Source of the DNA: Patescibacteria group bacterium
GTDB lineage: Bacteria > Patescibacteriota > Patescibacteriia > Patescibacteriales > JBAZCA01
Assembly (NCBI GenBank): GCA_041661405.1
Contig: JBAZUL010000001.1
Coordinates: 28,403 to 92,402 of the forward strand
Direction: 5' to 3'
Length of the DNA stretch: 64,000 nucleotides
Both the position numbers and the translations under genes were made by a program. Below the pieces are notes generated by a model. The model saw only the letters and a list, made by a program, of their open reading frames with translations, was not told the origin of the DNA and did no database searches. This document shows, in pieces, positions 1-64,000 of this stretch (position 1 is the first letter of the stretch; each line of letters opens with the position of its first letter).

Positions 1-358
1 CGTGCTGAGGATCCCGGCCGGTGGCAAAAGCGTTTGGCGCCGTATCGTCAATAATATAGATTTTCGGCACAGGCAATCCGGCGGTGATGCAAAGATTTTC
101 CACAATATGGTAAAGCTCGCGGTTGGAATCGTGATCCACCGGCTTGGCCGAACTCATGGCTAAAACGATTTTGTCGGAAAACCAGTAGCTAATAAACGAA
201 GAAATTACACTAAAACCTACGGCAATATATAAAATTGCCGAGTCATTCATGGCCTGCGAAATTACATAGCCAATAATCATGATAAACACGAAAAACCCGG
301 TTATTAAAAGCCAGGTTTTTCTTTTATTTGAATCAGAATGAGTGTAGAGAGTAGACAT
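1..358 (-). CDS. htpX: Zinc metalloprotease HtpX (M48 family), N-terminal part; gene runs off the left edge
   Basis: Own translation of the minus strand from ATG at 358: MSTLYTHSDSNKRKTWLLITGFFVFIMIIGYV...PKIYIIDDTAPNAFATGRDPQH. It has two N-terminal TM helices and the NAFATGR motif typical of HtpX, and sits next to lemA. Absent from the ORF track because it is truncated. Confidence 0.8.
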   Translation of the reverse strand, partial: MSTLYTHSDSNKRKTWLLITGFFVFIMIIGYVISQAMNDSAILYIAVGFSVISSFISYWFSDKIVLAMSSAKPVDHDSNRELYHIVENLCITAGLPVPKIYIIDDTAPNAFATGRDPQH

Positions 359-428
359 AACACGTAACATGAAACACGCAACACATAATAATAATCTTAT
401 TCTATGTTATGTGTTATGAGTTATGTTA
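357..428. repeat. Heptad-built hairpin (between the lemA stop and the htpX start)
   Basis: Left arm aacacgt aacatga aacacgc aacacat. Right arm tatgtta tgtgtta tgagtta. The arms are imperfectly complementary and each has a 7-nt period. Confidence 0.7.
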
Positions 429-430
429 AA

Positions 431-982
431 CTAAAATTTCACCTTAACCGCTTCTTTTTCGGCTTCGTCAGCGGCGAAAAATTCTCGGGGTTTAAAACCG
501 AGCATGTTGCCGATAAAGTTAGTCGGAAAAACCTGCAGTTTGGTATTGAAATCGCGGACATTGCCGTTATAGAATCTCCGGGCGGCCATGATTTTGTCTT
601 CTGTGTCAGTCAGCTCCCTTTGCAGTTCAAGAAAATTCTGGTTGGCTTTTAAATCCGGATAGGCTTCCGCCAAGGCGAAGATTGATTTTAAAGTTTGCGA
701 TAAAGCGTTTTCGGCTTTGGCTTTCTCTTCGGCTCCTCCGGCGGACATGGCCGCGTTCCGGGCTTTAATTACCGAGTCCAGAGTTTCGCGCTCGTGCTTG
801 GCGTAGCCTTTCACGGTTTCCACGAGGTTGGGTATAAGGTCATACCTTCTCTTTAGCTGGACGTCAATGTCCGACCAGGCTTCGTCAACTCGGACTTTTA
901 AACGGATTAGGCCGTTGTAAAGCCCAATGATCGCCACAACCGCGACCGCCAAAACTCCCAAGACGATAAATGTAATTTCCAT
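431..982 (-). CDS. lemA: LemA family membrane protein
   Basis: 183 aa with an N-terminal TM helix, then a LemA-like region (LIRLKVRVDEAWSDIDVQLKRRYDLIPNLVETVKGYAKHE ... RRFYNGNVRDFN). Confidence 0.9.
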   Translation of the reverse strand: MEITFIVLGVLAVAVVAIIGLYNGLIRLKVRVDEAWSDIDVQLKRRYDLIPNLVETVKGYAKHERETLDSVIKARNAAMSAGGAEEKAKAENALSQTLKSIFALAEAYPDLKANQNFLELQRELTDTEDKIMAARRFYNGNVRDFNTKLQVFPTNFIGNMLGFKPREFFAADEAEKEAVKVKF

Positions 983-1008
983 AGGTTGTTTAGTTCTTTG
1001 GGAACTGG

Positions 1009-1860
1009 TTATGAGTTAATATTATTTTCAAAATATTCTTCTTTTAACGAACCGTTTACATGGTCAATTGAATTCCAGGGTAAAATTATCACCACCGGCT
1101 TGGCTTTTTTACAGGCTTTTTCCATTATGCGATAATCACTTGATACTTCTCTTGCTCTTAAAGCGGCATCTGCTTTATGGGGTTCATCCACTTTAGCGAC
1201 TTCACTTTTCAGCCAACTCTCTAACTTTTTTTCGTTATCCAGAAAGGCGGGTTCACATAAAAAACCGACACACTTACCTTGAACCGCCAATTGTTTTCCT
1301 CCCGTTCTCCCCCAAAAATCAACTCTATTAAATGCATCTTTTGACGGAGCGGCCAGACTTGGCGATAAGCCTTTAGCTTCCATATACTTATACACTCCAA
1401 CCTGCCCGATTATTCCTTTTTTATGACCTGGCCATTTCGGAGATGAACTATTTGATTCAAGCCGATCAGCAATCCTGCCGCATAAACTAAAAAGATCAGA
1501 TAAATAATCTCTATTGCCGCCATGAGTTAATACAAATTTCGTTCCAATGTTCATAAATCTGGCAAAAGACAAGTTCAGTGTTCTACTTTCCGCCTCTCTG
1601 GCATCACCACTCAACTGAACCCCGTGCAAAGAATCATATCTATACTGATCTATTAAATCGCGTATCATCAATACTATAAATTCAGTTTCTTTATCGTGAT
1701 TGGAAAATTCTGCCAGAAATTTTTGCCGAATTTCCTTAAATTTTTCCAAACTTAGAGATTCAACGGCCGGCAAAGCCGAGAGCGCTTCTTCAATTTTTCT
1801 AAATCTTTCGTTATAATCATCCGCCATTGCAACTCGTTCTTGAATGGGAGCTTCTTTCAT
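1009..1860 (-). CDS. Hypothetical protein, no recognisable domain
   Basis: 283-aa uninterrupted ORF. Its start abuts the stop of the upstream gene at 1860. Visibly more AT-rich than flanking housekeeping genes. Confidence 0.5.
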   Translation of the reverse strand: MKEAPIQERVAMADDYNERFRKIEEALSALPAVESLSLEKFKEIRQKFLAEFSNHDKETEFIVLMIRDLIDQYRYDSLHGVQLSGDAREAESRTLNLSFARFMNIGTKFVLTHGGNRDYLSDLFSLCGRIADRLESNSSSPKWPGHKKGIIGQVGVYKYMEAKGLSPSLAAPSKDAFNRVDFWGRTGGKQLAVQGKCVGFLCEPAFLDNEKKLESWLKSEVAKVDEPHKADAALRAREVSSDYRIMEKACKKAKPVVIILPWNSIDHVNGSLKEEYFENNINS

Positions 1861-3122
1861 TATTTTATCCTTACATTTAATAAAACATTCTTTCCCCTCG
1901 CTTTAGTCGCGTAATAGCCGGTTAACAGCCCTACAGTTTTAAAAACATCGGATTCTTTTTTTATGCTGTCCATTTTTAACTCGGCCAAATTGATTTTTTC
2001 CGGAATTAACGTCTCAATCAAATCATTCTTAATTCGTAATTCGTAATTCGTAATTCTAACGAGCGTCGTCGGTCCGGTTAGCTCATCTAATTTTACCACA
2101 ATATCCCCATTTTTAGCTAGCTTTTCCAGTTTTTCGCTTTCGTCCCGATCCCGACCGACAATAACCATGACCCAATGAAAATTTATATCGGCTTCTATTC
2201 TGACATCTTTCAGATTTTTTCCAATAAGCGATTTTAATGAATTTTTTAAAGACAAGGTAATCTTTGGCGTATTTTGGCGTATTTTCGCGTCCCCGGCCAT
2301 TTCTAATTTCAGCCAAAATACCCGGCCATATTTTAAGAGTTCAACGTCTTCAGTTTTGCAGTCAGGACAATGGGTAATAATGTCCAAAACTTTTTTTCCG
2401 CCTTCCGGATCGGTTAATAAGCAACCTCCGGCGGGCGAAGGGTAATTTTTAATGCCAAATTTTTTGGCTAATTTCATCTGTGCTTCCCTTGACCGCCCTT
2501 TAATATCCAATAACCTTTCCCTCGTAACAAATCCATTTTTTTCCGCGTAAGTTTCCGGAAGAAGTTTTGCTGACAAAGGCCTTAAAACTTCCACTCCGGC
2601 CATTTTCGCGACCTTTTCCAAAGCTTCTTTATTCTGGGAAAACGGCCGCTGGCCGAGCACTTCTCCGGTCGCGATAAAATCGGAAAGTCTTTTATCACTT
2701 AAGTTGTCCGGAAACTTAATTCTCTCCCCCTTGGCAAGGGGGAGTCCGATCGCCGAAGGCGAGCGGGAGGGGGTGTGTTTTCCGGATGGGGGTGAGGTTA
2801 GTTCCGCGGACGCTTTTTTTAGATATTTCCCGGCCTCGCGGATCATCAGACTGTGGCAATCTATGCAAGGATTCATATTTTTTCCATAACCGCAGGACGG
2901 ACATTTTACGATTGACAAAATCTTTTCCGAAATATTTTCTTCAATTAAATCAATGCCGATTATTTTCGCGCTTTCCCGCGCCCGGCCGCAATCAAAAAAA
3001 TTACTGGAAAAACAAATCCCAATAACTTTTATCCCCTGATCCATGAGCACCCGGGCGGCGAGCATTGAATCCAGTCCGCCGGAAAAGAGAACCAGAGCCC
3101 TTACTGCTTTGCTTTTTCCCAT
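1860..3122 (-). CDS. PP-loop ATP pyrophosphatase, ThiI/MnmA-like tRNA thiolation enzyme lacking a THUMP domain
   Basis: N-terminal SGGLDS PP-loop. NPCIDCHSLMIREAG and ATGEVLGQRPFSQ resemble ThiI/MnmA adenylation-domain motifs. GGCLLTDP lies near the C-terminal third. The gene carries two in-frame repeat insertions (see repeats at 2030 and 2722). Confidence 0.65.
   Translation of the reverse strand: MGKSKAVRALVLFSGGLDSMLAARVLMDQGIKVIGICFSSNFFDCGRARESAKIIGIDLIEENISEKILSIVKCPSCGYGKNMNPCIDCHSLMIREAGKYLKKASAELTSPPSGKHTPSRSPSAIGLPLAKGERIKFPDNLSDKRLSDFIATGEVLGQRPFSQNKEALEKVAKMAGVEVLRPLSAKLLPETYAEKNGFVTRERLLDIKGRSREAQMKLAKKFGIKNYPSPAGGCLLTDPEGGKKVLDIITHCPDCKTEDVELLKYGRVFWLKLEMAGDAKIRQNTPKITLSLKNSLKSLIGKNLKDVRIEADINFHWVMVIVGRDRDESEKLEKLAKNGDIVVKLDELTGPTTLVRITNYELRIKNDLIETLIPEKINLAELKMDSIKKESDVFKTVGLLTGYYATKARGKNVLLNVRIK
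2030..2057. repeat. In-frame heptanucleotide tandem array (TAATTCG x3 + TAATTCT) inside the PP-loop ATPase gene
   Basis: The plus strand reads taattcg taattcg taattcg taattct. It encodes RITNYELRIKN on the minus strand. Confidence 0.85.
2722..2800 (+). repeat. GC palindrome + GGGGTGAGG element (type 3), in-frame inside the PP-loop ATPase gene
   Basis: CTCCCCCTTggcAAGGGGGAG, then TCGCCgaaGGCGA, then GGATGGGGGTGAGGTT. Translated on the minus strand as ELTSPPSGKHTPSRSPSAIGLPLAKGE. Confidence 0.7.
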
Positions 3123-3208
3123 ATTTTATAGAAAATTATCAGCTGAAATATTCGCATACTGACTATTGAAGACGCTTAAGCTTAACGAATGTTTCATTAA
3201 ATCACTTA

Positions 3209-4732
3209 TCACCCCTTATTTATTAGCCCAGCCAACCTCTCCCTGAGCCCCGGCCAAGTGCTGTAATATTCAAAACCGCTGCGGCTTCTAATTTTTTCGT
3301 AAACCATCATTTGCAATTCATCATCCTTGAAAACCAAACGTTCAACCGGATTATGCAGTTTACCTCCGGCAAACAGGCTGTAACGATCAATGTAGGAATC
3401 CAGTATTTCCCTTATATTTATACCCTGATTATACTTTGATAATTTCCATATAGCTTCTAAATATTTATTTTCCCATTGCTGTCCGGGAACCTTATTAATT
3501 TGACTGATTAAATTTTCCGGGATTGATCCGTAATAATCATTCTGCATTATTAGCGTAAGGGAGCGGCTCAGGAAATGGCAACGTTGGAAACTATAATCCT
3601 CGCGTTCCTCTAGTAAATCAGCCAATTTTGTCTTTAATTTTTTCGGCAGGGACAAAAAAGCCGGGCTTTTCCTAAGCTGTTCATAATTTTCCGCTTTATA
3701 AATGAGTCTTGATTCGTCATATTCATCAAAAAATTCGTCCAGCTGACTGGGCTTTAAACTTAATTTTTCATCAACTCTTTCCCTTGCAACTACTCTCTCA
3801 ACCAGTTCTTTGCTTATAAACTCCCCATAAAAATCCATAATTTTCATTAAACTTTTTTCAGTTACTATCCCTGCCTTTGCCAGCTCAAAAGCTATCGGTT
3901 CAGCTCTTGGGAGAGTGTAATCAAAATCATCCGCCCGCCCCTCCTCTTCGTTAAAATTTGCCCAAGTAACATCCGAAAAGGAGACCTGGACTTTTTTCGG
4001 ATCGTCAATATTGAAAAAAATATTCCAAGCGTGAGGATTGTCATTAGCCCTAAGGGGTGAGGTGGCGCTATAGTCAAAACCCATTTCATACAAACAATAT
4101 GAATTCTTTAGTGTCCCGGCGGGAGACTGGCAGGCTTTTAACGCGCTAAAAACTGTTTTTACGGTTGAAGCGAAAGTCCTGCAAACTCCGTTGCCAATCC
4201 AGTTTGGGTTATCCAAATTTTTCAGCCCCTGTTCCAATATCTCTATGGCCGTGCATTGATCCGAATAGGTGAGAAACTCCCTTTGATCCCCGACCATTTC
4301 TTTGGAAGCCTCATACGATTCAAACTCGTTATATTTAGTTAACTTTCTAACTATGGCTAACGATAACCCAAACAACTGTTTCGGCTCTAAAACGTCTAAT
4401 CTTGCTACGTTAAAATTCCGGGCGATATTTGCTCCTTCCCTCTTTAAAAAATCTTCCACAAACTTGTATATCTTTGCCTCCCACCCTTCTTCTTCAACCG
4501 TATTCTCAAAAACATAATTTTCTCTCGCGTTATGATCTCTCTCCTGCGCGATATACCTTTGATTCAAGATAGCCGCGATTGAATCCGGAATCGGTAATGT
4601 TTTTTCTGAACCTTGAGGATTAAAGCTGTCCCATTCTGAAAAAACAACTCTTGTGCTGTCTTTCAATTCTAAATCCAGTAACGGCTCCTTTTCTTTTTCC
4701 GATTGTCGCTCGCTTAAATTTTCAACCCCCAT
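3209..4732 (-). CDS. Transglutaminase-like cysteine peptidase domain protein
   Basis: 507 aa. GNGVCRTFA (Cys), NPHAWNIFF (His) and VSFSDVTW (Asp) match the Cys-His-Asp order and spacing of the transglutaminase-like core. No signal peptide seen. AT-rich. Confidence 0.55.
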   Translation of the reverse strand: MGVENLSERQSEKEKEPLLDLELKDSTRVVFSEWDSFNPQGSEKTLPIPDSIAAILNQRYIAQERDHNARENYVFENTVEEEGWEAKIYKFVEDFLKREGANIARNFNVARLDVLEPKQLFGLSLAIVRKLTKYNEFESYEASKEMVGDQREFLTYSDQCTAIEILEQGLKNLDNPNWIGNGVCRTFASTVKTVFSALKACQSPAGTLKNSYCLYEMGFDYSATSPLRANDNPHAWNIFFNIDDPKKVQVSFSDVTWANFNEEEGRADDFDYTLPRAEPIAFELAKAGIVTEKSLMKIMDFYGEFISKELVERVVARERVDEKLSLKPSQLDEFFDEYDESRLIYKAENYEQLRKSPAFLSLPKKLKTKLADLLEEREDYSFQRCHFLSRSLTLIMQNDYYGSIPENLISQINKVPGQQWENKYLEAIWKLSKYNQGINIREILDSYIDRYSLFAGGKLHNPVERLVFKDDELQMMVYEKIRSRSGFEYYSTWPGLRERLAGLINKG

Positions 4733-4771
4733 AAGCCATTGCCCTTTATAAAAAATAGAAAAACAACTAAC

Positions 4772-7700
4772 CTATCTCCTAGCTACCCCCAGCCAAACCT
4801 CCGCCCCCTCCACCTTAACATTTTTCTCCGCCAGCGCGCCTTCAATTTTTCCTTCGGCCAGACTGTCGGCTAGAGTATCTTTCAATATTCCGTCCTTATA
4901 ATTTTCAATCGCTTTTTTCACTTCTTCGCCGGATGTTTCATAATAAATTTCAATCCGGTCTTTAATTGTCAGTCCGGCATCTTTCCGAAGGCCGTTAACT
5001 AGCCGGACGATCTCGCGCTTAACACCCTCGGCTTTCAGCTCAGGGGTTATTTCCGTGTCTAATTCAACTTCCATATTGCCTTTATCATCTTTAAATACAA
5101 CTTCTTTCACATTCACTTCGTCTTTAACTAGCTCCAAAAATTCATGATCAATTGATAATTTATAATTAATAATTAATAATTGATTTAATGGTTGTCTTAC
5201 TTTTATCCCGGCCTCGTCTCTTTTTGCCAGCGCCAACTCTACGATATTTCTTACATCTTCCATCTTGGCGATTATTTGACTATCAACTCTCCCCGCCTCC
5301 GGCCAGCCTTCCAGATGCACGGATTTTTCTTCATCCTTAAAATCATTGCCGGTTACTTTCTGCCAAATTTGCTCGGCAATGAACGGCGTAAACGGCGCCA
5401 TAACTTTTGATAACTGCAATAACGCGAATCGCGTCGTATTGAGAGCCGCTTCTTTGTCTTTTTCATCATCAGCTTTAAACCGGTCTCTTGATCTTCTTAT
5501 ATACCAGGTTGATAGGTCATCAACAAAATCGGCAATCGGCCGGGTCGCTTGCGGCAAGTTATAATTTTCCATAGCCTTGGTAACTTCTTTTATAAGCTCA
5601 TTCAGCCTCGCCAATATCCATTGATCAAGAATATTTTTTTCCCTCTCCTTACTAATGAGAGGGTCGGGGTGAGGTTTGGAGGCAGAAGAGGCAAACATTT
5701 CGTAAAACTTATAGACATTCCAGACCAACATGTTTATTTTTCTAAGCGAATCCGCGACTCCTTTTTCAAAAAAATTAAGGTTTTCGGCGAGCATTACCGG
5801 CGAAGTTAAGAGATAATAGCGCAAAGCGTCAGCCCCGTATTTTTCAAAAATCAAAGTCGGATCCGGATAATTCTGGAGCCGTTTGGACATTTTTTTCCCG
5901 TCCTCGGCAAGCACGATTCCGTTGACAATAACATTTTTAAAAGCCGGTTTTTCTTTTATCGCCGTAGCAATGATGTGGAGGTAATAAAACCAGGCGCGGG
6001 TCTGATCAACGCCTTCGGCAATGAACTGGGCCGGAAAATTCTTTTCAAATTTTTTTTTATTCTCAAAAGGATAATGCTCCTGCGCGTAAGGCATGGACCC
6101 GGAATCAAACCAGGTATCTAAAACATCCGGAATCCTTTTCATTGTTCCTTTGCATTTTTCGCAGGAGAAAGTTATCTCATCAACAATATGCTTATGAATA
6201 TCAGTAATTTTCTGCCCGCTTAACTCTTCCAGTTCTTTAACCGAACCGATAACCTTTAGCTCTTCGCATTTTTCGCATTTCCAAATCGGAATAACCGAGG
6301 CCCAAAATCTTTGGCGGGATATAGACCAGTCGCGGGCGCCGGAAAGCCAATTGCCAAACCGGCCTTCCTTAATATGACCGGGCGACCAATTAATCTCTTC
6401 CGCCAGTTTCAAAGCCTTATCTTTGATGGCCAAAACTTTTACGAACCAGGAAGTGGTAGCGTAATTAATGAGCGGCGTTTCACAGCGCCAGCAATGCGGG
6501 TAGCTATGCTCAAATTTTTCTTTACTGAATAATAAATTTTTCTTCGCGAGGTATTTTATAATCTCCACGTCTGTCGCTAGAACATCATCTTTTGGCTTAA
6601 CATTCATGCCGGAAAAATCACCGGCTTCATCCTTAATACTGCCATCCATCCGAACGTGCTGGATAAAGGGCAGATTAAATTTTTTTCCAAGGTTGCGGTC
6701 GTCTTCGCCAAAAGCCGGAGCGATGTGGACGACTCCGGTTCCGTCTTCAGTCGTAACAAAATCGCCCGGATAAATTTTCCAGCCGTTCTCCCGATTTTCC
6801 AATTTTTCATTTTCAGCGTAATAGGGAAAAAGCGGTTTGTATTTTTTACCGACCAGTTCTTTTCCTTTAATATTATCCTCTATACTCCAGAAACGAGCAT
6901 CGGGTTTATTTGTTTGATTTTTAAATCGGTAACCATGCTCCGTTTTTTCCAATGAATCTTTTGAGGTTATAAAAAGACTGTTTTTCTCCTTGGCATAAAA
7001 ATCATCATTTCCTTCACTTTCAGTAAATTCGGCTTCAGGCTGAACTCTAATTTTTACATACTCAATATCCTCCCCTACCGCCAAAGCCGCGTTGCCGATT
7101 AAAGTCCAAGGTGTCGTTGTCCAGGCTAAGACATAAGTTCCTGGTTCGTCTTCCAATTCAAATTTTACTGTCGCCGTCAAATCTTTAATCATCTTATAGC
7201 CCTCGGCCACTTCCTGCTGGGAAAGCGTGGTCTCGCATCTCGGACAAATATGCATAGAGCGGTAATCTTCGTAAACCAATCCCCTGTCCCACAGTTCCTT
7301 AAAAACCGACCAAACCGACTCCATGAACGGAAGATCCATGGTTTTATAAGAATTCTCCATGTCCGCCCAGCGCCCTAAGCGCGGTATTACTTTTTTCCAC
7401 TCATCAACATAAGCCAAAACCTTGGAACGGCATTTTTCGTTAAACGCGGCCACGCCCATTTCCTCAATATCCTTCTTGCTCTTAGAGCCCATTTCCTTTT
7501 CAACGATGTTTTCAATCGGCAGGCCATGGCAATCCCAGCCCCATTTCCGCTCCACCCTAAAACCCCGCATTGTCCAAAAACGAGGAACAGCGTCTTTCAT
7601 AACCGAAGCGACAATATGGCCGTAATGCGGAGTACCGGTCGCGAACGGCGGGCCATCGTAAAAAACATAATCGCCTTTGGGTTTTTCACCAGCCGGTTTT

Positions 7701-7837
7701 TCTACCGATTTTTCAAAAGTTTTCGCCCGATTCCAAAATTCCAAGACTTCCTCTTCCATTTTCGGAAATGGACTTATTCCGCGAAGCCCTGCCGAGGCGG
7801 GATTGACTGAGGCTTTTTTATCTTTTTCATTAGTCAT
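4772..7837 (-). CDS. ileS: Isoleucine--tRNA ligase
   Basis: 1021 aa with HIGH-type motif PHYGHIVA and KMSKS-type KMSKR. Class I editing-type synthetase architecture with CxxC pairs. Confidence 0.97.
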   Translation of the reverse strand: MTNEKDKKASVNPASAGLRGISPFPKMEEEVLEFWNRAKTFEKSVEKPAGEKPKGDYVFYDGPPFATGTPHYGHIVASVMKDAVPRFWTMRGFRVERKWGWDCHGLPIENIVEKEMGSKSKKDIEEMGVAAFNEKCRSKVLAYVDEWKKVIPRLGRWADMENSYKTMDLPFMESVWSVFKELWDRGLVYEDYRSMHICPRCETTLSQQEVAEGYKMIKDLTATVKFELEDEPGTYVLAWTTTPWTLIGNAALAVGEDIEYVKIRVQPEAEFTESEGNDDFYAKEKNSLFITSKDSLEKTEHGYRFKNQTNKPDARFWSIEDNIKGKELVGKKYKPLFPYYAENEKLENRENGWKIYPGDFVTTEDGTGVVHIAPAFGEDDRNLGKKFNLPFIQHVRMDGSIKDEAGDFSGMNVKPKDDVLATDVEIIKYLAKKNLLFSKEKFEHSYPHCWRCETPLINYATTSWFVKVLAIKDKALKLAEEINWSPGHIKEGRFGNWLSGARDWSISRQRFWASVIPIWKCEKCEELKVIGSVKELEELSGQKITDIHKHIVDEITFSCEKCKGTMKRIPDVLDTWFDSGSMPYAQEHYPFENKKKFEKNFPAQFIAEGVDQTRAWFYYLHIIATAIKEKPAFKNVIVNGIVLAEDGKKMSKRLQNYPDPTLIFEKYGADALRYYLLTSPVMLAENLNFFEKGVADSLRKINMLVWNVYKFYEMFASSASKPHPDPLISKEREKNILDQWILARLNELIKEVTKAMENYNLPQATRPIADFVDDLSTWYIRRSRDRFKADDEKDKEAALNTTRFALLQLSKVMAPFTPFIAEQIWQKVTGNDFKDEEKSVHLEGWPEAGRVDSQIIAKMEDVRNIVELALAKRDEAGIKVRQPLNQLLIINYKLSIDHEFLELVKDEVNVKEVVFKDDKGNMEVELDTEITPELKAEGVKREIVRLVNGLRKDAGLTIKDRIEIYYETSGEEVKKAIENYKDGILKDTLADSLAEGKIEGALAEKNVKVEGAEVWLGVARR
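5151..5185. repeat. In-frame heptad array (ATTGATA ATTTATA ATTAATA ATTAATA ATTGATT) inside ileS
   Basis: Five 7-nt units on the plus strand. They encode ..NQLLIINYKLSID.. in IleRS. Confidence 0.7.
5641..5676 (+). repeat. GC palindrome + GGGGTGAGG element (type 3), in-frame inside ileS
   Basis: CCCTCTCcttactaatGAGAGGG followed by TCGGGGTGAGGTTT. Encodes KPHPDPLISKEREK in IleRS. Confidence 0.65.
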
Positions 7838-7868
7838 AATGGCGAAAATTTACTGAATTATATGGTTT

Positions 7869-7897
7869 ATTCTATTCTAAAATTAGCTGAATGTCAA
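7869..7897 (-). promoter_or_regulatory. Predicted sigma70-type promoter of ileS
   Basis: The minus strand reads TTGACA - 17 nt - TAGAAT, about 30 nt upstream of the ATG at 7837. Confidence 0.6.
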
Positions 7898-7963
7898 AAC
7901 GCCGAGCGTGTGAGCAAGGCATCTCGAACCCCGCATTTTGCGGGGAAGGGATCTCGCGCATAC
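7892..7963 (+). repeat. Promoter-associated structured repeat, type 1, copy R1
   Basis: TGTCAAAACGCCGAGCGTGTGAGCAAGGCATCTCGAA-CCCCGCattttGCGGGG-AAGGGATCTCGCGCATACG. The left terminus is the -35 of the ileS promoter. Confidence 0.7.
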
Positions 7964-8040
7964 GAACAGACGTCCTAAGCCGCATACACTTATATTATAC
8001 AGGTATTGTTATAACTTGTTGAACCCGCTGAACAAAAATC

Positions 8041-8070
8041 TTGACATAACTCCCTATTTATGCTTAAATT
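8041..8070 (+). promoter_or_regulatory. Predicted promoter reading toward the lipoprotein gene
   Basis: TTGACA - 18 nt - TAAATT. The transcript would run through the type 2 hairpin element. Confidence 0.4.
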
Positions 8071-8199
8071 AAGGGTCATTTCCAAAACCTTTATTGATTG
8101 GCTGACAATCAGGAATGATCGTTATTATTCCATAAAAGCAGTGGAAATGCGCTCTTTAAAAAACGCAAAACTCGCGCAAGCCAGAAGAATTATACTATT

Positions 8200-8312
8200 G
8201 TCATCCTGAACGGAGCGGAGCCCGCCCGAACGACGTTCAGTCGGGCGGGGATCTCGCATTCAAAACAACTAACCCGAGATTCTTCACTCCACTATGTTTC
8301 GTTCAGAATGAC
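8200..8312. repeat. Terminal-inverted-repeat hairpin element, type 2, copy 1
   Basis: GTCATCCTGAACG...CGTTCAGAATGAC termini. Internal hairpins CCCGCCCGA..TCGGGCGGG and ATCTCG..CGAGAT. Lies between a predicted promoter (8041) and the lipoprotein gene. Confidence 0.7.
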
Positions 8313-8420
8313 GGCTGTTTTATGTCTTTTGACTTGTGTGAGTTTTGTTTTATTTCTTTTTATGTTTACATCTTAAGGGCCGGCGGTGTTATCCACCCGC
8401 TTGGCTCAAGGAGAAGGTTC

Positions 8421-8759
8421 GTGAAAAGTTTCACAAGGTTTTTTTTGGCTATGATTCTCTGCGCGGGTTTGGCCTGCGCGGGGTGTGCAACTAGCCCAAC
8501 AGGCCACGTATTCGTGGCCGTAAACCTGACCGGGCAGGAAGCAACTGTATATCACCCGGAAATTAACCAACGCTTACCCCTCCCTCCGAAAAACGGGTAT
8601 CAGTTCCTGCATTTTAGGAACGTGCCCGAGCGCCTCATCTTTTTCAATAAAGAGGGGCGGATCGTCTGGCAGCCGGTGCCAGACAGAGAAAAAATGTATA
8701 ATAAAAAAGTCTTCCTCGGCAGGGAGGTAGACTTAAAATTCAATTTTACCGGCCAATAA
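8421..8759 (+). CDS. Putative lipoprotein
   Basis: The track ORF is 8322..8759. The likely start is an in-frame GTG at 8421, preceded by AAGGAGAAGG. The N-terminus VKSFTRFFLAMILCAGLACAGC has a lipobox-like LACAGC. No homolog recognised. Confidence 0.55.
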   Translation: MKSFTRFFLAMILCAGLACAGCATSPTGHVFVAVNLTGQEATVYHPEINQRLPLPPKNGYQFLHFRNVPERLIFFNKEGRIVWQPVPDREKMYNKKVFLGREVDLKFNFTGQ

Positions 8760-8816
8760 ACCAAAAGGGAACGCCTACCACGTTCCCTTGATTTCATTTA
8801 GATAATTTTTCAAGGT

Positions 8817-9230
8817 CTACTCTTGATACCCACCGCCGCCTGTTCCGCCCCACGGTAAAGCGTTAAAGACAAAATAAGTTATAGAATAAGAGGCAATTAT
8901 GATAATGAGGCCGATGACGGCGTGGCGGATCTGGTCCAGCGATTCTTTGGTTTTCTGCTCGTCGCCGCGGGCGTTCAAATATTTCCAGCCGGCTAAAATA
9001 ATAAGGATGATAAAAATAATTCCAAGCAAAGCCATAAATCCAAGAACAAGTGAAGCGATTACGGCGCCAATGCTGGCCGTGCTACCGGTCTCATAACCGC
9101 CTTCTTTGGCCACATCGCTGGCAAAAGTTTTGACATCGTTGGCGAATGAACTGTTAAGAAATTGCGCCGAGCAGAAAAGCGGAAACAGGGAAAGTATCAG
9201 ATACCAAATTTTAACCGCGATTTTTTTCAT
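8817..9230 (-). CDS. TrbC/VirB2-like (T4SS-pilin-type) small membrane protein, paralog 1 of 6
   Basis: Signal peptide, variable region, then two TM helices flanking the conserved loop AGWKYLNARGDEQKTKESLDQIRHAVIGLIIII. Gly-rich C-terminus. Confidence 0.75.
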   Translation of the reverse strand: MKKIAVKIWYLILSLFPLFCSAQFLNSSFANDVKTFASDVAKEGGYETGSTASIGAVIASLVLGFMALLGIIFIILIILAGWKYLNARGDEQKTKESLDQIRHAVIGLIIIIASYSITYFVFNALPWGGTGGGGYQE

Positions 9231-9231
9231 G

Positions 9232-9660
9232 TTATTTTATTATATACGTCGCCACGAAAGCCCAAAGGGCGAACGCGCTGATAATAATAATCAGCCCGAT
9301 TATCGCCTGGCGGATGGTGGCCAGGGACTTTTTTACTTTTTCCTCTTCGCCGTGGGCGGACATGTATGTATAACCGGCGTAAATTATGAAAATCAAAAAC
9401 ATAACTCCGAGGACTGACAAAAACCCGCCGATAGCCGAGCCAAAAATTTTTCTTAAAGTGGTGGCGTCCGTATTTTCGGCATAACCGGCGCCCTCCGCCA
9501 CCAGCTTCATTTTTTCCGTTAAAGCATTTTTTGTCCCAGTATTTCCGGTTTGCGCCAAGGTTAAATTTGGCAAAACAGCCAGACTAAAAAATACCAAACT
9601 CATAAAGAATATCCGCATCGCGTAAATTTTTCCTTTATCAAAAATTAAATTCATAATCAC
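9232..9660 (-). CDS. TrbC/VirB2-like small membrane protein, paralog 2 of 6
   Basis: Same architecture, with loop AGYTYMSAHGEEEKVKKSLATIRQAIIGLIIII. The start could instead be the Met at 9618 (MRIFFMSLVFF signal peptide). Confidence 0.75.
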   Translation of the reverse strand: MIMNLIFDKGKIYAMRIFFMSLVFFSLAVLPNLTLAQTGNTGTKNALTEKMKLVAEGAGYAENTDATTLRKIFGSAIGGFLSVLGVMFLIFIIYAGYTYMSAHGEEEKVKKSLATIRQAIIGLIIIISAFALWAFVATYIIK

Positions 9661-10058
9661 TTTAATAAAAACGATAAAGCGCCGGTCGCAAAAATGGAAA
9701 GCGCGTAAGCCGCCACTACGATTAACAGTCCGATGGTCGCATTCCTTAATATGCTCTGAGCCTTTTTAACTCTTTCTTCATTGCCCATGGACTGCATCCA
9801 CTCAAACCCGCCGTAGATAATAAGGCATAAAAATATAATACCCAGCGCGTAAAGCATAAGCTGGACTATCTGGCCGATGTATTTATATATCGCGTCCGGT
9901 TCAGAATCCTCTTTGTAACCGGCGCCTTGATTAAAAGTTTTTAAATTCTTGTCAAAAGCGTCATTTAGGGCTTGCGCCTGAAGCGGCCGGATATTGACGG
10001 CGGCGAGTGCCGTTGATCCTATAACCAATATAAAAAAAAGATGTAGGAGATATTTCAT
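9657..10058 (-). CDS. TrbC/VirB2-like small membrane protein, paralog 3 of 6
   Basis: Signal peptide MKYLLHLFFILVIGSTALA and loop GGFEWMQSMGNEERVKKAQSILRNATIGLLIVV. Its stop overlaps the paralog 2 start. Confidence 0.75.
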   Translation of the reverse strand: MKYLLHLFFILVIGSTALAAVNIRPLQAQALNDAFDKNLKTFNQGAGYKEDSEPDAIYKYIGQIVQLMLYALGIIFLCLIIYGGFEWMQSMGNEERVKKAQSILRNATIGLLIVVAAYALSIFATGALSFLLK

Positions 10059-10062
10059 AGGC

Positions 10063-10551
10063 TTATTTCGCGGCCAGGATGCTTCCGATATAAGCAGTGA
10101 TCGCGTAGGCGCCGAGAATAATAATCAGGCCGATCATGGCGTCGTTAAACATCTGCTGAGCTTTTTTAACTTCTTCGGCATTGCCCCGGGCCATCATCCA
10201 CATGAATCCGGCGTAAATCATGAGCCCGAGAAATATTATACCCAGGAAAGATAAGCCAATCCCGACGAAATATCCCGCCCGCTGGTATAAGTCAACTGTT
10301 CCCGGCTCAGCGCCGTAACCTTCTTTAAAAGTTTCTAACAACCCGGCCGTTGTCTTTCCAGTGAGTCCGGTGGTAGGTGGAGCAGTAGTCTCGGCCAAAA
10401 CCGCCGAAACCTGAAAAATGAAAAAAAATAAAAAAACCGCGAGAGGGATTAATGCCTGGCGAAAATTAAAGAATGATTTCATAAACAATATTCGCTCTGA
10501 ATATTTATAGTCCGTTACTGCCTTAAACACCACTGATAAAGTCATGTCCAA
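10063..10551 (-). CDS. TrbC/VirB2-like small membrane protein, paralog 4 of 6
   Basis: Loop AGFMWMMARGNAEEVKKAQQMFNDAMIGLIIIL. The likely true start is the Met at 10482 (MKSFFNFRQALIPLAVFLFFF signal peptide). Confidence 0.75.
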   Translation of the reverse strand: MDMTLSVVFKAVTDYKYSERILFMKSFFNFRQALIPLAVFLFFFIFQVSAVLAETTAPPTTGLTGKTTAGLLETFKEGYGAEPGTVDLYQRAGYFVGIGLSFLGIIFLGLMIYAGFMWMMARGNAEEVKKAQQMFNDAMIGLIIILGAYAITAYIGSILAAK

Positions 10552-10611
10552 AGCAATGGGCCCGTCCGCCTCTGGTTGGAAATCATTATAGACAGGCCCG
10601 AAAATTTTATA

Positions 10612-11007
10612 TTATACTGCGGGTGTTCCGCCGGTTGCCTCAAAAACCGTTTTTATCAGGAACTGGGTGATGCCGAAAGCGGCGAGTATTATTACCAAAC
10701 CGACAGCGCCGGCCTGAATAAGTTTTCTCGCTTCCGTGATTTTATCGTCATTTCCCTGCGCGGTCATCCATTTAAAACCGCCGATGAGGATGATAATCAC
10801 GGCAATCAGGCCGAGGAACCCTAAGATAACCCTGATTACGTTTACGATGATGCTTTTCGGGTCTTCATTGCCCAAGCCGATATTACTGGCGTCGTTTAAT
10901 CCGAGGTCATTAGTCGTAAGCGCCTGAGCGTTAACGGTTACGGCAATGGACAAAAGCGGAACAATAACCAGCATAGCCATCATCAGTTGAATAAGTTTTT
11001 TCTTCAT
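10612..11007 (-). CDS. TrbC/VirB2-like small membrane protein, paralog 5 of 6
   Basis: Signal peptide and loop GGFKWMTAQGNDDKITEARKLIQAGAVGLVIIL. Most similar to paralog 6. Confidence 0.75.
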   Translation of the reverse strand: MKKKLIQLMMAMLVIVPLLSIAVTVNAQALTTNDLGLNDASNIGLGNEDPKSIIVNVIRVILGFLGLIAVIIILIGGFKWMTAQGNDDKITEARKLIQAGAVGLVIILAAFGITQFLIKTVFEATGGTPAV

Positions 11008-11071
11008 AATTCACCCCCTCTCCTTTCTAAAGAGAAAAATTACAGTCTCTTTTATTAATAGTAAAAACAAA

Positions 11072-11461
11072 CTAATCGTTGACAACGTTGTTTTGGATAG
11101 TGGTAATGAGGAAATTGGTGATGGCAAAAGCCGCTAAAACAATTAAAAGTCCGATCGCTCCGTTGACTATATACTTCCTGCCCTGAGTCACCTTATCATC
11201 ATTCCCGCCGGCCGTCATCCAGATAAATCCGCCGATCAGGATGATAATCACGGCGACGATAGCCAGGAAGCTTAAAGCTACCTGGATAATGTTAACCACG
11301 ACATTTTTCGGATTGGCGTTCTGTAAGCCGATATTGTTGGCAAAGTTAAGGCCAAAACTGCCAAGATTATCCTGCGCTAAAACTGCCGTAGACGGCAGAA
11401 GAACAGCCGCTAAAAGAAGCGCCGCCGCCGTTAATTTAATTTTCTTTGTCCAGTTGTCCAT
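11072..11461 (-). CDS. TrbC/VirB2-like small membrane protein, paralog 6 of 6
   Basis: Signal peptide and loop GGFIWMTAGGNDDKVTQGRKYIVNGAIGLLIVL. First gene of the minus-strand array. Confidence 0.75.
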   Translation of the reverse strand: MDNWTKKIKLTAAALLLAAVLLPSTAVLAQDNLGSFGLNFANNIGLQNANPKNVVVNIIQVALSFLAIVAVIIILIGGFIWMTAGGNDDKVTQGRKYIVNGAIGLLIVLAAFAITNFLITTIQNNVVND

Positions 11462-11570
11462 AATTTTTCTTCTTTTAAATTTAAAAGAATATAGTAAATA
11501 GTTAAATAAATTATCTATCTTTTATAATTTTAGCATTTCCGGAATCTTGTTGCAATGGCGGCAGAGTATC

Positions 11571-11651
11571 ATGTATTATGTATACAGCATTATGTATATC
11601 TTCTATCGCAACGGCAAACACGCGTAATGCATAATACTTTATACAAAATAC
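11571..11651. repeat. Heptad-built hairpin in the leader of the 11679 gene
   Basis: atgtatt atgtata cagcatt atgtata ... acgcgta atgcata atacttt atacaaa atacaaa. The arms are imperfectly complementary. Confidence 0.65.
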
Positions 11652-11678
11652 AAAAAACCCAAATTCAAAAATACATCC

Positions 11679-13373
11679 ATGACTAGCTTTTCCAAACCGT
11701 TCAAAAAAATCTTTAGCGTCTTTTCCTTTAAACGCCTGTTCTGGGCGCTTTTTTACGTTTTTCTCTTTTGCCTCTTATTAAATAATTCTTTCAGCTATCT
11801 TGACCCTGATCTCGGCTGGCACTTAAAAGCCGGGGAAGACATTCTAAGGGAAAAATCCGTGCCTCATCTCAACTATTATAATTATACCCTAGAAGGCAAA
11901 ACTTGGGTAGACCATGAATGGCTCTTAAACCTGGTCGCATTTTTGATTTATTCACTATCCGGCAATATGGGCTTAAATATTCTTTTCGCCCTGCTGGCGC
12001 TCGCCGCGCTGGCCGCTTTGCATGTTTTCGCGAAAAAAAGCCTTATCGGCCCGGAGGACAGTCCGGGCAATGTTTTTTTAACGGTCTTTTTCCTGATCTT
12101 CGGGGTTATCGCCGCTTCGCCGCACCTCGGAGTCCGGATGCAGGAAATCGCCCTTTTATGTGTTTCTCTCTTATATGCCATTCTGTACCGGTACGATAAA
12201 AAAAGGGATTTAAAAATTTTATTCGCGCTTCCCCTGCTTTTTTATTTCTGGGCGTCGGCGCACGCGAGTTTCCTGATCGGGCTTTTTCTCCTTTTCTTCC
12301 GGATCGTTATCATGTTCCTGAAAAATATCCTGATAAAATACTTTCCCGGCTCAAGGGTGAGCGCTTTTTTCGGACTGGAAGCGTTATCGGACAAAAAGCG
12401 AATATCGCCCTTAATCGCCTTAAGTGGCTTAAGCGTCGGCGCCACGCTCCTAACGCCTTACGGCCTTGAACTTTACGGTTTTTTAAGCGATTATGGCAAT
12501 ACTTTTTACATGACCCATATAGCGGAGTGGCTGCCAGCCTGGTATCTGCCGATCGCTTACTGGCAGATGGCTTTTATGGCTTTTGCCTTGGCCGGCTTCT
12601 TGCTTTATTTCCTAAATAAAAATAAAAAGGAAAAACCGGGTTTGTGGGAGGTTTCTATCTTTTTCCTTTTCATGGCCTTGGCTTTTAAATCCAAAAGGCA
12701 TTTTCCACTGTTTTTTTTCAGTTCATTGCCTTTAATATTAAAAAGCTACGCCAGCGTACTTCGGCCGGATTTTGGCCAGGAAACGCGTTTCGGCGGCGAA
12801 TTCAGGGAAATTAAAACCAGCGCGCGTTCCAGTTTTTTTAGCAACGCGCCGAAATTCCCCCGGGCAATGCTTTTAATTACCATAGCTTTTGTTTCTTTGA
12901 GCCTGCTCTTAAAAACCAACTTTGCCGGCGATTCCTTTCAATATTTCTGCCGCGATTACCCTTGCGGGGCAACCGCCTTCCTGAAAGCCAATCCCCAATA
13001 CGAAAACCTAAACCTCTTTAACGAATACGCCTGGGGCGGCTACCTTATCTGGACTTATCCGGAAAAAAAGCTTTTTATTGACGGCCGCCTGCCGCAGTTG
13101 CCTTTTAAAAACCACACATTCTTAGAGGAGTATTTTGAACTGCTGGATAAAGATAAGCTCGCCGCGAAACTTAACGAATATGATATCCGGCTGGTTCTAA
13201 TCCGGGCTGAAGAAAGGAAGATAAAATTCAATTTTATTGAAAAGAAGTTTTTCGGGCTGGATGAAGAAAAGGAAAACAAGGACAAGAATGAACTGGCAGA
13301 ATTTTTAAAAAGTTCGGGAGACTGGGAAAATGTTTACCAAGACCAAACGGCGGCGGTTTACTTAAAAAAATAA
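11679..13373 (+). CDS. Polytopic membrane protein, putative GT-C-type glycosyltransferase
   Basis: 564 aa. Many predicted TM helices followed by a soluble C-terminal domain, with an acidic first-loop motif YLDPDLGWHLKAGED. The call rests on architecture and on the adjacent polyprenyl-phosphate sugar synthases. Confidence 0.5.
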   Translation: MTSFSKPFKKIFSVFSFKRLFWALFYVFLFCLLLNNSFSYLDPDLGWHLKAGEDILREKSVPHLNYYNYTLEGKTWVDHEWLLNLVAFLIYSLSGNMGLNILFALLALAALAALHVFAKKSLIGPEDSPGNVFLTVFFLIFGVIAASPHLGVRMQEIALLCVSLLYAILYRYDKKRDLKILFALPLLFYFWASAHASFLIGLFLLFFRIVIMFLKNILIKYFPGSRVSAFFGLEALSDKKRISPLIALSGLSVGATLLTPYGLELYGFLSDYGNTFYMTHIAEWLPAWYLPIAYWQMAFMAFALAGFLLYFLNKNKKEKPGLWEVSIFFLFMALAFKSKRHFPLFFFSSLPLILKSYASVLRPDFGQETRFGGEFREIKTSARSSFFSNAPKFPRAMLLITIAFVSLSLLLKTNFAGDSFQYFCRDYPCGATAFLKANPQYENLNLFNEYAWGGYLIWTYPEKKLFIDGRLPQLPFKNHTFLEEYFELLDKDKLAAKLNEYDIRLVLIRAEERKIKFNFIEKKFFGLDEEKENKDKNELAEFLKSSGDWENVYQDQTAAVYLKK

Positions 13374-13374
13374 A

Positions 13375-14097
13375 ATGAAAAACCTGTTTTTAATTCCCAC
13401 CTATAACGAGAAAAAAAATATCGGCCGATTGATTAAAGTAATCTTTTCCCTGCCCGGAGAAAACGAAATCCTTGTGATTGATGATAGCTCGCCGGATGGG
13501 ACCGGCGGGCTGGTTTCAGAGATGGCAAAATCCGATTGCCGGATTTCACTTCTTTCCCGGAGAAAAAAGGAAGGGCTTGGGAAAGCTTATCTTGACGGCT
13601 TCGGCAAAGCGCTCTGCCGGCCGGAAATCGGAAAAATTATCATGATGGACGCCGACTTTTCCCATGATCCGGCCTGCGTCCCGGCAATGATTGAGGATAG
13701 TCGCGGAGGCGGAGCGGTTATCGGCTCTCGCTATATTCCGGGCGGCGGAATATCGAACTGGAAAGGATGGCGAAAGCATTTAAGCCAATGGGCGAATATT
13801 TATTGCGGCCTTATCTGCCGCCTGCCGATCCGGGATTATACGGCCGGCTTTTATGTCATCAACACCGAAATTTTGAAAAAGCTGGATTTTTCCAAAATTT
13901 CCTCCTCTGGATACGCTTTTCAGATTGAACTGAAATACCGCCTCTGGCGCGCCGGAGCCGAACTGAAAGAATTTCCCATAATTTTCAAGGAGCGGGCAAA
14001 CGGCGAATCAAAAATGTCCGGCCATATAATTCGCGAAGGCTTGATGGCGCCATGGAAAATTTGGCTCGGGGAAAAAAATAGACGCGGAAAATTTTAA
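13375..14097 (+). CDS. Polyprenol/dolichol-phosphate mannosyltransferase-like GT2 enzyme
   Basis: 240 aa. LIPTYNEKKNIGRLI ... VIDDSSPDGT ... MDADFSHDP ... YAFQIE matches Dpm1/Ppm1-type GT2 motifs. Confidence 0.85.
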   Translation: MKNLFLIPTYNEKKNIGRLIKVIFSLPGENEILVIDDSSPDGTGGLVSEMAKSDCRISLLSRRKKEGLGKAYLDGFGKALCRPEIGKIIMMDADFSHDPACVPAMIEDSRGGGAVIGSRYIPGGGISNWKGWRKHLSQWANIYCGLICRLPIRDYTAGFYVINTEILKKLDFSKISSSGYAFQIELKYRLWRAGAELKEFPIIFKERANGESKMSGHIIREGLMAPWKIWLGEKNRRGKF

Positions 14098-14149
14098 ATT
14101 TTACCGGAAGCCGGTTATCACGCGTCAAAAAAAATTTAAAACTTAATCT

Positions 14150-14905
14150 ATGAAAAACCGGGAAGAAAACAAAAAAATTTCAGTTGAATTCTGCATTCCT
14201 GTTTTTAATGAAGAAAAAATATTGGAAAAGAATGTCAAAAGGCTTTTTGATTATTGCGTCCGAAAAAATTTTTCCTTTGACTGGAAAATCATAATCTTAA
14301 ACAACGGCTCTACCGACGGATCTTACGCGATAGGGGAAAAAATGAAGCGCGCCGAAATTAATATCTTAAACATCAGCGAAAAAGGCAGGGGGCGGGCAAT
14401 AAAAAACTATTGGGAAAAAAGCCGGGCCGACATTGTCGCTTACATGGACATTGATCTCGCGGTTTCCCTGGATAACATCACGGACCTGATTAAGCCTTTA
14501 ATCGTAGAGGGGTTTGATCTTACTATAGGCTCCCGCCTCCTTCCCGAATCAAAAATTGAACGGGCCTTTATTCGCGAGCTAAGCTCCCAAACCTACAACC
14601 TGCTTTCCCGCCTTATCTGCGGTCATAAATTCTCGGATCTGCAATGCGGATTTAAGGCAATGAAAACCGACGTTTTCCGGCGACTTTCACCCCTTATCCG
14701 CGATTCCAAATGGTTTTTTGACACCGAACTGGTTGTTTTTGCCAGCCATTACGGCTGTAAAATAAAAGAGGTTCCGGTTGAATGGTCGGAAAACCGTTAT
14801 GATAAGAGAAAAAGCAAAGTGAATCTTTTTAGGGACACGGCAGTATTCTTAATCAACCTCATAAAATTAAGAATAAAGCTAACCGGGCTGGATAAAAACA
14901 AATGA
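14150..14905 (+). CDS. GT2 family glycosyltransferase (polyprenyl-phosphate hexosyltransferase-like)
   Basis: 251 aa. IPVFNEEKIL, NNGSTDGS and MDIDLA (DxD) motifs, with a C-terminal amphipathic/TM tail. Confidence 0.8.
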   Translation: MKNREENKKISVEFCIPVFNEEKILEKNVKRLFDYCVRKNFSFDWKIIILNNGSTDGSYAIGEKMKRAEINILNISEKGRGRAIKNYWEKSRADIVAYMDIDLAVSLDNITDLIKPLIVEGFDLTIGSRLLPESKIERAFIRELSSQTYNLLSRLICGHKFSDLQCGFKAMKTDVFRRLSPLIRDSKWFFDTELVVFASHYGCKIKEVPVEWSENRYDKRKSKVNLFRDTAVFLINLIKLRIKLTGLDKNK

Positions 14906-16305
14906 AATTCTTAAAACCGTTTTCTTCATGCCGGATAAAAATTGAATCGCTGTGGTGGCTGGTTCTGTTCGCCATTCTTCTTTTATTCCACTTAAACCAT
15001 CCCATAGACAGCGATGAGGGCGTAATTCTGGAGGGAGCCTGGAAGCTCTGGAATAAAAAAAGGCTCTACACTGACTTTTTTGAATTCGTTCCTCCGGGCG
15101 GTTTTTACTTTGTCTATTGGATCTGGAAAATTTTCGGGGTCGGATATTTCGCCCCGAAAATAGCTTCCATAATAATAATCTTCTTAAGCGGCGCAGGAAT
15201 ATTTAAAATTTCCGGACTGCTGAAGAAAACCGCCTTTAATTATCTGCCTCCCCTGATTTTCGTTTTCCTCTCCATGTATTGGCCGCTTATAAACCATAAT
15301 ACCTACAATATCTTTTTTATAATCTGGTCGGTTTATTTTTTCATCCGAGCCTTAATTTCGGGGTCAAAAAACCATTACGCGCTGGCCGGACTGGCGGCCG
15401 GAATTTCCGTTTTATTTCTCCAGCAGAAAGGGGCGATTTTAATCATTTCTTCTTTCGCCCTGCTGGTTTTATTCTCCCTGCTTTACAGGAAGCTTGATTA
15501 TCTGAAAATGTCTTTATATTACGGCTTGTCGTTCTTGCCGCCCCTGCTTATTTTATTAAAATGGCCTTTGGATTTGATTTATAAAAATCTGGCGATTTTT
15601 CCTTTAGCAAACGGCGCGGAAATAAATAAACTGCCTTTGAACTTTTTTTTTCTGGCTTTATTCATGATTGCGGCAATCTTCACGGCCTATATATCGCTGG
15701 AAAAATTTTCCCTGCCGATAAAATACCTGGCCGGAATCCAGGCGGCTCTCTTCGCCACGACGCTGGTGCGTCCGGATCTAAACCATATAAACCTTGTAAT
15801 TTTTCCGGCTCTCTGTCTTATTCCATCGGTTTTTAGCAATCCGATTTTATTTAATAGTACTAAATCCATTATTGGAGCCGCATCCTTATCCGCGGCGAGC
15901 ATTCTTCTTTGTGTCTCCGTTTTTCCTTTGGCTAATTTTCTGATTTTTACGCCTTCTTTTTTATTTTCCAATGAATCGGCCGTGATTAATTATATTAGAA
16001 AAAATTGCCAGGATCCCGGCAATTATCTTTATGCCGGGCCATTCCTGCCCGGCTTATATTTTGAAACTGGAATGATGAATCCCACTCCTTATTCTTTTTT
16101 AATAACCAATCATCAGACCGAAAGCCAGTTTGCCGAAGCGAGAAATATATTGGCCAAAGTCCGGCCCCGATGCGCTATCCTTAATTATTCCATGGTAGAA
16201 GGATTCCGCTACAACCAAAATAATCCAGTGGATAGTTTTATCAGGAACAATTATCATCAAGTTTTCCGGGAACGCAATGCCTTGGTTTACAAAATTAATG
16301 AATAA
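14902..16305 (+). CDS. Polytopic membrane protein, putative GT-C-type (ArnT/PMT-like) glycosyltransferase
   Basis: 467 aa, roughly a dozen hydrophobic segments. First-loop acidic motif HPIDSDEGVILEGAWKL. Start overlaps the stop of the GT2 gene. Confidence 0.5.
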   Translation: MKFLKPFSSCRIKIESLWWLVLFAILLLFHLNHPIDSDEGVILEGAWKLWNKKRLYTDFFEFVPPGGFYFVYWIWKIFGVGYFAPKIASIIIIFLSGAGIFKISGLLKKTAFNYLPPLIFVFLSMYWPLINHNTYNIFFIIWSVYFFIRALISGSKNHYALAGLAAGISVLFLQQKGAILIISSFALLVLFSLLYRKLDYLKMSLYYGLSFLPPLLILLKWPLDLIYKNLAIFPLANGAEINKLPLNFFFLALFMIAAIFTAYISLEKFSLPIKYLAGIQAALFATTLVRPDLNHINLVIFPALCLIPSVFSNPILFNSTKSIIGAASLSAASILLCVSVFPLANFLIFTPSFLFSNESAVINYIRKNCQDPGNYLYAGPFLPGLYFETGMMNPTPYSFLITNHQTESQFAEARNILAKVRPRCAILNYSMVEGFRYNQNNPVDSFIRNNYHQVFRERNALVYKINE

Positions 16306-16330
16306 TCATGAAGAATTTTATCCGCTATTC

Positions 16331-16359
16331 TTGAAATTCGCCCTTACTAATGATATATT
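16331..16359 (+). promoter_or_regulatory. Predicted promoter of trpS
   Basis: TTGAAA - 17 nt - TATATT. Confidence 0.55.
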
Positions 16360-16423
16360 GCAATCAGCCCGGCAACGAATTCTAACTGATAATATTCTCC
16401 GGCTTATCTAAAACATCAATCTT

Positions 16424-17428
16424 ATGGCGCAAAAACCATTATCCAAGCCAATCATCTTTTCCGGCATCCAGCCTTCGGGCAATCTGCATCTCGGCAATTA
16501 TCTCGGGGCGATTGTCCAATGGGTGGAACTGCAGGATCAATACGACTGCATTTTCTGCGTCGTGGATTATCACGCCATAACCGTTAAGCAGGATCCGAAA
16601 ATCCTGAACGAAAAAATCGTTGAAATCGCGAAAATTTATTTAGCCTCTGGCATTGACCCGAAAAAATCCATTATTTTTCAGCAGTCGGCCCGGCCGGAGC
16701 ATACGGAATTGGCGTGGGTGTTGAATTGCGTGGCTCGTATCTCGGATCTGGATAAAATGACCCAGTTTAAAGATAAGGCCGGAAAAAATCAGGAATCCGT
16801 AAGCGTGGGATTATACGACTATCCGGTTCTAATGGCCGCTGATATTTTACTTTATGACACAGACTTAGTGCCGGTCGGCGAAGACCAGTCCCAGCACGTT
16901 GAACTGGCGCGGACTCTTGGGCGGCGGTTTAATAAGCAATTCGGCGAAACATTCAAAATCCCGGAAGTAAAAATTAAGGAAGAATCGGCCAGGATTATGG
17001 GCTTGGACGACCCGCTGAAAAAGATGAGTAAAAGCGCGGCCAGTGAAATGAATTATATCGCCCTGACTGACGCGCCGGAAAAAGCCGCGAAAAAAATCAT
17101 GCGAGCCGTAACCGATTCAGGTTCGGAAATAAAATACGATAAAGAGAATAAGCCGGCTATCGCCAACTTAATGACCATTTATTCACTTCTCTCAAACACA
17201 TCTTTTAAAGACATTGAAAAAAAATACTCAGGCAAAGGCTATGGGGACTTTAAAAAAGACCTGGCGGAAATCGTAAAAAAATTCCTCGCCGGATTTCAGG
17301 AAAAATACAATTCCATTTCGGATGAGGAAGTAAAAAATATTCTCAGGGCGGGCGCGGAAAAACTGGCGCCGATCGCGGCAAGGAACATGGAAAAAGTGAA
17401 AAAAAATATCGGCGTGCTGTTAAAATAA
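16424..17428 (+). CDS. trpS: Tryptophan--tRNA ligase
   Basis: 334 aa with HIGH-type GNLHLGNYLG and KMSKS. Confidence 0.95.
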   Translation: MAQKPLSKPIIFSGIQPSGNLHLGNYLGAIVQWVELQDQYDCIFCVVDYHAITVKQDPKILNEKIVEIAKIYLASGIDPKKSIIFQQSARPEHTELAWVLNCVARISDLDKMTQFKDKAGKNQESVSVGLYDYPVLMAADILLYDTDLVPVGEDQSQHVELARTLGRRFNKQFGETFKIPEVKIKEESARIMGLDDPLKKMSKSAASEMNYIALTDAPEKAAKKIMRAVTDSGSEIKYDKENKPAIANLMTIYSLLSNTSFKDIEKKYSGKGYGDFKKDLAEIVKKFLAGFQEKYNSISDEEVKNILRAGAEKLAPIAARNMEKVKKNIGVLLK

Positions 17429-17451
17429 TCTTCAAAAATAACCGCTTAAAA

Positions 17452-17490
17452 AATCACCCCGCGCTTATCAGGATGCGGGGTGATTTTTTT
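17452..17490. terminator. Bidirectional rho-independent terminator between trpS and valS
   Basis: ATCACCCCGC-gcttatcaggat-GCGGGGTGAT, flanked by an A run and a T run. Confidence 0.8.
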
Positions 17491-17517
17491 ATCTCATTTT
17501 TCTTAATACCAGGTAAT

Positions 17518-20178
17518 TTATCTTTTATTTTTCAGCTTTTCCAGTTCAGCCTGCCAGCCTGCCAGCTTTTCTTTTTCCTTTTTAACAATTTCCTCCGGCG
17601 CTTTTTCCGTAAATTCCTTATTCCGCAGCCGCGCGCTTAAACCGCTTATCAGTTTTTCCAACTTTTCCACTTCTTTTTTTATCCGCTCTTTTTCCTTTTC
17701 TTCGTCAATCGCGCCGACTAAATAAATTTCAATACTGCCGACCGCGGCATGGATCGCTTTTTCAATTTTTTCTCCGCCCGCTTTTACTTCCAGCTCGCTG
17801 ATTCCGGTCCGAAGCCCTTTTATCAGCGCTTCCTGGGATTTAATCAATTCCAGCATATCCCCTGCGTAAATGATTGCTTTAACTTTTTTTGCCGGTTCTA
17901 CTTTATTTTCCGCCCGCGCGTTTCTTATGGACTTAATAATTTCAATTACCGCGTCAAACCCGTCCGCTTCATATTCTGCCGCGTCTTCCTCCGGCCAAGC
18001 GGTTATCATGAGCGGCTTTTCGGCGCCTGAATTTTTCCAGGCCGCCTCGGTAACGAACGGAATAAACGGATGCCAGAGTTTTAAGAGACCCTTAAGAACA
18101 TAGCTGAGCACATTATTTTTTTCGGAAGTTTTTTCAAACTTGCTTATTTCAAGATACCAGTCGGCGAACTCGCTCCGGGTAAAATCCCTTAACTTTTCGC
18201 CGGCTTGGGAAAACCGGAAATTATCAAGATCCTCGTTAATCTCTTTTACCAAAGCCTGAAATTCTGACAAGATCCATTTGTCAGCCAGAGTAAGATCCGC
18301 GGCCTTAAATTCCGAATCCGCAGCGCCGTCTTTCCGGCTGGCAAATACGAATAATGAAATGTTCCAAAGTTTGGTGATAAAATTCCTCGCGCCGATTATT
18401 TTCTCCTCATAAAATTTTGAATCATTCCCCGGGGAAACGCCTAAAAGCAGGCTTAACCGGAGGGAGTCGGTGCCAAAATCCCTTATAACATCCAAAGGAT
18501 CAATATTATTGCCGGATGATTTTGAAAACTTCCGGCCCTTTTCGTCGCGCAACATGCCATGAATATAAACGTCGCGGAAAGGAATTTCGTCCAGGGCATA
18601 AGTCGTCATTAAAATCATCCGCGCCATCCAGAAAAATAAAATCTCATAGCCCATCTGCATCCAGGCGGTCGGATGGAAGGTCTTCAGGTCATCTTTCATC
18701 TGCGTAGCGCCAGCATTGTCAACGTCGCGAGGCTTGCCCCGCGAAGCTTCAGCGGAGTGGGGCCAGCCGAGAGTGGAAAATGTCCAGAGCGCCGAAGAAT
18801 ACCAGGTATCCAGCGTGTCTTCATCCTGCGTCCAATCTCCGCCTTTTGGCGCTTCAACTCCGCAATAAACTTCGTCGCCTTTGTACCACACGGGTATGCG
18901 ATGCCCCCACCAAATCTGTCTTGAAATACACCAGTCGCGCAAGTTATCAATCCAGTTAAAGTAAATTTTCTCAAAACGCTCAGGCGTGATTGTGATTTTT
19001 TGATTTGGATCGCCCTTATGGCCGATCTTAACCGCTTCCTTCATCAAATCTTTCAGGCTCTTTCCCTTGTCCGGTATTTCTTTATTGACATTAACAAACC
19101 ACTGTTCTTTAATCTGCGGCTCAATCAGTCCGTTACTTCTATCTCCTTTGGCCACCCGATGGATATAATTTTCTTCCGCTTTAACCAGCAGGCTTTTTTC
19201 TTTTAATTTTTCTATTATCTTCGGCCTGGCCTCAAAAATATTCATTCCGGCGAATTCGCCCGCGACCGGCATTAATTTGCCATCGTAATCAATAATTTGC
19301 TCTCCCTTCAAATTGTGCCTTTCCGCGATTTCAAAATCAACCATGTCGTGCCATGGCGTTATTGTCATGACTCCGGTTCCGAACTCCGGATCAATAACGC
19401 TATCCTTAATTATTGTTGCTTTTACCTTTCCATTAATCCATTCGCATTCAAATTTATCGCCATGCTTATATTGCGCGTACCGCTTATCATCCGGATGCAT
19501 GACAACATATTTATCGCCGAATTTAGTTTCCGGGCGGGCTGTAGCAATAATAAACGGCCCGTATTTAAGATAATAAAATGAAGCTTTTTCTTCTTGCCAG
19601 ACTATCTCGTCATCCGAGATCGTAGTTTGCAGGGTTGCGTCCCAATTGACAATCCTTTTCCCCCGGTAAATCAAACCGTCGTCGTGCATTTTTTTAAAAA
19701 CCGTATTAACGGCCAGGTTGCGTTTGTCGTCAAAAGTGTAAGTAAGCCGCGACCAGTCGCAGGAGGTTCCCATTTTTCGGATCTGGGAAAGGATGGTGGC
19801 TTTAGATTCTTCGGCGTATTTTTTTACTTCCTTTAACAGCCCCTCGCGCCCGAGCTCTTTTCTCGGATTTTTCACTCCCTTTTCCATTAACAGTTTTTCC
19901 ACCTTGGCCTGCGTGGCTACGGCCGCGTGATCGGTTCCGGGCAAAAGCAAAACTTTTTTCCCGCGCATCCGCTGATAGCGGGCCATGACATCCATTAATG
20001 AATTTTCCAGGGCATGGCCTAAATGCAAAACTCCGGTAACATTCGGCGGCGGCATCATTATAGAGTAAGGCTCACCTTCAATATTATCCGGATTAAAAAA
20101 ACCCGACTGTTCCCATTTTTCGTAAATTTTATCTTCATGCTCGGCCGGGTTGTAATTTTTCGGCGATTCTTTTTTCAT
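17518..20178 (-). CDS. valS: Valine--tRNA ligase
   Basis: 886 aa. PPPNVTGVLHLGHAL, KFSKSSGN and a C-terminal coiled coil. Confidence 0.97.
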   Translation of the reverse strand: MKKESPKNYNPAEHEDKIYEKWEQSGFFNPDNIEGEPYSIMMPPPNVTGVLHLGHALENSLMDVMARYQRMRGKKVLLLPGTDHAAVATQAKVEKLLMEKGVKNPRKELGREGLLKEVKKYAEESKATILSQIRKMGTSCDWSRLTYTFDDKRNLAVNTVFKKMHDDGLIYRGKRIVNWDATLQTTISDDEIVWQEEKASFYYLKYGPFIIATARPETKFGDKYVVMHPDDKRYAQYKHGDKFECEWINGKVKATIIKDSVIDPEFGTGVMTITPWHDMVDFEIAERHNLKGEQIIDYDGKLMPVAGEFAGMNIFEARPKIIEKLKEKSLLVKAEENYIHRVAKGDRSNGLIEPQIKEQWFVNVNKEIPDKGKSLKDLMKEAVKIGHKGDPNQKITITPERFEKIYFNWIDNLRDWCISRQIWWGHRIPVWYKGDEVYCGVEAPKGGDWTQDEDTLDTWYSSALWTFSTLGWPHSAEASRGKPRDVDNAGATQMKDDLKTFHPTAWMQMGYEILFFWMARMILMTTYALDEIPFRDVYIHGMLRDEKGRKFSKSSGNNIDPLDVIRDFGTDSLRLSLLLGVSPGNDSKFYEEKIIGARNFITKLWNISLFVFASRKDGAADSEFKAADLTLADKWILSEFQALVKEINEDLDNFRFSQAGEKLRDFTRSEFADWYLEISKFEKTSEKNNVLSYVLKGLLKLWHPFIPFVTEAAWKNSGAEKPLMITAWPEEDAAEYEADGFDAVIEIIKSIRNARAENKVEPAKKVKAIIYAGDMLELIKSQEALIKGLRTGISELEVKAGGEKIEKAIHAAVGSIEIYLVGAIDEEKEKERIKKEVEKLEKLISGLSARLRNKEFTEKAPEEIVKKEKEKLAGWQAELEKLKNKR

Positions 20179-20339
20179 ATTAGGGATCTAATGCTAACTA
20201 ATTATTTCGCTTAGATTTGCAAGGTTAGTCCGTTTGATTATATAATAGAGTTAAACGGACTAGTATTCCCATTCTATTTAATTCTAGCCAAATAGTCAAT
20301 TTATTTCCTAAATTCTAACTTAAAATAAAGCCAATAATT

Positions 20340-20690
20340 ATGCAGGTAAAAAGATTCCACAACATCTTTGACATGGAAAATTGCGGCAAAAAAATAGGTG
20401 ACCGCGCAATTGTCCGGGAGTTCATTGAAAAACTCGCGGAAGAAATAGACATGAACATCCTTGAAGGTCCGATCATTGCCGAAGGGTTGCCGCATTCTCC
20501 GGGTTTTAGCGTCCTTGCTATCATTGATTTTTCCCATATTTCCATCCATACCTTTACCCGGCAAAAAGAAGCCTTGATTGATGTTTTTTCCTGCAAGGAA
20601 TACGACAAGGAAAAAGTCCATGGCTTATGCAAAAAATATTTTGGCACTAAAAATACAAAAATCCGCGCCCGAGAAGTTTGGTGGGGGTAG
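20340..20690 (+). CDS. S-adenosylmethionine decarboxylase-related protein (SpeH/SpeD small type)
   Basis: 116 aa. AIIDFSHISIHTFTRQKEALIDVFSCKE aligns with the ESHxxxHTWPE...DxFTCG core of pyruvoyl AdoMetDC, but the cleavage dipeptide reads FS rather than ES. Confidence 0.6.
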   Translation: MQVKRFHNIFDMENCGKKIGDRAIVREFIEKLAEEIDMNILEGPIIAEGLPHSPGFSVLAIIDFSHISIHTFTRQKEALIDVFSCKEYDKEKVHGLCKKYFGTKNTKIRAREVWWG

Positions 20691-20775
20691 CCCGTAAAGA
20701 CCGGCGGCCGAAATTTTATAGGATAAAACAACTCACAAAAATCAGCGCTCAGCCTATTTTGTCTGAGGCGCGAAA

Positions 20776-20806
20776 AAACGGCTTTACCGGCCGTTTTTTT
20801 TCGTTT
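20776..20806. terminator. Terminator-like hairpin between the AdoMetDC-like gene and pyrH
   Basis: AAAACGGC-tttaccg-GCCGTTTT with a long T run. Confidence 0.55.
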
Positions 20807-20819
20807 TTTCACTCTTAAA

Positions 20820-21527
20820 CTACCTGATAATCGTCCCGATGCATTTCTTCCCGGCGAGGCAGTCTTTTAAATTAGCGAGGTTTTTGCCGTTCATGATTAT
20901 TATTTCCATACCGAGCTTATGGGCTTCGCGGGACGCGATCGGATCAAAGGGGGCATTGAGGCCCGGATCCCATTTGTCGCCGACTATTTTCCGGAAATCA
21001 CTCCAGGAAATATTTTCAATCTTTTTCGCGCCCCTGAATTTTTTTGGATCTTTGTCGTAAACGTGGGAAATATTGGAAAGGTTGATGATGGTTTTCGCCC
21101 CGAGCCTTCTCGCGAGAACCACCGCGTCGTGGTCGGTTGAAAATCCCGGACGCCAGCCGGCGGCGACCATGAGTCCTTCGCCTTTTTTAAAATGCTTGCT
21201 TAAATCTTCTTTGGTATTGGGATTTTTATTGATCCGCGGATGGGCGTAATCCCGGAAAATCGTTTTTATGAGATGGGCGTTTAAGCGGGTGGTGTGGATG
21301 CCGAGCCAGTCCCGGTCGTCGTTCGTTAATTTCGTCACCTTGCTCGCCGCCTGCTGATAATCCCGGCAGGTTTTTCCTCCGCCGGTGACGATTATGAAGC
21401 GGTCACCGTCTTTTACCCGCTCAATTATCAATTGCCGGAATTTTTTTAAAAATTTCCAGTCAATGCCGCCCGCGGGGACGATTAGCGATCCGCCCAAAGA
21501 AATCACGTAAGTTTTTTGTTCTATCAT
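20820..21527 (-). CDS. pyrH: UMP kinase, archaeal-type (amino acid kinase fold)
   Basis: 235 aa. YVISLGGSLIVP ... IIVTGGGKTCRDY ... STDHDAVVLARRLGA ... VYDKDPKK resembles archaeal PyrH. Confidence 0.7.
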   Translation of the reverse strand: MIEQKTYVISLGGSLIVPAGGIDWKFLKKFRQLIIERVKDGDRFIIVTGGGKTCRDYQQAASKVTKLTNDDRDWLGIHTTRLNAHLIKTIFRDYAHPRINKNPNTKEDLSKHFKKGEGLMVAAGWRPGFSTDHDAVVLARRLGAKTIINLSNISHVYDKDPKKFRGAKKIENISWSDFRKIVGDKWDPGLNAPFDPIASREAHKLGMEIIIMNGKNLANLKDCLAGKKCIGTIIR

Positions 21528-21612
21528 AATAAATTGTTAACCGGCTTAATAACTCAACTGGCTCTTAAGCCAGTATAACAAAACTATAATTATATGCAAA
21601 ATTGCGTAATAA

Positions 21613-22329
21613 TCAGCCGACTATCAGGTAATGATTGAATTTATCTTTATAATTTTTTTTAACTTCCAGTCCGGCTTTACGGGCTATTTTTTTTAATTCG
21701 CGCCTGGTAAAGGCGTGGTAATAGCGGAGGCTCATAAGATTCCGGCCTTTCCAGGAAAAGAGTATGTCTCCAAAATCGTATTCATACCGGCCGATCAATT
21801 TTAGTAAAATACTTTTTATTAGCTCTAGGTAAAATCTTTTTTGCCTCCAGATGTTCCAGTTGGTGATAAATATCTTTCCTCCTGGCTTAAGGTAATTTTT
21901 GGCTTGGCGCAAAAATTCGATTCGGAGCTTCAAGCCCGGGATATGGTGCAATACCGCCACCAAGAAAATATAATCAAACTTCCGGCCCGCGATTTCTTTA
22001 ATTTTATTGAGTACCAATATGTCGCCGACGATAAATTTAACATCCCGTTTTTCCTGGTTATAGTTTTCCCGCGCGTGATTGATGATTCCCGCTGAATTAT
22101 CAATACCAACATAACTTATTTTTTTTTCATCCATTGCATTCAAAAGCCGGCCGTTGCCGCAGCCTAAATCCAGCACCGCCGATCCGTCTTTTACAGTTTG
22201 GGTGAATTTAACCATTTCACCCCAAAGCGGCTGCCAGTTTTTCATCCGGGTTTGGTGGAACTCTTCGACAATTTCTTCGTAATTGCGTTTTACTATAGCG
22301 AGTAATTTTTCCTGAGAATTTTTCTTCAT
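21613..22329 (-). CDS. Trm9-like class I SAM-dependent methyltransferase
   Basis: 238 aa. NYEEIVEEFHQTRMKNWQPLW, LDLGCGNGR, FDYIFLVAVLHHIP, LKPGGKIFITNWN and RYYHAFTRRELKKIARKAG parallel yeast Trm9 motifs recalled from memory. Confidence 0.65.
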   Translation of the reverse strand: MKKNSQEKLLAIVKRNYEEIVEEFHQTRMKNWQPLWGEMVKFTQTVKDGSAVLDLGCGNGRLLNAMDEKKISYVGIDNSAGIINHARENYNQEKRDVKFIVGDILVLNKIKEIAGRKFDYIFLVAVLHHIPGLKLRIEFLRQAKNYLKPGGKIFITNWNIWRQKRFYLELIKSILLKLIGRYEYDFGDILFSWKGRNLMSLRYYHAFTRRELKKIARKAGLEVKKNYKDKFNHYLIVG

Positions 22330-22365
22330 TGAAGTATTAATATATTATTTTTTCCACGTTCCACG

Positions 22366-24474
22366 TTACTCATTACGCGCTTTCTTATGTTTGGCAACGC
22401 AAAACCTGATTTCGCCATAACTAATATCATCACCGACCAACTCTTTTATCGGCTTAAGTTTCTCGCCGCCAACGAGCTTTAAGGCCGCTAAAATTTTCTT
22501 TTCCGACTTTTCCGGAAGCCATTCGCTCACATCTTGAATCAACCCCCTTTCGTAGAGATAGCAAATATGATTTTCAATTGTCTCGGGCTTTAGCTCCCTT
22601 TCTTCGGCAATCTCTTCCAGGCTTTTTCCTTCTTTATACAATTCATAAGTAACGAGCTGGGTAAGTTTGGTTTCCAATTTTACGGACAGCTCGCTTCTTT
22701 CTTTACGGCCATATCCGGCTCCGGCGGTTTCCAATTCTCTTTTTGGCGCAATATTTTTTCTCGCGTAACCGGAACCGACCAGGCAATTATCACATTTGCC
22801 GCAGGCTCCGGGTTCTTCTTCGCCAAAGTAATCAAGAATATATTTTTGCCGGCAGTCAAAATGGTAAACATAATTTTCCATGGCTTCCAATTTTTCATAA
22901 GCCCGCTTGAGTTTTTCTTTGATCGCGCTAAAATCCAGCTTTACATCTTCCTTATTAACCCTTTTCAGGATGCGAATCTCCGTGCCTTTAAAAGGCGGAC
23001 GATATTCTAAGAAGCCGTCTTCGGCCGATTTGCGCAGGGCCCGGTTAAGGCTGTCTTTTTTTAGGCCTAAGGCCCCGGCCGCTTCTTCGGCGTTAAAATC
23101 CAGACCCTCGTTTATTTTTCGGCCATAATAGTCAAAAAGTTTTTCCATGGTTTCAATCCGTCTCGCTGACCGCGCCGATACGAGATTGGCCATCTTCCGC
23201 GTATCATCAAGAAACTTTAAATAGGCATTGCCGCTTTTTTCCCGCGCCCGGGTGAGATAACCTTCCCGTTCCAATATTTTCAAGGCTGTGCCGATAGCCA
23301 TATCCGGGGCGTCTAAGCCGGCGAGCATTTCCTTTAAGGACGAATAAGTAACGAGTATTGGATCAGTGTCCATGGAACATAATATTTCGTATAAATCCAG
23401 AGTCATCTCCGGCGAAGGATTGTCGCCTTTAATAAAAAACTCCCTTAAATAGCGGTCGCGGGGCGAGTAAAGAAGGAGACATAAAGCCGGTTTGCCGTCA
23501 CGTCCGGCCCGGCCGGCTTCCTGATAATAGGCTTCAATCGTGCCGGGCATGTCATGGTGGATGACAAAACGGATGTCTTTTTTATCAATCCCCAGGCCGA
23601 AAGCGTTGGTCGCGACTATTACTCTCGCCTTGCCGGACATGAAGTCGTCCTGCACCCATTTCCGCTCTTCAGCTTCCATGCCGGCGTGATAGCCGGCCGC
23701 CTCTATGCCCTGATTTAAAAGTTCGGTTAAAATTTCGTCAGCTTTAGCCCGGGTGCCGGCGTAAACTATGCCCCCGCCTTCGTTCATGGAATTAATGGTA
23801 TTGGCGATAATCTGAATTTTCACGGCCGAATTCGCCTGAATGGCGCCGAACTGGAGGCCGGGGCGGCTAAAGCCGGTAATGACCGAAACCGGATTTTCCA
23901 TTTTCAGCTGCTTTTTTATGTCTTCGCGGACTTCAGGCGTGGCCGTAGCTGTTAAGGCGATTACCGGCGGTCGGCCGACAGCGGAAATGGCTGACCAGAG
24001 TTTCATGTAGCTTGGCCGGAAATCATGCCCCCATTCGCTGATGCAATGGGCTTCATCAATGGCAAAAAGGCTCACTTTCAGTTCTTTTAAAGCGGCCATA
24101 AATTCGGCGTTGTAAAACCGCTCCGGCGCGATATAGAGAAGTTTTACGATTCCGGTTCGCGCATCATTTAAGTTTCTTAAAATTTCTTCCGGTGTCAGGG
24201 AGCTGTTAATAAAGGCCGCCGGAATATTTCTTCTTTGTAATCCGTCCACCTGATCTTTCATCAAAGCAATTAACGGAGAAATAACGATGGTTAAGCCGTC
24301 CATGATAAGAGCCGGCAGTTGGTAGCACAAGGATTTTCCACCGCCGGTCGGCATGATCACGAGCGCGTCTTTTCCTTCCAGGGCGGCGCTAATCGCCCGT
24401 TCCTGCCCGGGCCGAAAATGGTCGTAATTAAAATATGTTTTTAACGCTTCGCTGATTTTATTATTTTCCGGCAT
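22366..24474 (-). CDS. recQ: ATP-dependent DNA helicase RecQ
   Basis: 702 aa with helicase motifs PTGGGKSLCYQLPA, DEAHCISEWGHDFRP and QEAGRAGRDG. It has the Zn-binding CGKCDNC and C-terminal winged-helix/HTH-like extensions. Confidence 0.93.
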   Translation of the reverse strand: MPENNKISEALKTYFNYDHFRPGQERAISAALEGKDALVIMPTGGGKSLCYQLPALIMDGLTIVISPLIALMKDQVDGLQRRNIPAAFINSSLTPEEILRNLNDARTGIVKLLYIAPERFYNAEFMAALKELKVSLFAIDEAHCISEWGHDFRPSYMKLWSAISAVGRPPVIALTATATPEVREDIKKQLKMENPVSVITGFSRPGLQFGAIQANSAVKIQIIANTINSMNEGGGIVYAGTRAKADEILTELLNQGIEAAGYHAGMEAEERKWVQDDFMSGKARVIVATNAFGLGIDKKDIRFVIHHDMPGTIEAYYQEAGRAGRDGKPALCLLLYSPRDRYLREFFIKGDNPSPEMTLDLYEILCSMDTDPILVTYSSLKEMLAGLDAPDMAIGTALKILEREGYLTRAREKSGNAYLKFLDDTRKMANLVSARSARRIETMEKLFDYYGRKINEGLDFNAEEAAGALGLKKDSLNRALRKSAEDGFLEYRPPFKGTEIRILKRVNKEDVKLDFSAIKEKLKRAYEKLEAMENYVYHFDCRQKYILDYFGEEEPGACGKCDNCLVGSGYARKNIAPKRELETAGAGYGRKERSELSVKLETKLTQLVTYELYKEGKSLEEIAEERELKPETIENHICYLYERGLIQDVSEWLPEKSEKKILAALKLVGGEKLKPIKELVGDDISYGEIRFCVAKHKKARNE

Positions 24475-24584
24475 GGAGATTCTGTAATTCGCGATTTTTT
24501 TAAAGCTATTCTTACATTACCAGCAATAAATTTTTCCGTCAAAAAAACCGCCCATAAGCGGACAGCTGAATAAAAAAATGGAAT

Positions 24585-25415
24585 TTATGTATTTTTTGGA
24601 GACCTGTTTTTTAAATATTTTTTTAAATCGTCTATCATGGATCCCTCTGCATACTCATGACTAAAAAGATTTGCCCGCTCACTAAGGCTTTTAATATCCA
24701 GATATCCTTTCCATTTTTCTCTATAATTCCTGTCGCCATTCAAATATGGATTTAATAATCCATCGGCGGTTATTAGACATAATGAATATACTAGCTTAAC
24801 CCTGTTCCAATCAAACAAGTTCGAATCTGTTAAGTTCTTTTCTAGCGGGATATTATCAAAATCTCCGACAATCACATAAAGAGTTTTTTTATCTTCATTA
24901 TAACCATAAAAGTAGCTATCTGGATTTGGAATACTGATTCGGGATTCGGAAGATCTTTTCAGTATTTCAAAGCAATTCTCATAGAAATCGTCAATGTTGG
25001 ATATTTCGATTATTGGATTGTTTTTTAATTTTACTGAGTCTACACTATTATTCGCGGTACCGAAAAAAAGTTCACCCTTCTTAAGGCCGCCCAAAGACAT
25101 AAAAATTTCATAGGGATTCTTTTTATTTATCCGATAAGTAGAAAACGTCGGCACCATAGCCGCTTTCAACATCAGAAATTTCTCTAAGGATTCCCTGGCG
25201 TATTTTGATCCCGCTTCTCCTTTCCTGGAAAAATCTTTTATCGCCAGCCATAATTCCCGACCTGCCAAATCTATCAGCGCTTCATAGATATCGCCATAAT
25301 CACCTAAACCGATAAGATTTTTTTCAAGCACTTTTATTTCGCTCGGCCTTCCTGAATCTTCAAAATCCTTCGCCAATATCGCTCTTTCATGCAATAATCT
25401 TTCGCTTTCTTGCAT
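24585..25415 (-). CDS. Hypothetical protein with weak protein-kinase-like motifs
   Basis: 276 aa, AT-rich. LIGLGDYGDIYEA...LAIKDF resembles the GxGxxG...AxK ATP-binding pattern, and VIVGDFDN resembles a DFG-like motif. No clear HRD catalytic loop. Confidence 0.4.
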   Translation of the reverse strand: MQESERLLHERAILAKDFEDSGRPSEIKVLEKNLIGLGDYGDIYEALIDLAGRELWLAIKDFSRKGEAGSKYARESLEKFLMLKAAMVPTFSTYRINKKNPYEIFMSLGGLKKGELFFGTANNSVDSVKLKNNPIIEISNIDDFYENCFEILKRSSESRISIPNPDSYFYGYNEDKKTLYVIVGDFDNIPLEKNLTDSNLFDWNRVKLVYSLCLITADGLLNPYLNGDRNYREKWKGYLDIKSLSERANLFSHEYAEGSMIDDLKKYLKNRSPKNT

Positions 25416-25420
25416 ACGAT

Positions 25421-26284
25421 TTACACAACTTTCTGGCTCATATTTTGTCTCCTCTTGTAAAGCTCCAGCGTATTTCTCAAAGTTATCGCCACAGTCATCG
25501 GCCCGACGCCACCGGGAACGGGCGTTATATAGCCGTCCAAATCTTTTACGTTTTCAAAATCCACGTCCCCGTAAGTTGAGCCCTGATCTCTCGTAATCCC
25601 GACGTCAATAACGATCGCGCCGTTTTTTACCATGTTTTTCTTTATGAATTTCGGCCGGCCGATAACCGGGATTAAAATATCAGCCTTCGCGGTTTTCGCC
25701 GCCAGCTCCGGATCATCCGGGTGCGCCTTTTCCGCTTCTGCTCCGCGCAAAGAAAAAACCTTGGCCAGATTGCCGCCGAAAATTTCCGATTTTGACACTA
25801 TAACAACTTTTCTGCCGCGGACATCGCAATCAAGGCTCTTTAGCATTTCAAAAATAACGCCGTAAACCGGCGGCAGGATAATTTTTGCATCAGCCCCGGC
25901 AATTATCCCGGCGATATTGTCCGGATGAAAGCAGTCAACGTCCTTTTTCGGATCAATCCGGCCGACCACTTCGTCGGTATCGTAACCCATGCCTTTTGGC
26001 AAAGGCAGTTGGACTAAAATCGCGTCAATTGTTTCGTCCTTGTTTAAAAAATCAATAGTCTTTAAAAGCTCGGTCTGGCCGGTATTAGCCGGACATTTAT
26101 ATAAATGAGTATCCACCCCGACCTTTTTTCCGGCTTCAAGTTTTTTCCGGACATAAAGATCCGAGTCCGGATTATCGCCGACTAAAACTACCGCCAGATT
26201 CGGGTGATGACCGAGGCGCAGAACCTCGGCCACGGTATAGTCATTAACCTTTTCCGCCAATTTTTTTCCGTCAATTAGTTTCAT
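25421..26284 (-). CDS. folD: Bifunctional methylenetetrahydrofolate dehydrogenase/cyclohydrolase
   Basis: 287 aa. YVRKKLEAGKKVG, LVQLPLP and TPVPGGVGPMT motifs. Confidence 0.95.
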   Translation of the reverse strand: MKLIDGKKLAEKVNDYTVAEVLRLGHHPNLAVVLVGDNPDSDLYVRKKLEAGKKVGVDTHLYKCPANTGQTELLKTIDFLNKDETIDAILVQLPLPKGMGYDTDEVVGRIDPKKDVDCFHPDNIAGIIAGADAKIILPPVYGVIFEMLKSLDCDVRGRKVVIVSKSEIFGGNLAKVFSLRGAEAEKAHPDDPELAAKTAKADILIPVIGRPKFIKKNMVKNGAIVIDVGITRDQGSTYGDVDFENVKDLDGYITPVPGGVGPMTVAITLRNTLELYKRRQNMSQKVV

Positions 26285-26326
26285 TTACTCTTAATTTAGC
26301 CATTTATGTATAAATTAAACGTTAAG

Positions 26327-26377
26327 CTCCCCCCGCCCGCGACGGTCAGGGGCGGGAGAGGGGTTGGGGGTGAGGGT
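26327..26377 (+). repeat. GC palindrome + GGGGTGAGG element (type 3), intergenic copy between folD and glyA
   Basis: CCCCGCCCgcgacggtcaGGGGCGGG, then AGAGGGGTTGGGGGTGAGGGTC. Confidence 0.65.
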
Positions 26378-26378
26378 C

Positions 26379-27623
26379 TTAGATTGAAGGAATCGGGAAC
26401 GCAAGGCACATGTCGCGCACTTCTTTTTTTATCTGCTCAAGCACTTCGGACTCATCACGGTGCTCAATCGCGGCGTTAATCCAGGTAACAATTTTTTTGA
26501 TTTCTTCTTCTTTCATACCCCGGGTAGTTATGGCCGGAGTGCCGAAACGGACGCCGGACGGATTGGCCGGCGGATTGGGATCGTTAGGAATGGTTGAGCG
26601 GCTGGACGAAATCCCTACTTTATCCAGGATTATTTCCGTATCCTTACCTCTCAGATCTTTTGAAGTCATATCAACGACCATGAGATGGTTGTCGGTTCCG
26701 TCGGATACAATGCGATAACCCAGTTTTTTCAATTCCTCGGCCATGAGCTTGGCGTTCTTTATCACTTGCGCCGCGTATTCCTTAAACTCCGGCTGGAGCG
26801 CTTCGCCGTAAGCGACGGCTTTGGCGGCTTGGATGTGGTCGTGCGGCCCGCCCTGCATGCCCGGGAATACCGCCCGATCCACCTGCTTGGCGAATTGCTC
26901 TTTGCACATGATCATGGCGCCGCGCGGCCCGCGAAGTGTCTTATGGGTAGTAGTCGTAACAACGTCAAACAAAGGCACCGGATTGTTCATTAACCCGGCG
27001 GCAATCAGTCCGGCTGTATGGGCGATATCGGCGAAAGTAAACGCCCCGACTTCATCGGCGATTTCTTTGAATTTTTGCCAGTCAATTTCCCGGCTATAGG
27101 CGCTGTAGCCGGCGACAATCATTTTCGGTTTTTCTCTTAAAGCCACTTCCCGGACTTTTTCCATGTCTAATTTCCCGACTTCCGGGTCAAGCTCATATTG
27201 GACAAAATTGTAAAGCATGCCGGAAAAATTTACCGGGTGGCCGTGTGAAAGGTGGCCGCCGTGATCCAGGCGCAAACCGAGCACTTTATCACCCGGTTTT
27301 AAAAAAGCGAAGTAAACCGCCGCGTTGGCCGGAGAACCGGAAAGAGGCTGGACGTTAACATGCTCGGCATTAAATAATTTTTTCGCCCGATCAATAGCGA
27401 TGTCGTCCACTTCGTCAATGTTCTGATTACCGCCGTAATAGCGGTGTCCGCCATAGCCTTCGGAATATTTATTGGTCAGAACCGTGGCCATGGCTTCCAT
27501 AACCGCTTTTGACGCGTAATTTTCCGAAGCAATAAGCTCCATTTCTTCCGACTGCCGCTTCATTTCCTTTTTTACCGCGTTCATGATCGCGGGGTCGCTT
27601 TGGGCTAAATTTGGGTAGTCCAT
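26379..27623 (-). CDS. glyA: Serine hydroxymethyltransferase
   Basis: 414 aa. ELIASENY and VTTTTHKTLRGPRG (PLP lysine motif). Confidence 0.97.
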   Translation of the reverse strand: MDYPNLAQSDPAIMNAVKKEMKRQSEEMELIASENYASKAVMEAMATVLTNKYSEGYGGHRYYGGNQNIDEVDDIAIDRAKKLFNAEHVNVQPLSGSPANAAVYFAFLKPGDKVLGLRLDHGGHLSHGHPVNFSGMLYNFVQYELDPEVGKLDMEKVREVALREKPKMIVAGYSAYSREIDWQKFKEIADEVGAFTFADIAHTAGLIAAGLMNNPVPLFDVVTTTTHKTLRGPRGAMIMCKEQFAKQVDRAVFPGMQGGPHDHIQAAKAVAYGEALQPEFKEYAAQVIKNAKLMAEELKKLGYRIVSDGTDNHLMVVDMTSKDLRGKDTEIILDKVGISSSRSTIPNDPNPPANPSGVRFGTPAITTRGMKEEEIKKIVTWINAAIEHRDESEVLEQIKKEVRDMCLAFPIPSI

Positions 27624-27630
27624 ATAACAA

Positions 27631-27700
27631 ATAACAGACGACAGATAACAGAAAGCAGAAAATATCGCCGATTATCTGCTGTCTATTAGCTGTTATCTAA
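27631..27700. repeat. Heptad-built hairpin in the glyA 5' leader
   Basis: ataacag acgacag ataacag aaagcag (loop aaaatatcgccgat) tatctgc tgtctat tagctgt tatctaa. The arms are ~80 percent complementary by eye. Confidence 0.75.
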
Positions 27701-27718
27701 GATTAATTTTCTACTTTA

Positions 27719-27747
27719 ATCCTAAGCCAATCACGGCCATTTGTCAA
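27719..27747 (-). promoter_or_regulatory. Predicted promoter of glyA
   Basis: The minus strand reads TTGACA - 17 nt - TAGGAT. Confidence 0.55.
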
Positions 27748-27806
27748 AATGATTTGCGTGCGAGCAAATCATCCCGTAGCCGAAGGCGTGCGGGAACTCT
27801 CGCACA
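27742..27806 (+). repeat. Promoter-associated structured repeat, type 1, copy R2
   Basis: TGTCAAAATGATTTGCGTGCGAGCAAATCATCCCGTAGCCgaaGGCGTGCGGGAACTCTCGCACA. The left terminus is the -35 of the glyA promoter. Confidence 0.7.
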
Positions 27807-27872
27807 ATAAGACTATTCCGCCATCAGAACTCACGGCAATTCCAGTGAGTAAGGAACAAAAATTTTTGTTCC

Positions 27873-28460
27873 TTACAATTTCCTGTAAGTCATCTTCTTC
27901 AGCCCTTTCCACCAATCGGTAAATTTGGTTTTTTTCATCTCCCTAATAAGCATTTTAGCTGATTTGGTCTCCAGAGCTTTTTCCACGTTTTTAATCCAGT
28001 CCTCAGTGAATTTAAAACCTACATCCGCGTATTCTTTGGCCTGGAACGCGGTTTCCAGCCAGTCGGCGTCTTTGGCGATTATGCCTTCTTCCGTATTCCG
28101 GTTTTCAAATTCATTAAAATACTCTTTCCATCTTTTCTCAATTTCGCCGCCAAGATTTTTTAACTGATCACTAAAAGCATGGGCTTCGGCCGTCTTAACG
28201 GAAAAATAGCGGGCCGAAACTTTATTCTGGTCTCCGACCCGGGCTTCGCCGTTGTCATGTATTAAAATCATGGCCGCCACTTTTTCCGGATTAGCGTTGC
28301 CTTCCATGACCGCGAGAATATAGCCGATCTGGGCGGCGCGCATTACATGCTCGGCGACTGTATCAGGATTTTTAACGCCAGCCAGCTGGAAGCCCGAATG
28401 CCTCTGGCGCTTTAACTGGCTCATTTCAAAAATGTGGTTAACAATATTTTTGACATTCAT
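27873..28460 (-). CDS. HD domain phosphohydrolase (YfbR-like 5'-nucleotidase family)
   Basis: 195 aa. VAEHVMRAA ... LIHDNGEARVGD gives the H...HD...D metal-binding pattern. Confidence 0.7.
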   Translation of the reverse strand: MNVKNIVNHIFEMSQLKRQRHSGFQLAGVKNPDTVAEHVMRAAQIGYILAVMEGNANPEKVAAMILIHDNGEARVGDQNKVSARYFSVKTAEAHAFSDQLKNLGGEIEKRWKEYFNEFENRNTEEGIIAKDADWLETAFQAKEYADVGFKFTEDWIKNVEKALETKSAKMLIREMKKTKFTDWWKGLKKMTYRKL

Positions 28461-28494
28461 AAATTGATTTTAATTTTATTGCAATTTCATTATA

Positions 28495-29874
28495 TCACAT
28501 TTTTCCCAAAAACCTCTTCTTCCTTAAAAGCCGGTGATAGCCAATGGCAAAGCGGTGCGCTTCGTCGCGGACCCGCTTGATTAAATGCAGAGCCGGCGAC
28601 GCGAGCGGCAGTTCCAGGGGCATTTTTTCTCCGGCGAAAAACAGCTTGTCCGGCGCGATAGCTGATCTTAAACCTTCACCCTTTGAAATGGCAATCACCG
28701 GAATATCCAGCTTATGTTTTTTTAATATTCTTACCGCCACGTTCAACTGTGCCTTGCCGCCGTCAATAATAACGAGATCCGGCAATGGCCAGCGTTCCTT
28801 CGCGGCGTTGTCGCTTAAATCAGCGGCTGACCTTCTGAATCTCCTTACCAAAATTTCTTCCAGCATTTTTATGTCCCCGCCTTTGGCTTTTAATCCGCTA
28901 AACCGCGTTTCATCGGCTTTAATCTTAAACTTCCGGTATTCGTTCCGATCCGGTTCGCCGCCGGAAAATACCACCATTGACCCGACCGCCTCTTTGCCGA
29001 AAATATTAGAAATATCATAACCCTCAATCCGTTCCGGACGCTTAGGCAGGCTAAGAATTTTAGCCAGCTCCACGACATCATTGGCGTATTTTTCCCCAAT
29101 ACTTAAAACTCCGGACATATCAAGCACGCGCTCAATATTTTCCAGCCGGAATTTTAAGAGATTTAATTTGTTTTCCAGGCCGATCCTTACCGCGCCCTCG
29201 TCAGTCGCCAATGAAGCTTTATCCATGGATTTAATTTCTCTTTCCAGATTCCTGATTTCTAATTTCAAATTCCTGACAATGTCTTTTTTCTTTCCCTCCA
29301 AAAACTTTATTGCCTGTTTGATATAATCAAGATAATCTTTGCGGGATATTTTTTCTTCGCACATCCCGGCGCATTTGCCGACGTGATAATAGAGGCAGGC
29401 GCGTTTAGGCAAATTAAAGCAGGACCGGTAAGGCCAGATCCGGCGGATAATTTTCAGGGTCTCGCGCACCGCCAGTCCCGATGTGAACGGCCCGAAATAC
29501 CGGCCGGACTTATCAAGCGTCCGGGTGGAATAAATCCGCGGCCATTCCTCTTCAACGGAAACCTTGATATAGAGAAACCTTTTGTCGTCGCGCGACAGGA
29601 TATTGTATTTGGGCTGGTATTTTTTTATCAGGTTGGCTTCAAGTAAAAACGCCTCTACTTCGCTATCAACTATAATCCATTTTACGGTGGCGATTTCCAA
29701 AACCATCCGCTCTTTGGCCGGGCCGAGCGCCGAACCTTTTTGCCAATAGGAAAGCACGCGGGATTTCAGGTTAACTGCTTTGCCCACGTAAATTATTTTT
29801 CCGCCCGCGTCAAAAAATTCATAACAACCGGGAGTTTCGGGGATATTCAGGTTTTTTGCCTGTTTAAGGGTCAT
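28495..29874 (-). CDS. uvrC: Excinuclease ABC subunit C, short form lacking the C-terminal (HhH)2 domain
   Basis: 459 aa. N-terminal GIY-YIG (GCYEFFDAGGKIIYVGKAVNLKSRV). The protein ends at DEAHRFAIGYHRLLRKKR, where full-length UvrC continues into the HhH domain. Confidence 0.9.
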   Translation of the reverse strand: MTLKQAKNLNIPETPGCYEFFDAGGKIIYVGKAVNLKSRVLSYWQKGSALGPAKERMVLEIATVKWIIVDSEVEAFLLEANLIKKYQPKYNILSRDDKRFLYIKVSVEEEWPRIYSTRTLDKSGRYFGPFTSGLAVRETLKIIRRIWPYRSCFNLPKRACLYYHVGKCAGMCEEKISRKDYLDYIKQAIKFLEGKKKDIVRNLKLEIRNLEREIKSMDKASLATDEGAVRIGLENKLNLLKFRLENIERVLDMSGVLSIGEKYANDVVELAKILSLPKRPERIEGYDISNIFGKEAVGSMVVFSGGEPDRNEYRKFKIKADETRFSGLKAKGGDIKMLEEILVRRFRRSAADLSDNAAKERWPLPDLVIIDGGKAQLNVAVRILKKHKLDIPVIAISKGEGLRSAIAPDKLFFAGEKMPLELPLASPALHLIKRVRDEAHRFAIGYHRLLRKKRFLGKM

Positions 29875-29954
29875 AAATAACCAAATTAATAAATTTAATG
29901 ATTAAAAATTTATTAAAAATTGTAAATTGAAAATTATTCTACCATTTTTCCAAT

Positions 29955-29992
29955 AAAAAACAACCCCTGGTTGCCGGGATTGTTCTTTATTT
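29955..29992 (-). terminator. Terminator downstream of the ferredoxin gene
   Basis: The minus strand has hairpin AACAATCCCGG-caac-CAGGGGTTGTT followed by TTTTT. Confidence 0.6.
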
Positions 29993-30010
29993 TCCGCGTC
30001 ATCTTCGCGT

Positions 30011-30196
30011 TTAATCCTCTTCCACGCTAATCGCCTGAACCGGGCAGGAAGCGGCCGCGTTTTTCGCGCATTCATTTATTTCTCCGTCAGCCGGTTCGGC
30101 TTTTCCGGTTTCGTCGTTCATGTTGAAATGATCCGGGCAAAGCGCCGCGCAAGCCCCGCAGCCGATGCAAGTGTCTTCGTTGATTTTTACTGGCAT
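30011..30196 (-). CDS. 4Fe-4S ferredoxin
   Basis: 61 aa. CIGCGACAALCP plus a second cysteine pair near the C-terminus. Confidence 0.85.
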   Translation of the reverse strand: MPVKINEDTCIGCGACAALCPDHFNMNDETGKAEPADGEINECAKNAAASCPVQAISVEED

Positions 30197-30234
30197 GTTT
30201 TTAAAGGAATAATAAATTTTTAATCTCTATAAAC

Positions 30235-30263
30235 ATTCTCTTATAAAAAACAGGTTAAGTCAA
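30235..30263 (-). promoter_or_regulatory. Predicted promoter of the ferredoxin gene
   Basis: The minus strand reads TTGACT - 17 nt - GAGAAT. Confidence 0.5.
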
Positions 30264-30321
30264 ACTGATTCGCGCGCAAGTAAATCATCCTGAGCCAAAA
30301 AACAAAGGATCTGCTTTGACA
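30259..30321 (+). repeat. Degenerate type 1 repeat with both termini (GTCAAA ... TTTGACA)
   Basis: GTCAAACTGATTCGCGCGCAAGTAAATCATCCTGAGCC...GGATCTGCTTTGACA. The termini coincide with the -35 boxes of the divergent ferredoxin and proS promoters. Confidence 0.55.
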
Positions 30322-30344
30322 ATTCGCGTTTTTTCCAATAACAT
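30316..30344 (+). promoter_or_regulatory. Predicted promoter of proS-proC-proA
   Basis: TTGACA - 17 nt - TAACAT, with TAGGAT immediately after as an alternative -10. Confidence 0.5.
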
Positions 30345-30364
30345 TAGGATAATAAGCAAAACCT

Positions 30365-31603
30365 ATGAAACAATCAGAATTATTTACAAAAACCTTGCGC
30401 GAAGCGCCGGCTGACGAACAAAGCTACAATGCCCGGGCGCTTATCCAGGGAGGATTTATCAACAAAGAAATGGCCGGCGTTTATGACTTCCTGCCGCTCG
30501 GGCTTCGGGTGCTGAATAAAATCATCGCCATTATAAGGGAAGAGATTAATGGCATCGGCGGTCAGGAAACTTTTCTCGCGTCGCTCCAGAATCCGGAACT
30601 TTGGAAAAAAACCAACCGCTGGGACGACGCGGTTTATGATGTCTGGTTTAAAACCAAATTGAAAAACGACACCGAACTCGGGCTGGCGACGACGCACGAA
30701 GAGCCGCTAACCAACCTTTTAAGAAGACATATTTCCTCATACAAAGACCTGCCGAAATCAATTTACCATTTTCAGACAAAATTCCGGAACGAAACCCGGG
30801 CCAAATCCGGACTCATGCGGCTTCGGGAGTTTATCATGAAAGACGCCTATTCTTTCCACGCCGACGAAGAGGATTTGAATGATTATTACGAAAAAATGAA
30901 AGCGGCCTATACGAATATTTTTAAACGGGCGGGTCTCGGGCATCTCACTTACCTTACTTTCGCTTCGGGCGGGACGTTTTCCAAATATTCCCACGAGTTT
31001 CAGGCCCTTACTTCGGCCGGCGAAGATATTATTTACATCTGCGAAAAATGCCGCGTCGCCCTTAACCGGGAAATTATTGAAGACGTCCAGCATAAATGCA
31101 CCGAATGCGGCAATGATAAGCTAAAAGAAGAAAAGGCCGTGGAAGTGGGAAATATTTTTAAACTGAAAACTAAATACTCGCGTCCTTTAGGCCTCGTTTT
31201 CATGGACGAAGAAGGAGTTTCAAAAGACGTGGTCATGGGCTGTTATGGCATCGGCCCCCAAAGGCTCATGGGGACGGTTGTTGAAACATTGCATGACGAA
31301 AAAGGCATAATCTGGCCCGAGGCGATCGCCCCTTTCCGGGCGCACTTGCTGAGTCTTAATAAAAACGACGAAGCGAAAAAAATCTACGACGATTTAAGCG
31401 CCGCCGGCGTTGAAGTTCTTTTTGACGATCGCGAGCTTACCGCCGGAGAAAAATTCGCCGACGCCGATTTAATCGGCATCCCTTACCGGATCGTGGTGAG
31501 CGAAAAATCCATTAAGGCCGGAGGGGTAGAGGTAAAAAAAAGAAACGAAAAAGAAGCTAAAATAGTTGAAACAAAAGACATTGTCGCAGTGCTAAAACAA
31601 TGA
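30365..31603 (+). CDS. proS: Proline--tRNA ligase, minimal form without an INS editing domain
   Basis: 412 aa. Class II motifs (FRNETRAKSGLMRLREFIMKDAYSF; GCYGIGPQRL). CEKC-x17-CTEC zinc-ribbon-like insertion and a C-terminal anticodon-binding domain. Confidence 0.9.
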   Translation: MKQSELFTKTLREAPADEQSYNARALIQGGFINKEMAGVYDFLPLGLRVLNKIIAIIREEINGIGGQETFLASLQNPELWKKTNRWDDAVYDVWFKTKLKNDTELGLATTHEEPLTNLLRRHISSYKDLPKSIYHFQTKFRNETRAKSGLMRLREFIMKDAYSFHADEEDLNDYYEKMKAAYTNIFKRAGLGHLTYLTFASGGTFSKYSHEFQALTSAGEDIIYICEKCRVALNREIIEDVQHKCTECGNDKLKEEKAVEVGNIFKLKTKYSRPLGLVFMDEEGVSKDVVMGCYGIGPQRLMGTVVETLHDEKGIIWPEAIAPFRAHLLSLNKNDEAKKIYDDLSAAGVEVLFDDRELTAGEKFADADLIGIPYRIVVSEKSIKAGGVEVKKRNEKEAKIVETKDIVAVLKQ

Positions 31604-32394
31604 ACATAACCAAAAGACTATCCATCGGCATCTTCGGCTTTGGCCACATGGGTCAGGCTATTTTTAAATTGCTAAAAGCCGATGAAAAATTCGGCAGTTG
31701 CCGGTTTTTTATCTGTTCTCTTGGCGTAAACAAAGTCAAAGGCGCGGAATGCGTTCTTAGCCTAAAAACTCTCGGCGAAAAATCCGATATAATCTTTTTC
31801 TGCGTTAAGCCGCAGGAATTTAAAAACTTGGCCGTAGAAAAAATCGGCTCGCCAAAAACCATTATCATTTCCATCATGGCTGGCGTTAAATTAAGCGCTG
31901 TTCGCCGGATGTCCAATACGAAAAAAATCATCCGCGCCATGCCCAACCTTGCCCTGGCGATCGGAGAAAGCATGACCGGCTGGCACGCTGACAAAAAACA
32001 ATTTTCCCGGACAGAACTGCTGACGATAAAAAATATTTTTAAAACTTTCGGCCAGGACATTTTCTTAAAAGACGAAAAACAGATTAACGCCGTTACCGCC
32101 GTTTCCGGTTCGGGTCCGGCTTATGTTTTTCTTTTCATAAACGCCCTGGCAAGCGCGGCCATAAAGCTCGGTTTTAGCCGAAGCGAGGCTCTCTTACTCG
32201 TCAGGCAAACTTTCGCCGGGTCGCTCAAATATTCAGAAGGCGAAAATGATTTAGCCGGACTGATAAAAAAAGTAACCTCAAAAAAAGGCACGACCGAAGC
32301 GGCCTTAAAAAGTTTAAACTCCGGCCGATTTTACAAACAATGGGAACAAGCCGTAAAAAAAGCTTATGAAAGAGCTGAGGAATTATCAAAATAG
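31600..32394 (+). CDS. proC: Pyrroline-5-carboxylate reductase
   Basis: 264 aa. N-terminal GFGHMG Rossmann motif, RAMPN and GSGPAYVF motifs. Start overlaps the proS stop. Confidence 0.85.
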   Translation: MNITKRLSIGIFGFGHMGQAIFKLLKADEKFGSCRFFICSLGVNKVKGAECVLSLKTLGEKSDIIFFCVKPQEFKNLAVEKIGSPKTIIISIMAGVKLSAVRRMSNTKKIIRAMPNLALAIGESMTGWHADKKQFSRTELLTIKNIFKTFGQDIFLKDEKQINAVTAVSGSGPAYVFLFINALASAAIKLGFSRSEALLLVRQTFAGSLKYSEGENDLAGLIKKVTSKKGTTEAALKSLNSGRFYKQWEQAVKKAYERAEELSK

Positions 32395-33718
32395 ACAACA
32401 AACGACCCGCTTCGCCGGAGCGAGAGCGAGGCGAGCAGAAAACCTGCCTCGTCGGCAGGCAGGCAGACAACAGAAAAAAATCTTATCGGTTAAACATGCT
32501 TCAGCCGGACTTATTCATCTTTCTTTAAAACAAAAAAGTGAAGCGCTCAGCTCTTTGGCAATCGCTTTAGTAAAAAATTCCGCTCAAATTCTTAAAGCCA
32601 ATAAAGCCGATATCAAGGCCGCGAAAAAATACGGTAAAAGCGATAGTTTTATTGAACGCCTGGCTTTAGACAAAGAAAAAATAAAAAACATGGCTGATTC
32701 GCTCAGAGCAATGGCAAAACTTCCCGATTATATCGGCGAGGTCATGGAAGAAAAAAGCCGGCCGTCAGGAATCAGGATTAAAAAAGTCCGGGCGCCCCTG
32801 GGGCTCGTCGCCATAATTTACGAATCCCGACCGAACGTTACGGTTGACGCTTTTTCTTTGGCTTTTAAAAGCGGAAATGGAATAATCCTAAAAGGCGGCA
32901 AAGAAATAAAAAATACTAACTTAGAGCTCGTAAAAATCATCAAAGCCGCGCTTAAAAAACACGGTGTCAATCCCGAAATAATCCTTGATTTGACCGGCCT
33001 CGGAAACCCGGAAACCCTAGAACTGATGGCTGACAAAAATATTGACTGCTTAATTCCCCGCGGCGGCAAAGGCCTTATAGAGTTCGTCCGCGAGAACGCC
33101 AAAATTCCGGTTATCATTACCGGCGCTTCGGTCGTCCATGCTTATGTTGACGAAGACGCGGATTTAGAACTCGCCCGGCGGGTAATTATTAACGCTAAGA
33201 CCCGGAGAGTTTCAATCTGCAACGCTTTGGATGTTTTACTTTTACACAAAAAAATCAGCCAGCCCGTACTGGGATTACTGGCCAAAGATTTATCGGCCAA
33301 AGGCGTAGAAATTAGAGCGAACCAGACTGCTTACCGAATTTTAAAAAAACTTAACTACCCAAAATTAAAACCAGCCGGAACGGCTGATTTTGATACGGAA
33401 TTTTTGGATTACATTCTGGCGGTAAAAATCGTGAATGATTTGGATAAAGCGATAAAGCACATTCAAACGCATACTTTAGGCCACAGCGAGGCCATAATCA
33501 CCAGGTCAAAATCCAAAGCCGAAAAATTTTTTAAAGCCATAGACGCGGCCTGCCTTTACCATAACACTTCAACCCAATTTTCCGACGGCGGCGAATTTGG
33601 ATTAGGCTCGGAAATCGGCATCTCCACCCAAAAACTCCATGCCCGCGGCCCCTTTGCCCATGAAGCGCTCACGACCTACAAATACATTATTGAGAGTAAG
33701 GGAATAACCAGAAGGTAA
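32366..33718 (+). CDS. proA: Gamma-glutamyl phosphate reductase
   Basis: 450 aa as listed in the track. YESRPNVT, CNALDVLL and HSEAIIT motifs. The first ~35 aa are Arg-rich, encoded by palindromic repeat sequence, and have no in-frame ATG after them, so the start is uncertain. Confidence 0.88.
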   Translation: MKELRNYQNRQQTTRFAGARARRAENLPRRQAGRQQKKILSVKHASAGLIHLSLKQKSEALSSLAIALVKNSAQILKANKADIKAAKKYGKSDSFIERLALDKEKIKNMADSLRAMAKLPDYIGEVMEEKSRPSGIRIKKVRAPLGLVAIIYESRPNVTVDAFSLAFKSGNGIILKGGKEIKNTNLELVKIIKAALKKHGVNPEIILDLTGLGNPETLELMADKNIDCLIPRGGKGLIEFVRENAKIPVIITGASVVHAYVDEDADLELARRVIINAKTRRVSICNALDVLLLHKKISQPVLGLLAKDLSAKGVEIRANQTAYRILKKLNYPKLKPAGTADFDTEFLDYILAVKIVNDLDKAIKHIQTHTLGHSEAIITRSKSKAEKFFKAIDAACLYHNTSTQFSDGGEFGLGSEIGISTQKLHARGPFAHEALTTYKYIIESKGITRR

Positions 33719-33729
33719 ATTTTAAAGAA

Positions 33730-34857
33730 TTATTTTTCAAACACCAAGTAATCATAATGCACGGCGATCTTTTTTCCGCCTTCGGTTCTTTCCCCTTCAT
33801 TATGCGAGTCCTTGTATTTTCTTATCTCTTCTAGCAATTCTTCGCGCCCGTAGCGGCACTGGCCTTTGGCTAGAATTGTCCCGTCAACATCGCAAACCGC
33901 GACCACGTCGCCTTTTTTAAAATCGCCTTCCGCGCCCTCAATGCCGGAAAGTAAAACCGAGGCTAACTGCCTCTTTTTTAATATTTCAGAAAGATAACAG
34001 CTGGTAATTATCCTGCCTTTGGGATGGGCGGCTAAAGAGAGCCAGCCTTTCAAGGGCTTTATTTTCTTTTTTATTGCCTTAAAATGAGTGCCAATTTTTT
34101 CGTTACGGAGAATCATCTTTGACAATATCGTCGGCTCAAAACCGCTCGCGATGTCCATCCCGATCCCGAGGGAAGTAATTTGCGCGGCGGTTATTAATTT
34201 GCTTTTCATCCCTCCCCGGCCGACCGCGCTTTTTCCCGCTCCCATACTCTTTATCATTTTTTCAATATCCTCCAGCTCGCCTAAAAGCCGGGCGTCTTTT
34301 TCTTTCGGATCCTTGTCGTAAACTCCGGCCACGTTGGTTAAGATGATCAGCCTGTCGACCACTAGCATAGCGGCGATCATGGCCGAGAGCTGGTCATTAT
34401 CGGAAAAATCCAGTTCTTCCGGCGACAATACGTCGTTTTCATTAAAAATCGGGATGACACCGAGGCTTACGAGATTTTCCGTTACCGTCCGCAGACTCAG
34501 GTATTTTTGCCGGTCGGAAAAATCCGACCGGGTTACTAAAATCTGCGCGCAATTTAACCCGTGCTTTTTAAACTCAGCCTTATAAACAGCCATCAGTTCC
34601 GGCTGTCCGACCGCGGCGAGCATCTGCTCCCGGATCAATCTTTTTGACTGGCCGCCTTCTTTAACCCGAAATTCGCCGGTGAGTTCTTTTGCCGTCCGGC
34701 CGCTCGCGACCGCGCCGGAGGAAACCATAATAATCCGTTTCCCGGCTTTAATAACCCCGGCGGCATCACCAACCAGGCTGGCGATTACCTCGCGATTTAA
34801 ATCGCCATCGCCATTAGCAATCAGCTGAGAGCCGATTTTTACTACGATCTTTTCCAT
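33730..34857 (-). CDS. proB: Glutamate 5-kinase with C-terminal PUA domain
   Basis: 375 aa. VVKIGSQLI, MVSSGAV and NENDV motifs, with a PUA-like C-terminus. Confidence 0.92.
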   Translation of the reverse strand: MEKIVVKIGSQLIANGDGDLNREVIASLVGDAAGVIKAGKRIIMVSSGAVASGRTAKELTGEFRVKEGGQSKRLIREQMLAAVGQPELMAVYKAEFKKHGLNCAQILVTRSDFSDRQKYLSLRTVTENLVSLGVIPIFNENDVLSPEELDFSDNDQLSAMIAAMLVVDRLIILTNVAGVYDKDPKEKDARLLGELEDIEKMIKSMGAGKSAVGRGGMKSKLITAAQITSLGIGMDIASGFEPTILSKMILRNEKIGTHFKAIKKKIKPLKGWLSLAAHPKGRIITSCYLSEILKKRQLASVLLSGIEGAEGDFKKGDVVAVCDVDGTILAKGQCRYGREELLEEIRKYKDSHNEGERTEGGKKIAVHYDYLVFEK

Positions 34858-34917
34858 ACATTTAAGGCGCCCGTTTTAAGACGCCAGAAGCTATTTTTGT
34901 GGGTTTAAGAGGGCTCG

Positions 34918-34976
34918 CCCCGCACGCCTATCCCGCCCCGGCGGGACGGGATGCCTCGCTCACACGCTCGGTAAAC
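34918..34976 (-). repeat. Promoter-associated structured repeat, type 1, copy in reverse orientation (no promoter seen)
   Basis: The minus strand reads TTTACCGAGCGTGTGAGCGAGGCATCCCG-hairpin-..GCGTGCGGGG, matching the left arm of copies at 7892, 37838 and 40132. Confidence 0.6.
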
Positions 34977-34990
34977 CATGCGGACAATTG

Positions 34991-35059
34991 TGGGCGGCAT
35001 AGGATTCGAACCTATTACCTCGTCGATGTCAATCCCGAGGACTCGGGACTCTAACCAAC
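34991..35059 (-). pseudogene. tRNA-Val-like fragment X, 3' portion (T arm and acceptor 3' strand)
   Basis: The minus strand reads GTTGGTTAGAGTCCCGAGTCCTCGGGATTGACATCGACGAGGTAATAGGTTCGAATCCTATGCCGCCCA. The acceptor 3' strand is complementary to GGGCGGC at 36405-36411. No canonical anticodon stem can be drawn. Confidence 0.55.
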
Positions 35060-35129
35060 GTTTACGCATCATCTGAAGTTTTCATCCCGCTTAGTAAGAT
35101 GAATTTAATTATTCGTCCTCGATAACAAA

Positions 35130-35978
35130 TTAATCGTATTTAATATATAGTCCAACGCCAACTTCTTTTAAATTTGTTACTTTTGATAAAGCGATTTTTG
35201 AATCTAAATCAACGCAATGACAAGCATGTAATTTAGACGTTTTCAGTTCTTGGAAATAATTGAGAGTGCCTGAGAGTTGTTTTTCTGAGGGTTGCATTAA
35301 ATGAAAACCACCAATAACGTCTAAAACTTTTTCTTCACCACAAACCTTTTTGGCGTATTCAACAATATTACAGATACCTGAATGAGAGCAACCAGTTATG
35401 ATAATAAGACCCTCTTTACCTTTGTAAGCTAGTGCAGTGTCATCAAGCAAATAGTCAGGTTCCATCTTCCCATCAATATGAATTTCTCCAACAGGTGATT
35501 TGTTTTCAAAGTCATTGCTTCTTTCTATTTCACCAAGAAAAACAAGTTTATCTGTAAGCCAAAAAGGTTCTTTGTGTGATTCAATTTGAAAATGCTTATC
35601 TAATTTTGATTGCGGAATAGTACAACCTATCTCTTTTAGACCATCAGCTGACCTTGTTTCAAAAATCGCTGGGTGAGCAATTAGTTTAGGATCTTTGTGG
35701 GGGATAGACTCAATCTTTGCCTCAGTATATAGCTTTAAAAGCGGATCAAGCCCCCAAGTGTGATCCATATGTGCATGGGAGAGAACGATAAAATCGCTTT
35801 GTAGCAAATTTAAATTAAGTTTTTGCGCATTAATAATAAAGGCGTTGGAATAACCAACATCGAATAATATTTGCCTAGATTCATCTTCTATTAAATAAGA
35901 TACTCCCGGTTCACCAAGAAAGTATCTATCTATTAAAGTATTGTTGTCGATTAATACTGTTAGCTTCATAAATTTCAC
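35130..35978 (-). CDS. MBL-fold metallo-hydrolase (COG1237-like)
   Basis: 282 aa with HAHMDHTWG (HxHxDH) and later His/Asp/Cys ligand positions. AT-rich. Confidence 0.8.
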   Translation of the reverse strand: MKFMKLTVLIDNNTLIDRYFLGEPGVSYLIEDESRQILFDVGYSNAFIINAQKLNLNLLQSDFIVLSHAHMDHTWGLDPLLKLYTEAKIESIPHKDPKLIAHPAIFETRSADGLKEIGCTIPQSKLDKHFQIESHKEPFWLTDKLVFLGEIERSNDFENKSPVGEIHIDGKMEPDYLLDDTALAYKGKEGLIIITGCSHSGICNIVEYAKKVCGEEKVLDVIGGFHLMQPSEKQLSGTLNYFQELKTSKLHACHCVDLDSKIALSKVTNLKEVGVGLYIKYD

Positions 35979-36011
35979 TTAGAAAAATGGATATAATTTC
36001 GTATAACTGAA

Positions 36012-36260
36012 CTATATTCTGCAAAGATTTTTATAAAATAGTTTGCTTTTTTGCGCTTTCAAAAATTTTTCTCTTCTCATAGCATTTCCTCTATCTTTAA
36101 ATTTTTCTTCATAAACCTTAATCCATTCGCCATCATATTTTGCCGTATATGTTGATAAACCCGAATTGTGCTCAATCAGCCTCTTTTTAACATCATATGT
36201 TTGACCAATATAAAATTTGTCATGCTTTTTATTATGTATTAAATAGACATAATAATTCAT
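36012..36260 (-). CDS. Small GIY-YIG nuclease family protein
   Basis: 82 aa. YYVYLI...KFYIGQT...RLIEHN...GEW...R(E)KFLK matches the GIY-YIG core. The ATG (36260-36258) lies one nucleotide after the tRNA-Val discriminator base. Confidence 0.85.
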   Translation of the reverse strand: MNYYVYLIHNKKHDKFYIGQTYDVKKRLIEHNSGLSTYTAKYDGEWIKVYEEKFKDRGNAMRREKFLKAQKSKLFYKNLCRI

Positions 36261-36261
36261 G

Positions 36262-36335
36262 TGGGTTTAAGAGGGCTCGAACCTCTGACCTCCACGATGT
36301 CAACGTGGCGCTCTAACCAACTGAGCTATAAACCC
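36262..36335 (-). tRNA. tRNA-Val (anticodon GAC)
   Basis: Manual cloverleaf: GGGTTTA TA GCTC AGTTGGTTA GAGC G CCACG TTGACAT CGTGG AGGTC AGAGG TTCGAGC CCTCT TAAACCC A. 74 nt, no encoded CCA. Confidence 0.9.
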
Positions 36336-36355
36336 AAAAAAATATTTAATTTATT

Positions 36356-36411
36356 CCTCCACGATGTCAATCCCGAGGACTCGGGACTCTAACCAACTGA
36401 GCTAGCCGCCC
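36356..36411 (-). pseudogene. tRNA-Val-like fragment X, 5' portion with a palindrome in place of the anticodon-stem 5' strand
   Basis: GGGCGGC TA GCTC AGTTGGTTA GAG then the palindrome TCCCGAGTCCTCGGGA, then TTGACATCGTGGAGG. It shares a 36-nt repeat (36362-36397) with 35024-35059. Confidence 0.55.
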
Positions 36412-36432
36412 AATACGATTATAAACTCAATG

Positions 36433-36506
36433 TGCGCCCAGATGGACTTGAACCATCGACCCCGGCTTTATAAGAGCCGTGCTCTAACCAGCTGAGCTAT
36501 GGGCGC
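36433..36506 (-). tRNA. tRNA-Ile (anticodon UAU)
   Basis: Manual cloverleaf: GCGCCCA TA GCTC AGCTGGTTA GAGC A CGGCT CTTATAA AGCCG GGGTC GATGG TTCAAGT CCATC TGGGCGC A. 74 nt. Confidence 0.85.
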
Positions 36507-36520
36507 AATGTTTTATCTTT

Positions 36521-36583
36521 CTTTTTTCAGAGGCGTGCTCCCTGCCTGCCGGCAGGCAGGTAACCAGCTGAGCTATGGGCGCC
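36521..36583 (-). pseudogene. Partial duplicate of the tRNA-Ile 5' half interrupted by a 20-nt perfect palindrome
   Basis: GCGCCCATAGCTCAGCTGGTTA + CCTGCCTGCCGGCAGGCAGG + GAGCACGCCTCTGAAAAAAG. It has no T arm and no acceptor 3' strand. Confidence 0.6.
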
Positions 36584-36635
36584 ATATATCAAATCCACCT
36601 CCACAAACGAACTTATATTCAGGTTAACACTAATA

Positions 36636-37781
36636 TTATACCTTTTCAAGAATAACTTTCAATTTCTCTTCCAGCATCCCGATTATCCGCTTTTCGCCGT
36701 CAGCAAAGGGCTCGTTCAAATCAAACTTGACGAGAGTTTTTCCTCCGGCCGGATTGTATTCCGCCGCGAGTTCCATGGAATTAAGGTTCCTGGCGGCGTG
36801 CAAAAAGACCCGGGTTTTTCCTTCTTCATTCTCAAAAATCAGGGCAATGACTTTTGCGGCCGGAACGTTCGTTATCATCTCTTCTATCACTTCTTCAAGG
36901 TCGGCTTCAACCGATCCGGTTTTTAAAAAATCGCTTTGCCCGAGAACTGACCAGATAAGCCGGTCGTTTAACGAACTTTCCAGGCGGGCGAGCACCCGGC
37001 CCCAAAGTTTTAACACGTTAAAAGAACGGGAGCGGAAAAGCTGGTTAATAATTTCGTCCTTCCGGGCGCCGGAAGCTATCAGGTCCGAAGCCGTTTCCAG
37101 CACCCGCGGAGTGATGGTTCTGGATCTAAAATTCCTTGTGCCCGAAATTATGCCTGCCAAAAGGCAAGTGGCGATATCCTCGTCCATGAGACCCTCGCCG
37201 AGCGTTTTAAAAAACGGAAAAAGAATTTCCGCGAGCGAAACCGCCGTGAGCTCTATTAAGTTAACCTGGCCGAAACTCTCGTTGTCCGGGCCGTTATCAA
37301 TATTTATGAGCGGGGTCTTATAAAAAAAGTCCGGGTTGTTCTCAAAAATCCGTCCAAGCGATTCAAGATCCGGAGCGCCGACCGCGACAACGAGGTCATA
37401 CTTATATCCGCAGGCGCAGGAAGTAACTTCCCGGCCGGTAAAAACTCCTTCTTTGGGGGTGATGATAAAATCCAGCCGTCCGTCTTCAATTACGTATTTA
37501 ACCTGATCAACTTTGGTTTGGGAAATATCAAGCGATACGATTAAATTCTGCAAACCCTCAACCGCTTCTTTAATTTCCATAAAACCGGGCAAAAAACTCA
37601 GGTCTTTTCTGCCGACGGCACCCTCTATAATCAGGTCCGCGCTTTTGCCCATCTTTTTTAAATACAAAAAAAGAGCCAGGGCGTTAGCCGGAGCGTCTTT
37701 ATTATCATCCCGCGGGGCGACAATGAGAATATTTTCGGATTTTTTAATCTGTTCTTCGGCTTGCTTTCTTTCTGATAACAT
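36636..37781 (-). CDS. DHH/DHHA1 family (NrnA-like) protein with degenerate catalytic motifs
   Basis: 381 aa with an NrnA-like layout. The position expected for DHH reads DNG (LINIDNGPDNESFG), and motif I reads APRDDNKDAPANALAL. Confidence 0.6.
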   Translation of the reverse strand: MLSERKQAEEQIKKSENILIVAPRDDNKDAPANALALFLYLKKMGKSADLIIEGAVGRKDLSFLPGFMEIKEAVEGLQNLIVSLDISQTKVDQVKYVIEDGRLDFIITPKEGVFTGREVTSCACGYKYDLVVAVGAPDLESLGRIFENNPDFFYKTPLINIDNGPDNESFGQVNLIELTAVSLAEILFPFFKTLGEGLMDEDIATCLLAGIISGTRNFRSRTITPRVLETASDLIASGARKDEIINQLFRSRSFNVLKLWGRVLARLESSLNDRLIWSVLGQSDFLKTGSVEADLEEVIEEMITNVPAAKVIALIFENEEGKTRVFLHAARNLNSMELAAEYNPAGGKTLVKFDLNEPFADGEKRIIGMLEEKLKVILEKV

Positions 37782-37814
37782 AGTTTAACAATGGGGAGTT
37801 TCACGCGACACTTT

Positions 37815-37843
37815 AATATATACAAAAACCGACTGACTGTCAA
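37815..37843 (-). promoter_or_regulatory. Predicted promoter of the DHH-like gene
   Basis: The minus strand reads TTGACA - 17 nt - TATATT. Confidence 0.6.
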
Positions 37844-37900
37844 ACGCCGAGCGTGTGAGCAAGGCGTCCCGCAGCCAAAGGCATGCGGGATCTCTGCGCA
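37838..37900 (+). repeat. Promoter-associated structured repeat, type 1, copy R4
   Basis: TGTCAAACGCCGAGCGTGTGAGCAAGGCGTCCCGCAGCCaaaGGCATGCGGGATCTCTGCGCA. The left terminus is the -35 of the promoter for the 36636..37781 gene. Confidence 0.7.
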
Positions 37901-37919
37901 AATATTGAACTTACGACTT

Positions 37920-39761
37920 CTAGGTCTCCAGTAATTTCTTTGACAGCTCTTTTATAATCGTTTTCGGGGTTATTCCGTGGGCAATATTATACTCTTCCTG
38001 CCTTTTCCGGCGGCGGTTGGTTTCCGAGATGGCAAAACTCATGGCCGGGGTGGTCTTCTCGGCGTACATGATGACTTTGCCGTCAACGTTTCTCGCCGCC
38101 CGGCCGATAGTCTGCAGAAGTGAAGTTTCATTCCTTAAAAATCCGGACATGTCCGCGTCCAATATGGCGACGAGCGAAACTTCGGGAAGATCAAGCCCTT
38201 CGCGAAGCAGGTTGATCCCAACGATGACGTCCACTTTTCCGCTTCTTAAATCATTTAAAATATCCACCCGGTCCAGGGTGTCAATTTCTGAGTGCAAATA
38301 TTTAACCTTTATAAGGTTTTCGGTAAGGTACTCGGCAAGCTCTTCAGCCATCCTTTTAGTCAGGGTGGTAACGAGCGCCCGCTGTTTTTTCTCCACCCTC
38401 AACTTAATTTCCCGAATCAAATCTTCCAGCTGGTTTTTCCCCGGCCGGACTTCAATTGCCGGATCCATGAGCCCGGTCGGCCGGATGATCTGCTCGGCTA
38501 TTTGCTTTGAATTGCTGATTTCAAAAACCGACGGCGTGGCGCTCACGTAAATCACCTTATTTATCTTTTCCCTAAATTCGTCAAAATTAAGCGGCCGGTT
38601 ATCTTTAGCGCTCGGCAGGCGGAAGCCGAAACTGACAAGGGTTTCTTTTCTTGACTGGTCGCCCGCGTACATGCCCCGGATCTGCGGCAGGGTAACATGC
38701 GACTCGTCAATGAACAAAAGATAATCTTTTGGAAAAAAATCAATAAGCGTTGAAGGCGGCGATCCCGGCTCCCGGCCGGATAAATGGCGCGAATAATTTT
38801 CAATGCCGTTGCAGTAGCCGACCTGTTCAATCATTTCCAGATCATAATTAGTTTTCCGCTCAAGGCGATAGGCTTCCACGTCCTTTTTTTCTTTTTTTAA
38901 AATCTCAAGCCTTAGAGAGAGTTCCTGCCGGATGCCGGTAATAGCGCCTTTTATTTTTGCTTCCGGCGCCATGTAATGTTTGGCCGGAAGAATCATAACT
39001 TTTTCCAGTTCCACGCCGTCCTTTTCGTAAAGCCCTTCCATCCAGGGTTTTTTCGGGTCTTCCGGGTGAACCGCGAACTGGGTGATCTTTTCAATCGTAT
39101 CGCCGGCCATGGCGATCCGGACGATAAACTCGCCGTTGACGAGAAAAATGTCAATCGTATCGCCTCTTACCCGGAATTTTCCCCGGTAAAATTCTTTTTC
39201 ATTCCGCTCAAACTGAATTTTTACCAGTTCGGCTAAAATCATATTGCGCTTCATTTTCTGCCCGCGGAAAAAAAACCGCCCCAAAGCGAGATAGTCTTCT
39301 TTTTCGCCGATGCCGTAGATGCAGGAAACGCTGGCAATAACTATCACGTCGTCCCGGAATAATAATGACTGAGTGGAAGCGTGCCGCAGGCGGTCAATTT
39401 CCTCGTTAATGGTCGCTTCTTTTTCAATGTAGGTGTCAGTATGCGGAATATAGGCTTCAGGCTGGTAATAATCGTAATAGGAAACAAAATAATGCACGGC
39501 GTTTTCCGGAAAAAAATGCCGGAACTCCCCGTAAAGTTGGGCGGCCAAAGTTTTGTTATGGGAGATTATGAGGGTCGGTTTTTGCGTTTTTTCTATGATC
39601 CCGGCCATGGTAAAAGTTTTGCCCGAGCCGGTCACCCCGAGCAAAGTCTGGTCTTTGTAGCCCTTGCGAAGACCCGCCGTTAGCGTTTCAATCGCTTTAG
39701 GCTGATCCCCGGCCGGTTTGTATTCTGAATGGATTTTAAATTTCATAACTTCATTAAACAT
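37920..39761 (-). CDS. uvrB: Excinuclease ABC subunit B, short form lacking the C-terminal UVR domain
   Basis: 613 aa. [12 protein letters not shown] Walker [10 protein letters not shown] and QTIGRAARN. The protein ends shortly after HGITPKTI, where full-length UvrB has ~50 more residues. Confidence 0.93.
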
Positions 39762-39771
39762 TGATCAATAA

Positions 39772-40062
39772 TCAATTTGCTAACTTCAGCATGGTTTCAT
39801 AATTATCTTCCTCCGCTTTTTTTACCCGATGCTCATACCCGCACTTCTCGCATTTATAGACTATTCTCGTCTCCCCATGTTTCAATTCCAGCCCCATAGG
39901 TTTCATAAGCCCCCGGCAATCGGCCACCCGGTCGCCCGGGTTTACGTCAACATGCCGCGACCAAAGGCAAACCGGGCAATGGTCTGTATAGCCGTCGCCC
40001 TTCACCTTTGCCCCGCAGTTTCCGCACGCAAAGTCTTCAATAGTTCTTTGAAACTTTCGCAT
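39772..40062 (-). CDS. RNHCP domain-containing small zinc-ribbon protein
   Basis: 96 aa. FACGNCG ... HCPVCLWSRHVD ... CRGLMKP ... YKCEKCG. Contains the HCP motif and four Cys pairs. Confidence 0.65.
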   Translation of the reverse strand: MRKFQRTIEDFACGNCGAKVKGDGYTDHCPVCLWSRHVDVNPGDRVADCRGLMKPMGLELKHGETRIVYKCEKCGYEHRVKKAEEDNYETMLKLAN

Positions 40063-40108
40063 ACCTTAATTAACCTGGCATTAATTCATAAACTACTTGA
40101 AAGGATTG

Positions 40109-40137
40109 ATTATATCATGCTAATCTAAGCATGTAAA
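40109..40137 (-). promoter_or_regulatory. Predicted promoter of the RNHCP-uvrB unit
   Basis: The minus strand reads TTTACA - 17 nt - TATAAT. Confidence 0.6.
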
Positions 40138-40185
40138 TGCCGAGCGTGCGAGCGAGGCATCCCGCCGGCGAAGCTGGCGGGATCT
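40132..40185 (+). repeat. Promoter-associated structured repeat, type 1, copy R5
   Basis: TGTAAATGCCGAGCGTGCGAGCGAGGCATCCCGCCggcgaagctGGCGGGATCT. The left terminus is the -35 (TTTACA) of the RNHCP gene promoter. The right end lies 6 nt before tRNA-Val(CAC). Confidence 0.7.
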
Positions 40186-40191
40186 AACATA

Positions 40192-40265
40192 GGACAATTA
40201 GCTCAGTTGGTTAGAGCGCACGCTTCACACGCGTGAGGTCGGAGGTTCGAGCCCTCCATTGTCCA
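40192..40265 (+). tRNA. tRNA-Val (anticodon CAC)
   Basis: GGACAAT TA GCTC AGTTGGTTA GAGC G CACGC TTCACAC GCGTG AGGTC GGAGG TTCGAGC CCTCC ATTGTCC A. 74 nt. Confidence 0.9.
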
Positions 40266-40269
40266 CTTT

Positions 40270-40306
40270 TCAAAAAGACATTCTATAAAGAATGCCTTTT
40301 TTTATT
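40270..40306. terminator. Bidirectional terminator between tRNA-Val(CAC) and clpP
   Basis: GACATTCT-ataa-AGAATGCC followed by TTTTTTT. An A run lies on the other side. Confidence 0.65.
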
Positions 40307-40325
40307 TCTATTGTCTGTTGCCTAA

Positions 40326-40904
40326 TCACTTCGTAATAATCTTATCAATAATCCCGTATTTTTTCGCTTCTTCGGCGCTCATAAAATTATCGCGGTCAGT
40401 ATCATGCTCAATCGTGGCGAGCTTCTGCCCGGTATGGCCGGCTAAGATATTATTCAGCCGGTCTTTTAATTTCAGTATCCGCTCGGCGCCGATTTTTATG
40501 TCCGTCGCCTGCCCCTCAATCCCGCCCATGATCTGATGGATCATGATTTCCGAATTAGGGAGAGCGAATCTCTTTCCTTTGGCTCCGGCGGCCAGTAAAA
40601 ACGCGCCCATGCTCGCGGCGAGTCCGACGCAAATCGTTGAAACGTCGGGCTTGATATATTGCATGGTGTCGTAAATCGCTAACCCTGATGAAACCGAACC
40701 GCCCGGGGAATTAATATAAAACTTAATTTCCTTGTCTTTGTCGGCGGCGGCTAAAAAGAGGAGTTGGGCGATGACGATATTGGCCGTATGGTCGCCGATC
40801 GGCTCGCCCAAAAATATGATCCGGTCTTTTAAAAGCCGGGAATAGATGTCGTAAGCCCGTTCGCCGTGGGTGGATTTTTCAATGACTGTTGGTATTAATG
40901 GCAT
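40326..40904 (-). CDS. clpP: ATP-dependent Clp protease proteolytic subunit
   Basis: 192 aa. [19 protein letters not shown] (catalytic Ser) and MIHQ (His). Confidence 0.96.
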
Positions 40905-40940
40905 AAGATTGAAAGTTAAAATTATTTTTATCCTGATTCT

Positions 40941-40969
40941 ACTTTAATTGAATAACCCCATCTTGTCAA
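40941..40969 (-). promoter_or_regulatory. Predicted promoter of clpP
   Basis: The minus strand reads TTGACA - 17 nt - TAAAGT. Confidence 0.5.
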
Positions 40970-41392
40970 AATTTCCTTAATTTTTTATGAACATGCCCGA
41001 TCCGCGATACTAAACAATTTTGTTAACTATTCTGAATTACGCGATCCCCGGATTTTAATATTTCTTGTTCCATGTTCTATGTTGCGTGTTTATGTATATT
41101 TACCACCCCATTTTTCCCTTTCCCTCGCAATATCTTGACAACCCCCTCTCTCTTGTGCGAGAATTTATTTTAGATGAGCCGGGGTTCAATGTTGACCTTA
41201 CCCTCCAAGAGACGCAATGTCTCTTTTCTTGTGGGAAGCTCGTAGCATCCACCTCGACTCAGGCTTATACCTGTCCTTTACATTTAACGTGACTTTTACT
41301 TCTAGGGGAAGTGACCTCCCCGCAGACACATAGCCACAGGAAAGGCTATGATCAGGTCGCAAAAACCCAACAACTCAATGGAGGTTTTTTTC

Positions 41393-41995
41393 GTGAAAAG
41401 GATCCTCGTCGCACTCGCAATCGGTGCCCTGCTCCTGTTCCCACTGGTGGGAACGGTCGTAGCGGAGCCCATCGGCGCACCCCAACCGGCGGCAGTAGTC
41501 GCCGTTGCAACACCCAATGTTTGTTCCACCCTGACGAACATCTCGGATGTCGGCTATTACCCGGGTCCCGCATCGCTGAGTGGCGCCCATTTTCTGAAAC
41601 TCTCAAACAATGATGCAAGACCCGTGGTCCTGACCGCCCCGTTGATTTCCTTGGCTGGCCAGACCTACATCGATCAAGCAGCTCAGTCCCAGAAGCTGGA
41701 AGCCAGCGCATGCGTGACCGGAGTGGTCGATTTCGCGCAGGCTTTCCCCGTGGCAAGGAACAACCTGGTGATCTCATGTGAAGGAGCGGCCATCTTCCCG
41801 GCCGAGCTTGCCCTGACGACGTTGACCTGGAATTCCTGCATCGGACAGATCACCGAAAACCCCTTTACTCTCACTTTCCTGTTGGCCGATCCCGCTGACG
41901 GTCTCTCTCTGGCCACCGTGCTCAAGTTGCCGATTCAGACCTCCTCCACTCTGACGGGCGAATGCTTTGGCTATGGGACTCTGGCCGCCATCTAG
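41393..41995 (+). CDS. Secreted hypothetical protein (GC-rich island)
   Basis: The track ORF is 41348..41995. The likely start is GTG at 41393, 8 nt after GGAGG (41380-41384). Signal peptide VKRILVALAIGALLLFPLVGTVVA, five Cys, no recognisable domain. GC clearly higher than surroundings. Confidence 0.6.
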   Translation: MKRILVALAIGALLLFPLVGTVVAEPIGAPQPAAVVAVATPNVCSTLTNISDVGYYPGPASLSGAHFLKLSNNDARPVVLTAPLISLAGQTYIDQAAQSQKLEASACVTGVVDFAQAFPVARNNLVISCEGAAIFPAELALTTLTWNSCIGQITENPFTLTFLLADPADGLSLATVLKLPIQTSSTLTGECFGYGTLAAI

Positions 41996-42005
41996 GCGAG
42001 AAGTG

Positions 42006-42090
42006 GGTGAAAGTTCACGTTTAAGTAGTTCTTTTTTAATTCGCCCGACACTAAAGGGCCACTCGCAAATACCAGCGAGAAACGTGAATT
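42006..42090. repeat. 17-bp inverted repeat GGTGAAAGTTCACGTTT / AAACGTGAATTTTCACC
   Basis: One mismatch. The arms enclose ~50 nt immediately after the secreted-protein gene. Confidence 0.6.
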
Positions 42091-42095
42091 TTCAC

Positions 42096-42136
42096 CCCGA
42101 CAAGAAAACCAATTTCTTCTCGGGGTTTTCTTTTGT
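42096..42136 (+). terminator. Terminator after the secreted-protein gene
   Basis: CCCCGACAAGAAA-acca-ATTTCTTCTCGGGG followed by TTTTCTTTTG. Confidence 0.7.
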
Positions 42137-42244
42137 CTGAACCACTGATTCTCACTGATTTACCTGATTACATGGATAGCATTTAGTTTGTTTATTTTAA
42201 ATCAGTGAAATCATCATAATCACGTGAAAATCAGTGGTTCAGAC
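42135..42244. repeat. Nested inverted repeat (GTCTGAACCACTGATT ... AATCAGTGGTTCAGAC)
   Basis: Perfect 16-bp outer arms. Inner arms are CTCACTGATTT / AAATCAGTGAAA. The element is about 110 nt. Confidence 0.7.
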
Positions 42245-42281
42245 AATCTCAGCGAAATCAACAGCTCAGACAATAAATAAA

Positions 42282-42310
42282 TTGACTTTTGCCTTTGTAA
42301 AGGTTAATAT
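42282..42310 (+). promoter_or_regulatory. Predicted promoter of the HEPN-MNT operon (leaderless transcript likely)
   Basis: TTGACT - 17 nt - TAATAT. The -10 ends 6 nt before the ATG at 42317, and no Shine-Dalgarno sequence is possible. Confidence 0.6.
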
Positions 42311-42316
42311 TTAAAC

Positions 42317-42718
42317 ATGAAGAATAAAGGAGAACAAATAAAATATTGGAAAGCCTCGGCTGAAAAAGACTGGAAAGCAGCCAATTTTCTTTACGCGAGA
42401 AAATATTATTGCCACTCCCTGTTTCTTTGCCATTTGGCTTTGGAAAAATCGCTCAAAGGGCTGGTGATACTGAAGACCGGGGAACCGGCTCCTTACATCC
42501 ACCGGCTTGACCAGCTTGCCTCGCTATCAGGGATTGAATTAACCGGGAACCAACTTAAAAACTTTAAAATTATTTCCGCTTTTAACATTTCCGGGCGATA
42601 CGATGATTATAAATTTTCTTTTTATAAGCAATGTACGCCCGCCTATTCAAAAGAATATTTGAATATCACTAAGGAACTATTTATATGGCTCAAAAAAAAT
42701 TACCCAAAAGAATATTGA
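42317..42718 (+). CDS. HEPN domain protein (toxin-like partner of a minimal nucleotidyltransferase)
   Basis: 133 aa. YYCHSLFLCHLALEKSLKGLV ... YIHRLDQLA ... NISGRYDDY matches the helical HEPN pattern found with MNT partners. Confidence 0.75.
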   Translation: MKNKGEQIKYWKASAEKDWKAANFLYARKYYCHSLFLCHLALEKSLKGLVILKTGEPAPYIHRLDQLASLSGIELTGNQLKNFKIISAFNISGRYDDYKFSFYKQCTPAYSKEYLNITKELFIWLKKNYPKEY

Positions 42719-43014
42719 ACGAAATAAAGGAATACGTAAAGATTTTAAAATCGGAAAAATTGCCGATTGATAAAGTCATCCTTTACGGTTCGTTCGCCAA
42801 AGGCAAACAGCACGAATGGAGCGATGTTGATCTCTGCGTTGTTTCTCCTGAATTCGCCAACGCTTTCAAAGCTATGGAATATCTGCTCTCAAAAACGCCG
42901 ACGGTCTCCCGCCACCCGATTGAGCCGATCGGCTTTCGTTCCGCCGATTTAAAAGACAATTCCAGCTCCCTTATCAGGGAAATAAACCTCTATGGCATAG
43001 AAGTCGCCGTTTAA
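42685..43014 (+). CDS. Minimal nucleotidyltransferase (MNT) domain protein
   Basis: 109 aa. ILYGSFAKGKQHEWSDVDLCVV gives the GS-x-G ... DxD pol-beta-type NTase motif. Overlaps the HEPN gene by 34 nt. Confidence 0.8.
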   Translation: MAQKKLPKRILNEIKEYVKILKSEKLPIDKVILYGSFAKGKQHEWSDVDLCVVSPEFANAFKAMEYLLSKTPTVSRHPIEPIGFRSADLKDNSSSLIREINLYGIEVAV

Positions 43015-43017
43015 AAT

Positions 43018-43278
43018 ATGCGGAATAATCACTGCGAAATTTGCGCTCCGACCAAAAAAGCGAAGCCGGCCGGAGAATTGCCCGAAAGCTGGATAAAAGC
43101 CGCTGGAATTTTGAAAGGCAAAAAAATTGATGCCCTTAAATTCCAGAAAAAAATAAGGAAAGAATGGGAAACGAGAATGAAGAAGCTGGAAGTTATGCGT
43201 AAATCAATAATTAGCTCTAAAAACAGTAAAAAATCTTTTTTTAAGGGATCGGATCTAATAAAAGACGCTTTAAAATAA
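43018..43278 (+). CDS. Small Lys-rich hypothetical protein, third gene of the HEPN-MNT operon
   Basis: 86 aa. Starts 4 nt after the MNT stop. No domain recognised. Confidence 0.45.
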   Translation: MRNNHCEICAPTKKAKPAGELPESWIKAAGILKGKKIDALKFQKKIRKEWETRMKKLEVMRKSIISSKNSKKSFFKGSDLIKDALK

Positions 43279-43309
43279 AATTTCTATTGCTCTTTTAGCG
43301 CTTCGCTTC

Positions 43310-44899
43310 TTAAGCGAACTTCTTCTCCATATACGTCCCTCTGAGCCTGTATCCAAACTTCCGGTAATAACCCCGCGCCCCGACTCCGGAAATAATCATC
43401 ATTTTTTTAAAACCATTCTGCCGGGCGATTTTCTCCGCTTCGGCGAGTAGCATCTTCCCGAGACCCGAATGTTGAACCCGGCCGGCCGCTCCGACCGGCG
43501 CCAGCTCGCCGTAAACGTGCAATTCGCGGATAATGGCGGCCACGCCCGATAGCCTCAGCCGGCAAAACCCGTAAATAATTTTCCCAGCCTGTGCCGAGCT
43601 TGCCGAGACAGAATCCACGCTTATAAAATACTCATCTCCTCCCGATGCCTTATAATTTAAAATTCTTAATTCATAATTCTTAATTTTTAATTCTTTTGGC
43701 TCCCGGCATCTTATGCAATCGCACTTCACGCCAAGGTCTTTCATTACCTGGCGCAAATTAGTTATCTTATTGCCGGCCATGATGGACTCGCCCGGAATGT
43801 CGCGGATTAATCTTATTATCCGAACATAAGGCGGAACAGCTTTTTTACAGTCAATTATCAATTGCTTTAAAACTTTATCGCTGTACGTCTTATATTTTCC
43901 GGCTTTCCACCATCTAAAAAGCAAACTGCCGCGCGTGACCACGGTCGGATAAAATTTAATCTGATCCGGCTGGAATCGTTCGTCTGAAAAGAGCTTTTTA
44001 AACATAGCTAAATCCTTTTTGGCCGTTGCCCCGGGCAGTCCGGGCATGAGATGGTAAGTTACTTTAAAACCGAAATCTTTTAATAGCTTTGTCGCCTTAA
44101 CAGTTTCCGCGACCCCGTGTCCGCGTTTATTTATTTTCAGGATTTTATCGTCAATCGCCTGAACGCCTAATTCCACGCGGGTGCAACCGAGTTCCCGCAT
44201 CTCGCGCAATTCTTTTTCATCAATATAATCAGGCCGGGTTTCAAGGGTTAACCCGATAATCTTATATTTAGCCTTTTCGTTTTTCTTTTGCTCGCCTTGC
44301 AACTGACGACTAAGAACGGAAATTTTTAACTTAGCATTGTATTTCTGTTTTTTGTTGTCTGTTTTCTGTTGTCTAAAATTGTTCGCCGCCCGAAAACACT
44401 CCTTAATATACCAATATTTATACGCCGTTGGTAGAACGCTCCATGTTCCGCCAATCACGATAATTTCTATCTTTTCCGGCTCATGCCCGTTGGCTTCAAG
44501 GGCGCTAAGCCTCAGCTGGACTTGCAAATACGGATTATAATTACAGCGGATAGCCCGCATCACCGCCGGTTCGTTGGATAAATAACTCTGCGGCACGTCC
44601 TTTTCCGTCGGGCAGTAAACGCATTTTCCCGGGCACGCGTAAGGCATGGTAAGAACCGCGACCGGCGCGATACCGGACATGGTTCTTATTTCCCGCTTGC
44701 GGAGTATCCGCCTTAAAATGGCGCTACTAGAACCTGACCCTTTTAACTCTCTTAAAATATCCGAATTTTTAAAAATCGGCAAACCGTATTTTTTTGCGAT
44801 TTTTCTCTTAGCCGCCATCAGCTCCGAGGCTGTTGTTATCGGCGATTTTATCAATTCATTCACAGCTTCCTGAAAATCGTTTTTTATTGAATTTTTCAT
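43310..44899 (-). CDS. elp3: Elp3-type radical SAM / GNAT tRNA uridine(34) acetyltransferase
   Basis: 529 aa. Radical SAM cluster motif CPGKCVYCP and a C-terminal GNAT region (LHVYG...HSGLGKMLLAEAEKIARQNGFKKMMIISGVGARGYYRKFGY). Carries an in-frame heptad-repeat insertion. Confidence 0.85.
   Translation of the reverse strand: MKNSIKNDFQEAVNELIKSPITTASELMAAKRKIAKKYGLPIFKNSDILRELKGSGSSSAILRRILRKREIRTMSGIAPVAVLTMPYACPGKCVYCPTEKDVPQSYLSNEPAVMRAIRCNYNPYLQVQLRLSALEANGHEPEKIEIIVIGGTWSVLPTAYKYWYIKECFRAANNFRQQKTDNKKQKYNAKLKISVLSRQLQGEQKKNEKAKYKIIGLTLETRPDYIDEKELREMRELGCTRVELGVQAIDDKILKINKRGHGVAETVKATKLLKDFGFKVTYHLMPGLPGATAKKDLAMFKKLFSDERFQPDQIKFYPTVVTRGSLLFRWWKAGKYKTYSDKVLKQLIIDCKKAVPPYVRIIRLIRDIPGESIMAGNKITNLRQVMKDLGVKCDCIRCREPKELKIKNYELRILNYKASGGDEYFISVDSVSASSAQAGKIIYGFCRLRLSGVAAIIRELHVYGELAPVGAAGRVQHSGLGKMLLAEAEKIARQNGFKKMMIISGVGARGYYRKFGYRLRGTYMEKKFA
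43661..43695. repeat. In-frame heptad array (AATTCTT AATTCAT AATTCTT AATTTTT AATTCTT) inside elp3
   Basis: Five 7-nt units. They encode KELKIKNYELRILNYK on the minus strand. Confidence 0.8.
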
Positions 44900-44985
44900 T
44901 GATTTTTATAATATCCTCTGGTAATATATTAACATCACTCTTGAGCTAAGGATTCTTTAAAGTTTAATTATTAAACCATAAATTT

Positions 44986-46110
44986 ATGCGCAAAGCAATC
45001 TTAATCTTCATGATTTCGCTCGCTTTCGCCATCCCGGCAGGAGTCTCGGCTTACGAGATCCGGAAAGGCGATACTGTCATCGTCCCTAAAGACGAAATAA
45101 TTGACGGCAATCTATACGTAGCCGGAGCCAATATCAATATTGACGGCCATGTCAAAGGCGACGTTTTCTGCGCCGGGCAGTCAATAAACTTAAGCGGAAC
45201 AGTTGACGGCTCGGTTTTCTGCGCCGGGCAGAATATCAATCTTAACGGCAAAGTCGCCGGGAGTGCCCGGATGGCCGCTTCCACCATCAACATTAACGGC
45301 GAAATCGGGCAAAACGCTAACGCCTTTGCCGCCTCAATAAGCGTATCGGAAAAATCAAAAATCGGCTGGGATATGTTTATGGGCGCGGCGGGCGCCAACC
45401 TATCGGGCGAAATCGGCGGCGACCTCCATGGCGGCGGGGCGAACATTTCCTTAAACTCTAAAGTCGGAAAAAACGTCAACCTGGCTTTAGGCGAAAAAAA
45501 AGATACGAGCTTTACGATCGGCGACAAAGCGCAAATCGGCGGCGACCTTACTTACCGGTCGGGCGAAGACGCGGAAATATCCGGCCAGGCTAAAATCGCC
45601 GGCGAGACCATCCGCAAAGAATTTACGGCCGGGATTAAAAAATCCGGTCCGGCCGCGCGCGCCGGAATGATTGTTTTTTCAATTTTTTCTTCCCTCATAA
45701 TCGGCTTGGTTCTCGTTAGCGTTTTCCGGAAAAATATCATCGTTGTCACCGATATCATGCTTGATAAAATCGCGGCCTCAATCGGCGTCGGTTTCCTCGC
45801 TCTGGTTCTCGCGCCGTTCGTTTTCGTCATCCTCGCGATTACGATAATCGGCCTCCCGCTTTCGCTTATCCTCCTGGCGCTCTGGATTATCACCCTTTAT
45901 GTTTCCAAAATTATCACCGGCATATTCCTCGGCCGGGTGCTTATAGAAAAATACTGGGCCGTTAAAAAAGAGTCGCTTATCTGGCCCATGATAATCGGCG
46001 TTACCGTAACGAGCCTTATCTGCTTTATCCCGTTTATCGGCTGGCTATTAGGGCTTATCGCCGTACTTTGGGCGCTCGGAGGAATGATTCTGACCTTGAA
46101 AAAATCTTAA
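44986..46110 (+). CDS. Membrane protein with bactofilin-like beta-helical repeats and C-terminal TM bundle
   Basis: 374 aa. Signal peptide, repeated G-x-V-x-G-D/S-hydrophobic units (GHVKGDVFCAGQSINLSGTVDGSVFCAGQNINLNGKVAGSA...), then ~4 TM helices. Confidence 0.6.
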   Translation: MRKAILIFMISLAFAIPAGVSAYEIRKGDTVIVPKDEIIDGNLYVAGANINIDGHVKGDVFCAGQSINLSGTVDGSVFCAGQNINLNGKVAGSARMAASTININGEIGQNANAFAASISVSEKSKIGWDMFMGAAGANLSGEIGGDLHGGGANISLNSKVGKNVNLALGEKKDTSFTIGDKAQIGGDLTYRSGEDAEISGQAKIAGETIRKEFTAGIKKSGPAARAGMIVFSIFSSLIIGLVLVSVFRKNIIVVTDIMLDKIAASIGVGFLALVLAPFVFVILAITIIGLPLSLILLALWIITLYVSKIITGIFLGRVLIEKYWAVKKESLIWPMIIGVTVTSLICFIPFIGWLLGLIAVLWALGGMILTLKKS

Positions 46111-46129
46111 GCTCATCCCTTTAAGCTTA

Positions 46130-46167
46130 AAAACCGCTCCGCCCTCAATCGGGCGGGGCGGTTTTTA
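46130..46167 (+). terminator. Terminator after the beta-helical membrane protein gene
   Basis: AACCGCTCCGCCC-tcaat-CGGGCGGGGCGGTT followed by TTTTAT. Confidence 0.75.
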
Positions 46168-46279
46168 TTATCGCCCCTTTTGGCAGGGTGAAAAATGACA
46201 AAAATAAAAAATGATAGTATAATATCAAAAGGCCTCATCAATAATTTCTTAACAACTTCGGGGCGGTTCGTTTAAATTT

Positions 46280-47596
46280 ATGGTTAAACTAACTCTAAAA
46301 AACAAGATTATCTTCACCGTCGCTTTTTCCATCCTGATTTTCGGCGCGGTTATCGTAACCGCTGTTTCCCGGTACGCGAAAAACAACATCCTCGCCCATA
46401 AACGGGAATATTTCAATACCGCTCTGGTCGCGCAAACCCGCGAAACTTCGCGAATGATTTTAAATTCCCTTAACCTCGTTAAAACTATCGCCGCCCAGGA
46501 AAAAACCGTCAGTTATCTCGGCGGGGGAAAAATACCGCAGGATTCTTCGGTTCTGGAAATGCTTAAACAATATAATATCAACGGCGACTATACCGCGATT
46601 TATCTAATGGACGATTCCGGCCGGGTAATCGCGACAACCGACGACCGTTATCTCGGGCTGGATCTTAATTTCCGCGGCTACTTTAAGAATGCCATGGCCG
46701 GCGACGGGACGATTGACCTTTTTACCGGCCTGATAAATAAAACTATCGGCTACTATTTTTCCTTTCCCGTAAAAGACTCGGACGGCAGGGTAATCGGAGT
46801 GGCGGCCGCTAAATTAAAGGCCGGCACGATTAACGAAACTATAAGTCTTGAAGCGGAGAAAGAAGGGGCGAATATAATGCTAACCGACCGGGATGGCGTG
46901 GTTGTTTTTTCCAACGACTCTTCCAGACTCTACAAAAGCCTCGGACGGCTTGATCCTGGAAAGCTTGAGGAAATCAGCGCCGACCAGCGCTATGACGGCG
47001 TGGTGGAAAGCGTCCTTCCGTTAAATTACGATTTAATCCAGCAAAAAATCAGCGGCATTAGCCAATCGGAAATTTTTGAATTTACCAGTTCCAATGACAA
47101 CCGGCCAAAAATCGCCGGACTGGCTAAAATTGACGGCTTTCCCTTCTACCTTTTCGTTGAAGAAGACCTGTCAAATTTCAGCCGTTCGGCCGCCTATCTC
47201 TCCTTTTTTCTTTCCGGCCTGATTGTTCTCGCGACCGCTCTCCTTGTTGCTATCATATATTTAATCCTTCACGGCTTTTTAAAACCGATCGCCCGGCTGA
47301 AGAAATTCAGTCATGAAATAAGCCAGGGCGATTTTGACGAAAGCCTTGAATTGAAAACCGGAGACGAACTTGAGGATCTGGCTCGTTCGCTAAATGAAAT
47401 GAAAGCGAAGCTAAAAAATTTCTACGGCAATCTCCAAAAAGAGATAAAAGAAGAAGCGGGTATGATCAGGAGAAAGACCCGCGAAGCCCAGCTAAAAGGC
47501 GACGAGCTGGCTGAAACGAGAAAAAACCTCCACAATATTCTAAAAAAGAAAAAAATCCCCTTGGCCGGAAAAGAAAACCCGAAGCTTGAAAAATAG
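46280..47596 (+). CDS. Membrane sensor-like protein: periplasmic Cache-like domain + HAMP, no recognisable output domain
   Basis: 438 aa. TM1, a ~270-aa extracytoplasmic region, TM2, a HAMP-like segment (KPIARLKKFSHEISQGDFDESLELKTGDELEDLARSLNEM), then only a ~70-aa charged coiled coil. Confidence 0.55.
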   Translation: MVKLTLKNKIIFTVAFSILIFGAVIVTAVSRYAKNNILAHKREYFNTALVAQTRETSRMILNSLNLVKTIAAQEKTVSYLGGGKIPQDSSVLEMLKQYNINGDYTAIYLMDDSGRVIATTDDRYLGLDLNFRGYFKNAMAGDGTIDLFTGLINKTIGYYFSFPVKDSDGRVIGVAAAKLKAGTINETISLEAEKEGANIMLTDRDGVVVFSNDSSRLYKSLGRLDPGKLEEISADQRYDGVVESVLPLNYDLIQQKISGISQSEIFEFTSSNDNRPKIAGLAKIDGFPFYLFVEEDLSNFSRSAAYLSFFLSGLIVLATALLVAIIYLILHGFLKPIARLKKFSHEISQGDFDESLELKTGDELEDLARSLNEMKAKLKNFYGNLQKEIKEEAGMIRRKTREAQLKGDELAETRKNLHNILKKKKIPLAGKENPKLEK

Positions 47597-47707
47597 GTTC
47601 AGAGCGTATATAATGCTTTCATTAATAAAATCACCGTCTTGTTTTTCTCTCTTTGACGCCTAATCTATTTCGCGAACGCAATTAGCAAAATTAATCAGCA
47701 ATAAGCT

Positions 47708-49138
47708 ATGAAAGTAAATCCTTATATTTTCCGCGGCTACGACTTGCGGGGCTTGGTCAATATTGATTTAACCCCCGAAATCGTAGAACATATCGGCCGG
47801 GCTCACGGCACTTATTTAAAAAAAAATAATATTAAAGAGGCGCTCGTTGGTTATGATTGCCGAGCCACCAGCAAAGAATACGCCCGGGCGCTTATAAAAG
47901 GCATGAGCTGGGCGGGGGTGAACACAGTGAACATCGGCATGACCATGGTCGGCACTTTTTATTGGGCGCAATATTTTTTAAATTTAAAGGGCGGCGCTTT
48001 TGTTACCGCCTCCCATAACCCGGCCGAATACAACGGAATAAAATTCGCCATTGATCTTTCCGAAACCCTTGTCAGCGACGGTATGCAAGAACTTTTGAGG
48101 ATGGTTCAGGATGAAGATTACGAAAAAGGCGAGACCGAAGGAACAGTTGAGGAGAAAGATATTTTAAGGGATTATATTGATGACTTAAAAAAAAGAATAA
48201 CTATTACTAAAAAATTCCGGGTAGTTATTGACCCGAGCTGTTCAACCGCCGGGGCGATAATGCCGAAAGTCTTAAGAGAGTTCGGTTTGGATGTGATTGA
48301 AAAAAACTGCGCCATTGATCCGACTTTCCCTCTCGGCACGCCTGATCCGACGGAAATCGCCGTGGCAGAAAGATTAAAGAAGGAAGTGCTGGAAGAAAAA
48401 GCCGATATCGGTTTTACTTATGATGCCGACGGGGATCGGATCGGAATAGTGGATGAAAAAGGCGGAATTATCTGGAACGATGTTTTATTGGCTCTTTTAG
48501 TTATTGACGTTTTAGATAAACATCCAGGCGATAAAATAATGTATAACCTCCTTTGTTCCAAAGCAGTAGAGGAAACTATAATAAAACACGGCGGCCAACC
48601 GTTTATCTGGCGCGTCGGCCATTCTTTTTTAAAGAAAAAAAATCAGGAAGTAAAGGCGGCTTTTATCGGCGAACTTTCGGGACACTTCTTTTTCTCGGCC
48701 GATTTTTATAATCATGACGACGGTTGTTATACGACCATAAGGCTCCTGGATTATTTATCAAGAAGCGGGCAAACATTATCCGGGGCAGTGTCCAATCTTC
48801 CGGAATATATCTCTAGCCCAGAAATAAAATTATCCTGCGCTGACAGCGAAAAAGTGGCTCTAATGGAAAAAATCTCCCCGATTTTAAGGAAAGATTTTCC
48901 CGGCGCGAAAGTTATTGACGATGAGCGGGCGGGTGACGGAATCAGGCTGGATTTGGATGATGGCATGTTTGTCATCCGTTATTCCCAAAACGGGCCTTAC
49001 ATTACCGTAAAGTTTGAGGCGAAAAGCCGGGATAAGTATGACAGCCTGAAAAATTACATTAATAATTTGCTTCACGGATTTCCGGAAATCGGCTGGAATA
49101 ATGAAAACGCCGTCAATATTGAAGCCTTAATCCAATAA
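47708..49138 (+). CDS. Phosphomannomutase/phosphoglucomutase family enzyme
   Basis: 476 aa. Active-site TASHNPAEYNGIK, metal loop YDADGDR and GELSGH sugar-binding loop. Confidence 0.9.
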   Translation: MKVNPYIFRGYDLRGLVNIDLTPEIVEHIGRAHGTYLKKNNIKEALVGYDCRATSKEYARALIKGMSWAGVNTVNIGMTMVGTFYWAQYFLNLKGGAFVTASHNPAEYNGIKFAIDLSETLVSDGMQELLRMVQDEDYEKGETEGTVEEKDILRDYIDDLKKRITITKKFRVVIDPSCSTAGAIMPKVLREFGLDVIEKNCAIDPTFPLGTPDPTEIAVAERLKKEVLEEKADIGFTYDADGDRIGIVDEKGGIIWNDVLLALLVIDVLDKHPGDKIMYNLLCSKAVEETIIKHGGQPFIWRVGHSFLKKKNQEVKAAFIGELSGHFFFSADFYNHDDGCYTTIRLLDYLSRSGQTLSGAVSNLPEYISSPEIKLSCADSEKVALMEKISPILRKDFPGAKVIDDERAGDGIRLDLDDGMFVIRYSQNGPYITVKFEAKSRDKYDSLKNYINNLLHGFPEIGWNNENAVNIEALIQ

Positions 49139-49139
49139 G

Positions 49140-49919
49140 ATGAACTTTCTTCACGCCCTTATCTTCGGCCTCGTTGAAGGCATTACCGAATTCCTTCCGG
49201 TTTCTTCGACCGGCCATCTCATGCTCACGGCCAAGATTCTCGGCCTCGGACAAACCGAATTTTTAAAAACTTTTGAAATTTCCATCCAGCTCGGAGCCAT
49301 CCTCTCAGTCGTAGCTTTATACTGGAGAAAGCTCCTTGTTAATTTTGAAGTAATGAAACGGATTGCCGCGGCTTTTATCCCAACCGGCGTTATCGGCCTG
49401 GTTTTTTATAAAATCGTTAAAACCTATTTGCTTGAAAGCGCCCCCATTGTCATTTGGTCGCTTCTTATCGGCGGAATATTCATGATTGCTTTTGAAAAAT
49501 GGCGCGCCGGACAGCCGGAAATCCCTGAACAAAGACTTGAAGACCTGCCTTATAAAAAATGCGTGGCTGTCGGAATTTTCCAGGCCCTCGCTATGGTCCC
49601 GGGCGTTTCCCGCTCCGCGGCGACGATTTTAGGCGGCCTTTACCTCGGTTTAAGCCGCAAAGCAATCGTTGAATTTTCTTTCCTTTTAGCCGTACCGACC
49701 ATGCTCGCCGCCACCGGCCTGGATCTCTTTAAAAACTACGGCGCGTTTAACGGCGGAGAAGCCGCTTTCCTCGCCATCGGTTTTATCACTTCCTTCGCCA
49801 CCGCCATCTTTGCCATAAAATTCATGATTAGCTACATAAAAAAACACACTTTCATGGCTTTCGGAATTTATCGCGTCGCGATCGCGATTTTATTTTTACT
49901 GACCGCGTTCCTGGGATGA
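49140..49919 (+). CDS. uppP: Undecaprenyl-diphosphate phosphatase
   Basis: 259 aa. GLVEGITEFLPVSSTGHL and PGVSRSAATI motifs, polytopic. Confidence 0.93.
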   Translation: MNFLHALIFGLVEGITEFLPVSSTGHLMLTAKILGLGQTEFLKTFEISIQLGAILSVVALYWRKLLVNFEVMKRIAAAFIPTGVIGLVFYKIVKTYLLESAPIVIWSLLIGGIFMIAFEKWRAGQPEIPEQRLEDLPYKKCVAVGIFQALAMVPGVSRSAATILGGLYLGLSRKAIVEFSFLLAVPTMLAATGLDLFKNYGAFNGGEAAFLAIGFITSFATAIFAIKFMISYIKKHTFMAFGIYRVAIAILFLLTAFLG

Positions 49920-49982
49920 CGCGCCAAAAACAAAATTTAATTTACGGGTCTTGGATTTTTTCCGGACCCGCACGCGCCAAAT

Positions 49983-50303
49983 ATGGAAAAATTAAACTGC
50001 TGGGAATTACTGCGTTGCGGCCGCGAGCCGGGTGGGTTAAAAGTTCATGAGCTCGGTTACTGCCCGGTCCCTCAAAACGGCGCCGGAAACGGAATTAACA
50101 ACGGAAAATACCGGGGAAGAATCTGCTGGTCCGTTGCCGGAACTTTCTGCCTCGGCGAGGTTCAGGGAACTTTCGCGAAAAAGAGAAAAACCTGCGCCAT
50201 GTGTCCGCATTATCTCATGGTTAAGGACGAGGAAGGAGTAAATTTCTCAAAACTATTGCCCGGACAGACTTTCCCGGAAGAGGCCTCGGCTAAAGCCAAT
50301 TGA
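49983..50303 (+). CDS. Small cysteine-rich protein with two CW motifs
   Basis: 106 aa. NCWELLRCGREPGG ... YCP ... RICWSVAGTFC ... KTCAMCP, seven Cys. Resembles proteins I recall being annotated as two-CW domain proteins. Function unknown. Confidence 0.55.
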   Translation: MEKLNCWELLRCGREPGGLKVHELGYCPVPQNGAGNGINNGKYRGRICWSVAGTFCLGEVQGTFAKKRKTCAMCPHYLMVKDEEGVNFSKLLPGQTFPEEASAKAN

Positions 50304-50438
50304 CTAGTCACCGTTAAATCTCACTCAACAAAAAACCGGCCCAACTGAAGCGGCCTGTTTTTTTGTAACGCTGAATATGATAAAAGGAATACTGACGGAA
50401 ATCTAAAACAGAAACCCAATTGTAAATTGTCAATTTAT

Positions 50439-50515
50439 TGGTGGCTGGGGAGAGGCTCGAACTCTCGACCTTGGCGTTATGAGTGCCACGCTCTAACCAG
50501 CTGAGCTACCCAGCC
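50439..50515 (-). tRNA. tRNA with CAU anticodon (elongator Met or lysidine-type Ile2), CCA encoded
   Basis: GGCTGGG TA GCTC AGCTGGTTA GAGC G TGGCA CTCATAA CGCCA AGGTC GAGAG TTCGAGC CTCTC CCCAGCC ACCA. G1-C72 is paired and the anticodon stem lacks three G-C pairs, so it is not an initiator. Confidence 0.85.
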
Positions 50516-50536
50516 ATACAATTGCCATTTTCTATG

Positions 50537-50608
50537 TGCGCCCGGCAGGAATTGAACCCACACCACTTGGTCCGAAGCCAAGTACTCTATCCGTTGAGCT
50601 ACGGGCGC
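50537..50608 (-). tRNA. tRNA-Arg (anticodon UCG)
   Basis: GCGCCCG TA GCTC AACGGATA GAGT A CTTGG CTTCGGA CCAAG TGGT GTGGG TTCAATT CCTGC CGGGCGC A. 72 nt, with two G-U pairs in the T stem. Confidence 0.8.
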
Positions 50609-50639
50609 GTTTCTCCGGAACGTAATTTATTCATTTTTA

Positions 50640-50665
50640 AATAGTCCCGAGTGCTCGGGACTATT
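50640..50665. repeat. GC palindrome AATAGTCCCGAG..CTCGGGACTATT
   Basis: 12-bp perfect arms just upstream of the tRNA-Arg/CAU pair. Same core (GTCCCGAG..CTCGGGAC) as the palindrome inside tRNA-like fragment X. Confidence 0.7.
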
Positions 50666-50743
50666 CTGATATTAAAACAAAATATCCGGTTTAGTCAAAT
50701 AAAAATATGAAATCTTTAAACGCGCGCCGTAATTTCGCAAGGC

Positions 50744-51028
50744 CTAAATTTTTCCTTTGAGGGCGTCTTTTAAAGTCTTGCCGGTTTTAAATTTGGCGAC
50801 TGTCACCTCGGGAATCTGGATCCTTTCGCTCGGCTTTTGCGGATTGACGCCGCCTCGCGAATGGCGCTTTCTCGGAATAAAAGTCCCGAAACCGGCGATT
50901 CGGACTTCGTTGCCGGATTTGAGTTCGCTGATGATTACTTTAACCAATGCCTCAAGCATTGCCTCGGCGTCTTTTCTCGTTGACGGCGCTTCGGCCGCGA
51001 TCCGCTCAATTAATTGGGCTTTATTCAT
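50744..51028 (-). CDS. hup: DNA-binding protein HU
   Basis: 94 aa. MNKAQLIERIA ... GFGTF ... R.GRNPQT-like arm (RHSRGGVNPQKP) ... KFKTGKTLKDAL. Confidence 0.93.
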   Translation of the reverse strand: MNKAQLIERIAAEAPSTRKDAEAMLEALVKVIISELKSGNEVRIAGFGTFIPRKRHSRGGVNPQKPSERIQIPEVTVAKFKTGKTLKDALKGKI

Positions 51029-51032
51029 AAGT

Positions 51033-51108
51033 TTATGAAGAATTATGAATCAAGAATTATGAATTACGGGTTGTGATTCCCTTGATTCATTATTCATAAT
51101 TCATTATT
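51033..51108. repeat. Heptad-built hairpin between the ymdB stop and the HU start
   Basis: aattatg aatcaag aattatg aattacg (loop) tgattca ttattca taattca ttattca. Confidence 0.7.
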
Positions 51109-51910
51109 CAATTTGAATAATCTCGTTTATCCTTTTTATACTTTTTGCTTTGCCGGTCTTTTCGTCTATCCCGACAACCGCTCCGCTTAAAATGGCTTTT
51201 CCTTTTTCCGGAATCACATGGCTTCTTTTTATCTGGTCAAGATAGGTTTTTAAGATATCTTCCTTTTCCACTCCGAGCGACCCCCCGCTAAAACCGGTCA
51301 TGCCGACGTCGGTCAGGTAGGCGGTCCCGGCCGAGGTGATTTCTTCGTCCGCGGTTTGGATATGGGTATGGGTGCCGAGAAGGGCGCTGGCTTTTCCGTC
51401 AACGTAATATTTCATCGCCACCTTTTCCGAAGTGGTCTCGGCATGCATATCAATAATAATAGCAGATAACTTTTTTGTCCGCAAGCTAGCATTAGCAAAA
51501 ATCCCGTCAATTTCCCGGAAAGGGCAGTCAAAATCTTTTTTCATGAAAACCCGGCCGATCAGGCTGATAAGAAGCACCCTGAATTTACCTTTTTCAATAA
51601 TCGCGCAGCCCCGGCCCGGCGCCAAAGGCGGCCAGTTAGCCGGACGGAGAATCGGAAGACTGCCGGCGTAGACTTCTTCAATACCCTTTAACCGGTCAAA
51701 AGCATGGTCGCCTCCGGTAAAATAATCAACGCCGGCGGCATTAAGCTCTTCCAGGGTTTTTTTTGAAACGCCTTTGCCGTGGGCGACATTATCGGCGTTG
51801 GCGATTACAATATCGGCTTTATATCGCTTTTTTATTTTCGGCAACAAAATCTTTACAGCTTCGCGGCCGATTTTCCCGCTTATGTCGCCGATAAAAAGTA
51901 TGTTTAACAT
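51104..51910 (-). CDS. ymdB: YmdB-like metallophosphoesterase (2',3'-cyclic-nucleotide phosphodiesterase family)
   Basis: 268 aa. LFIGDISGKIGREAV, NADNVAHGKG, GGDH and HAETTSEK motifs. Located downstream of rny as in Firmicutes. Confidence 0.85.
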   Translation of the reverse strand: MLNILFIGDISGKIGREAVKILLPKIKKRYKADIVIANADNVAHGKGVSKKTLEELNAAGVDYFTGGDHAFDRLKGIEEVYAGSLPILRPANWPPLAPGRGCAIIEKGKFRVLLISLIGRVFMKKDFDCPFREIDGIFANASLRTKKLSAIIIDMHAETTSEKVAMKYYVDGKASALLGTHTHIQTADEEITSAGTAYLTDVGMTGFSGGSLGVEKEDILKTYLDQIKRSHVIPEKGKAILSGAVVGIDEKTGKAKSIKRINEIIQIE

Positions 51911-52038
51911 AATAAAAGTTATAAAGTTAAAAGTCCATAAAGTAATAGTAAAACCTAATAACTATTACTTTAATTTTCCGCCAGATTAAACGGATTCAAT
52001 CGTTCGGGTGATTAGCTTTCAACTTTATACTATTTTGT

Positions 52039-53553
52039 CTATCTCGCGTATTCAATCACCCGCATTTCCCGGATGACGTTTACTTTAATTTCTCCCGGGT
52101 ATTTCAGCTCTTCTTCAATTTTTCTAGCGACATTTCGGGCCAGATTGTAAGCTTCAACGTCATTAACGGTTTCTGGGGTAACAAAGATGCGGACTTCACG
52201 GCCGGCCTGGATAGCGTAAACTTTTTCCACGCCGGGAAATGAAGAAGCGATCCGTTCCAGTTCCTCAAGCCTCTGTAAATACCGCTCGTAAGTATCGCTC
52301 CGGGCGCCCGGGCGGCTCGCTGAAATCGCGTCTGCTACCTTTACGATTACGGCGATCAGTCCTTTTGGCCGGTCGTCGTGGTGGGTTTCAATCGGATCAA
52401 TTAATTCCTGGGGCAGGTTGAATTTTCTCGCGATGTCGCGGCCGATTTCCGGATGAGTGCCTTTAACTTCATGATCCACGGCCTTGCCGATATCATGCAA
52501 AAGTCCGCTCTTTTTAGCGAGCGTCACGTCCGCTCCCAATTCTTCGGCAAGTAAAGCGGCTAAGTGCGCCACTTCAACCGAATGGTGCAGGGCGTTTTGC
52601 CCGTAGCTGGTCCGATATTTTAGCCGCCCGAGGATCTGAGTCAGTTTCGGATCCAGTCCGGCTACGCCGACATCAAACATAGCCGCTTCACCGGCCTTTT
52701 TAATGTCAATGGACAGCTCTCTTTTTGATTCTTCAATCGCGTCTTCAATCTTGGTCGGATGGATCCGGCCGTCCAGGATAAGTTTATCCAAAGTTTTTTT
52801 GGCAATGTGCCTCCTGATCGGGGAAAACCCGGAAATAGTTATGGCGTTCGGCGTGTCATCAACGATGATTTCGGTGCCGGTGAGCTTCTCAATGGTTTTT
52901 ATATTCCTGCCTTCGCGGCCGATAATCCGGCCTTTCATTTCGTCGCTCGGCAGATCAACGACCGTAGTCGTTACCTCCGGAGTATAGGTGGAAACGAGCC
53001 TCTGCATGCTCTCGGCCATCAGATTCCTTGCCCGCTCTTCCCAAACTTCAGTGGACTCGCATTCCAGCTTATGGATGCGGACCATCAAGTCTTCCCGGGT
53101 TTGTTCTTCAACTTTTTTAAAAAGTTCTTCCTTGGCCGCGTCTTTGTCCATGCCGGCGATTTCCTCAAGTTTTTTTACCTGCTCGGCCTTGATTTCGCCG
53201 ACTTTAGCTTTGATTTCCTCTACCCGGCTCACTTTGTCATAAAGAGACTGTTGTTTTTCCTGTAATTCCAAAAGTTTTTGGGAAAAAACATTTTCCCGTT
53301 TTTCCAGCCGCACCTGCACGCCCTTGATTTCCTGGCGGCGGCGTTCTTCGTCCCTTTTGGCGTCTTCAATGATTTTTAAAGCTTTGTCCTGGGCTTTTAA
53401 AAGCACTTCAGTGTGCTTTGATTTGGCTTCATTTAAAATTTTCTCGGCCTTATCTTCTGCTCCTTTAACCCGCCTGGCGGTCTGCCTTTTATTCGCGAAA
53501 AAACCCGCGAAAAAGCCGGCCACTGCCAGTATCGCCGCTATCAAATATTCCAT
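52039..53553 (-). CDS. rny: Ribonuclease Y
   Basis: 504 aa. N-terminal TM helix, coiled coil, KH domain (GRIIGREGRNI) and HD domain (LLHDIGKA). Confidence 0.95.
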   Translation of the reverse strand: MEYLIAAILAVAGFFAGFFANKRQTARRVKGAEDKAEKILNEAKSKHTEVLLKAQDKALKIIEDAKRDEERRRQEIKGVQVRLEKRENVFSQKLLELQEKQQSLYDKVSRVEEIKAKVGEIKAEQVKKLEEIAGMDKDAAKEELFKKVEEQTREDLMVRIHKLECESTEVWEERARNLMAESMQRLVSTYTPEVTTTVVDLPSDEMKGRIIGREGRNIKTIEKLTGTEIIVDDTPNAITISGFSPIRRHIAKKTLDKLILDGRIHPTKIEDAIEESKRELSIDIKKAGEAAMFDVGVAGLDPKLTQILGRLKYRTSYGQNALHHSVEVAHLAALLAEELGADVTLAKKSGLLHDIGKAVDHEVKGTHPEIGRDIARKFNLPQELIDPIETHHDDRPKGLIAVIVKVADAISASRPGARSDTYERYLQRLEELERIASSFPGVEKVYAIQAGREVRIFVTPETVNDVEAYNLARNVARKIEEELKYPGEIKVNVIREMRVIEYAR

Positions 53554-53573
53554 AGGATCTTAATTCTGTTTTA

Positions 53574-53751
53574 AGAAGCTGTTTAAATAACTATTTCGTC
53601 GCGAGGCTTTTCCGCTTTGAGCGAGACGAGAAAGACGAGCAAAATAATACGAATCGTAGCCTGAGCTACGGTGAGTATTATTTTGCGAAGTCTGACGAAG
53701 TCGCAGCCGAAGCAGAAAAGCCGCAGCAGAAAAAGTTTTTAAACAGCTTCT
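53574..53751. repeat. Rod-like imperfect inverted repeat of about 180 nt directly upstream of the rny start
   Basis: Paired blocks are 53574-53587/53738-53751, 53605-53612/53715-53722 (GGCTTTTC/GAAAAGCC), 53639-53650/53675-53686 (12 bp), and an apical CGTAGC-ctga-GCTACG. A large, partly paired internal loop sits in between. Confidence 0.7.
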
Positions 53752-54061
53752 AAGAGGTTTTATTTTCCTTGAAACGCGGTTCGCGGAAAAATCCGGTTTA
53801 TAGGGAGAAAGTTTTGAGAATTATTCCGGCCAAATTAAAATCGGGCTAATTTTCATTGCCTTTTTTAAAGAGTGGCGGGCTAAAAACAGTTTGGGGGTTC
53901 AATTCCGCCCCGTTTTTAACCGTAAAATCGTTTTTTTTGCCAGCCGAATTACTAAAAACTACGCTGATATTCTCAAAAAAATTCATAGCATTTCCGAAAA
54001 ATTCCTCTAATAACAGACATTTTATTAATTACTGTATTTAAGCTACCATATCGCCCCGGTT

Positions 54062-54117
54062 TTGACAAGTAATTTGCATGTGAGCAAATTATCCCGCAGC
54101 CGCAGGCGTGCGGGATC
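54062..54117 (+). repeat. Promoter-associated structured repeat, type 1, copy R6
   Basis: TTGACAAGTAATTTGCATGTGAGCAAATTATCCCGCAGCCgcaGGCGTGCGGGATCC. Confidence 0.6.
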
Positions 54118-54123
54118 CATTCT

Positions 54124-54194
54124 GGTGAGCAAATTATCCCGAATCCCGCATTTGCGGGGGAAAAATCTCTCGCTCGCGCGCTCGGCGTTTGACT
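54124..54194 (+). repeat. Type 1 repeat copy R7 carrying the opposite terminus
   Basis: GGTGAGCAAATTATCCCGAATCCCGCAtttGCGGGGGAAAAATCTCTCGCTCGCGCGCTCGGCGTTTGACT. The right terminus is the -35 of the infB promoter. Confidence 0.65.
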
Positions 54195-54217
54195 TACCCC
54201 TGAATTTCCCGTAAACT
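54189..54217 (+). promoter_or_regulatory. Predicted promoter of infB
   Basis: TTGACT - 17 nt - TAAACT. Confidence 0.55.
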
Positions 54218-54230
54218 TAAAGAAAATTTC

Positions 54231-54306
54231 CTAGCGAACAGCGTATAGCTTTTAGCGTTTAGCATTTTGACTAGCTTTATTCTGAATGCTGAACGCTAAA
54301 CCCTAA
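54231..54306. repeat. Heptad-built hairpin in the infB 5' leader
   Basis: tagcgaa cagcgta tagcttt tagcgtt tagcatt (loop) tctgaat gctgaac gctaaac. Confidence 0.75.
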
Positions 54307-54318
54307 CTTTTTAAAATC

Positions 54319-56283
54319 ATGAACATATCCGAATTAGCCAGACGCCTCCGGATTAATCCGGTTGAACTCAGGGAAAAATTGCCGCAACTCGGTTTTGATA
54401 TTGGCCAAAAAGCCATAAAAATTGACGATCGAGCGGCAGCTAAAATTATCCAATCCTGGCCGTCGCTTTTAAGGCGGCTCCGGGAGAACGCGAGCGTGTC
54501 GGGCGAACAGCAGAATCAGGCGCAAAAAGAGGAAAAGAAAAAGCTTAAATTACCCGGCCATATTACGGTTCGCGATTTTGCCGAACTGGCCGGACTTCCC
54601 GTCAGCCGGGTGCTTGCCCAGCTCATGAAAAGCGGAATTTTCATCTCTCTAAACGAGGAAATAGATTTTGACACCGCCGCCATAATCGGCGCCGATCTCG
54701 GGCTAGAAATAGAAAAAGGCGCTGAAGAAAAAAGTGAAACCATAAATGAAAAAGTTTCGGTTGAAGATGTCGTAAAGCTGGAATCGGCCGAGAACTTAAA
54801 ACCCCGGCCGCCGGTAATCGTCGTCATGGGCCATGTTGATCACGGAAAAACCAAACTTTTGGACGCTATCCGCCGAACCAACGTCGTGGACAAAGAAGCC
54901 GGAGGCATTACCCAGCATATCGGCGCTTATCAGGTTGAACGCCGCGATCGCCTGATTACTTTTATTGATACTCCCGGGCATGAAGCTTTTACCGCCATGC
55001 GGAGCCGGGGCGCTAAAGTCGCCGATATCGCTATTCTGGTGGTAGCGGCCGACGATGGCGTTATGCCGCAAACGACCGAAGCTTTTCAAATCATCAAAGC
55101 CGCCGGAACGCCTTTTGTCGTGGCGATTAACAAAATTGACAAACCTGACGCCGACATCAATAAAACCAAGCAGGAGCTTTCAACTAAATTAAATATCACT
55201 CCCGAGGACTGGGGAGGAAAAACCGTAACCGTTCCGGTCTCAGCCAAAGACGGAACCGGAATTGAAGAACTCCTGGATATTATCCTTTTAACCGCCGACC
55301 TGGACGCGGAAAAAATAAAATCCAATCCCGACGCTCCGGCTCTGGGCACGATCATTGAATCCCACATTGACAAAGGCGAAGGTCCGGTGGCGACGATCCT
55401 GATCCAAAACGGAACTTTGAAAATCGGCGGCTCTTTAACACGGGACGGCATCATGTTCGGCAAAGTCCGAGCCTTAAAAAATTATCTCGGCGAAACGGTG
55501 AGCGCGGCCGCGCCTTCCACGCCAGTAAAAATCATCGGCTTGAAAATCGCTCCCGAAGTCGGGGATGTTTTAACCGTAGGCGAAGGCCGGCGGGTGGACA
55601 TGCGAAATTTAAGGACGCCAAAACGCGCCCGGATAGAAAAAGAAAAAACGGGTGAAGGGGCCGAAGCTCAAAAAACAATCAACATAATCATCAAGAGCGA
55701 CGTATTGGGGTCGGCCGAAGCCATTGACGAGTCGCTGGAAAAAATCTCAAATCCCGAAGTAAAAATAGTTACTATTACCAAAGGACTCGGCAACATATCC
55801 GAATCCGACATAACGCGGGCATCGGCGACTAACGCCCAAATTATCGGCTTTAACGTAAAAATTTCGTCCGGGCTGGAAGAGCTGGCGCGGACGAAAAAAG
55901 TCAAAATCACGATCTACAGCATTATTTACAACCTGATTAACGACGTAAAACAGCAGATGGAAGATCTCTTTGAACCAATAATCAAGCGGACTGACCTCGG
56001 AAAATTAAAAGTCCTCGCTTCCTTTAAAATTGAAAAAACTTATCAGGTAATCGGCGGAAAAGTCCTTGCCGGAAAAATTGAAAAGAACTCGCTGATTGAG
56101 GTGATTCGCGGCGATGAAATAAAAATCCGGGGAAAACTCGCGAGTTTGCAGATCCAGAAGCAGGAAGTGCCGGATTGCTCCGAAGGCCAAGAATGCGGAA
56201 TTAAATTTGAAGGCGAGCCAATAATTGAAGCCGGGGATATCCTCCAATTTTACAAAGAAGAAAAAATCAAGAAGAAATTTTAA
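54319..56283 (+). CDS. infB: Translation initiation factor IF-2
   Basis: 654 aa. [20 protein letters not shown] and NKID GTPase motifs, plus IF-2 C-terminal domains. Confidence 0.97.
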
Positions 56284-56315
56284 CCGCGGGTAAAACCTCC
56301 ATAGCGTAAAACACA

Positions 56316-56346
56316 CCGCCCCGCATTTTGCGAGGCGTTTTTTTTC
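56316..56346. terminator. Bidirectional terminator between infB and the MFS gene
   Basis: CGCCCCGCA-tttt-GCGAGGCG followed by TTTTTTTT. Confidence 0.7.
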
Positions 56347-56357
56347 TGATTTCCGTT

Positions 56358-57536
56358 TCAGTCTCTCGCCTTCCTTAACGCCAGACTAAACAAAACCAGG
56401 GAGCTTACTCCGACTATGGTTCCGAATAAAAAAGTCGCCCCAGGATTGATCCGAGCCCAAAGTCCTCCGGCGATTAATCCGGCCGGCAGAGCCGCCAGCC
56501 CGGTAAAAGCGTGAAATGTCCCGAGCGCTGTTCCTTTCAATTCCGCCGGTGAAAGGTCGGAAACAAAAGCCCTTTGCGCGCCGTCAACCAGCGCGAAGAA
56601 TATTCCGAAGAGAATAAATGAAATTATCGTATAGGCCATTCCGGAAAAAAGATACAGCCCGAATGACAGCACGCTAAACATCGCGTAGCCTGTTAAAATA
56701 ATTGGTTTTCTTCCGAACTTGTCCGAGAGCGATCCGGCTTTCATTGAAAAAAGCGTATAAACCAGGTAAAACATGGCGTAAAGCATGATTACTTTTTCAT
56801 TGTCCAGTCCGCCGTCTTTCGCCCGGAGCATTAAAAACGCGTAATTGTAATTTCCCAAAGTAAAAATCGTGGAGATTAAAATGAATAATTTTAATTCTTT
56901 GGTAAGCCCGCCAAACCCGATTTTCAGAGAAATTTTTTTCTTTGCGGATTCATGCCGTTCCGGCTCGCGGACAAAGGAAATTATTGCCACGGAAATTATT
57001 CCCGGGATAATGGCCAGCTTGAATAAATCTATAAAACCGAAAAGCGGCAGGAGAAGAAACGCGAGCGCCGCTCCGCCGACCGACCCGAGCCCGTCCATGG
57101 CCCGGTGAAAACCGTAGGCCTTGCCTAGGTTCGCTTGGTCGTTTGATTCGGCGATAATCGCGTCCCGCGGCGCGTCCCGCAAACCCTTTCCCACCCGGTC
57201 GGCGATTCTTATGCCCAGTACGGCAAACCAGGATCCGGCGTAAGCCAAAACCGGTTTCATCGCCGCCGACAGGCTGTAGCCGAAAAAGACGAAGGGTTTG
57301 CGTCTTTTTATTTTATCCGACCAATAGCCGGAAACCACCTTTAAGAGCGAAGCGGTCGCTTCGGCCGCGCCCTCAATCAACCCAACCGCGATCGCCCCGC
57401 CGCCGAGCACCGATGTAATGTACAAAGGTAGGAGCGGAAAAACCATCTGCCCGCTTAAGTCAGTCAAAAGGCTCACCACTCCGAGGATTATTACGTTCCG
57501 CGAAATTCCGGAAAATATTTTCTTAAAAGTATTCAT
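56358..57536 (-). CDS. MFS transporter
   Basis: 392 aa, ~12 TM segments. DKIKRRKP and DKFGRKP loop motifs (the MFS D-R/K-x-G-R-R/K type). Confidence 0.85.
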   Translation of the reverse strand: MNTFKKIFSGISRNVIILGVVSLLTDLSGQMVFPLLPLYITSVLGGGAIAVGLIEGAAEATASLLKVVSGYWSDKIKRRKPFVFFGYSLSAAMKPVLAYAGSWFAVLGIRIADRVGKGLRDAPRDAIIAESNDQANLGKAYGFHRAMDGLGSVGGAALAFLLLPLFGFIDLFKLAIIPGIISVAIISFVREPERHESAKKKISLKIGFGGLTKELKLFILISTIFTLGNYNYAFLMLRAKDGGLDNEKVIMLYAMFYLVYTLFSMKAGSLSDKFGRKPIILTGYAMFSVLSFGLYLFSGMAYTIISFILFGIFFALVDGAQRAFVSDLSPAELKGTALGTFHAFTGLAALPAGLIAGGLWARINPGATFLFGTIVGVSSLVLFSLALRKARD

Positions 57537-57604
57537 ACCGGCTGATTTTTACGTCTCATCATTAAACTTCCATTAAAATAACCGAAACCAGTGCCTAAAG
57601 CAAA

Positions 57605-57635
57605 TGAAAAAACCGCCGGAAAGGCGGTTTTTTTG
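57605..57635. terminator. Bidirectional terminator downstream of the tRNA-Leu/tRNA-Val unit
   Basis: AACCGCC-ggaaa-GGCGGTT, flanked by A and T runs. Confidence 0.8.
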
Positions 57636-57709
57636 TGGACAATGTAGGACTCGAACCTACAACCCCCTCGGTGTAAACGAGGTGCTCTAGCCAATTGAGC
57701 TAATTGTCC
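57636..57709 (-). tRNA. tRNA-Val (anticodon UAC)
   Basis: GGACAAT TA GCTC AATTGGCTA GAGC A CCTCG TTTACAC CGAGG GGGTT GTAGG TTCGAGT CCTAC ATTGTCC A. 74 nt. Confidence 0.9.
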
Positions 57710-57757
57710 CTTCCTGTGGGCTAGACCCTGCAAATGCGGGGAACCTCCACCTTCCTG
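57710..57757 (-). pseudogene. Partial duplicate of the tRNA-Leu 3' end with a GC hairpin replacing T loop/stem sequence
   Basis: The minus strand reads GTGGAGGTTC-CCCGCATTTGCAGGG-TCTAGCCCACAGGAAGG. The real tRNA-Leu end reads GTGGAGGTTCGAGTCCTCTCTCGCCCACAGGAAGG. Confidence 0.55.
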
Positions 57758-57841
57758 TGGGCGAGAGAGGACTCGAACCTCCACGGCGGTTAAGCCACAA
57801 GCCCCTCAAGCTTGCGTGTCTACCGGTTTCACCACTCGCCC
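57758..57841 (-). tRNA. tRNA-Leu (anticodon GAG), long variable arm
   Basis: GGGCGAG TG GTG AAACCGGTAGA CAC G CAAGC TTGAGGG GCTTG TGGCTTAACCGCCGT GGAGG TTCGAGT CCTCT CTCGCCC A. 84 nt. Confidence 0.85.
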
Positions 57842-57923
57842 CTGTTAGTCCTAACACGCGCACTAGCGCGACTTAATGTCCGCGTTTTTTAAGAGTCCCG
57901 AATGCTGGCGCGCGAAGGCCGGT

Positions 57924-58289
57924 TTATTTAGCGACCTTTTTCTCTTTGAGCTTTTTCTTGTAACCGCGATTTAAAAAATATAATTTTGCCCGGTTGACGT
58001 TTGCCTGTCTTTTTACTTCAACTTTGGTAATAGTCGGGAGATTAACCGGAAAAATTTTTTCCACCTGCACGCCATCGGAAACTTTCCGGATAGTTACGGT
58101 ACCGCCGGCTTCCTTTTTGCGGCGGCAGGCGATTACCAGTCCTTCAAAATACTGGACCCTTTCTTTTTCCTCGCCTTTGATCGAGAGTTCTTTGATCTTT
58201 TGGTGCACGCGAACGGTCATGCCCGGCGCTAAATCTTTTAAGCCAACGTTTTTCTTGGCGGCCGCTGAAGCGGTTTTTACTGTTGTCAT
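57924..58289 (-). CDS. rplS: 50S ribosomal protein L19
   Basis: 121 aa. PGMTVRVHQKIKE...ERVQYFEGLVIA...GTVTIRK...GVQVEKIFPVNLP. Confidence 0.95.
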   Translation of the reverse strand: MTTVKTASAAAKKNVGLKDLAPGMTVRVHQKIKELSIKGEEKERVQYFEGLVIACRRKKEAGGTVTIRKVSDGVQVEKIFPVNLPTITKVEVKRQANVNRAKLYFLNRGYKKKLKEKKVAK

Positions 58290-58399
58290 AATGGGTTTAT
58301 CAACTAAACAATTAAATTTATCGGTTAATCAAAAATAATCCCGTCCCGCCCGCGCGAACTGGCGCGCAGCCGCGAAACCGGATATTTAAAACTAGCTTG

Positions 58400-58427
58400 A
58401 TTATACTGCTTTTTGGGAATTAGTCAA
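58400..58427 (-). promoter_or_regulatory. Predicted promoter of rplS
   Basis: The minus strand reads TTGACT - 16 nt - TATAAT. The ~100-nt leader contains a GC-rich hairpin. Confidence 0.55.
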
Positions 58428-58648
58428 CCGGTGGATCGTTTTTTTGCCCAAAAATTGCTTAATTACCCGCTAAAATTATTCTGCGGGCTAAAGAGCCGTT
58501 TACCGGGGGCGGGCGGGCTTGATTTTAGCCGGCTATCATGTTATCATTGGAATGATTAATCAAAGAATAATTATTAATTCTTTCCTTTTCTTGGTTTTCA
58601 GGGTTGTTTATAAAAAAGCGCCCATTTCTGGGAAAACGGAAAATCACT

Positions 58649-59038
58649 ATGCTAGACCGAGACACTAAACAGAAAGTTATTAATAAATTTAAGGTCCATG
58701 CCACCGATACAGGGTCTTCCCAGGTCCAAATTGCCATTTTGACCGAAGAAATTAAAAGGCTCACTGACCATCTAAAATCCCACAAACATGACCATTCCTC
58801 GCGCCGGGGACTTTTAAAAAAAGTTAGTGAAAGGCGGAAACTCTTAAAATTCTTGCAAAAAGAAAGCCAAGAAGCGTTTAATGAGCTGGCTAAAAAACTG
58901 AAATTGAAAATCGCCAAAAAAATGATTGAAGACGAAGAAGAGGAAAGAAGGCGGCTGGAAGAAGAAATGACGCCGAAAGTTGAGGCCGAAGAAGAAACCG
59001 TTGAGGAAGCCGGCGAAGAAAGTAAAAAAGAAGAGTAA
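58649..59038 (+). CDS. rpsO: 30S ribosomal protein S15 with an acidic C-terminal extension
   Basis: The track ORF starts at 58604. The S15 homology begins at the Met at 58649 (MLDRDTKQKVINKFKVHATDTGSSQVQIAILTEEIKRLTDHLKSHKHDHSSRRGLLKKVSERRKLL). About 45 extra Glu/Lys-rich residues follow the S15 core. Confidence 0.9.
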   Translation: MLDRDTKQKVINKFKVHATDTGSSQVQIAILTEEIKRLTDHLKSHKHDHSSRRGLLKKVSERRKLLKFLQKESQEAFNELAKKLKLKIAKKMIEDEEEERRRLEEEMTPKVEAEEETVEEAGEESKKEE

Positions 59039-59131
59039 ACTCAATACAAAGATAATCATTCGCGGCATTCGCATGCATTCGCGCATTGGCATTATTTTTA
59101 CACTAACAATAAATTATCTCTAACCGCATTC

Positions 59132-59650
59132 ATGAAAAAGCATAAAGAACAACGGGTGGGAATTTTGATTGACGTGGCCAATATGTACCACTCAGCCAAA
59201 AACCTTTATAAAAAACGGGTTAACTTTGAAGAAATCCTGAAAGAAGGGGTGGCCGGAAGAAAATTAATCCGGGCCGTCGCTTACGTGATCCGGGCCGAAA
59301 CCGAGGAGGAAACCCATTTTTTTGAAGCGCTTTCCCAGCAGGGTTTTGAAGTGAAGATGAAAGATCTGCAGATTTTCGCCGGCGGAATAAAAAAAGCCGA
59401 CTGGGACGTCGGCATAGCGATTGACGCGGTAAAGCTCGGCAATAAACTGGATGTCATAGTGCTGGTGTCTGGCGACGGCGACTACGTGCCGCTCGTTAAT
59501 TATCTGCAGAACACGATGGGTTGCGTCGTTGAAGTGATGGCTTTCCGCCAGACCGCTTCATCAAAGCTCATAGAAGAGGCTGACGATTTTATCAACTTAA
59601 GCGAAGACAAAAAGTTTTTACTGTCCCAGGGCAACCGATTTTTCAATTAA
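59132..59650 (+). CDS. NYN (LabA-like) domain protein, putative ribonuclease
   Basis: 172 aa. VGILIDVANMYHSAKN ... DWDVGIAIDA ... LVSGDGDYVPLV matches the acidic residues of the NYN/PIN-like fold. Confidence 0.75.
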   Translation: MKKHKEQRVGILIDVANMYHSAKNLYKKRVNFEEILKEGVAGRKLIRAVAYVIRAETEEETHFFEALSQQGFEVKMKDLQIFAGGIKKADWDVGIAIDAVKLGNKLDVIVLVSGDGDYVPLVNYLQNTMGCVVEVMAFRQTASSKLIEEADDFINLSEDKKFLLSQGNRFFN

Positions 59651-59777
59651 CCCGGGAATTGACTTATTCGCGCTCTTTAAATATTTATCAGCAACTTAAT
59701 TTAACGTTTGGCTGTCAGATACATAGTCTGTGAGATTTACCTCATGGCCTCTAATCTGTCGGCCAGGCATAACCAAA

Positions 59778-59897
59778 GTCATCCTGAATAAAGCGAAGCG
59801 GAATGAAGGATCTCGCGAATAAAGCCGATGCGCGACATTCAAGCCTTATTTATATAGCTCAAAATCCTTCGCTTCACTCCGTTGCGCTCAGGATGAC
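59778..59897. repeat. Terminal-inverted-repeat hairpin element, type 2, copy 2, ending 8 nt before the pnp start codon
   Basis: GTCATCCTGA...TCAGGATGAC termini. It shares GTCATCCTGAA, GGATCTCGC and CTTCACTCC blocks with the copy at 8200-8312. Confidence 0.7.
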
Positions 59898-59905
59898 GCA
59901 AAAAT

Positions 59906-62176
59906 ATGAACACGGAAAAAGTGTTTACCACGGAATGGCTTGGCCGCCCTCTTACAATTAAAACCGGCCGGTTGGCAAAACAGGCGCTAGCCGCGGTTAC
60001 CGTCCAATACGGCGAAACCGTAGTTTTGGCGACGGTCGTTGAAGCTAAAAACCAACGGGCTGGAATTGATTATTTCCCCTTGATGGTTGATTTTGAAGAA
60101 CGGCTTTACGCCGCTGGCGTGATTAAAGGTTCGCGCTGGGTAAAAAGGGAAGGCCGCCCGACTGATGACGCGATCTTGGCCGGCCGGATGATTGACCGCT
60201 CAATCCGGCCGTTGTTTGACGAGGCCTCAAAAAAAGACGTTCAAGTGATATTAACCACCCTGTCGGCTGACCGGGAAAATGACCATGATATCGTGGCTTT
60301 GAACGCCGCTTCGGCTGTTTTATCTATCTCAGGCCTCGGCTGGAACGGCCCGATCGGCGGAGTCCGGATTGGCCGCGTTGAAGGACAATTTATTTTTAAT
60401 CCGACTTATGAGCAAAGGGAAAAAAGCGATCTGGATTTAATCGTTGCCGGGACAAAGGAACGGATTATTATGATTGAAGCCGGAGCTTCGGAAGTTAAGG
60501 AAGAAGATATGTATGAAGCTATTTTGGCCGGACAAAAGGAATTGCAAAACGCGATAAAACTCATTGAAGAATTAAAAGAAAAAGCCGGCAAAAAACCGGC
60601 CTCGGTTGAGCCGAAGAAAAAAAATCTTGACGAAGAGGAAATGAAGCTGGAAGTGGAAAAAGAAACCGCTTTTGAGCTGGCGAAAAAATGGCTGGCGGAA
60701 AATACGGTCGCCATCCTCTTTGATAAAGAGCATTATACCAAGGGCGAAAGAAAGCTCGCCGTTGCCGCTATTAAAGAAAAGCTGGAAGAATATTTGGCCG
60801 AAGAAAAAATAAGCAAGGACTTAAGAGCCAAAGCCGTTAAGGAACTGGTAGAGCCGGCGATAGAAGCCGAAGTAACCCGCGGCATCCTTGAAAAGAAACA
60901 GCGGGTTGACGGAAGAAAATTGGATGAAATAAGAGAATTGGAAGCCTCTACCAGTATTCTGCCGAGAAACCACGGCTCAGGACTCTTCAGCCGCGGCGAA
61001 ACCCAGGTCTTGTCCGTTATTACTTTAGGCGCCCCGGGACTGGAGCAGTCTTTGGAAGGCATTGAAGGAGTGGGCACAAAAAGATTCATGCATCACTATA
61101 CTTTTCCTCCTTATTCAGTCGGCGAGGTTAAACCGATATTTTCGGCTGGGCGGAGGGAAATCGGCCACGGCGCCCTCGCGGAAAAAGCTTTGTCCACGAT
61201 GATTCCGCCTAAAGAGGAATTCCCCTATACCATCCGCGTTGTTTCCGAAACTTTGAGTTCTAACGGCTCTTCTTCCATGGCTTCAACCTGCGGCTCATCG
61301 CTCGCTTTGATGGATGCCGGCGTGCCGATTAAAAAAGCCGTGGCCGGAATCGCCATGGGTCTTGCTTCCAACCCCGACATGAGTAAGTGGGAAGTCTTAA
61401 CTGACTTGCAGGATTTGGAAGACGGCAAAGGCGGCATGGATTTTAAAATCGCCGGCACCCGCGACGGGATTACCGCTATCCAGCTGGATACGAAAACTAT
61501 CGGTCTGGACGCCGCGATCATAAAAAAAACTTTGGAGCAGGGGAAAAAAGCCCGGCTGGAAATACTGGATATAATGGAAAAAGACATTAAAGAACCGCGG
61601 GCCGAATTATCTAAATACGCCCCGCGCATTACCACCTTAAAAATTGATCCGGAAAAAATCCGCGAAGTTATCGGCTCCGGCGGAAAAATCATCAACGCCA
61701 TTATCGCCGCTACCGGAGTTTCCATTGATATTGACGACGACGGACTGGTCATGATCTGCGGCACTGACGCGGAAAAAGCTAAAGAAGCTTACGAATGGGT
61801 GAATAATATCGTCCGCGAAGTCCAGCCCGGAGAAATTTTTACCGGCAAAGTCGTCCGCATGCTGGATTTCGGCGCTTTTGTTGAAATACTGCCTAACCGG
61901 GACGGCATGGTGCATGTCTCGGAAATGGCTCCTTACCGGGTCGGAAAACCTTCTGACTTCCTCTCTCTCGGCGATATGGTGAGCGTTCAAATAAAAGAAA
62001 TTGACGATCAGGGTCGCGTTAACCTTACGATGAAAATCCCTGAAAACGAAGCGCTCTGGGTCGGAGAAAAAGGCAAGCAGGAAGGCAACGGCTTTGGTGG
62101 AGGCGACAACGGCCACCGTCCGCGAAGAGCGTTTGGCGGCGGTGATCGCGGCAGCCGGCCTCCGAGAAGATTCTAA
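59906..62176 (+). CDS. pnp: Polyribonucleotide nucleotidyltransferase (PNPase) with Arg/Gly-rich C-terminal tail
   Basis: 756 aa. Two RNase PH domains, KH (GSGGKIINAI) and S1 (GEIFTGKVVRMLDFGAFVEI). Tail: GNGFGGGDNGHRPRRAFGGGDRGSRPPRRF. Confidence 0.97.
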   Translation: MNTEKVFTTEWLGRPLTIKTGRLAKQALAAVTVQYGETVVLATVVEAKNQRAGIDYFPLMVDFEERLYAAGVIKGSRWVKREGRPTDDAILAGRMIDRSIRPLFDEASKKDVQVILTTLSADRENDHDIVALNAASAVLSISGLGWNGPIGGVRIGRVEGQFIFNPTYEQREKSDLDLIVAGTKERIIMIEAGASEVKEEDMYEAILAGQKELQNAIKLIEELKEKAGKKPASVEPKKKNLDEEEMKLEVEKETAFELAKKWLAENTVAILFDKEHYTKGERKLAVAAIKEKLEEYLAEEKISKDLRAKAVKELVEPAIEAEVTRGILEKKQRVDGRKLDEIRELEASTSILPRNHGSGLFSRGETQVLSVITLGAPGLEQSLEGIEGVGTKRFMHHYTFPPYSVGEVKPIFSAGRREIGHGALAEKALSTMIPPKEEFPYTIRVVSETLSSNGSSSMASTCGSSLALMDAGVPIKKAVAGIAMGLASNPDMSKWEVLTDLQDLEDGKGGMDFKIAGTRDGITAIQLDTKTIGLDAAIIKKTLEQGKKARLEILDIMEKDIKEPRAELSKYAPRITTLKIDPEKIREVIGSGGKIINAIIAATGVSIDIDDDGLVMICGTDAEKAKEAYEWVNNIVREVQPGEIFTGKVVRMLDFGAFVEILPNRDGMVHVSEMAPYRVGKPSDFLSLGDMVSVQIKEIDDQGRVNLTMKIPENEALWVGEKGKQEGNGFGGGDNGHRPRRAFGGGDRGSRPPRRF

Positions 62177-62199
62177 TCTAATAACATTTTCTCCATACA

Positions 62200-62234
62200 G
62201 AAAACCCGCTTCTAACAAGAGGCGGGTTTTTCTT
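62200..62234 (+). terminator. Terminator after pnp
   Basis: AAACCCGC-ttctaacaagag-GCGGGTTT followed by TTTCTT. Confidence 0.7.
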
Positions 62235-62268
62235 GACCGCGTTCGCCACTAAGCTATAATGGATTTAT

Positions 62269-63186
62269 ATGCAATCAGAAATAAGAAAACAATATTTTTT
62301 AAACAAATACGTCATAATTACGCCCGGCCGGGCGCGGCGGCCGCATGAAATCATGGAGCAAAGCCAGGCAATTTCGGATTTTAAGTGCGAATTCTGCCCG
62401 GACACCATAGATAAAAAACAGCTTATAAAAACCTATGGCAAGGGAAAAACCTGGAAAATAGCGGCCTTAAGAAATAAATATCCGGCCGTAGCCTTGGACA
62501 ACAAAAAAGCTTACGGCATCCAGGAAGTGATTATTGACACTCCGGAGCATGATATAAAATTTTCCGAACTTAGCGTTCCGGACATCGCCTATTATTTTGA
62601 CGTTATGGCCGACCGGCTGAAAGAAATAACCAAAGACAAAAAAATTGAATACGTCTTGCAGTTTAAAAACCACGGTTCAAAAGCCGGCGCGACTATCCGG
62701 CACGAGCATTCCCAGATTTTCGCCACTAACATCCTGCCGCCGGATATTTCCGGCGAATTACAGCAGGCCGAGAATTATAAAATTGAACATAACGCCTGCC
62801 CTTACTGCGGAATTTTAAAAAATGAATTAAAAAGCCCGCGAAAAATTTGCGAAGACAAATTTATTGGCGCGTTCGCCCCTTACGCTTCAGAGTATCATTA
62901 CGAAGCCTGGATTTTTCCGAAAAGGCACCTGGATAATATTTCCGTCCTCACCCGGGAAGAAAAAAAATCCCTGGCCGCCTGCCTGAAAAAAATCCTGGCT
63001 AAAATAGACTCGCTCGGCCTGGCCTATAATTTTTTCATGCATCAGGTCGTAAAAGACAGCGGCCAGCACTTTTATATCAAAGTCCAGCCGCGCGACAAAA
63101 ACGTCTGGGCCGGCATTGAACTGGGGTCAGGACTCGTCATCAACTCAATCGCTCCGGAAAAAGCCGCTAAATTTTACCGGAGCTGA
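62269..63186 (+). CDS. galT: Galactose-1-phosphate uridylyltransferase-like HIT-family nucleotidyltransferase
   Basis: 305 aa. N-terminal CEFCP zinc motif and the HxHxQ active site in GATIRHEHSQIFA. A second half-domain has a CPYC motif. Confidence 0.75.
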   Translation: MQSEIRKQYFLNKYVIITPGRARRPHEIMEQSQAISDFKCEFCPDTIDKKQLIKTYGKGKTWKIAALRNKYPAVALDNKKAYGIQEVIIDTPEHDIKFSELSVPDIAYYFDVMADRLKEITKDKKIEYVLQFKNHGSKAGATIRHEHSQIFATNILPPDISGELQQAENYKIEHNACPYCGILKNELKSPRKICEDKFIGAFAPYASEYHYEAWIFPKRHLDNISVLTREEKKSLAACLKKILAKIDSLGLAYNFFMHQVVKDSGQHFYIKVQPRDKNVWAGIELGSGLVINSIAPEKAAKFYRS

Positions 63187-63231
63187 TTTTTTGCCGATTA
63201 TCGCCATTAACCGCAGCCGGTACGGCTGAAA

Positions 63232-63260
63232 TTGAAAAATCCGCTTAATGCTGTTATACT
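63232..63260 (+). promoter_or_regulatory. Predicted promoter of the PBP1A gene
   Basis: TTGAAA - 17 nt - TATACT. Confidence 0.55.
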
Positions 63261-63337
63261 TTACCTAAAGCGTGAATTATTTTCTAATACATTGCTGAAT
63301 ATTTGATTTTCGGGCATTTAGCCCTTAATTTTAGGTT

Positions 63338-64000
63338 ATGACATTTCGCAATTTAGCCAATAAGACTCGAACCAGCCAAAATTGGCGGGACGGAAAAAAG
63401 TATTACGTCAACGCCCGTTCCGGAGATTCCCGGCGGAAAAAAAGCGTCTCAATCTGGGCTCTGCTTCTTTCCCGGCGAATGCTCAGAGCCTATTTATACC
63501 TGATTATCGGCGGCGGAATCTTCATTTTTATCGGGATAGCTGTTTTATCCCGCGACCTTCCCGACCCGAACCGGCTCATTAACCGGGAAATCGCTCAAAG
63601 CACGAAAATTTACGACCGAACCGGCGAAACCGTGCTCTACGAAGTTTTCGGGGACGAAAAAAGGACTTCAATAAAACTGAACGAAATTCCGGATTACGTC
63701 AAAAACGCCACAATAGCGATTGAAGATAAGGATTATTATAAGCACGGCGGCATTAGTTTATGGGGAATTTTCCGCGGCGTGGTTTTAAGGGTGCTTTCCG
63801 GAAAATCACCGCAAGGCGGATCAACCCTTACCCAGCAATTTATCAAAAACGCCATCCTGACGCCGGAACGCTCAGCCGTCCGCAAACTGAAAGAATGGAT
63901 ATTAGCGTACCGGATTGAAAAAATATTTACCAAAGACGAAATCCTGCAGATGTATTTTAACGAAATTCCTTACGGCTCAACCGCTTATGGCGTTGAATCA
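63338..64000 (+). CDS. Class A penicillin-binding protein (PBP1A-type), N-terminal transglycosylase part; runs off the right edge
   Basis: Own translation from ATG at 63338: basic N-terminus, a TM helix (LYLIIGGGIFIFIGIAVL), and GT51 motifs EDKDYYKHGG, GGSTLTQQ and RKLKEW. Not in the ORF track because it is truncated. Confidence 0.85.
   Translation, partial: MTFRNLANKTRTSQNWRDGKKYYVNARSGDSRRKKSVSIWALLLSRRMLRAYLYLIIGGGIFIFIGIAVLSRDLPDPNRLINREIAQSTKIYDRTGETVLYEVFGDEKRTSIKLNEIPDYVKNATIAIEDKDYYKHGGISLWGIFRGVVLRVLSGKSPQGGSTLTQQFIKNAILTPERSAVRKLKEWILAYRIEKIFTKDEILQMYFNEIPYGSTAYGVES

Follow-up and report, generated by a model that had tools for sequence, protein, structure and literature searches.

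The tRNA fragments that carry GC-rich palindromes in the genome segment analysed here (the window, 64,000 nucleotides from a Patescibacteria group bacterium) are probably the arms and scars of a tRNA-anchored selfish cassette organised around a minimal (~82 aa) GIY-YIG nuclease of the Slx1/UPF0213 type. This interpretation is drawn from sequence comparison, as is the mechanism that we infer for the cassette. The module itself looks mobile: it is present or absent between relatives and occurs at five different chromosomal loci. A preliminary description of the same DNA had offered two readings, namely that palindromic elements insert preferentially into tRNA genes or their duplicates, or that tRNA fragments and hairpins are joined by a common recombination process. 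Both hold in part, the former for a dispersed 20-nt palindrome and the latter for a split pseudo-tRNA-Val (fragment X), but the feature that organises them, the nuclease cassette, had been missed. Stand-alone UPF0213/Slx1-like GIY-YIG proteins are annotated in thousands of bacterial genomes and form an uncharacterised family; their association, in more than one phylum, with tRNA genes and a specific palindrome points to a testable role with concrete substrates. Literature searches returned nothing specific on this arrangement, or on a link of UPF0213-type proteins to tRNA genes or to a cognate palindrome.

tRNA fragments and palindromes of the window

Three tRNA remnants with GC-rich palindromes had been described beside intact tRNAs, and all three are present where they had been placed, far beyond chance expectation (Table 1; fragment coordinates are given on the minus strand, which is the tRNA sense). 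ARAGORN and Rfam recover only seven intact tRNAs in the window; none of the fragments is scored as a tRNA, even with the threshold relaxed to E<=10. The Ile fragment is an exact match to positions 1-22 of the adjoining tRNA-Ile(TAT) over 36582-36561. The perfect palindrome CCTGCCTGCCGGCAGGCAGG (the 20-mer) is inserted cleanly between its A21 and G22, and GAGCACGcCTCTgAaAAAaG, on the 3′ side of the palindrome, is a degenerate copy of tRNA-Ile positions 22 to ~40. This fragment is absent from an 85%-identical relative (L004/L009), in which the intact tRNA-Ile keeps the same distance to the TATAAT box. The Leu fragment repeats in tandem the final 27 nt of tRNA-Leu(GAG) and its 7-nt spacer, with the hairpin CCCGCATTTGCAGGG in the place of the T-loop and T-stem segment GAGTCCTC, in agreement with the palindrome previously noticed in place of T-loop sequence.

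Table 1. Positions of the tRNA-like fragments, palindromes, intact tRNAs and cassette genes in the window
Feature	Position	Strand	Remark
Imperfect relative of the 20-mer, CCTGCCTcgtcGGCAGGCAGG	32443..32463	.	proC-proA junction; type-1-like hairpin adjoins
Second copy of the final 19 nt of intact tRNA-Val(GAC), from T loop to 3′ end	34899..34917	-	GC hairpins abut
GC-rich two-hairpin repeat (type 1 repeat of the preliminary description)	34918..34975	-	joined directly to the tRNA-Val 3′-end fragment
Right arm, X 3′ half, pseudo-tRNA-Val positions 15-76	34991..35059	-	same PAL as left arm at 35033-35048
279-aa MBL-fold hydrolase gene	35130..35969	-	GC 34%
D-arm relic ATAGtTCAGTT (tentative)	36005..36015	-	10/11 match to tRNA positions 7-17
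82-aa minimal GIY-YIG nuclease gene, UPF0213/Slx1-like	36012..36260	-	Pfam GIY-YIG E=9e-13
Intact tRNA-Val(GAC)	36261..36335	-	58/75 identical to L004 tRNA-Val(GAC); 69/75 to L005
Left arm, X 5′ half, pseudo-tRNA-Val positions 1-46	36356..36411	-	PAL TCCCGAGTCCTCGGGA at 36371-36386
Intact tRNA-Ile(TAT)	36432..36506	-	75/75 identical to L004
5′ fragment of tRNA-Ile(TAT), positions 1 to ~40	36521..36582	-	20-nt palindrome CCTGCCTGCCGGCAGGCAGG at 36541-36560
Extended PAL copy AATAGTCCCGAG-CA-CTCGGGACTATT	50640..50665	.	leader of tRNA-Arg/tRNA-Met pair
Tandem duplicate of tRNA-Leu(GAG) 3′ end and spacer	57710..57750	-	hairpin CCCGCATTTGCAGGG at 57726-57740

Fragment X is one tRNA-Val(GAC)-like gene present as two overlapping halves, which have 42 nt in common with 2 mismatches (repeat family D18) and whose acceptor strands are complementary (GGGCGGC in the left arm, GCCGCCC in the right arm). 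In both halves TCCCGAGTCCTCGGGA stands in the place of G26 and the 5′ strand of the anticodon stem; the replacement of that strand had already been recognised, and G26 is lost as well. A split or intron-containing tRNA (archaeal BHB or bacterial group I intron) is rejected because the halves overlap by 42 nt and enclose an intact tRNA-Val(GAC), and because neither half has a 5′ anticodon-stem strand matching CGACG or CGTGG; an Rfam search of the X interval found no group I intron or other RNA family. The alternative that had been named as refuting the preliminary description, in which X folds into a functional non-canonical tRNA, is unsupported in view of the 1.3-kb split, the missing 5′ anticodon-stem strand and the zero score with the tRNA model.

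The palindrome of fragment X (PAL) is distinct from the 20-mer, which is a separate dispersed palindrome. The pattern TCCCGAG-NN-CTCGGGA has three matches in the window (35033, 36371 and 50645) and the 20-mer has one, against 0.00 expected for each (shuffled sequences, 100 shuffles for the former). The match at 50645 bears out a palindrome core reported earlier next to tRNA-Arg, and no recognisable tRNA fragment surrounds this copy. The CCCGCA..GCGGGG hairpin likewise recurs as described, in the form CCCGCATTT(T)GCGGGG, at 7930 and 54145, while the CCTGCC..GGCAGG element reported at about 32445-32468 does exist as a relative of the 20-mer but only as an imperfect copy. The 20-mer is identical in the window and in two other genomes (L021 and L024), yet its tRNA position differs (21/22 versus 9/10); it is inserted cleanly, with no target duplication, between GGTTA and GAGC or between GCATA and GCTC, and it is also found in non-tRNA intergenic DNA and nested in another hairpin. 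Insertion of palindromes into tRNA duplicates, the first of the two earlier readings, fits the 20-mer, whose occurrences also extend beyond tRNA-like DNA.

A further fragment, overlooked by the preliminary description, lies at 34917-34899. It forms, with the 3′ end of the intact tRNA-Val(GAC) at 36279-36261, a 19-nt direct repeat CGAGCCCTCTTAAACCCAC, and the DNA between the two copies has 32% GC. The L004/L009 relative has a counterpart of this fragment that matches its own, different tRNA-Val, and that is preceded by GGTTC and 55 nt of hairpins.

The cassette between the two arms

The halves of X flank a 1.3-kb cassette composed of an intact tRNA-Val(GAC), an 82-aa GIY-YIG gene and an MBL hydrolase gene, with a GC content of 32%, compared with 47-49% in the flanks, and of 27% in the GIY-YIG gene. 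The ATG of the latter lies 0 nt after the 3′ end of the tRNA and no ribosome-binding site is visible. No terminator-like site was found between the tRNA and the ORFs, and the best candidate for a promoter precedes the tRNA cluster. The left arm was considered as a promoter, its TTGACA anticodon loop and an AT-rich -10 giving one good match in the window, and was discarded as the spacing is not kept in other loci.

The GIY-YIG catalytic domain (Pfam PF01541) spans residues 2-73, and the protein is the catalytic core only, a separate DNA-binding domain (NUMOD, zinc finger or HTH) being missing. The nearest solved chains are 1ywl_A (E=7e-5) and 1zg2_A (E=7e-4), followed by SLX1 chains; the closest UPF0213 chains are 96-107 aa long, and the 460 homologues range from 75 to 133 aa. 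The size of the stand-alone domain (~80-110 aa) and its best similarity to UPF0213/SLX1 fit the UPF0213 or prokaryotic Slx1-like class; matches to PHROG homing endonucleases are weak, and the TIGR01453 score is 21 bits (cut-off 56). A phage origin was also rejected: the pattern of PAL plus D arm has 0 matches in viral contigs, and tblastn with the protein matched none of 50,697 phage records.

The MBL gene is not found in other GIY-YIG loci and is cargo of the cassette. Its product was considered as an RNase Z and dismissed, the matches being weak, restricted to the N-terminal metal motif and far under the cut-offs. A candidate D-arm relic overlaps the GIY-YIG stop codon and may tentatively be taken as the start of the right arm, cut off from the remainder by insertion of the MBL gene, by analogy with three other loci (L023, L027 and L033) in which the GIY-YIG stop lies within the D arm of the right arm.

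Recurrence of the association between nuclease and tRNA genes

The sample consists of 12 contexts in all, picked for long contigs, of which 11 are from Patescibacteria (the window, L016, L021, L023, L024, L027, L029, L030, L031, L033 and L034). The GIY-YIG gene abuts a tRNA-Val (TAC, GAC or CAC) in all 11 of these, so that the three Val isoacceptors are all involved; five of the 11 have the L19-Leu-Val(TAC) locus in common, which vertical inheritance could partly explain. The nuclease ORF and the tRNA gene overlap or are 0-40 nt apart in the contexts examined, and both gene orders occur, arm-nuclease-tRNA and tRNA-nuclease-arm. Each context has at least one tRNA-like copy that shares 30-60 nt with the adjoining tRNA and bears PAL in place of the 5′ strand of the anticodon stem (or of the T loop). 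In L023, L027 and L033, the tRNA and nuclease are preceded by a tandem array of two identical arm units, the intact tRNA being between the repeats and the ORF, whereas other loci have an arm only downstream. The arm units of L033 are full length and are called by ARAGORN as tRNAs with a 2-nt anticodon.

PAL has the consensus TCCCGA-N4-TCGGGA and occupies the same tRNA position across contexts. Its six inner pairs are invariant and its loop is variable, and a compensatory change is seen in L033 (TCCCGAT..ATCGGGA). It lies within ~110 nt of the nuclease ORF in 12/12 contexts, upstream in some loci and downstream in others, and the type of palindrome changes with the protein clade. Indeed, a divergent clade (L016 and L034, proteins 26-36% identical) has GTCCGATGGCCATCGGAC, a different palindrome of the form GTCCGATGG(C/A)C(A/G)TCGGAC, in the same place. 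All strict PAL matches in ~322 kb of loci follow GGTTAGAG or GGTTC of tRNA-like sequence, except one upstream of tRNA-Arg. A local origin of PAL from the anticodon stem holds for the Val(TAC) loci, where CTCG/CTTCG in PAL track the local stem, but it fails in the GAC and CAC contexts; because CTCG mismatches the local stem there, PAL would be a fixed module that is transferred. The recombination process proposed in the second earlier reading fits fragment X, whose PAL-bearing halves flank the low-GC cassette. This architecture, including the tRNA position of PAL, is repeated in each of the homologous nuclease contexts examined.

The association extends to Maribellus luteus (Bacteroidota), a cultured species whose protein is 41% identical: the identical 16-mer, TCCCGAGTGCTCGGGA, lies in the T loop of tRNA-Asp 3′ fragments, each of which follows one of the tandem GIY-YIG genes. 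Homologues on rhizobial plasmids (35-42% identical) have no adjoining tRNA and no PAL, and the link to tRNA is therefore not valid for the whole family.

Gain, loss and the assembly path

In the 85%-identical relative L004/L009, DHH, tRNA-Ile, tRNA-Val and proB are found without the cassette, so that the same locus is polymorphic for its presence, with co-conversion of the flanks. The tRNA-Ile and tRNA-Val(CAC) of the window are each 75/75 identical to those of L004, compared with only 58/75 for tRNA-Val(GAC), which is closer to that of the much more distant L005. The tRNA-Val(GAC) of the window has apparently been gained horizontally, to judge from these identities; the cassette has a foreign composition and came with a different tRNA-Val(GAC). 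The Leu-Val(TAC) locus of the window, whose spacer contains the Leu fragment, is empty, and this spacer is occupied by a GIY-YIG cassette in five other genomes (L021, L023, L024, L027 and L030).

Filled and empty sites can also be compared on a smaller scale. L025 equals L024/L026 plus a 112-nt insertion that contains another intact tRNA-Val(TAC), has 11-bp inverted repeats at its ends and lies within the anticodon loop of the resident gene. L034 has an intact tRNA-Val that is bordered by 20-bp inverted repeats and lies within a pseudo-tRNA D loop. The T loop contains eight independent junctions, between GGTTC and GA, and several more are in the D loop.

A split tRNA and its repeats could result if a metagenome-assembled genome is wrongly joined at tRNA repeats, and contigs of other assemblies do break or branch here: L002 ends at both repeats, L008 stops close to the locus, and a branch point lies at 35057 in L001 and L003. 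Over 11.2 kb, L001, which comes from a different assembly, matches the window at 100% identity; it diverges exactly at the inner edge of the X 3′ half (window 35057/35056) and continues with at least 9 kb of further low-GC DNA. However, it covers the X 5′ half through the MBL gene, and L003 supports the window path from the end of the MBL gene through the X 3′ half to proB, so that the path across both junctions is reproduced by independent contigs of two assemblies at 99.97-100% identity, which rules out a chimera. Since branching occurs at k=141, far above the 42-nt repeat, and the same architecture is present in >10 unrelated assemblies, an assembly artefact is extremely improbable.

Proposed mechanism

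The following model would account for the arms and scars. The nuclease would be transcribed from the tRNA promoter and freed by tRNA processing as a nearly leaderless mRNA. It would break tRNA genes at loop motifs GGTT(A/C)GAG, and the breaks would be repaired by recombination with the cassette, the tRNA-like arms giving homology, so that the old tRNA gene would remain as overlapping or truncated halves. As the cassette would keep or bring an intact tRNA, the host would survive and come to depend on it. PAL could be the cognate DNA site of the nuclease dimer, whether it is cleaved, serves as an operator that resists cleavage or mediates recombination, and would also inactivate the pseudo-tRNA. 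The 20-mer and the T-loop hairpins may be inverted-repeat arms, or empty remnants, of similar small insertion cassettes; it is proposed that loop palindromes persist only in dead tRNA copies because insertion into a working copy would be lethal.

Several points do not sit easily with this mechanism. Simple homing would make the intact tRNA next to the nuclease a target too, and the protein is devoid of a DNA-binding domain, unlike characterised homing endonucleases. Nor would the 30-50 nt overlap of the arms follow from simple homing; it is expected from ends-in or Campbell-type recombination, although PAL would then be found in both copies only if both partners carried it. Moreover, several fragments (the Ile and Leu fragments of the window, L004, L005 and L006) lie where neither a GIY-YIG gene nor a recognisable pseudogene of it is present, and tblastn at E<=5 found no GIY-YIG pseudogene remnant near the Ile and Leu fragments, upstream of tRNA-Arg or in L004-L006. 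That the short spacers in L023 and at 50.6 kb of the window are internally deleted nuclease genes is only a guess, given that tblastn finds no such remnants.

In its boldest form, which we put forward tentatively as one possibility, the model describes a class of selfish element not recognised before, the 'bring-your-own-tRNA' cassette, whose Slx1-like GIY-YIG protein would recognise a 16-18-bp palindrome together with tRNA loop motifs, break tRNA genes, replace them with its own copy and leave palindrome-tagged arms. If so, the large UPF0213 family would receive its first biological role, the fast turnover of tRNA-Val genes in Patescibacteria while neighbouring tRNAs stay identical would be explained, and the loop palindromes would be footprints of nested tRNA-in-tRNA insertions. 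Cassettes that displace resident tRNA genes and supply their own would make the host dependent on the tRNA of the element, possibly a new selfish strategy, and would be a force behind local rearrangement and the turnover of tRNA genes in Patescibacteria, whose genomes are very small. Recognising palindrome-tagged pseudo-tRNAs improves annotation and binning, as ARAGORN miscalls them with a 2-nt anticodon and metagenome assemblies break at them.

Alternative explanations

The fragments could be att remnants of elements integrated by tyrosine integrases, with the GC palindromes being unrelated hairpins (terminators or REP-like) nearby. Indeed, tRNA fragments are a known by-product of element integration (PMC9897764), the 19-nt tRNA-Val 3′-end duplicate bounds the low-GC segment in the classical geometry, and this junction is also where L001 carries its additional low-GC DNA. 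However, genes for integrases or other recombinases are missing from the repeat-bounded segment (which contains the GIY-YIG and MBL ORFs only), from the 9 kb of L001 and from the 12 nuclease loci, and many fragments are not displaced 3′ ends but 5′ parts upstream of the intact gene or internal overlapping pieces. As the tRNA position of PAL is constant in all loci and its sequence does not differ between phyla, palindromes that are neighbours by chance are improbable, and this explanation is unlikely as a whole. Autonomous small palindromes of the REP or MITE kind, with their enzyme encoded elsewhere, might instead insert preferentially where tRNA-like DNA forms single-stranded loops and last only in dead copies, with the GIY-YIG gene unrelated to them and simply using the tRNA promoter. 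The variable position, clean insertion and non-tRNA occurrences of the 20-mer are what such elements would give, as are PAL-like hairpins away from pseudo-tRNAs (window 50645 and L021 3759). We nevertheless regard this possibility as improbable: PAL stays close to the nuclease ORF in all 12 contexts and its type follows the protein clade, no Y1/HUH transposase or other candidate mobilising enzyme is present in any locus examined, and the overlapping halves around the cassette are left unexplained.

Alternatively, the PAL pseudo-tRNAs may themselves be functional RNAs: anticodon-less tRNA mimics that act together with the GIY-YIG protein, for instance as the RNA antitoxin or decoy of a type-III-like toxin-antitoxin pair, or as processing signals that free the nuclease mRNA. 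The tandem arrays of L023, L027 and L033, the full-length units of L033 that ARAGORN accepts, a stable folding (z = -4.2), the compensatory change that preserves the stem in L033 and the tRNA-like sequence at both ends of the nuclease ORF all point in this direction, and a prokaryotic Slx1-like domain fused to a tRNA methylase is on record (PMC1564403). Against it, most copies are truncated to positions 1-46 or 15-76, which makes an acceptor or T arm impossible, and in Maribellus PAL lies in a 3′ fragment of only ~38 nt. Since PAL varies in position relative to the ORF, upstream or downstream, a DNA site that is free in orientation fits better than an RNA operon layout, and the invariance of the stem sequence speaks for recognition of the bases themselves and not only of the structure. 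GIY-YIG enzymes characterised to date are, furthermore, DNases (PMC1564403), and we assign functional RNA a low probability.

Relation to known systems

The view in the preliminary description that neither reading could be assigned to a described mechanism was too strong, since free-standing GIY-YIG homing endonucleases associated with tRNAs, which cut within tRNA genes and cause local duplications, have been described in T-even phages (SegB; PMC2330249, PMC13096335). SegB cuts inside tRNA genes at the motif RAWTSGAAC, the reverse complement of the T loop, brings about recombination-dependent segmental duplication and is statistically associated with tRNA genes (PMC13096335; PMC2330249). The SegB gene and that of the cassette both lie among tRNA genes with a patchy, mobile distribution, and the SegB cut motif corresponds to the T-loop consensus where most junctions fall here. 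Repair of SegB breaks is homologous and yields local segmental duplications with a full tRNA gene. SegB nevertheless exceeds 200 aa, has a C-terminal DNA-binding part and is phage-borne, whereas the cassette protein is a bare 82-aa Slx1/UPF0213 core, chromosomal in Patescibacteria and Bacteroidota, with no phage homologue; neither a conserved palindrome nor palindrome-disrupted pseudo-tRNA arms are described for SegB. In size, minimal domain and best sequence matches, the protein is like the UPF0213 or prokaryotic Slx1-like proteins (E. coli YhbQ type; 1ywl, 1zg2; PMC1564403).

Islands at tRNA genes (PMC9897764) are similarly bounded by direct repeats of tRNA parts around compositionally deviant foreign DNA, with junctions in the T loop or anticodon loop and arrays of successive 3′-end remnants. 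The cassette differs from them by the lack of an integrase, by 5′ and internal fragments besides 3′ ones, by a complete replacement tRNA and by a conserved palindrome inside the repeats. Integrative elements and genomic islands at tRNA genes were reportedly the subject of work by Williams in 2002.

Analogous features are found in mitochondrial DNA. GC-rich PstI palindromes flank tRNA genes in Neurospora, mobile GC clusters occur in yeast, and in Allomyces the end of atp6 was duplicated by a GIY-YIG ORF that occurs with double-hairpin elements. The likeness lies in dispersed GC-rich palindromes concentrated at tRNA genes of an AT-rich genome, and in a mobile GIY-YIG ORF that brings a replacement gene part and leaves the old part as a pseudogene; these are, however, organelles and not free-living or episymbiotic bacteria, and the mitochondrial palindromes are not known to be linked with a single nuclease family or with any constant position in the tRNA. 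Compared with REP/RAYT systems (REPtrons) and IS200/IS605 elements, the cassette has no Y1/HUH transposase and no conserved guide tetranucleotide of the GTAG type, the flanked gene is a GIY-YIG nuclease and the targets are tRNA loops. It shares with them short GC-rich palindromes dispersed in extragenic DNA, palindrome copies that flank the enzyme gene, and clean insertion without target-site duplication.

tRNA Remnants and Their Palindromes

The preliminary description had reported tRNA remnants carrying GC-rich palindromes at loop positions, next to intact tRNA genes. This observation holds for the Ile, X and Leu fragments, none of which scores as a tRNA, but the description had missed the cassette lying between the two halves of fragment X, which comprises an intact tRNA-Val(GAC), an 82-aa GIY-YIG nuclease gene and an MBL-fold hydrolase gene. 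The window is bacterial, with a GC content of ~45%, and belongs to the Patescibacteria (CPR); among public loci, the nearest come from MAGs labelled "Patescibacteria group bacterium". ARAGORN and Rfam return seven intact tRNA genes in it and nothing further.

The Ile fragment consists of positions 1–22 of the neighbouring tRNA-Ile, of CCTGCCTGCCGGCAGGCAGG, cleanly inserted between A21 and G22, and of a decayed copy of positions 22 to ~40. X 5′ and X 3′ correspond to positions 1–46 and 15–76 of the same Val-GAC-like gene; they have 42 nt in common, with two mismatches, their acceptor strands are complementary, and in both of them TCCCGAGTCCTCGGGA substitutes for G26 and the 5′ strand of the anticodon stem. 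In the Leu fragment, the tRNA-Leu 3′ end and spacer are repeated in tandem over 34 nt, with CCCGCATTTGCAGGG in place of GAGTCCTC. The palindromes occur in the window far above chance: the X-arm pattern TCCCGAG-NN-CTCGGGA is found three times and the 20-mer of the Ile fragment (CCTGCC..GGCAGG) once, against 0.00 expected for each.

Features of the tRNA-Ile/tRNA-Val(GAC) locus, in minus-strand order, followed by dispersed repeats and sites in other assemblies (L numbers)
Feature	Position	Strand	Remark
DHH-like gene	37781–36636	-	first in order
Promoter-like site TTGAAA-16-TATAAT	36662–36635	-	strong
Ile 5′ fragment	36582–36521	-	with 20-nt palindrome
tRNA-Ile(TAT)	36506–36432	-	intact; anticodon UAU
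X 5′	36411–36356	-	left arm
tRNA-Val(GAC)	36335–36261	-	intact
GIY-YIG ORF, 82 aa	36260–36012	-	ATG abuts tRNA-Val(GAC) end, spacer 0
ATAGtTCAGTT relic	36015–36005	-	overlaps GIY-YIG stop codon
MBL-fold ORF, 279 aa	35969–35130	-	
X 3′	35059–34991	-	right arm
Two-hairpin GC repeat	34975–34918	-	fused to tRNA-Val(GAC) 3′-end copy
Copy of last 19 nt of tRNA-Val(GAC)	34917–34899	-	proB follows
Two-hairpin GC repeat	7897–7945	+	
Two-hairpin GC repeat	27747–27795	+	
Two-hairpin GC repeat	37842–37890	+	
Two-hairpin GC repeat	40135–40183	+	
Two-hairpin GC repeat	54067–54160	+	
Called proA N-terminal extension	32366–32480	+	low complexity
L025 filled site	2250–2362		
L024 empty site	1849–1850		also empty in L026
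L033 pseudo-tRNAs	1700–1785, 1807–1891		full-length, palindrome-bearing

In all related loci, tRNA-Ile(TAT) adjoins tRNA-Val(GAC) downstream of the DHH-like gene, even where the neighbour protein is only 39% identical, and this conservation suggests that these lineages read AUA codons with a UAU tRNA.

The Cassette between the Two Arms

The segment between the X halves is foreign in composition, with 32% GC vs. 47–49% in the flanking genes. It codes for a minimal nuclease of the GIY-YIG type (Pfam E = 9e-13), whose top solved relatives are the UPF0213 proteins 1ywl and 1zg2 (96–107 aa), then SLX1; it belongs to the stand-alone Slx1-like group, of unknown function (PMC1564403). The 82-aa protein contains no DNA-binding domain. 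At the window locus the nuclease ORF lacks its own promoter and terminator as well as any clear ribosome-binding site; it probably rides the tRNA transcript and would be freed by tRNA processing. The relic over the nuclease stop codon tentatively suggests that the MBL gene was a later insertion into the D loop of the right arm. The MBL-fold gene, the cargo of the cassette, lies beside the nuclease in this genome only, among the contexts examined; RNase Z models match it weakly and in its N-terminal part only, and the anti-Pycsar Apyc1 family gives a weak precomputed match.

Two contigs of ENA sample ERZ27249449 show the inner edge of X 3′ to be a real junction. The first (L001, k141_644275) matches the window at 100% identity between 46260 and 35057 and leaves its path exactly at the start of X 3′ (35057/35056), where ..cgtaaacGTT continues into GGTTAGAG in the window vs. 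atatgaaat in the contig. The second (L003) begins 140 nt upstream of the junction and follows the window path via X 3′ to proB at 99.97% identity. The junction reflects either a population polymorphism or a branch of the assembly graph, a branch that the 42-nt repeat does not explain at k = 141. Beyond it, L001 (11205–20249) carries at least 9 kb of different, mostly low-GC DNA, with genes including those for an HD_4 domain protein, a tRNA_edit domain protein, an SSF transporter, an Imm5-like protein and an S11 peptidase; this DNA represents either an insertion nested within the arm's D loop or a rearrangement at strain level.

The cassette is gained or lost between relatives. In L004/L009, whose neighbour protein is 85% identical, the order is DHH, tRNA-Ile, 16 nt, tRNA-Val(GAC), 17 nt and GGTTC, followed by 55 nt of GC hairpins, the last 24 nt of their own tRNA-Val and proB, without Ile fragment, X or cassette. 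Between the window and these loci, tRNA-Ile and tRNA-Val(CAC) are each identical at 75/75 positions, yet tRNA-Val(GAC) at 58/75, while the window's tRNA-Val(GAC) matches the copy of a far more distant relative at 69/75; by these identities, one lineage has exchanged its tRNA-Val(GAC) region. The window's architecture recurs with different sequences in L016 (neighbour protein 39%): a left pseudo-tRNA (positions 1–60) ends in the T loop, the GIY-YIG ORF starts immediately after it, intact tRNA-Val(GAC) lies 4 nt past the stop codon and is followed by a right pseudo-tRNA (positions 8–76) with a D-loop GC hairpin after GGTTAG, and GTCCGATGGACGTCGGAC stands in place of the anticodon arm in both pseudo parts. 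L005 and L006/L011 (51–52%) have pseudo-tRNAs with large D-loop and T-arm hairpins adjoining the intact genes, and the L012 group (46%) is clean. A run of ~100 N in L005 (11432–11530), with the same tRNA-Ile 3′ half on either side, looks like an unmerged scaffold gap at a tRNA repeat rather than a true duplication.

Association of the Nuclease with tRNA Genes

The nuclease has 460 homologues, and about a dozen contexts were examined (11 from Patescibacteria plus Maribellus luteus), five of which share one locus. The ORF is tightly coupled to a tRNA gene: in 11/11 Patescibacteria contexts it lies against tRNA-Val, either starting 0–13 nt after it (window, L023, L027, L029, L031, L033) or ending inside or just before it (L021, L024, L030, L016, L034). 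These contexts represent the isoacceptors TAC, GAC and CAC and five chromosomal neighbourhoods. The Leu fragment belongs to the L19, tRNA-Leu, tRNA-Val(TAC) locus, which is without a cassette in the window but is occupied by one in five other genomes. The rhizobial homologues examined show no tRNA link.

Pseudo-tRNA copies with a conserved palindrome accompany the nuclease in every context, as single copies, as tandem pairs of identical units or as overlapping halves on both sides. They read GGTTAGAG, TCCCGA-N4-TCGGGA and the anticodon loop TTNACA; the six inner pairs are invariant, the loop is variable, and L033 has a compensating change at a seventh pair (TCCCGAT..ATCGGGA). Judged by sequence, the palindrome is not locally derived, because its internal CTCG mismatches the local anticodon stem in GAC and CAC contexts. 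In the divergent nuclease clade of L016 and L034 (62% identical to each other, 26–36% to the window's nuclease) a different palindrome, GTCCGATGG(C/A)C(A/G)TCGGAC, occupies the same tRNA position. In Maribellus luteus (Bacteroidota), a tRNA-Asp gene pair precedes a tandem of two GIY-YIG genes that share 41% identity with the window's. Each of the two is followed by a tRNA-Asp 3′ fragment, GGTCGCGGGTT|TCCCGAGTGCTCGGGA|TTCGCACCGCA; the 16-mer, which sits in the T loop, has exactly the sequence found in L021, L029 and at window position 50645. Because the palindrome is better conserved than the adjacent protein and switches with the protein clade, it is most simply read as the cognate site of the nuclease. 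ARAGORN calls the L033 pseudo-tRNAs "tRNA-???" with a 2-nt anticodon, and such calls will contaminate automated tRNA gene sets.

Junctions cluster in tRNA loops. T-loop junctions (GGTTC/GA) are found in the Leu fragment and the Val 3′ fragment of the window, and elsewhere in L004, the left part of L016, the downstream fragments of L021 and L023, the right arm of L027, L030 and L036; D-loop or D-stem junctions (GGTTA/GAG, GTT/GGTTA) occur in the window's Ile fragment, L016, L024, L006 and the MBL and L001 insertions. The nuclease stop codon is commonly the TAG of GGTTAG or of A-TAG-CTC in the D arm of the next tRNA-like sequence. The arms are mosaic: positions 32–46 of the window's left arm are identical to the adjacent intact tRNA, and in the L029 right arm positions 32–48 match the intact tRNA exactly while the T arm and acceptor are foreign, which points to repeated short conversion tracts beside the palindrome.

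Proposed Mechanism and Known Systems

We propose that the nuclease breaks tRNA genes at loop motifs and that the break is repaired using the tRNA-like arms of the cassette as homology. The resident tRNA gene would be left as truncated or overlapping halves, while the cassette would keep or bring a working tRNA, and the palindrome, as the cognate site, would also inactivate the arm. The process could be homing with pre-formed arms, ends-in (Campbell-type) recombination, which would account for the arm overlap, or cleavage of the palindromes themselves. Near the Ile and Leu fragments of the window and the fragments of L004, L005 and L006, neither a nuclease gene nor a pseudogene of it is detectable.

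In fungal mitochondria, AT-rich genomes combine GC palindromes at tRNA genes with mobile GIY-YIG ORFs that duplicate the displaced gene part, as exemplified by the Neurospora PstI palindromes and the Allomyces double-hairpin elements with the atp6 ORF. The window system recalls this pairing. It may also work like the free-standing homing endonuclease SegB, a phage GIY-YIG enzyme whose cleavage motif within tRNA genes, RAWTSGAAC, is the T-loop consensus in reverse complement and which, with homologous recombination, yields segmental duplications containing a whole tRNA gene (PMC13096335; PMC2330249). However, a separate DNA-binding domain, one of the defining features of the SegB family, is absent from the window nuclease, which by sequence falls in the Slx1/UPF0213 group. 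Integrase-borne islands at tRNA genes (PMC9897764) share the repeat geometry, but the cassette has no recombinase. Full-text literature searches found no description of a bacterial nuclease-tRNA-palindrome module, nor is one mentioned in a recent survey of patescibacterial tRNA introns (PMC13011429).

Other Palindromes and Repeats

L021 and L024/L025 carry exact copies of the Ile-fragment 20-mer; there it separates positions 9 and 10 of a pseudo-tRNA-Val, inserted without duplication or loss, and near-identical copies occur in plain intergenic DNA, one nested within another hairpin. Given these varied locations, the 20-mer is, as far as sequence tells, a dispersed element in its own right.

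Two further insertions suggest a route by which loop palindromes may arise. L024 and L026 are otherwise identical to L025, whose resident tRNA-Val(TAC) carries an extra 112 nt in its anticodon loop; this insert is a second, intact tRNA-Val(TAC) of different sequence, enclosed by 11-bp inverted repeats (CCCCGTTAAAT/ATTTAACGGGG). In L034 (Sungbacteria), 20-bp inverted repeats enclose an intact tRNA-Val(GAC) within a pseudo-tRNA D loop. Loss of the cargo from such inserts can leave abutted inverted repeats, i.e., a perfect palindrome at a loop position. The left end of the L025 insert (TTCACCCCGTTAGAT) recurs in L034, abutting an anticodon loop.

The two-hairpin GC repeats, the "type 1 repeat" of the preliminary description, show compensating first-stem changes between copies (GCC..GGC vs. 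ATTT..AAAT). On the opposite strand, most copies read hairpin-hairpin-TTTT directly into a -35 box (TTGACA) that is followed 17 nt later by a -10 box, a layout that makes them look like intergenic terminator-plus-promoter modules. One copy lies 9 nt upstream of tRNA-Val(CAC). The N-terminal extension of the called proA ORF (..RFAGARARRAENLPRRQAGRQQ..) is encoded by GC hairpin repeats of the proC-proA junction, and the true proA start is probably downstream of the called one.
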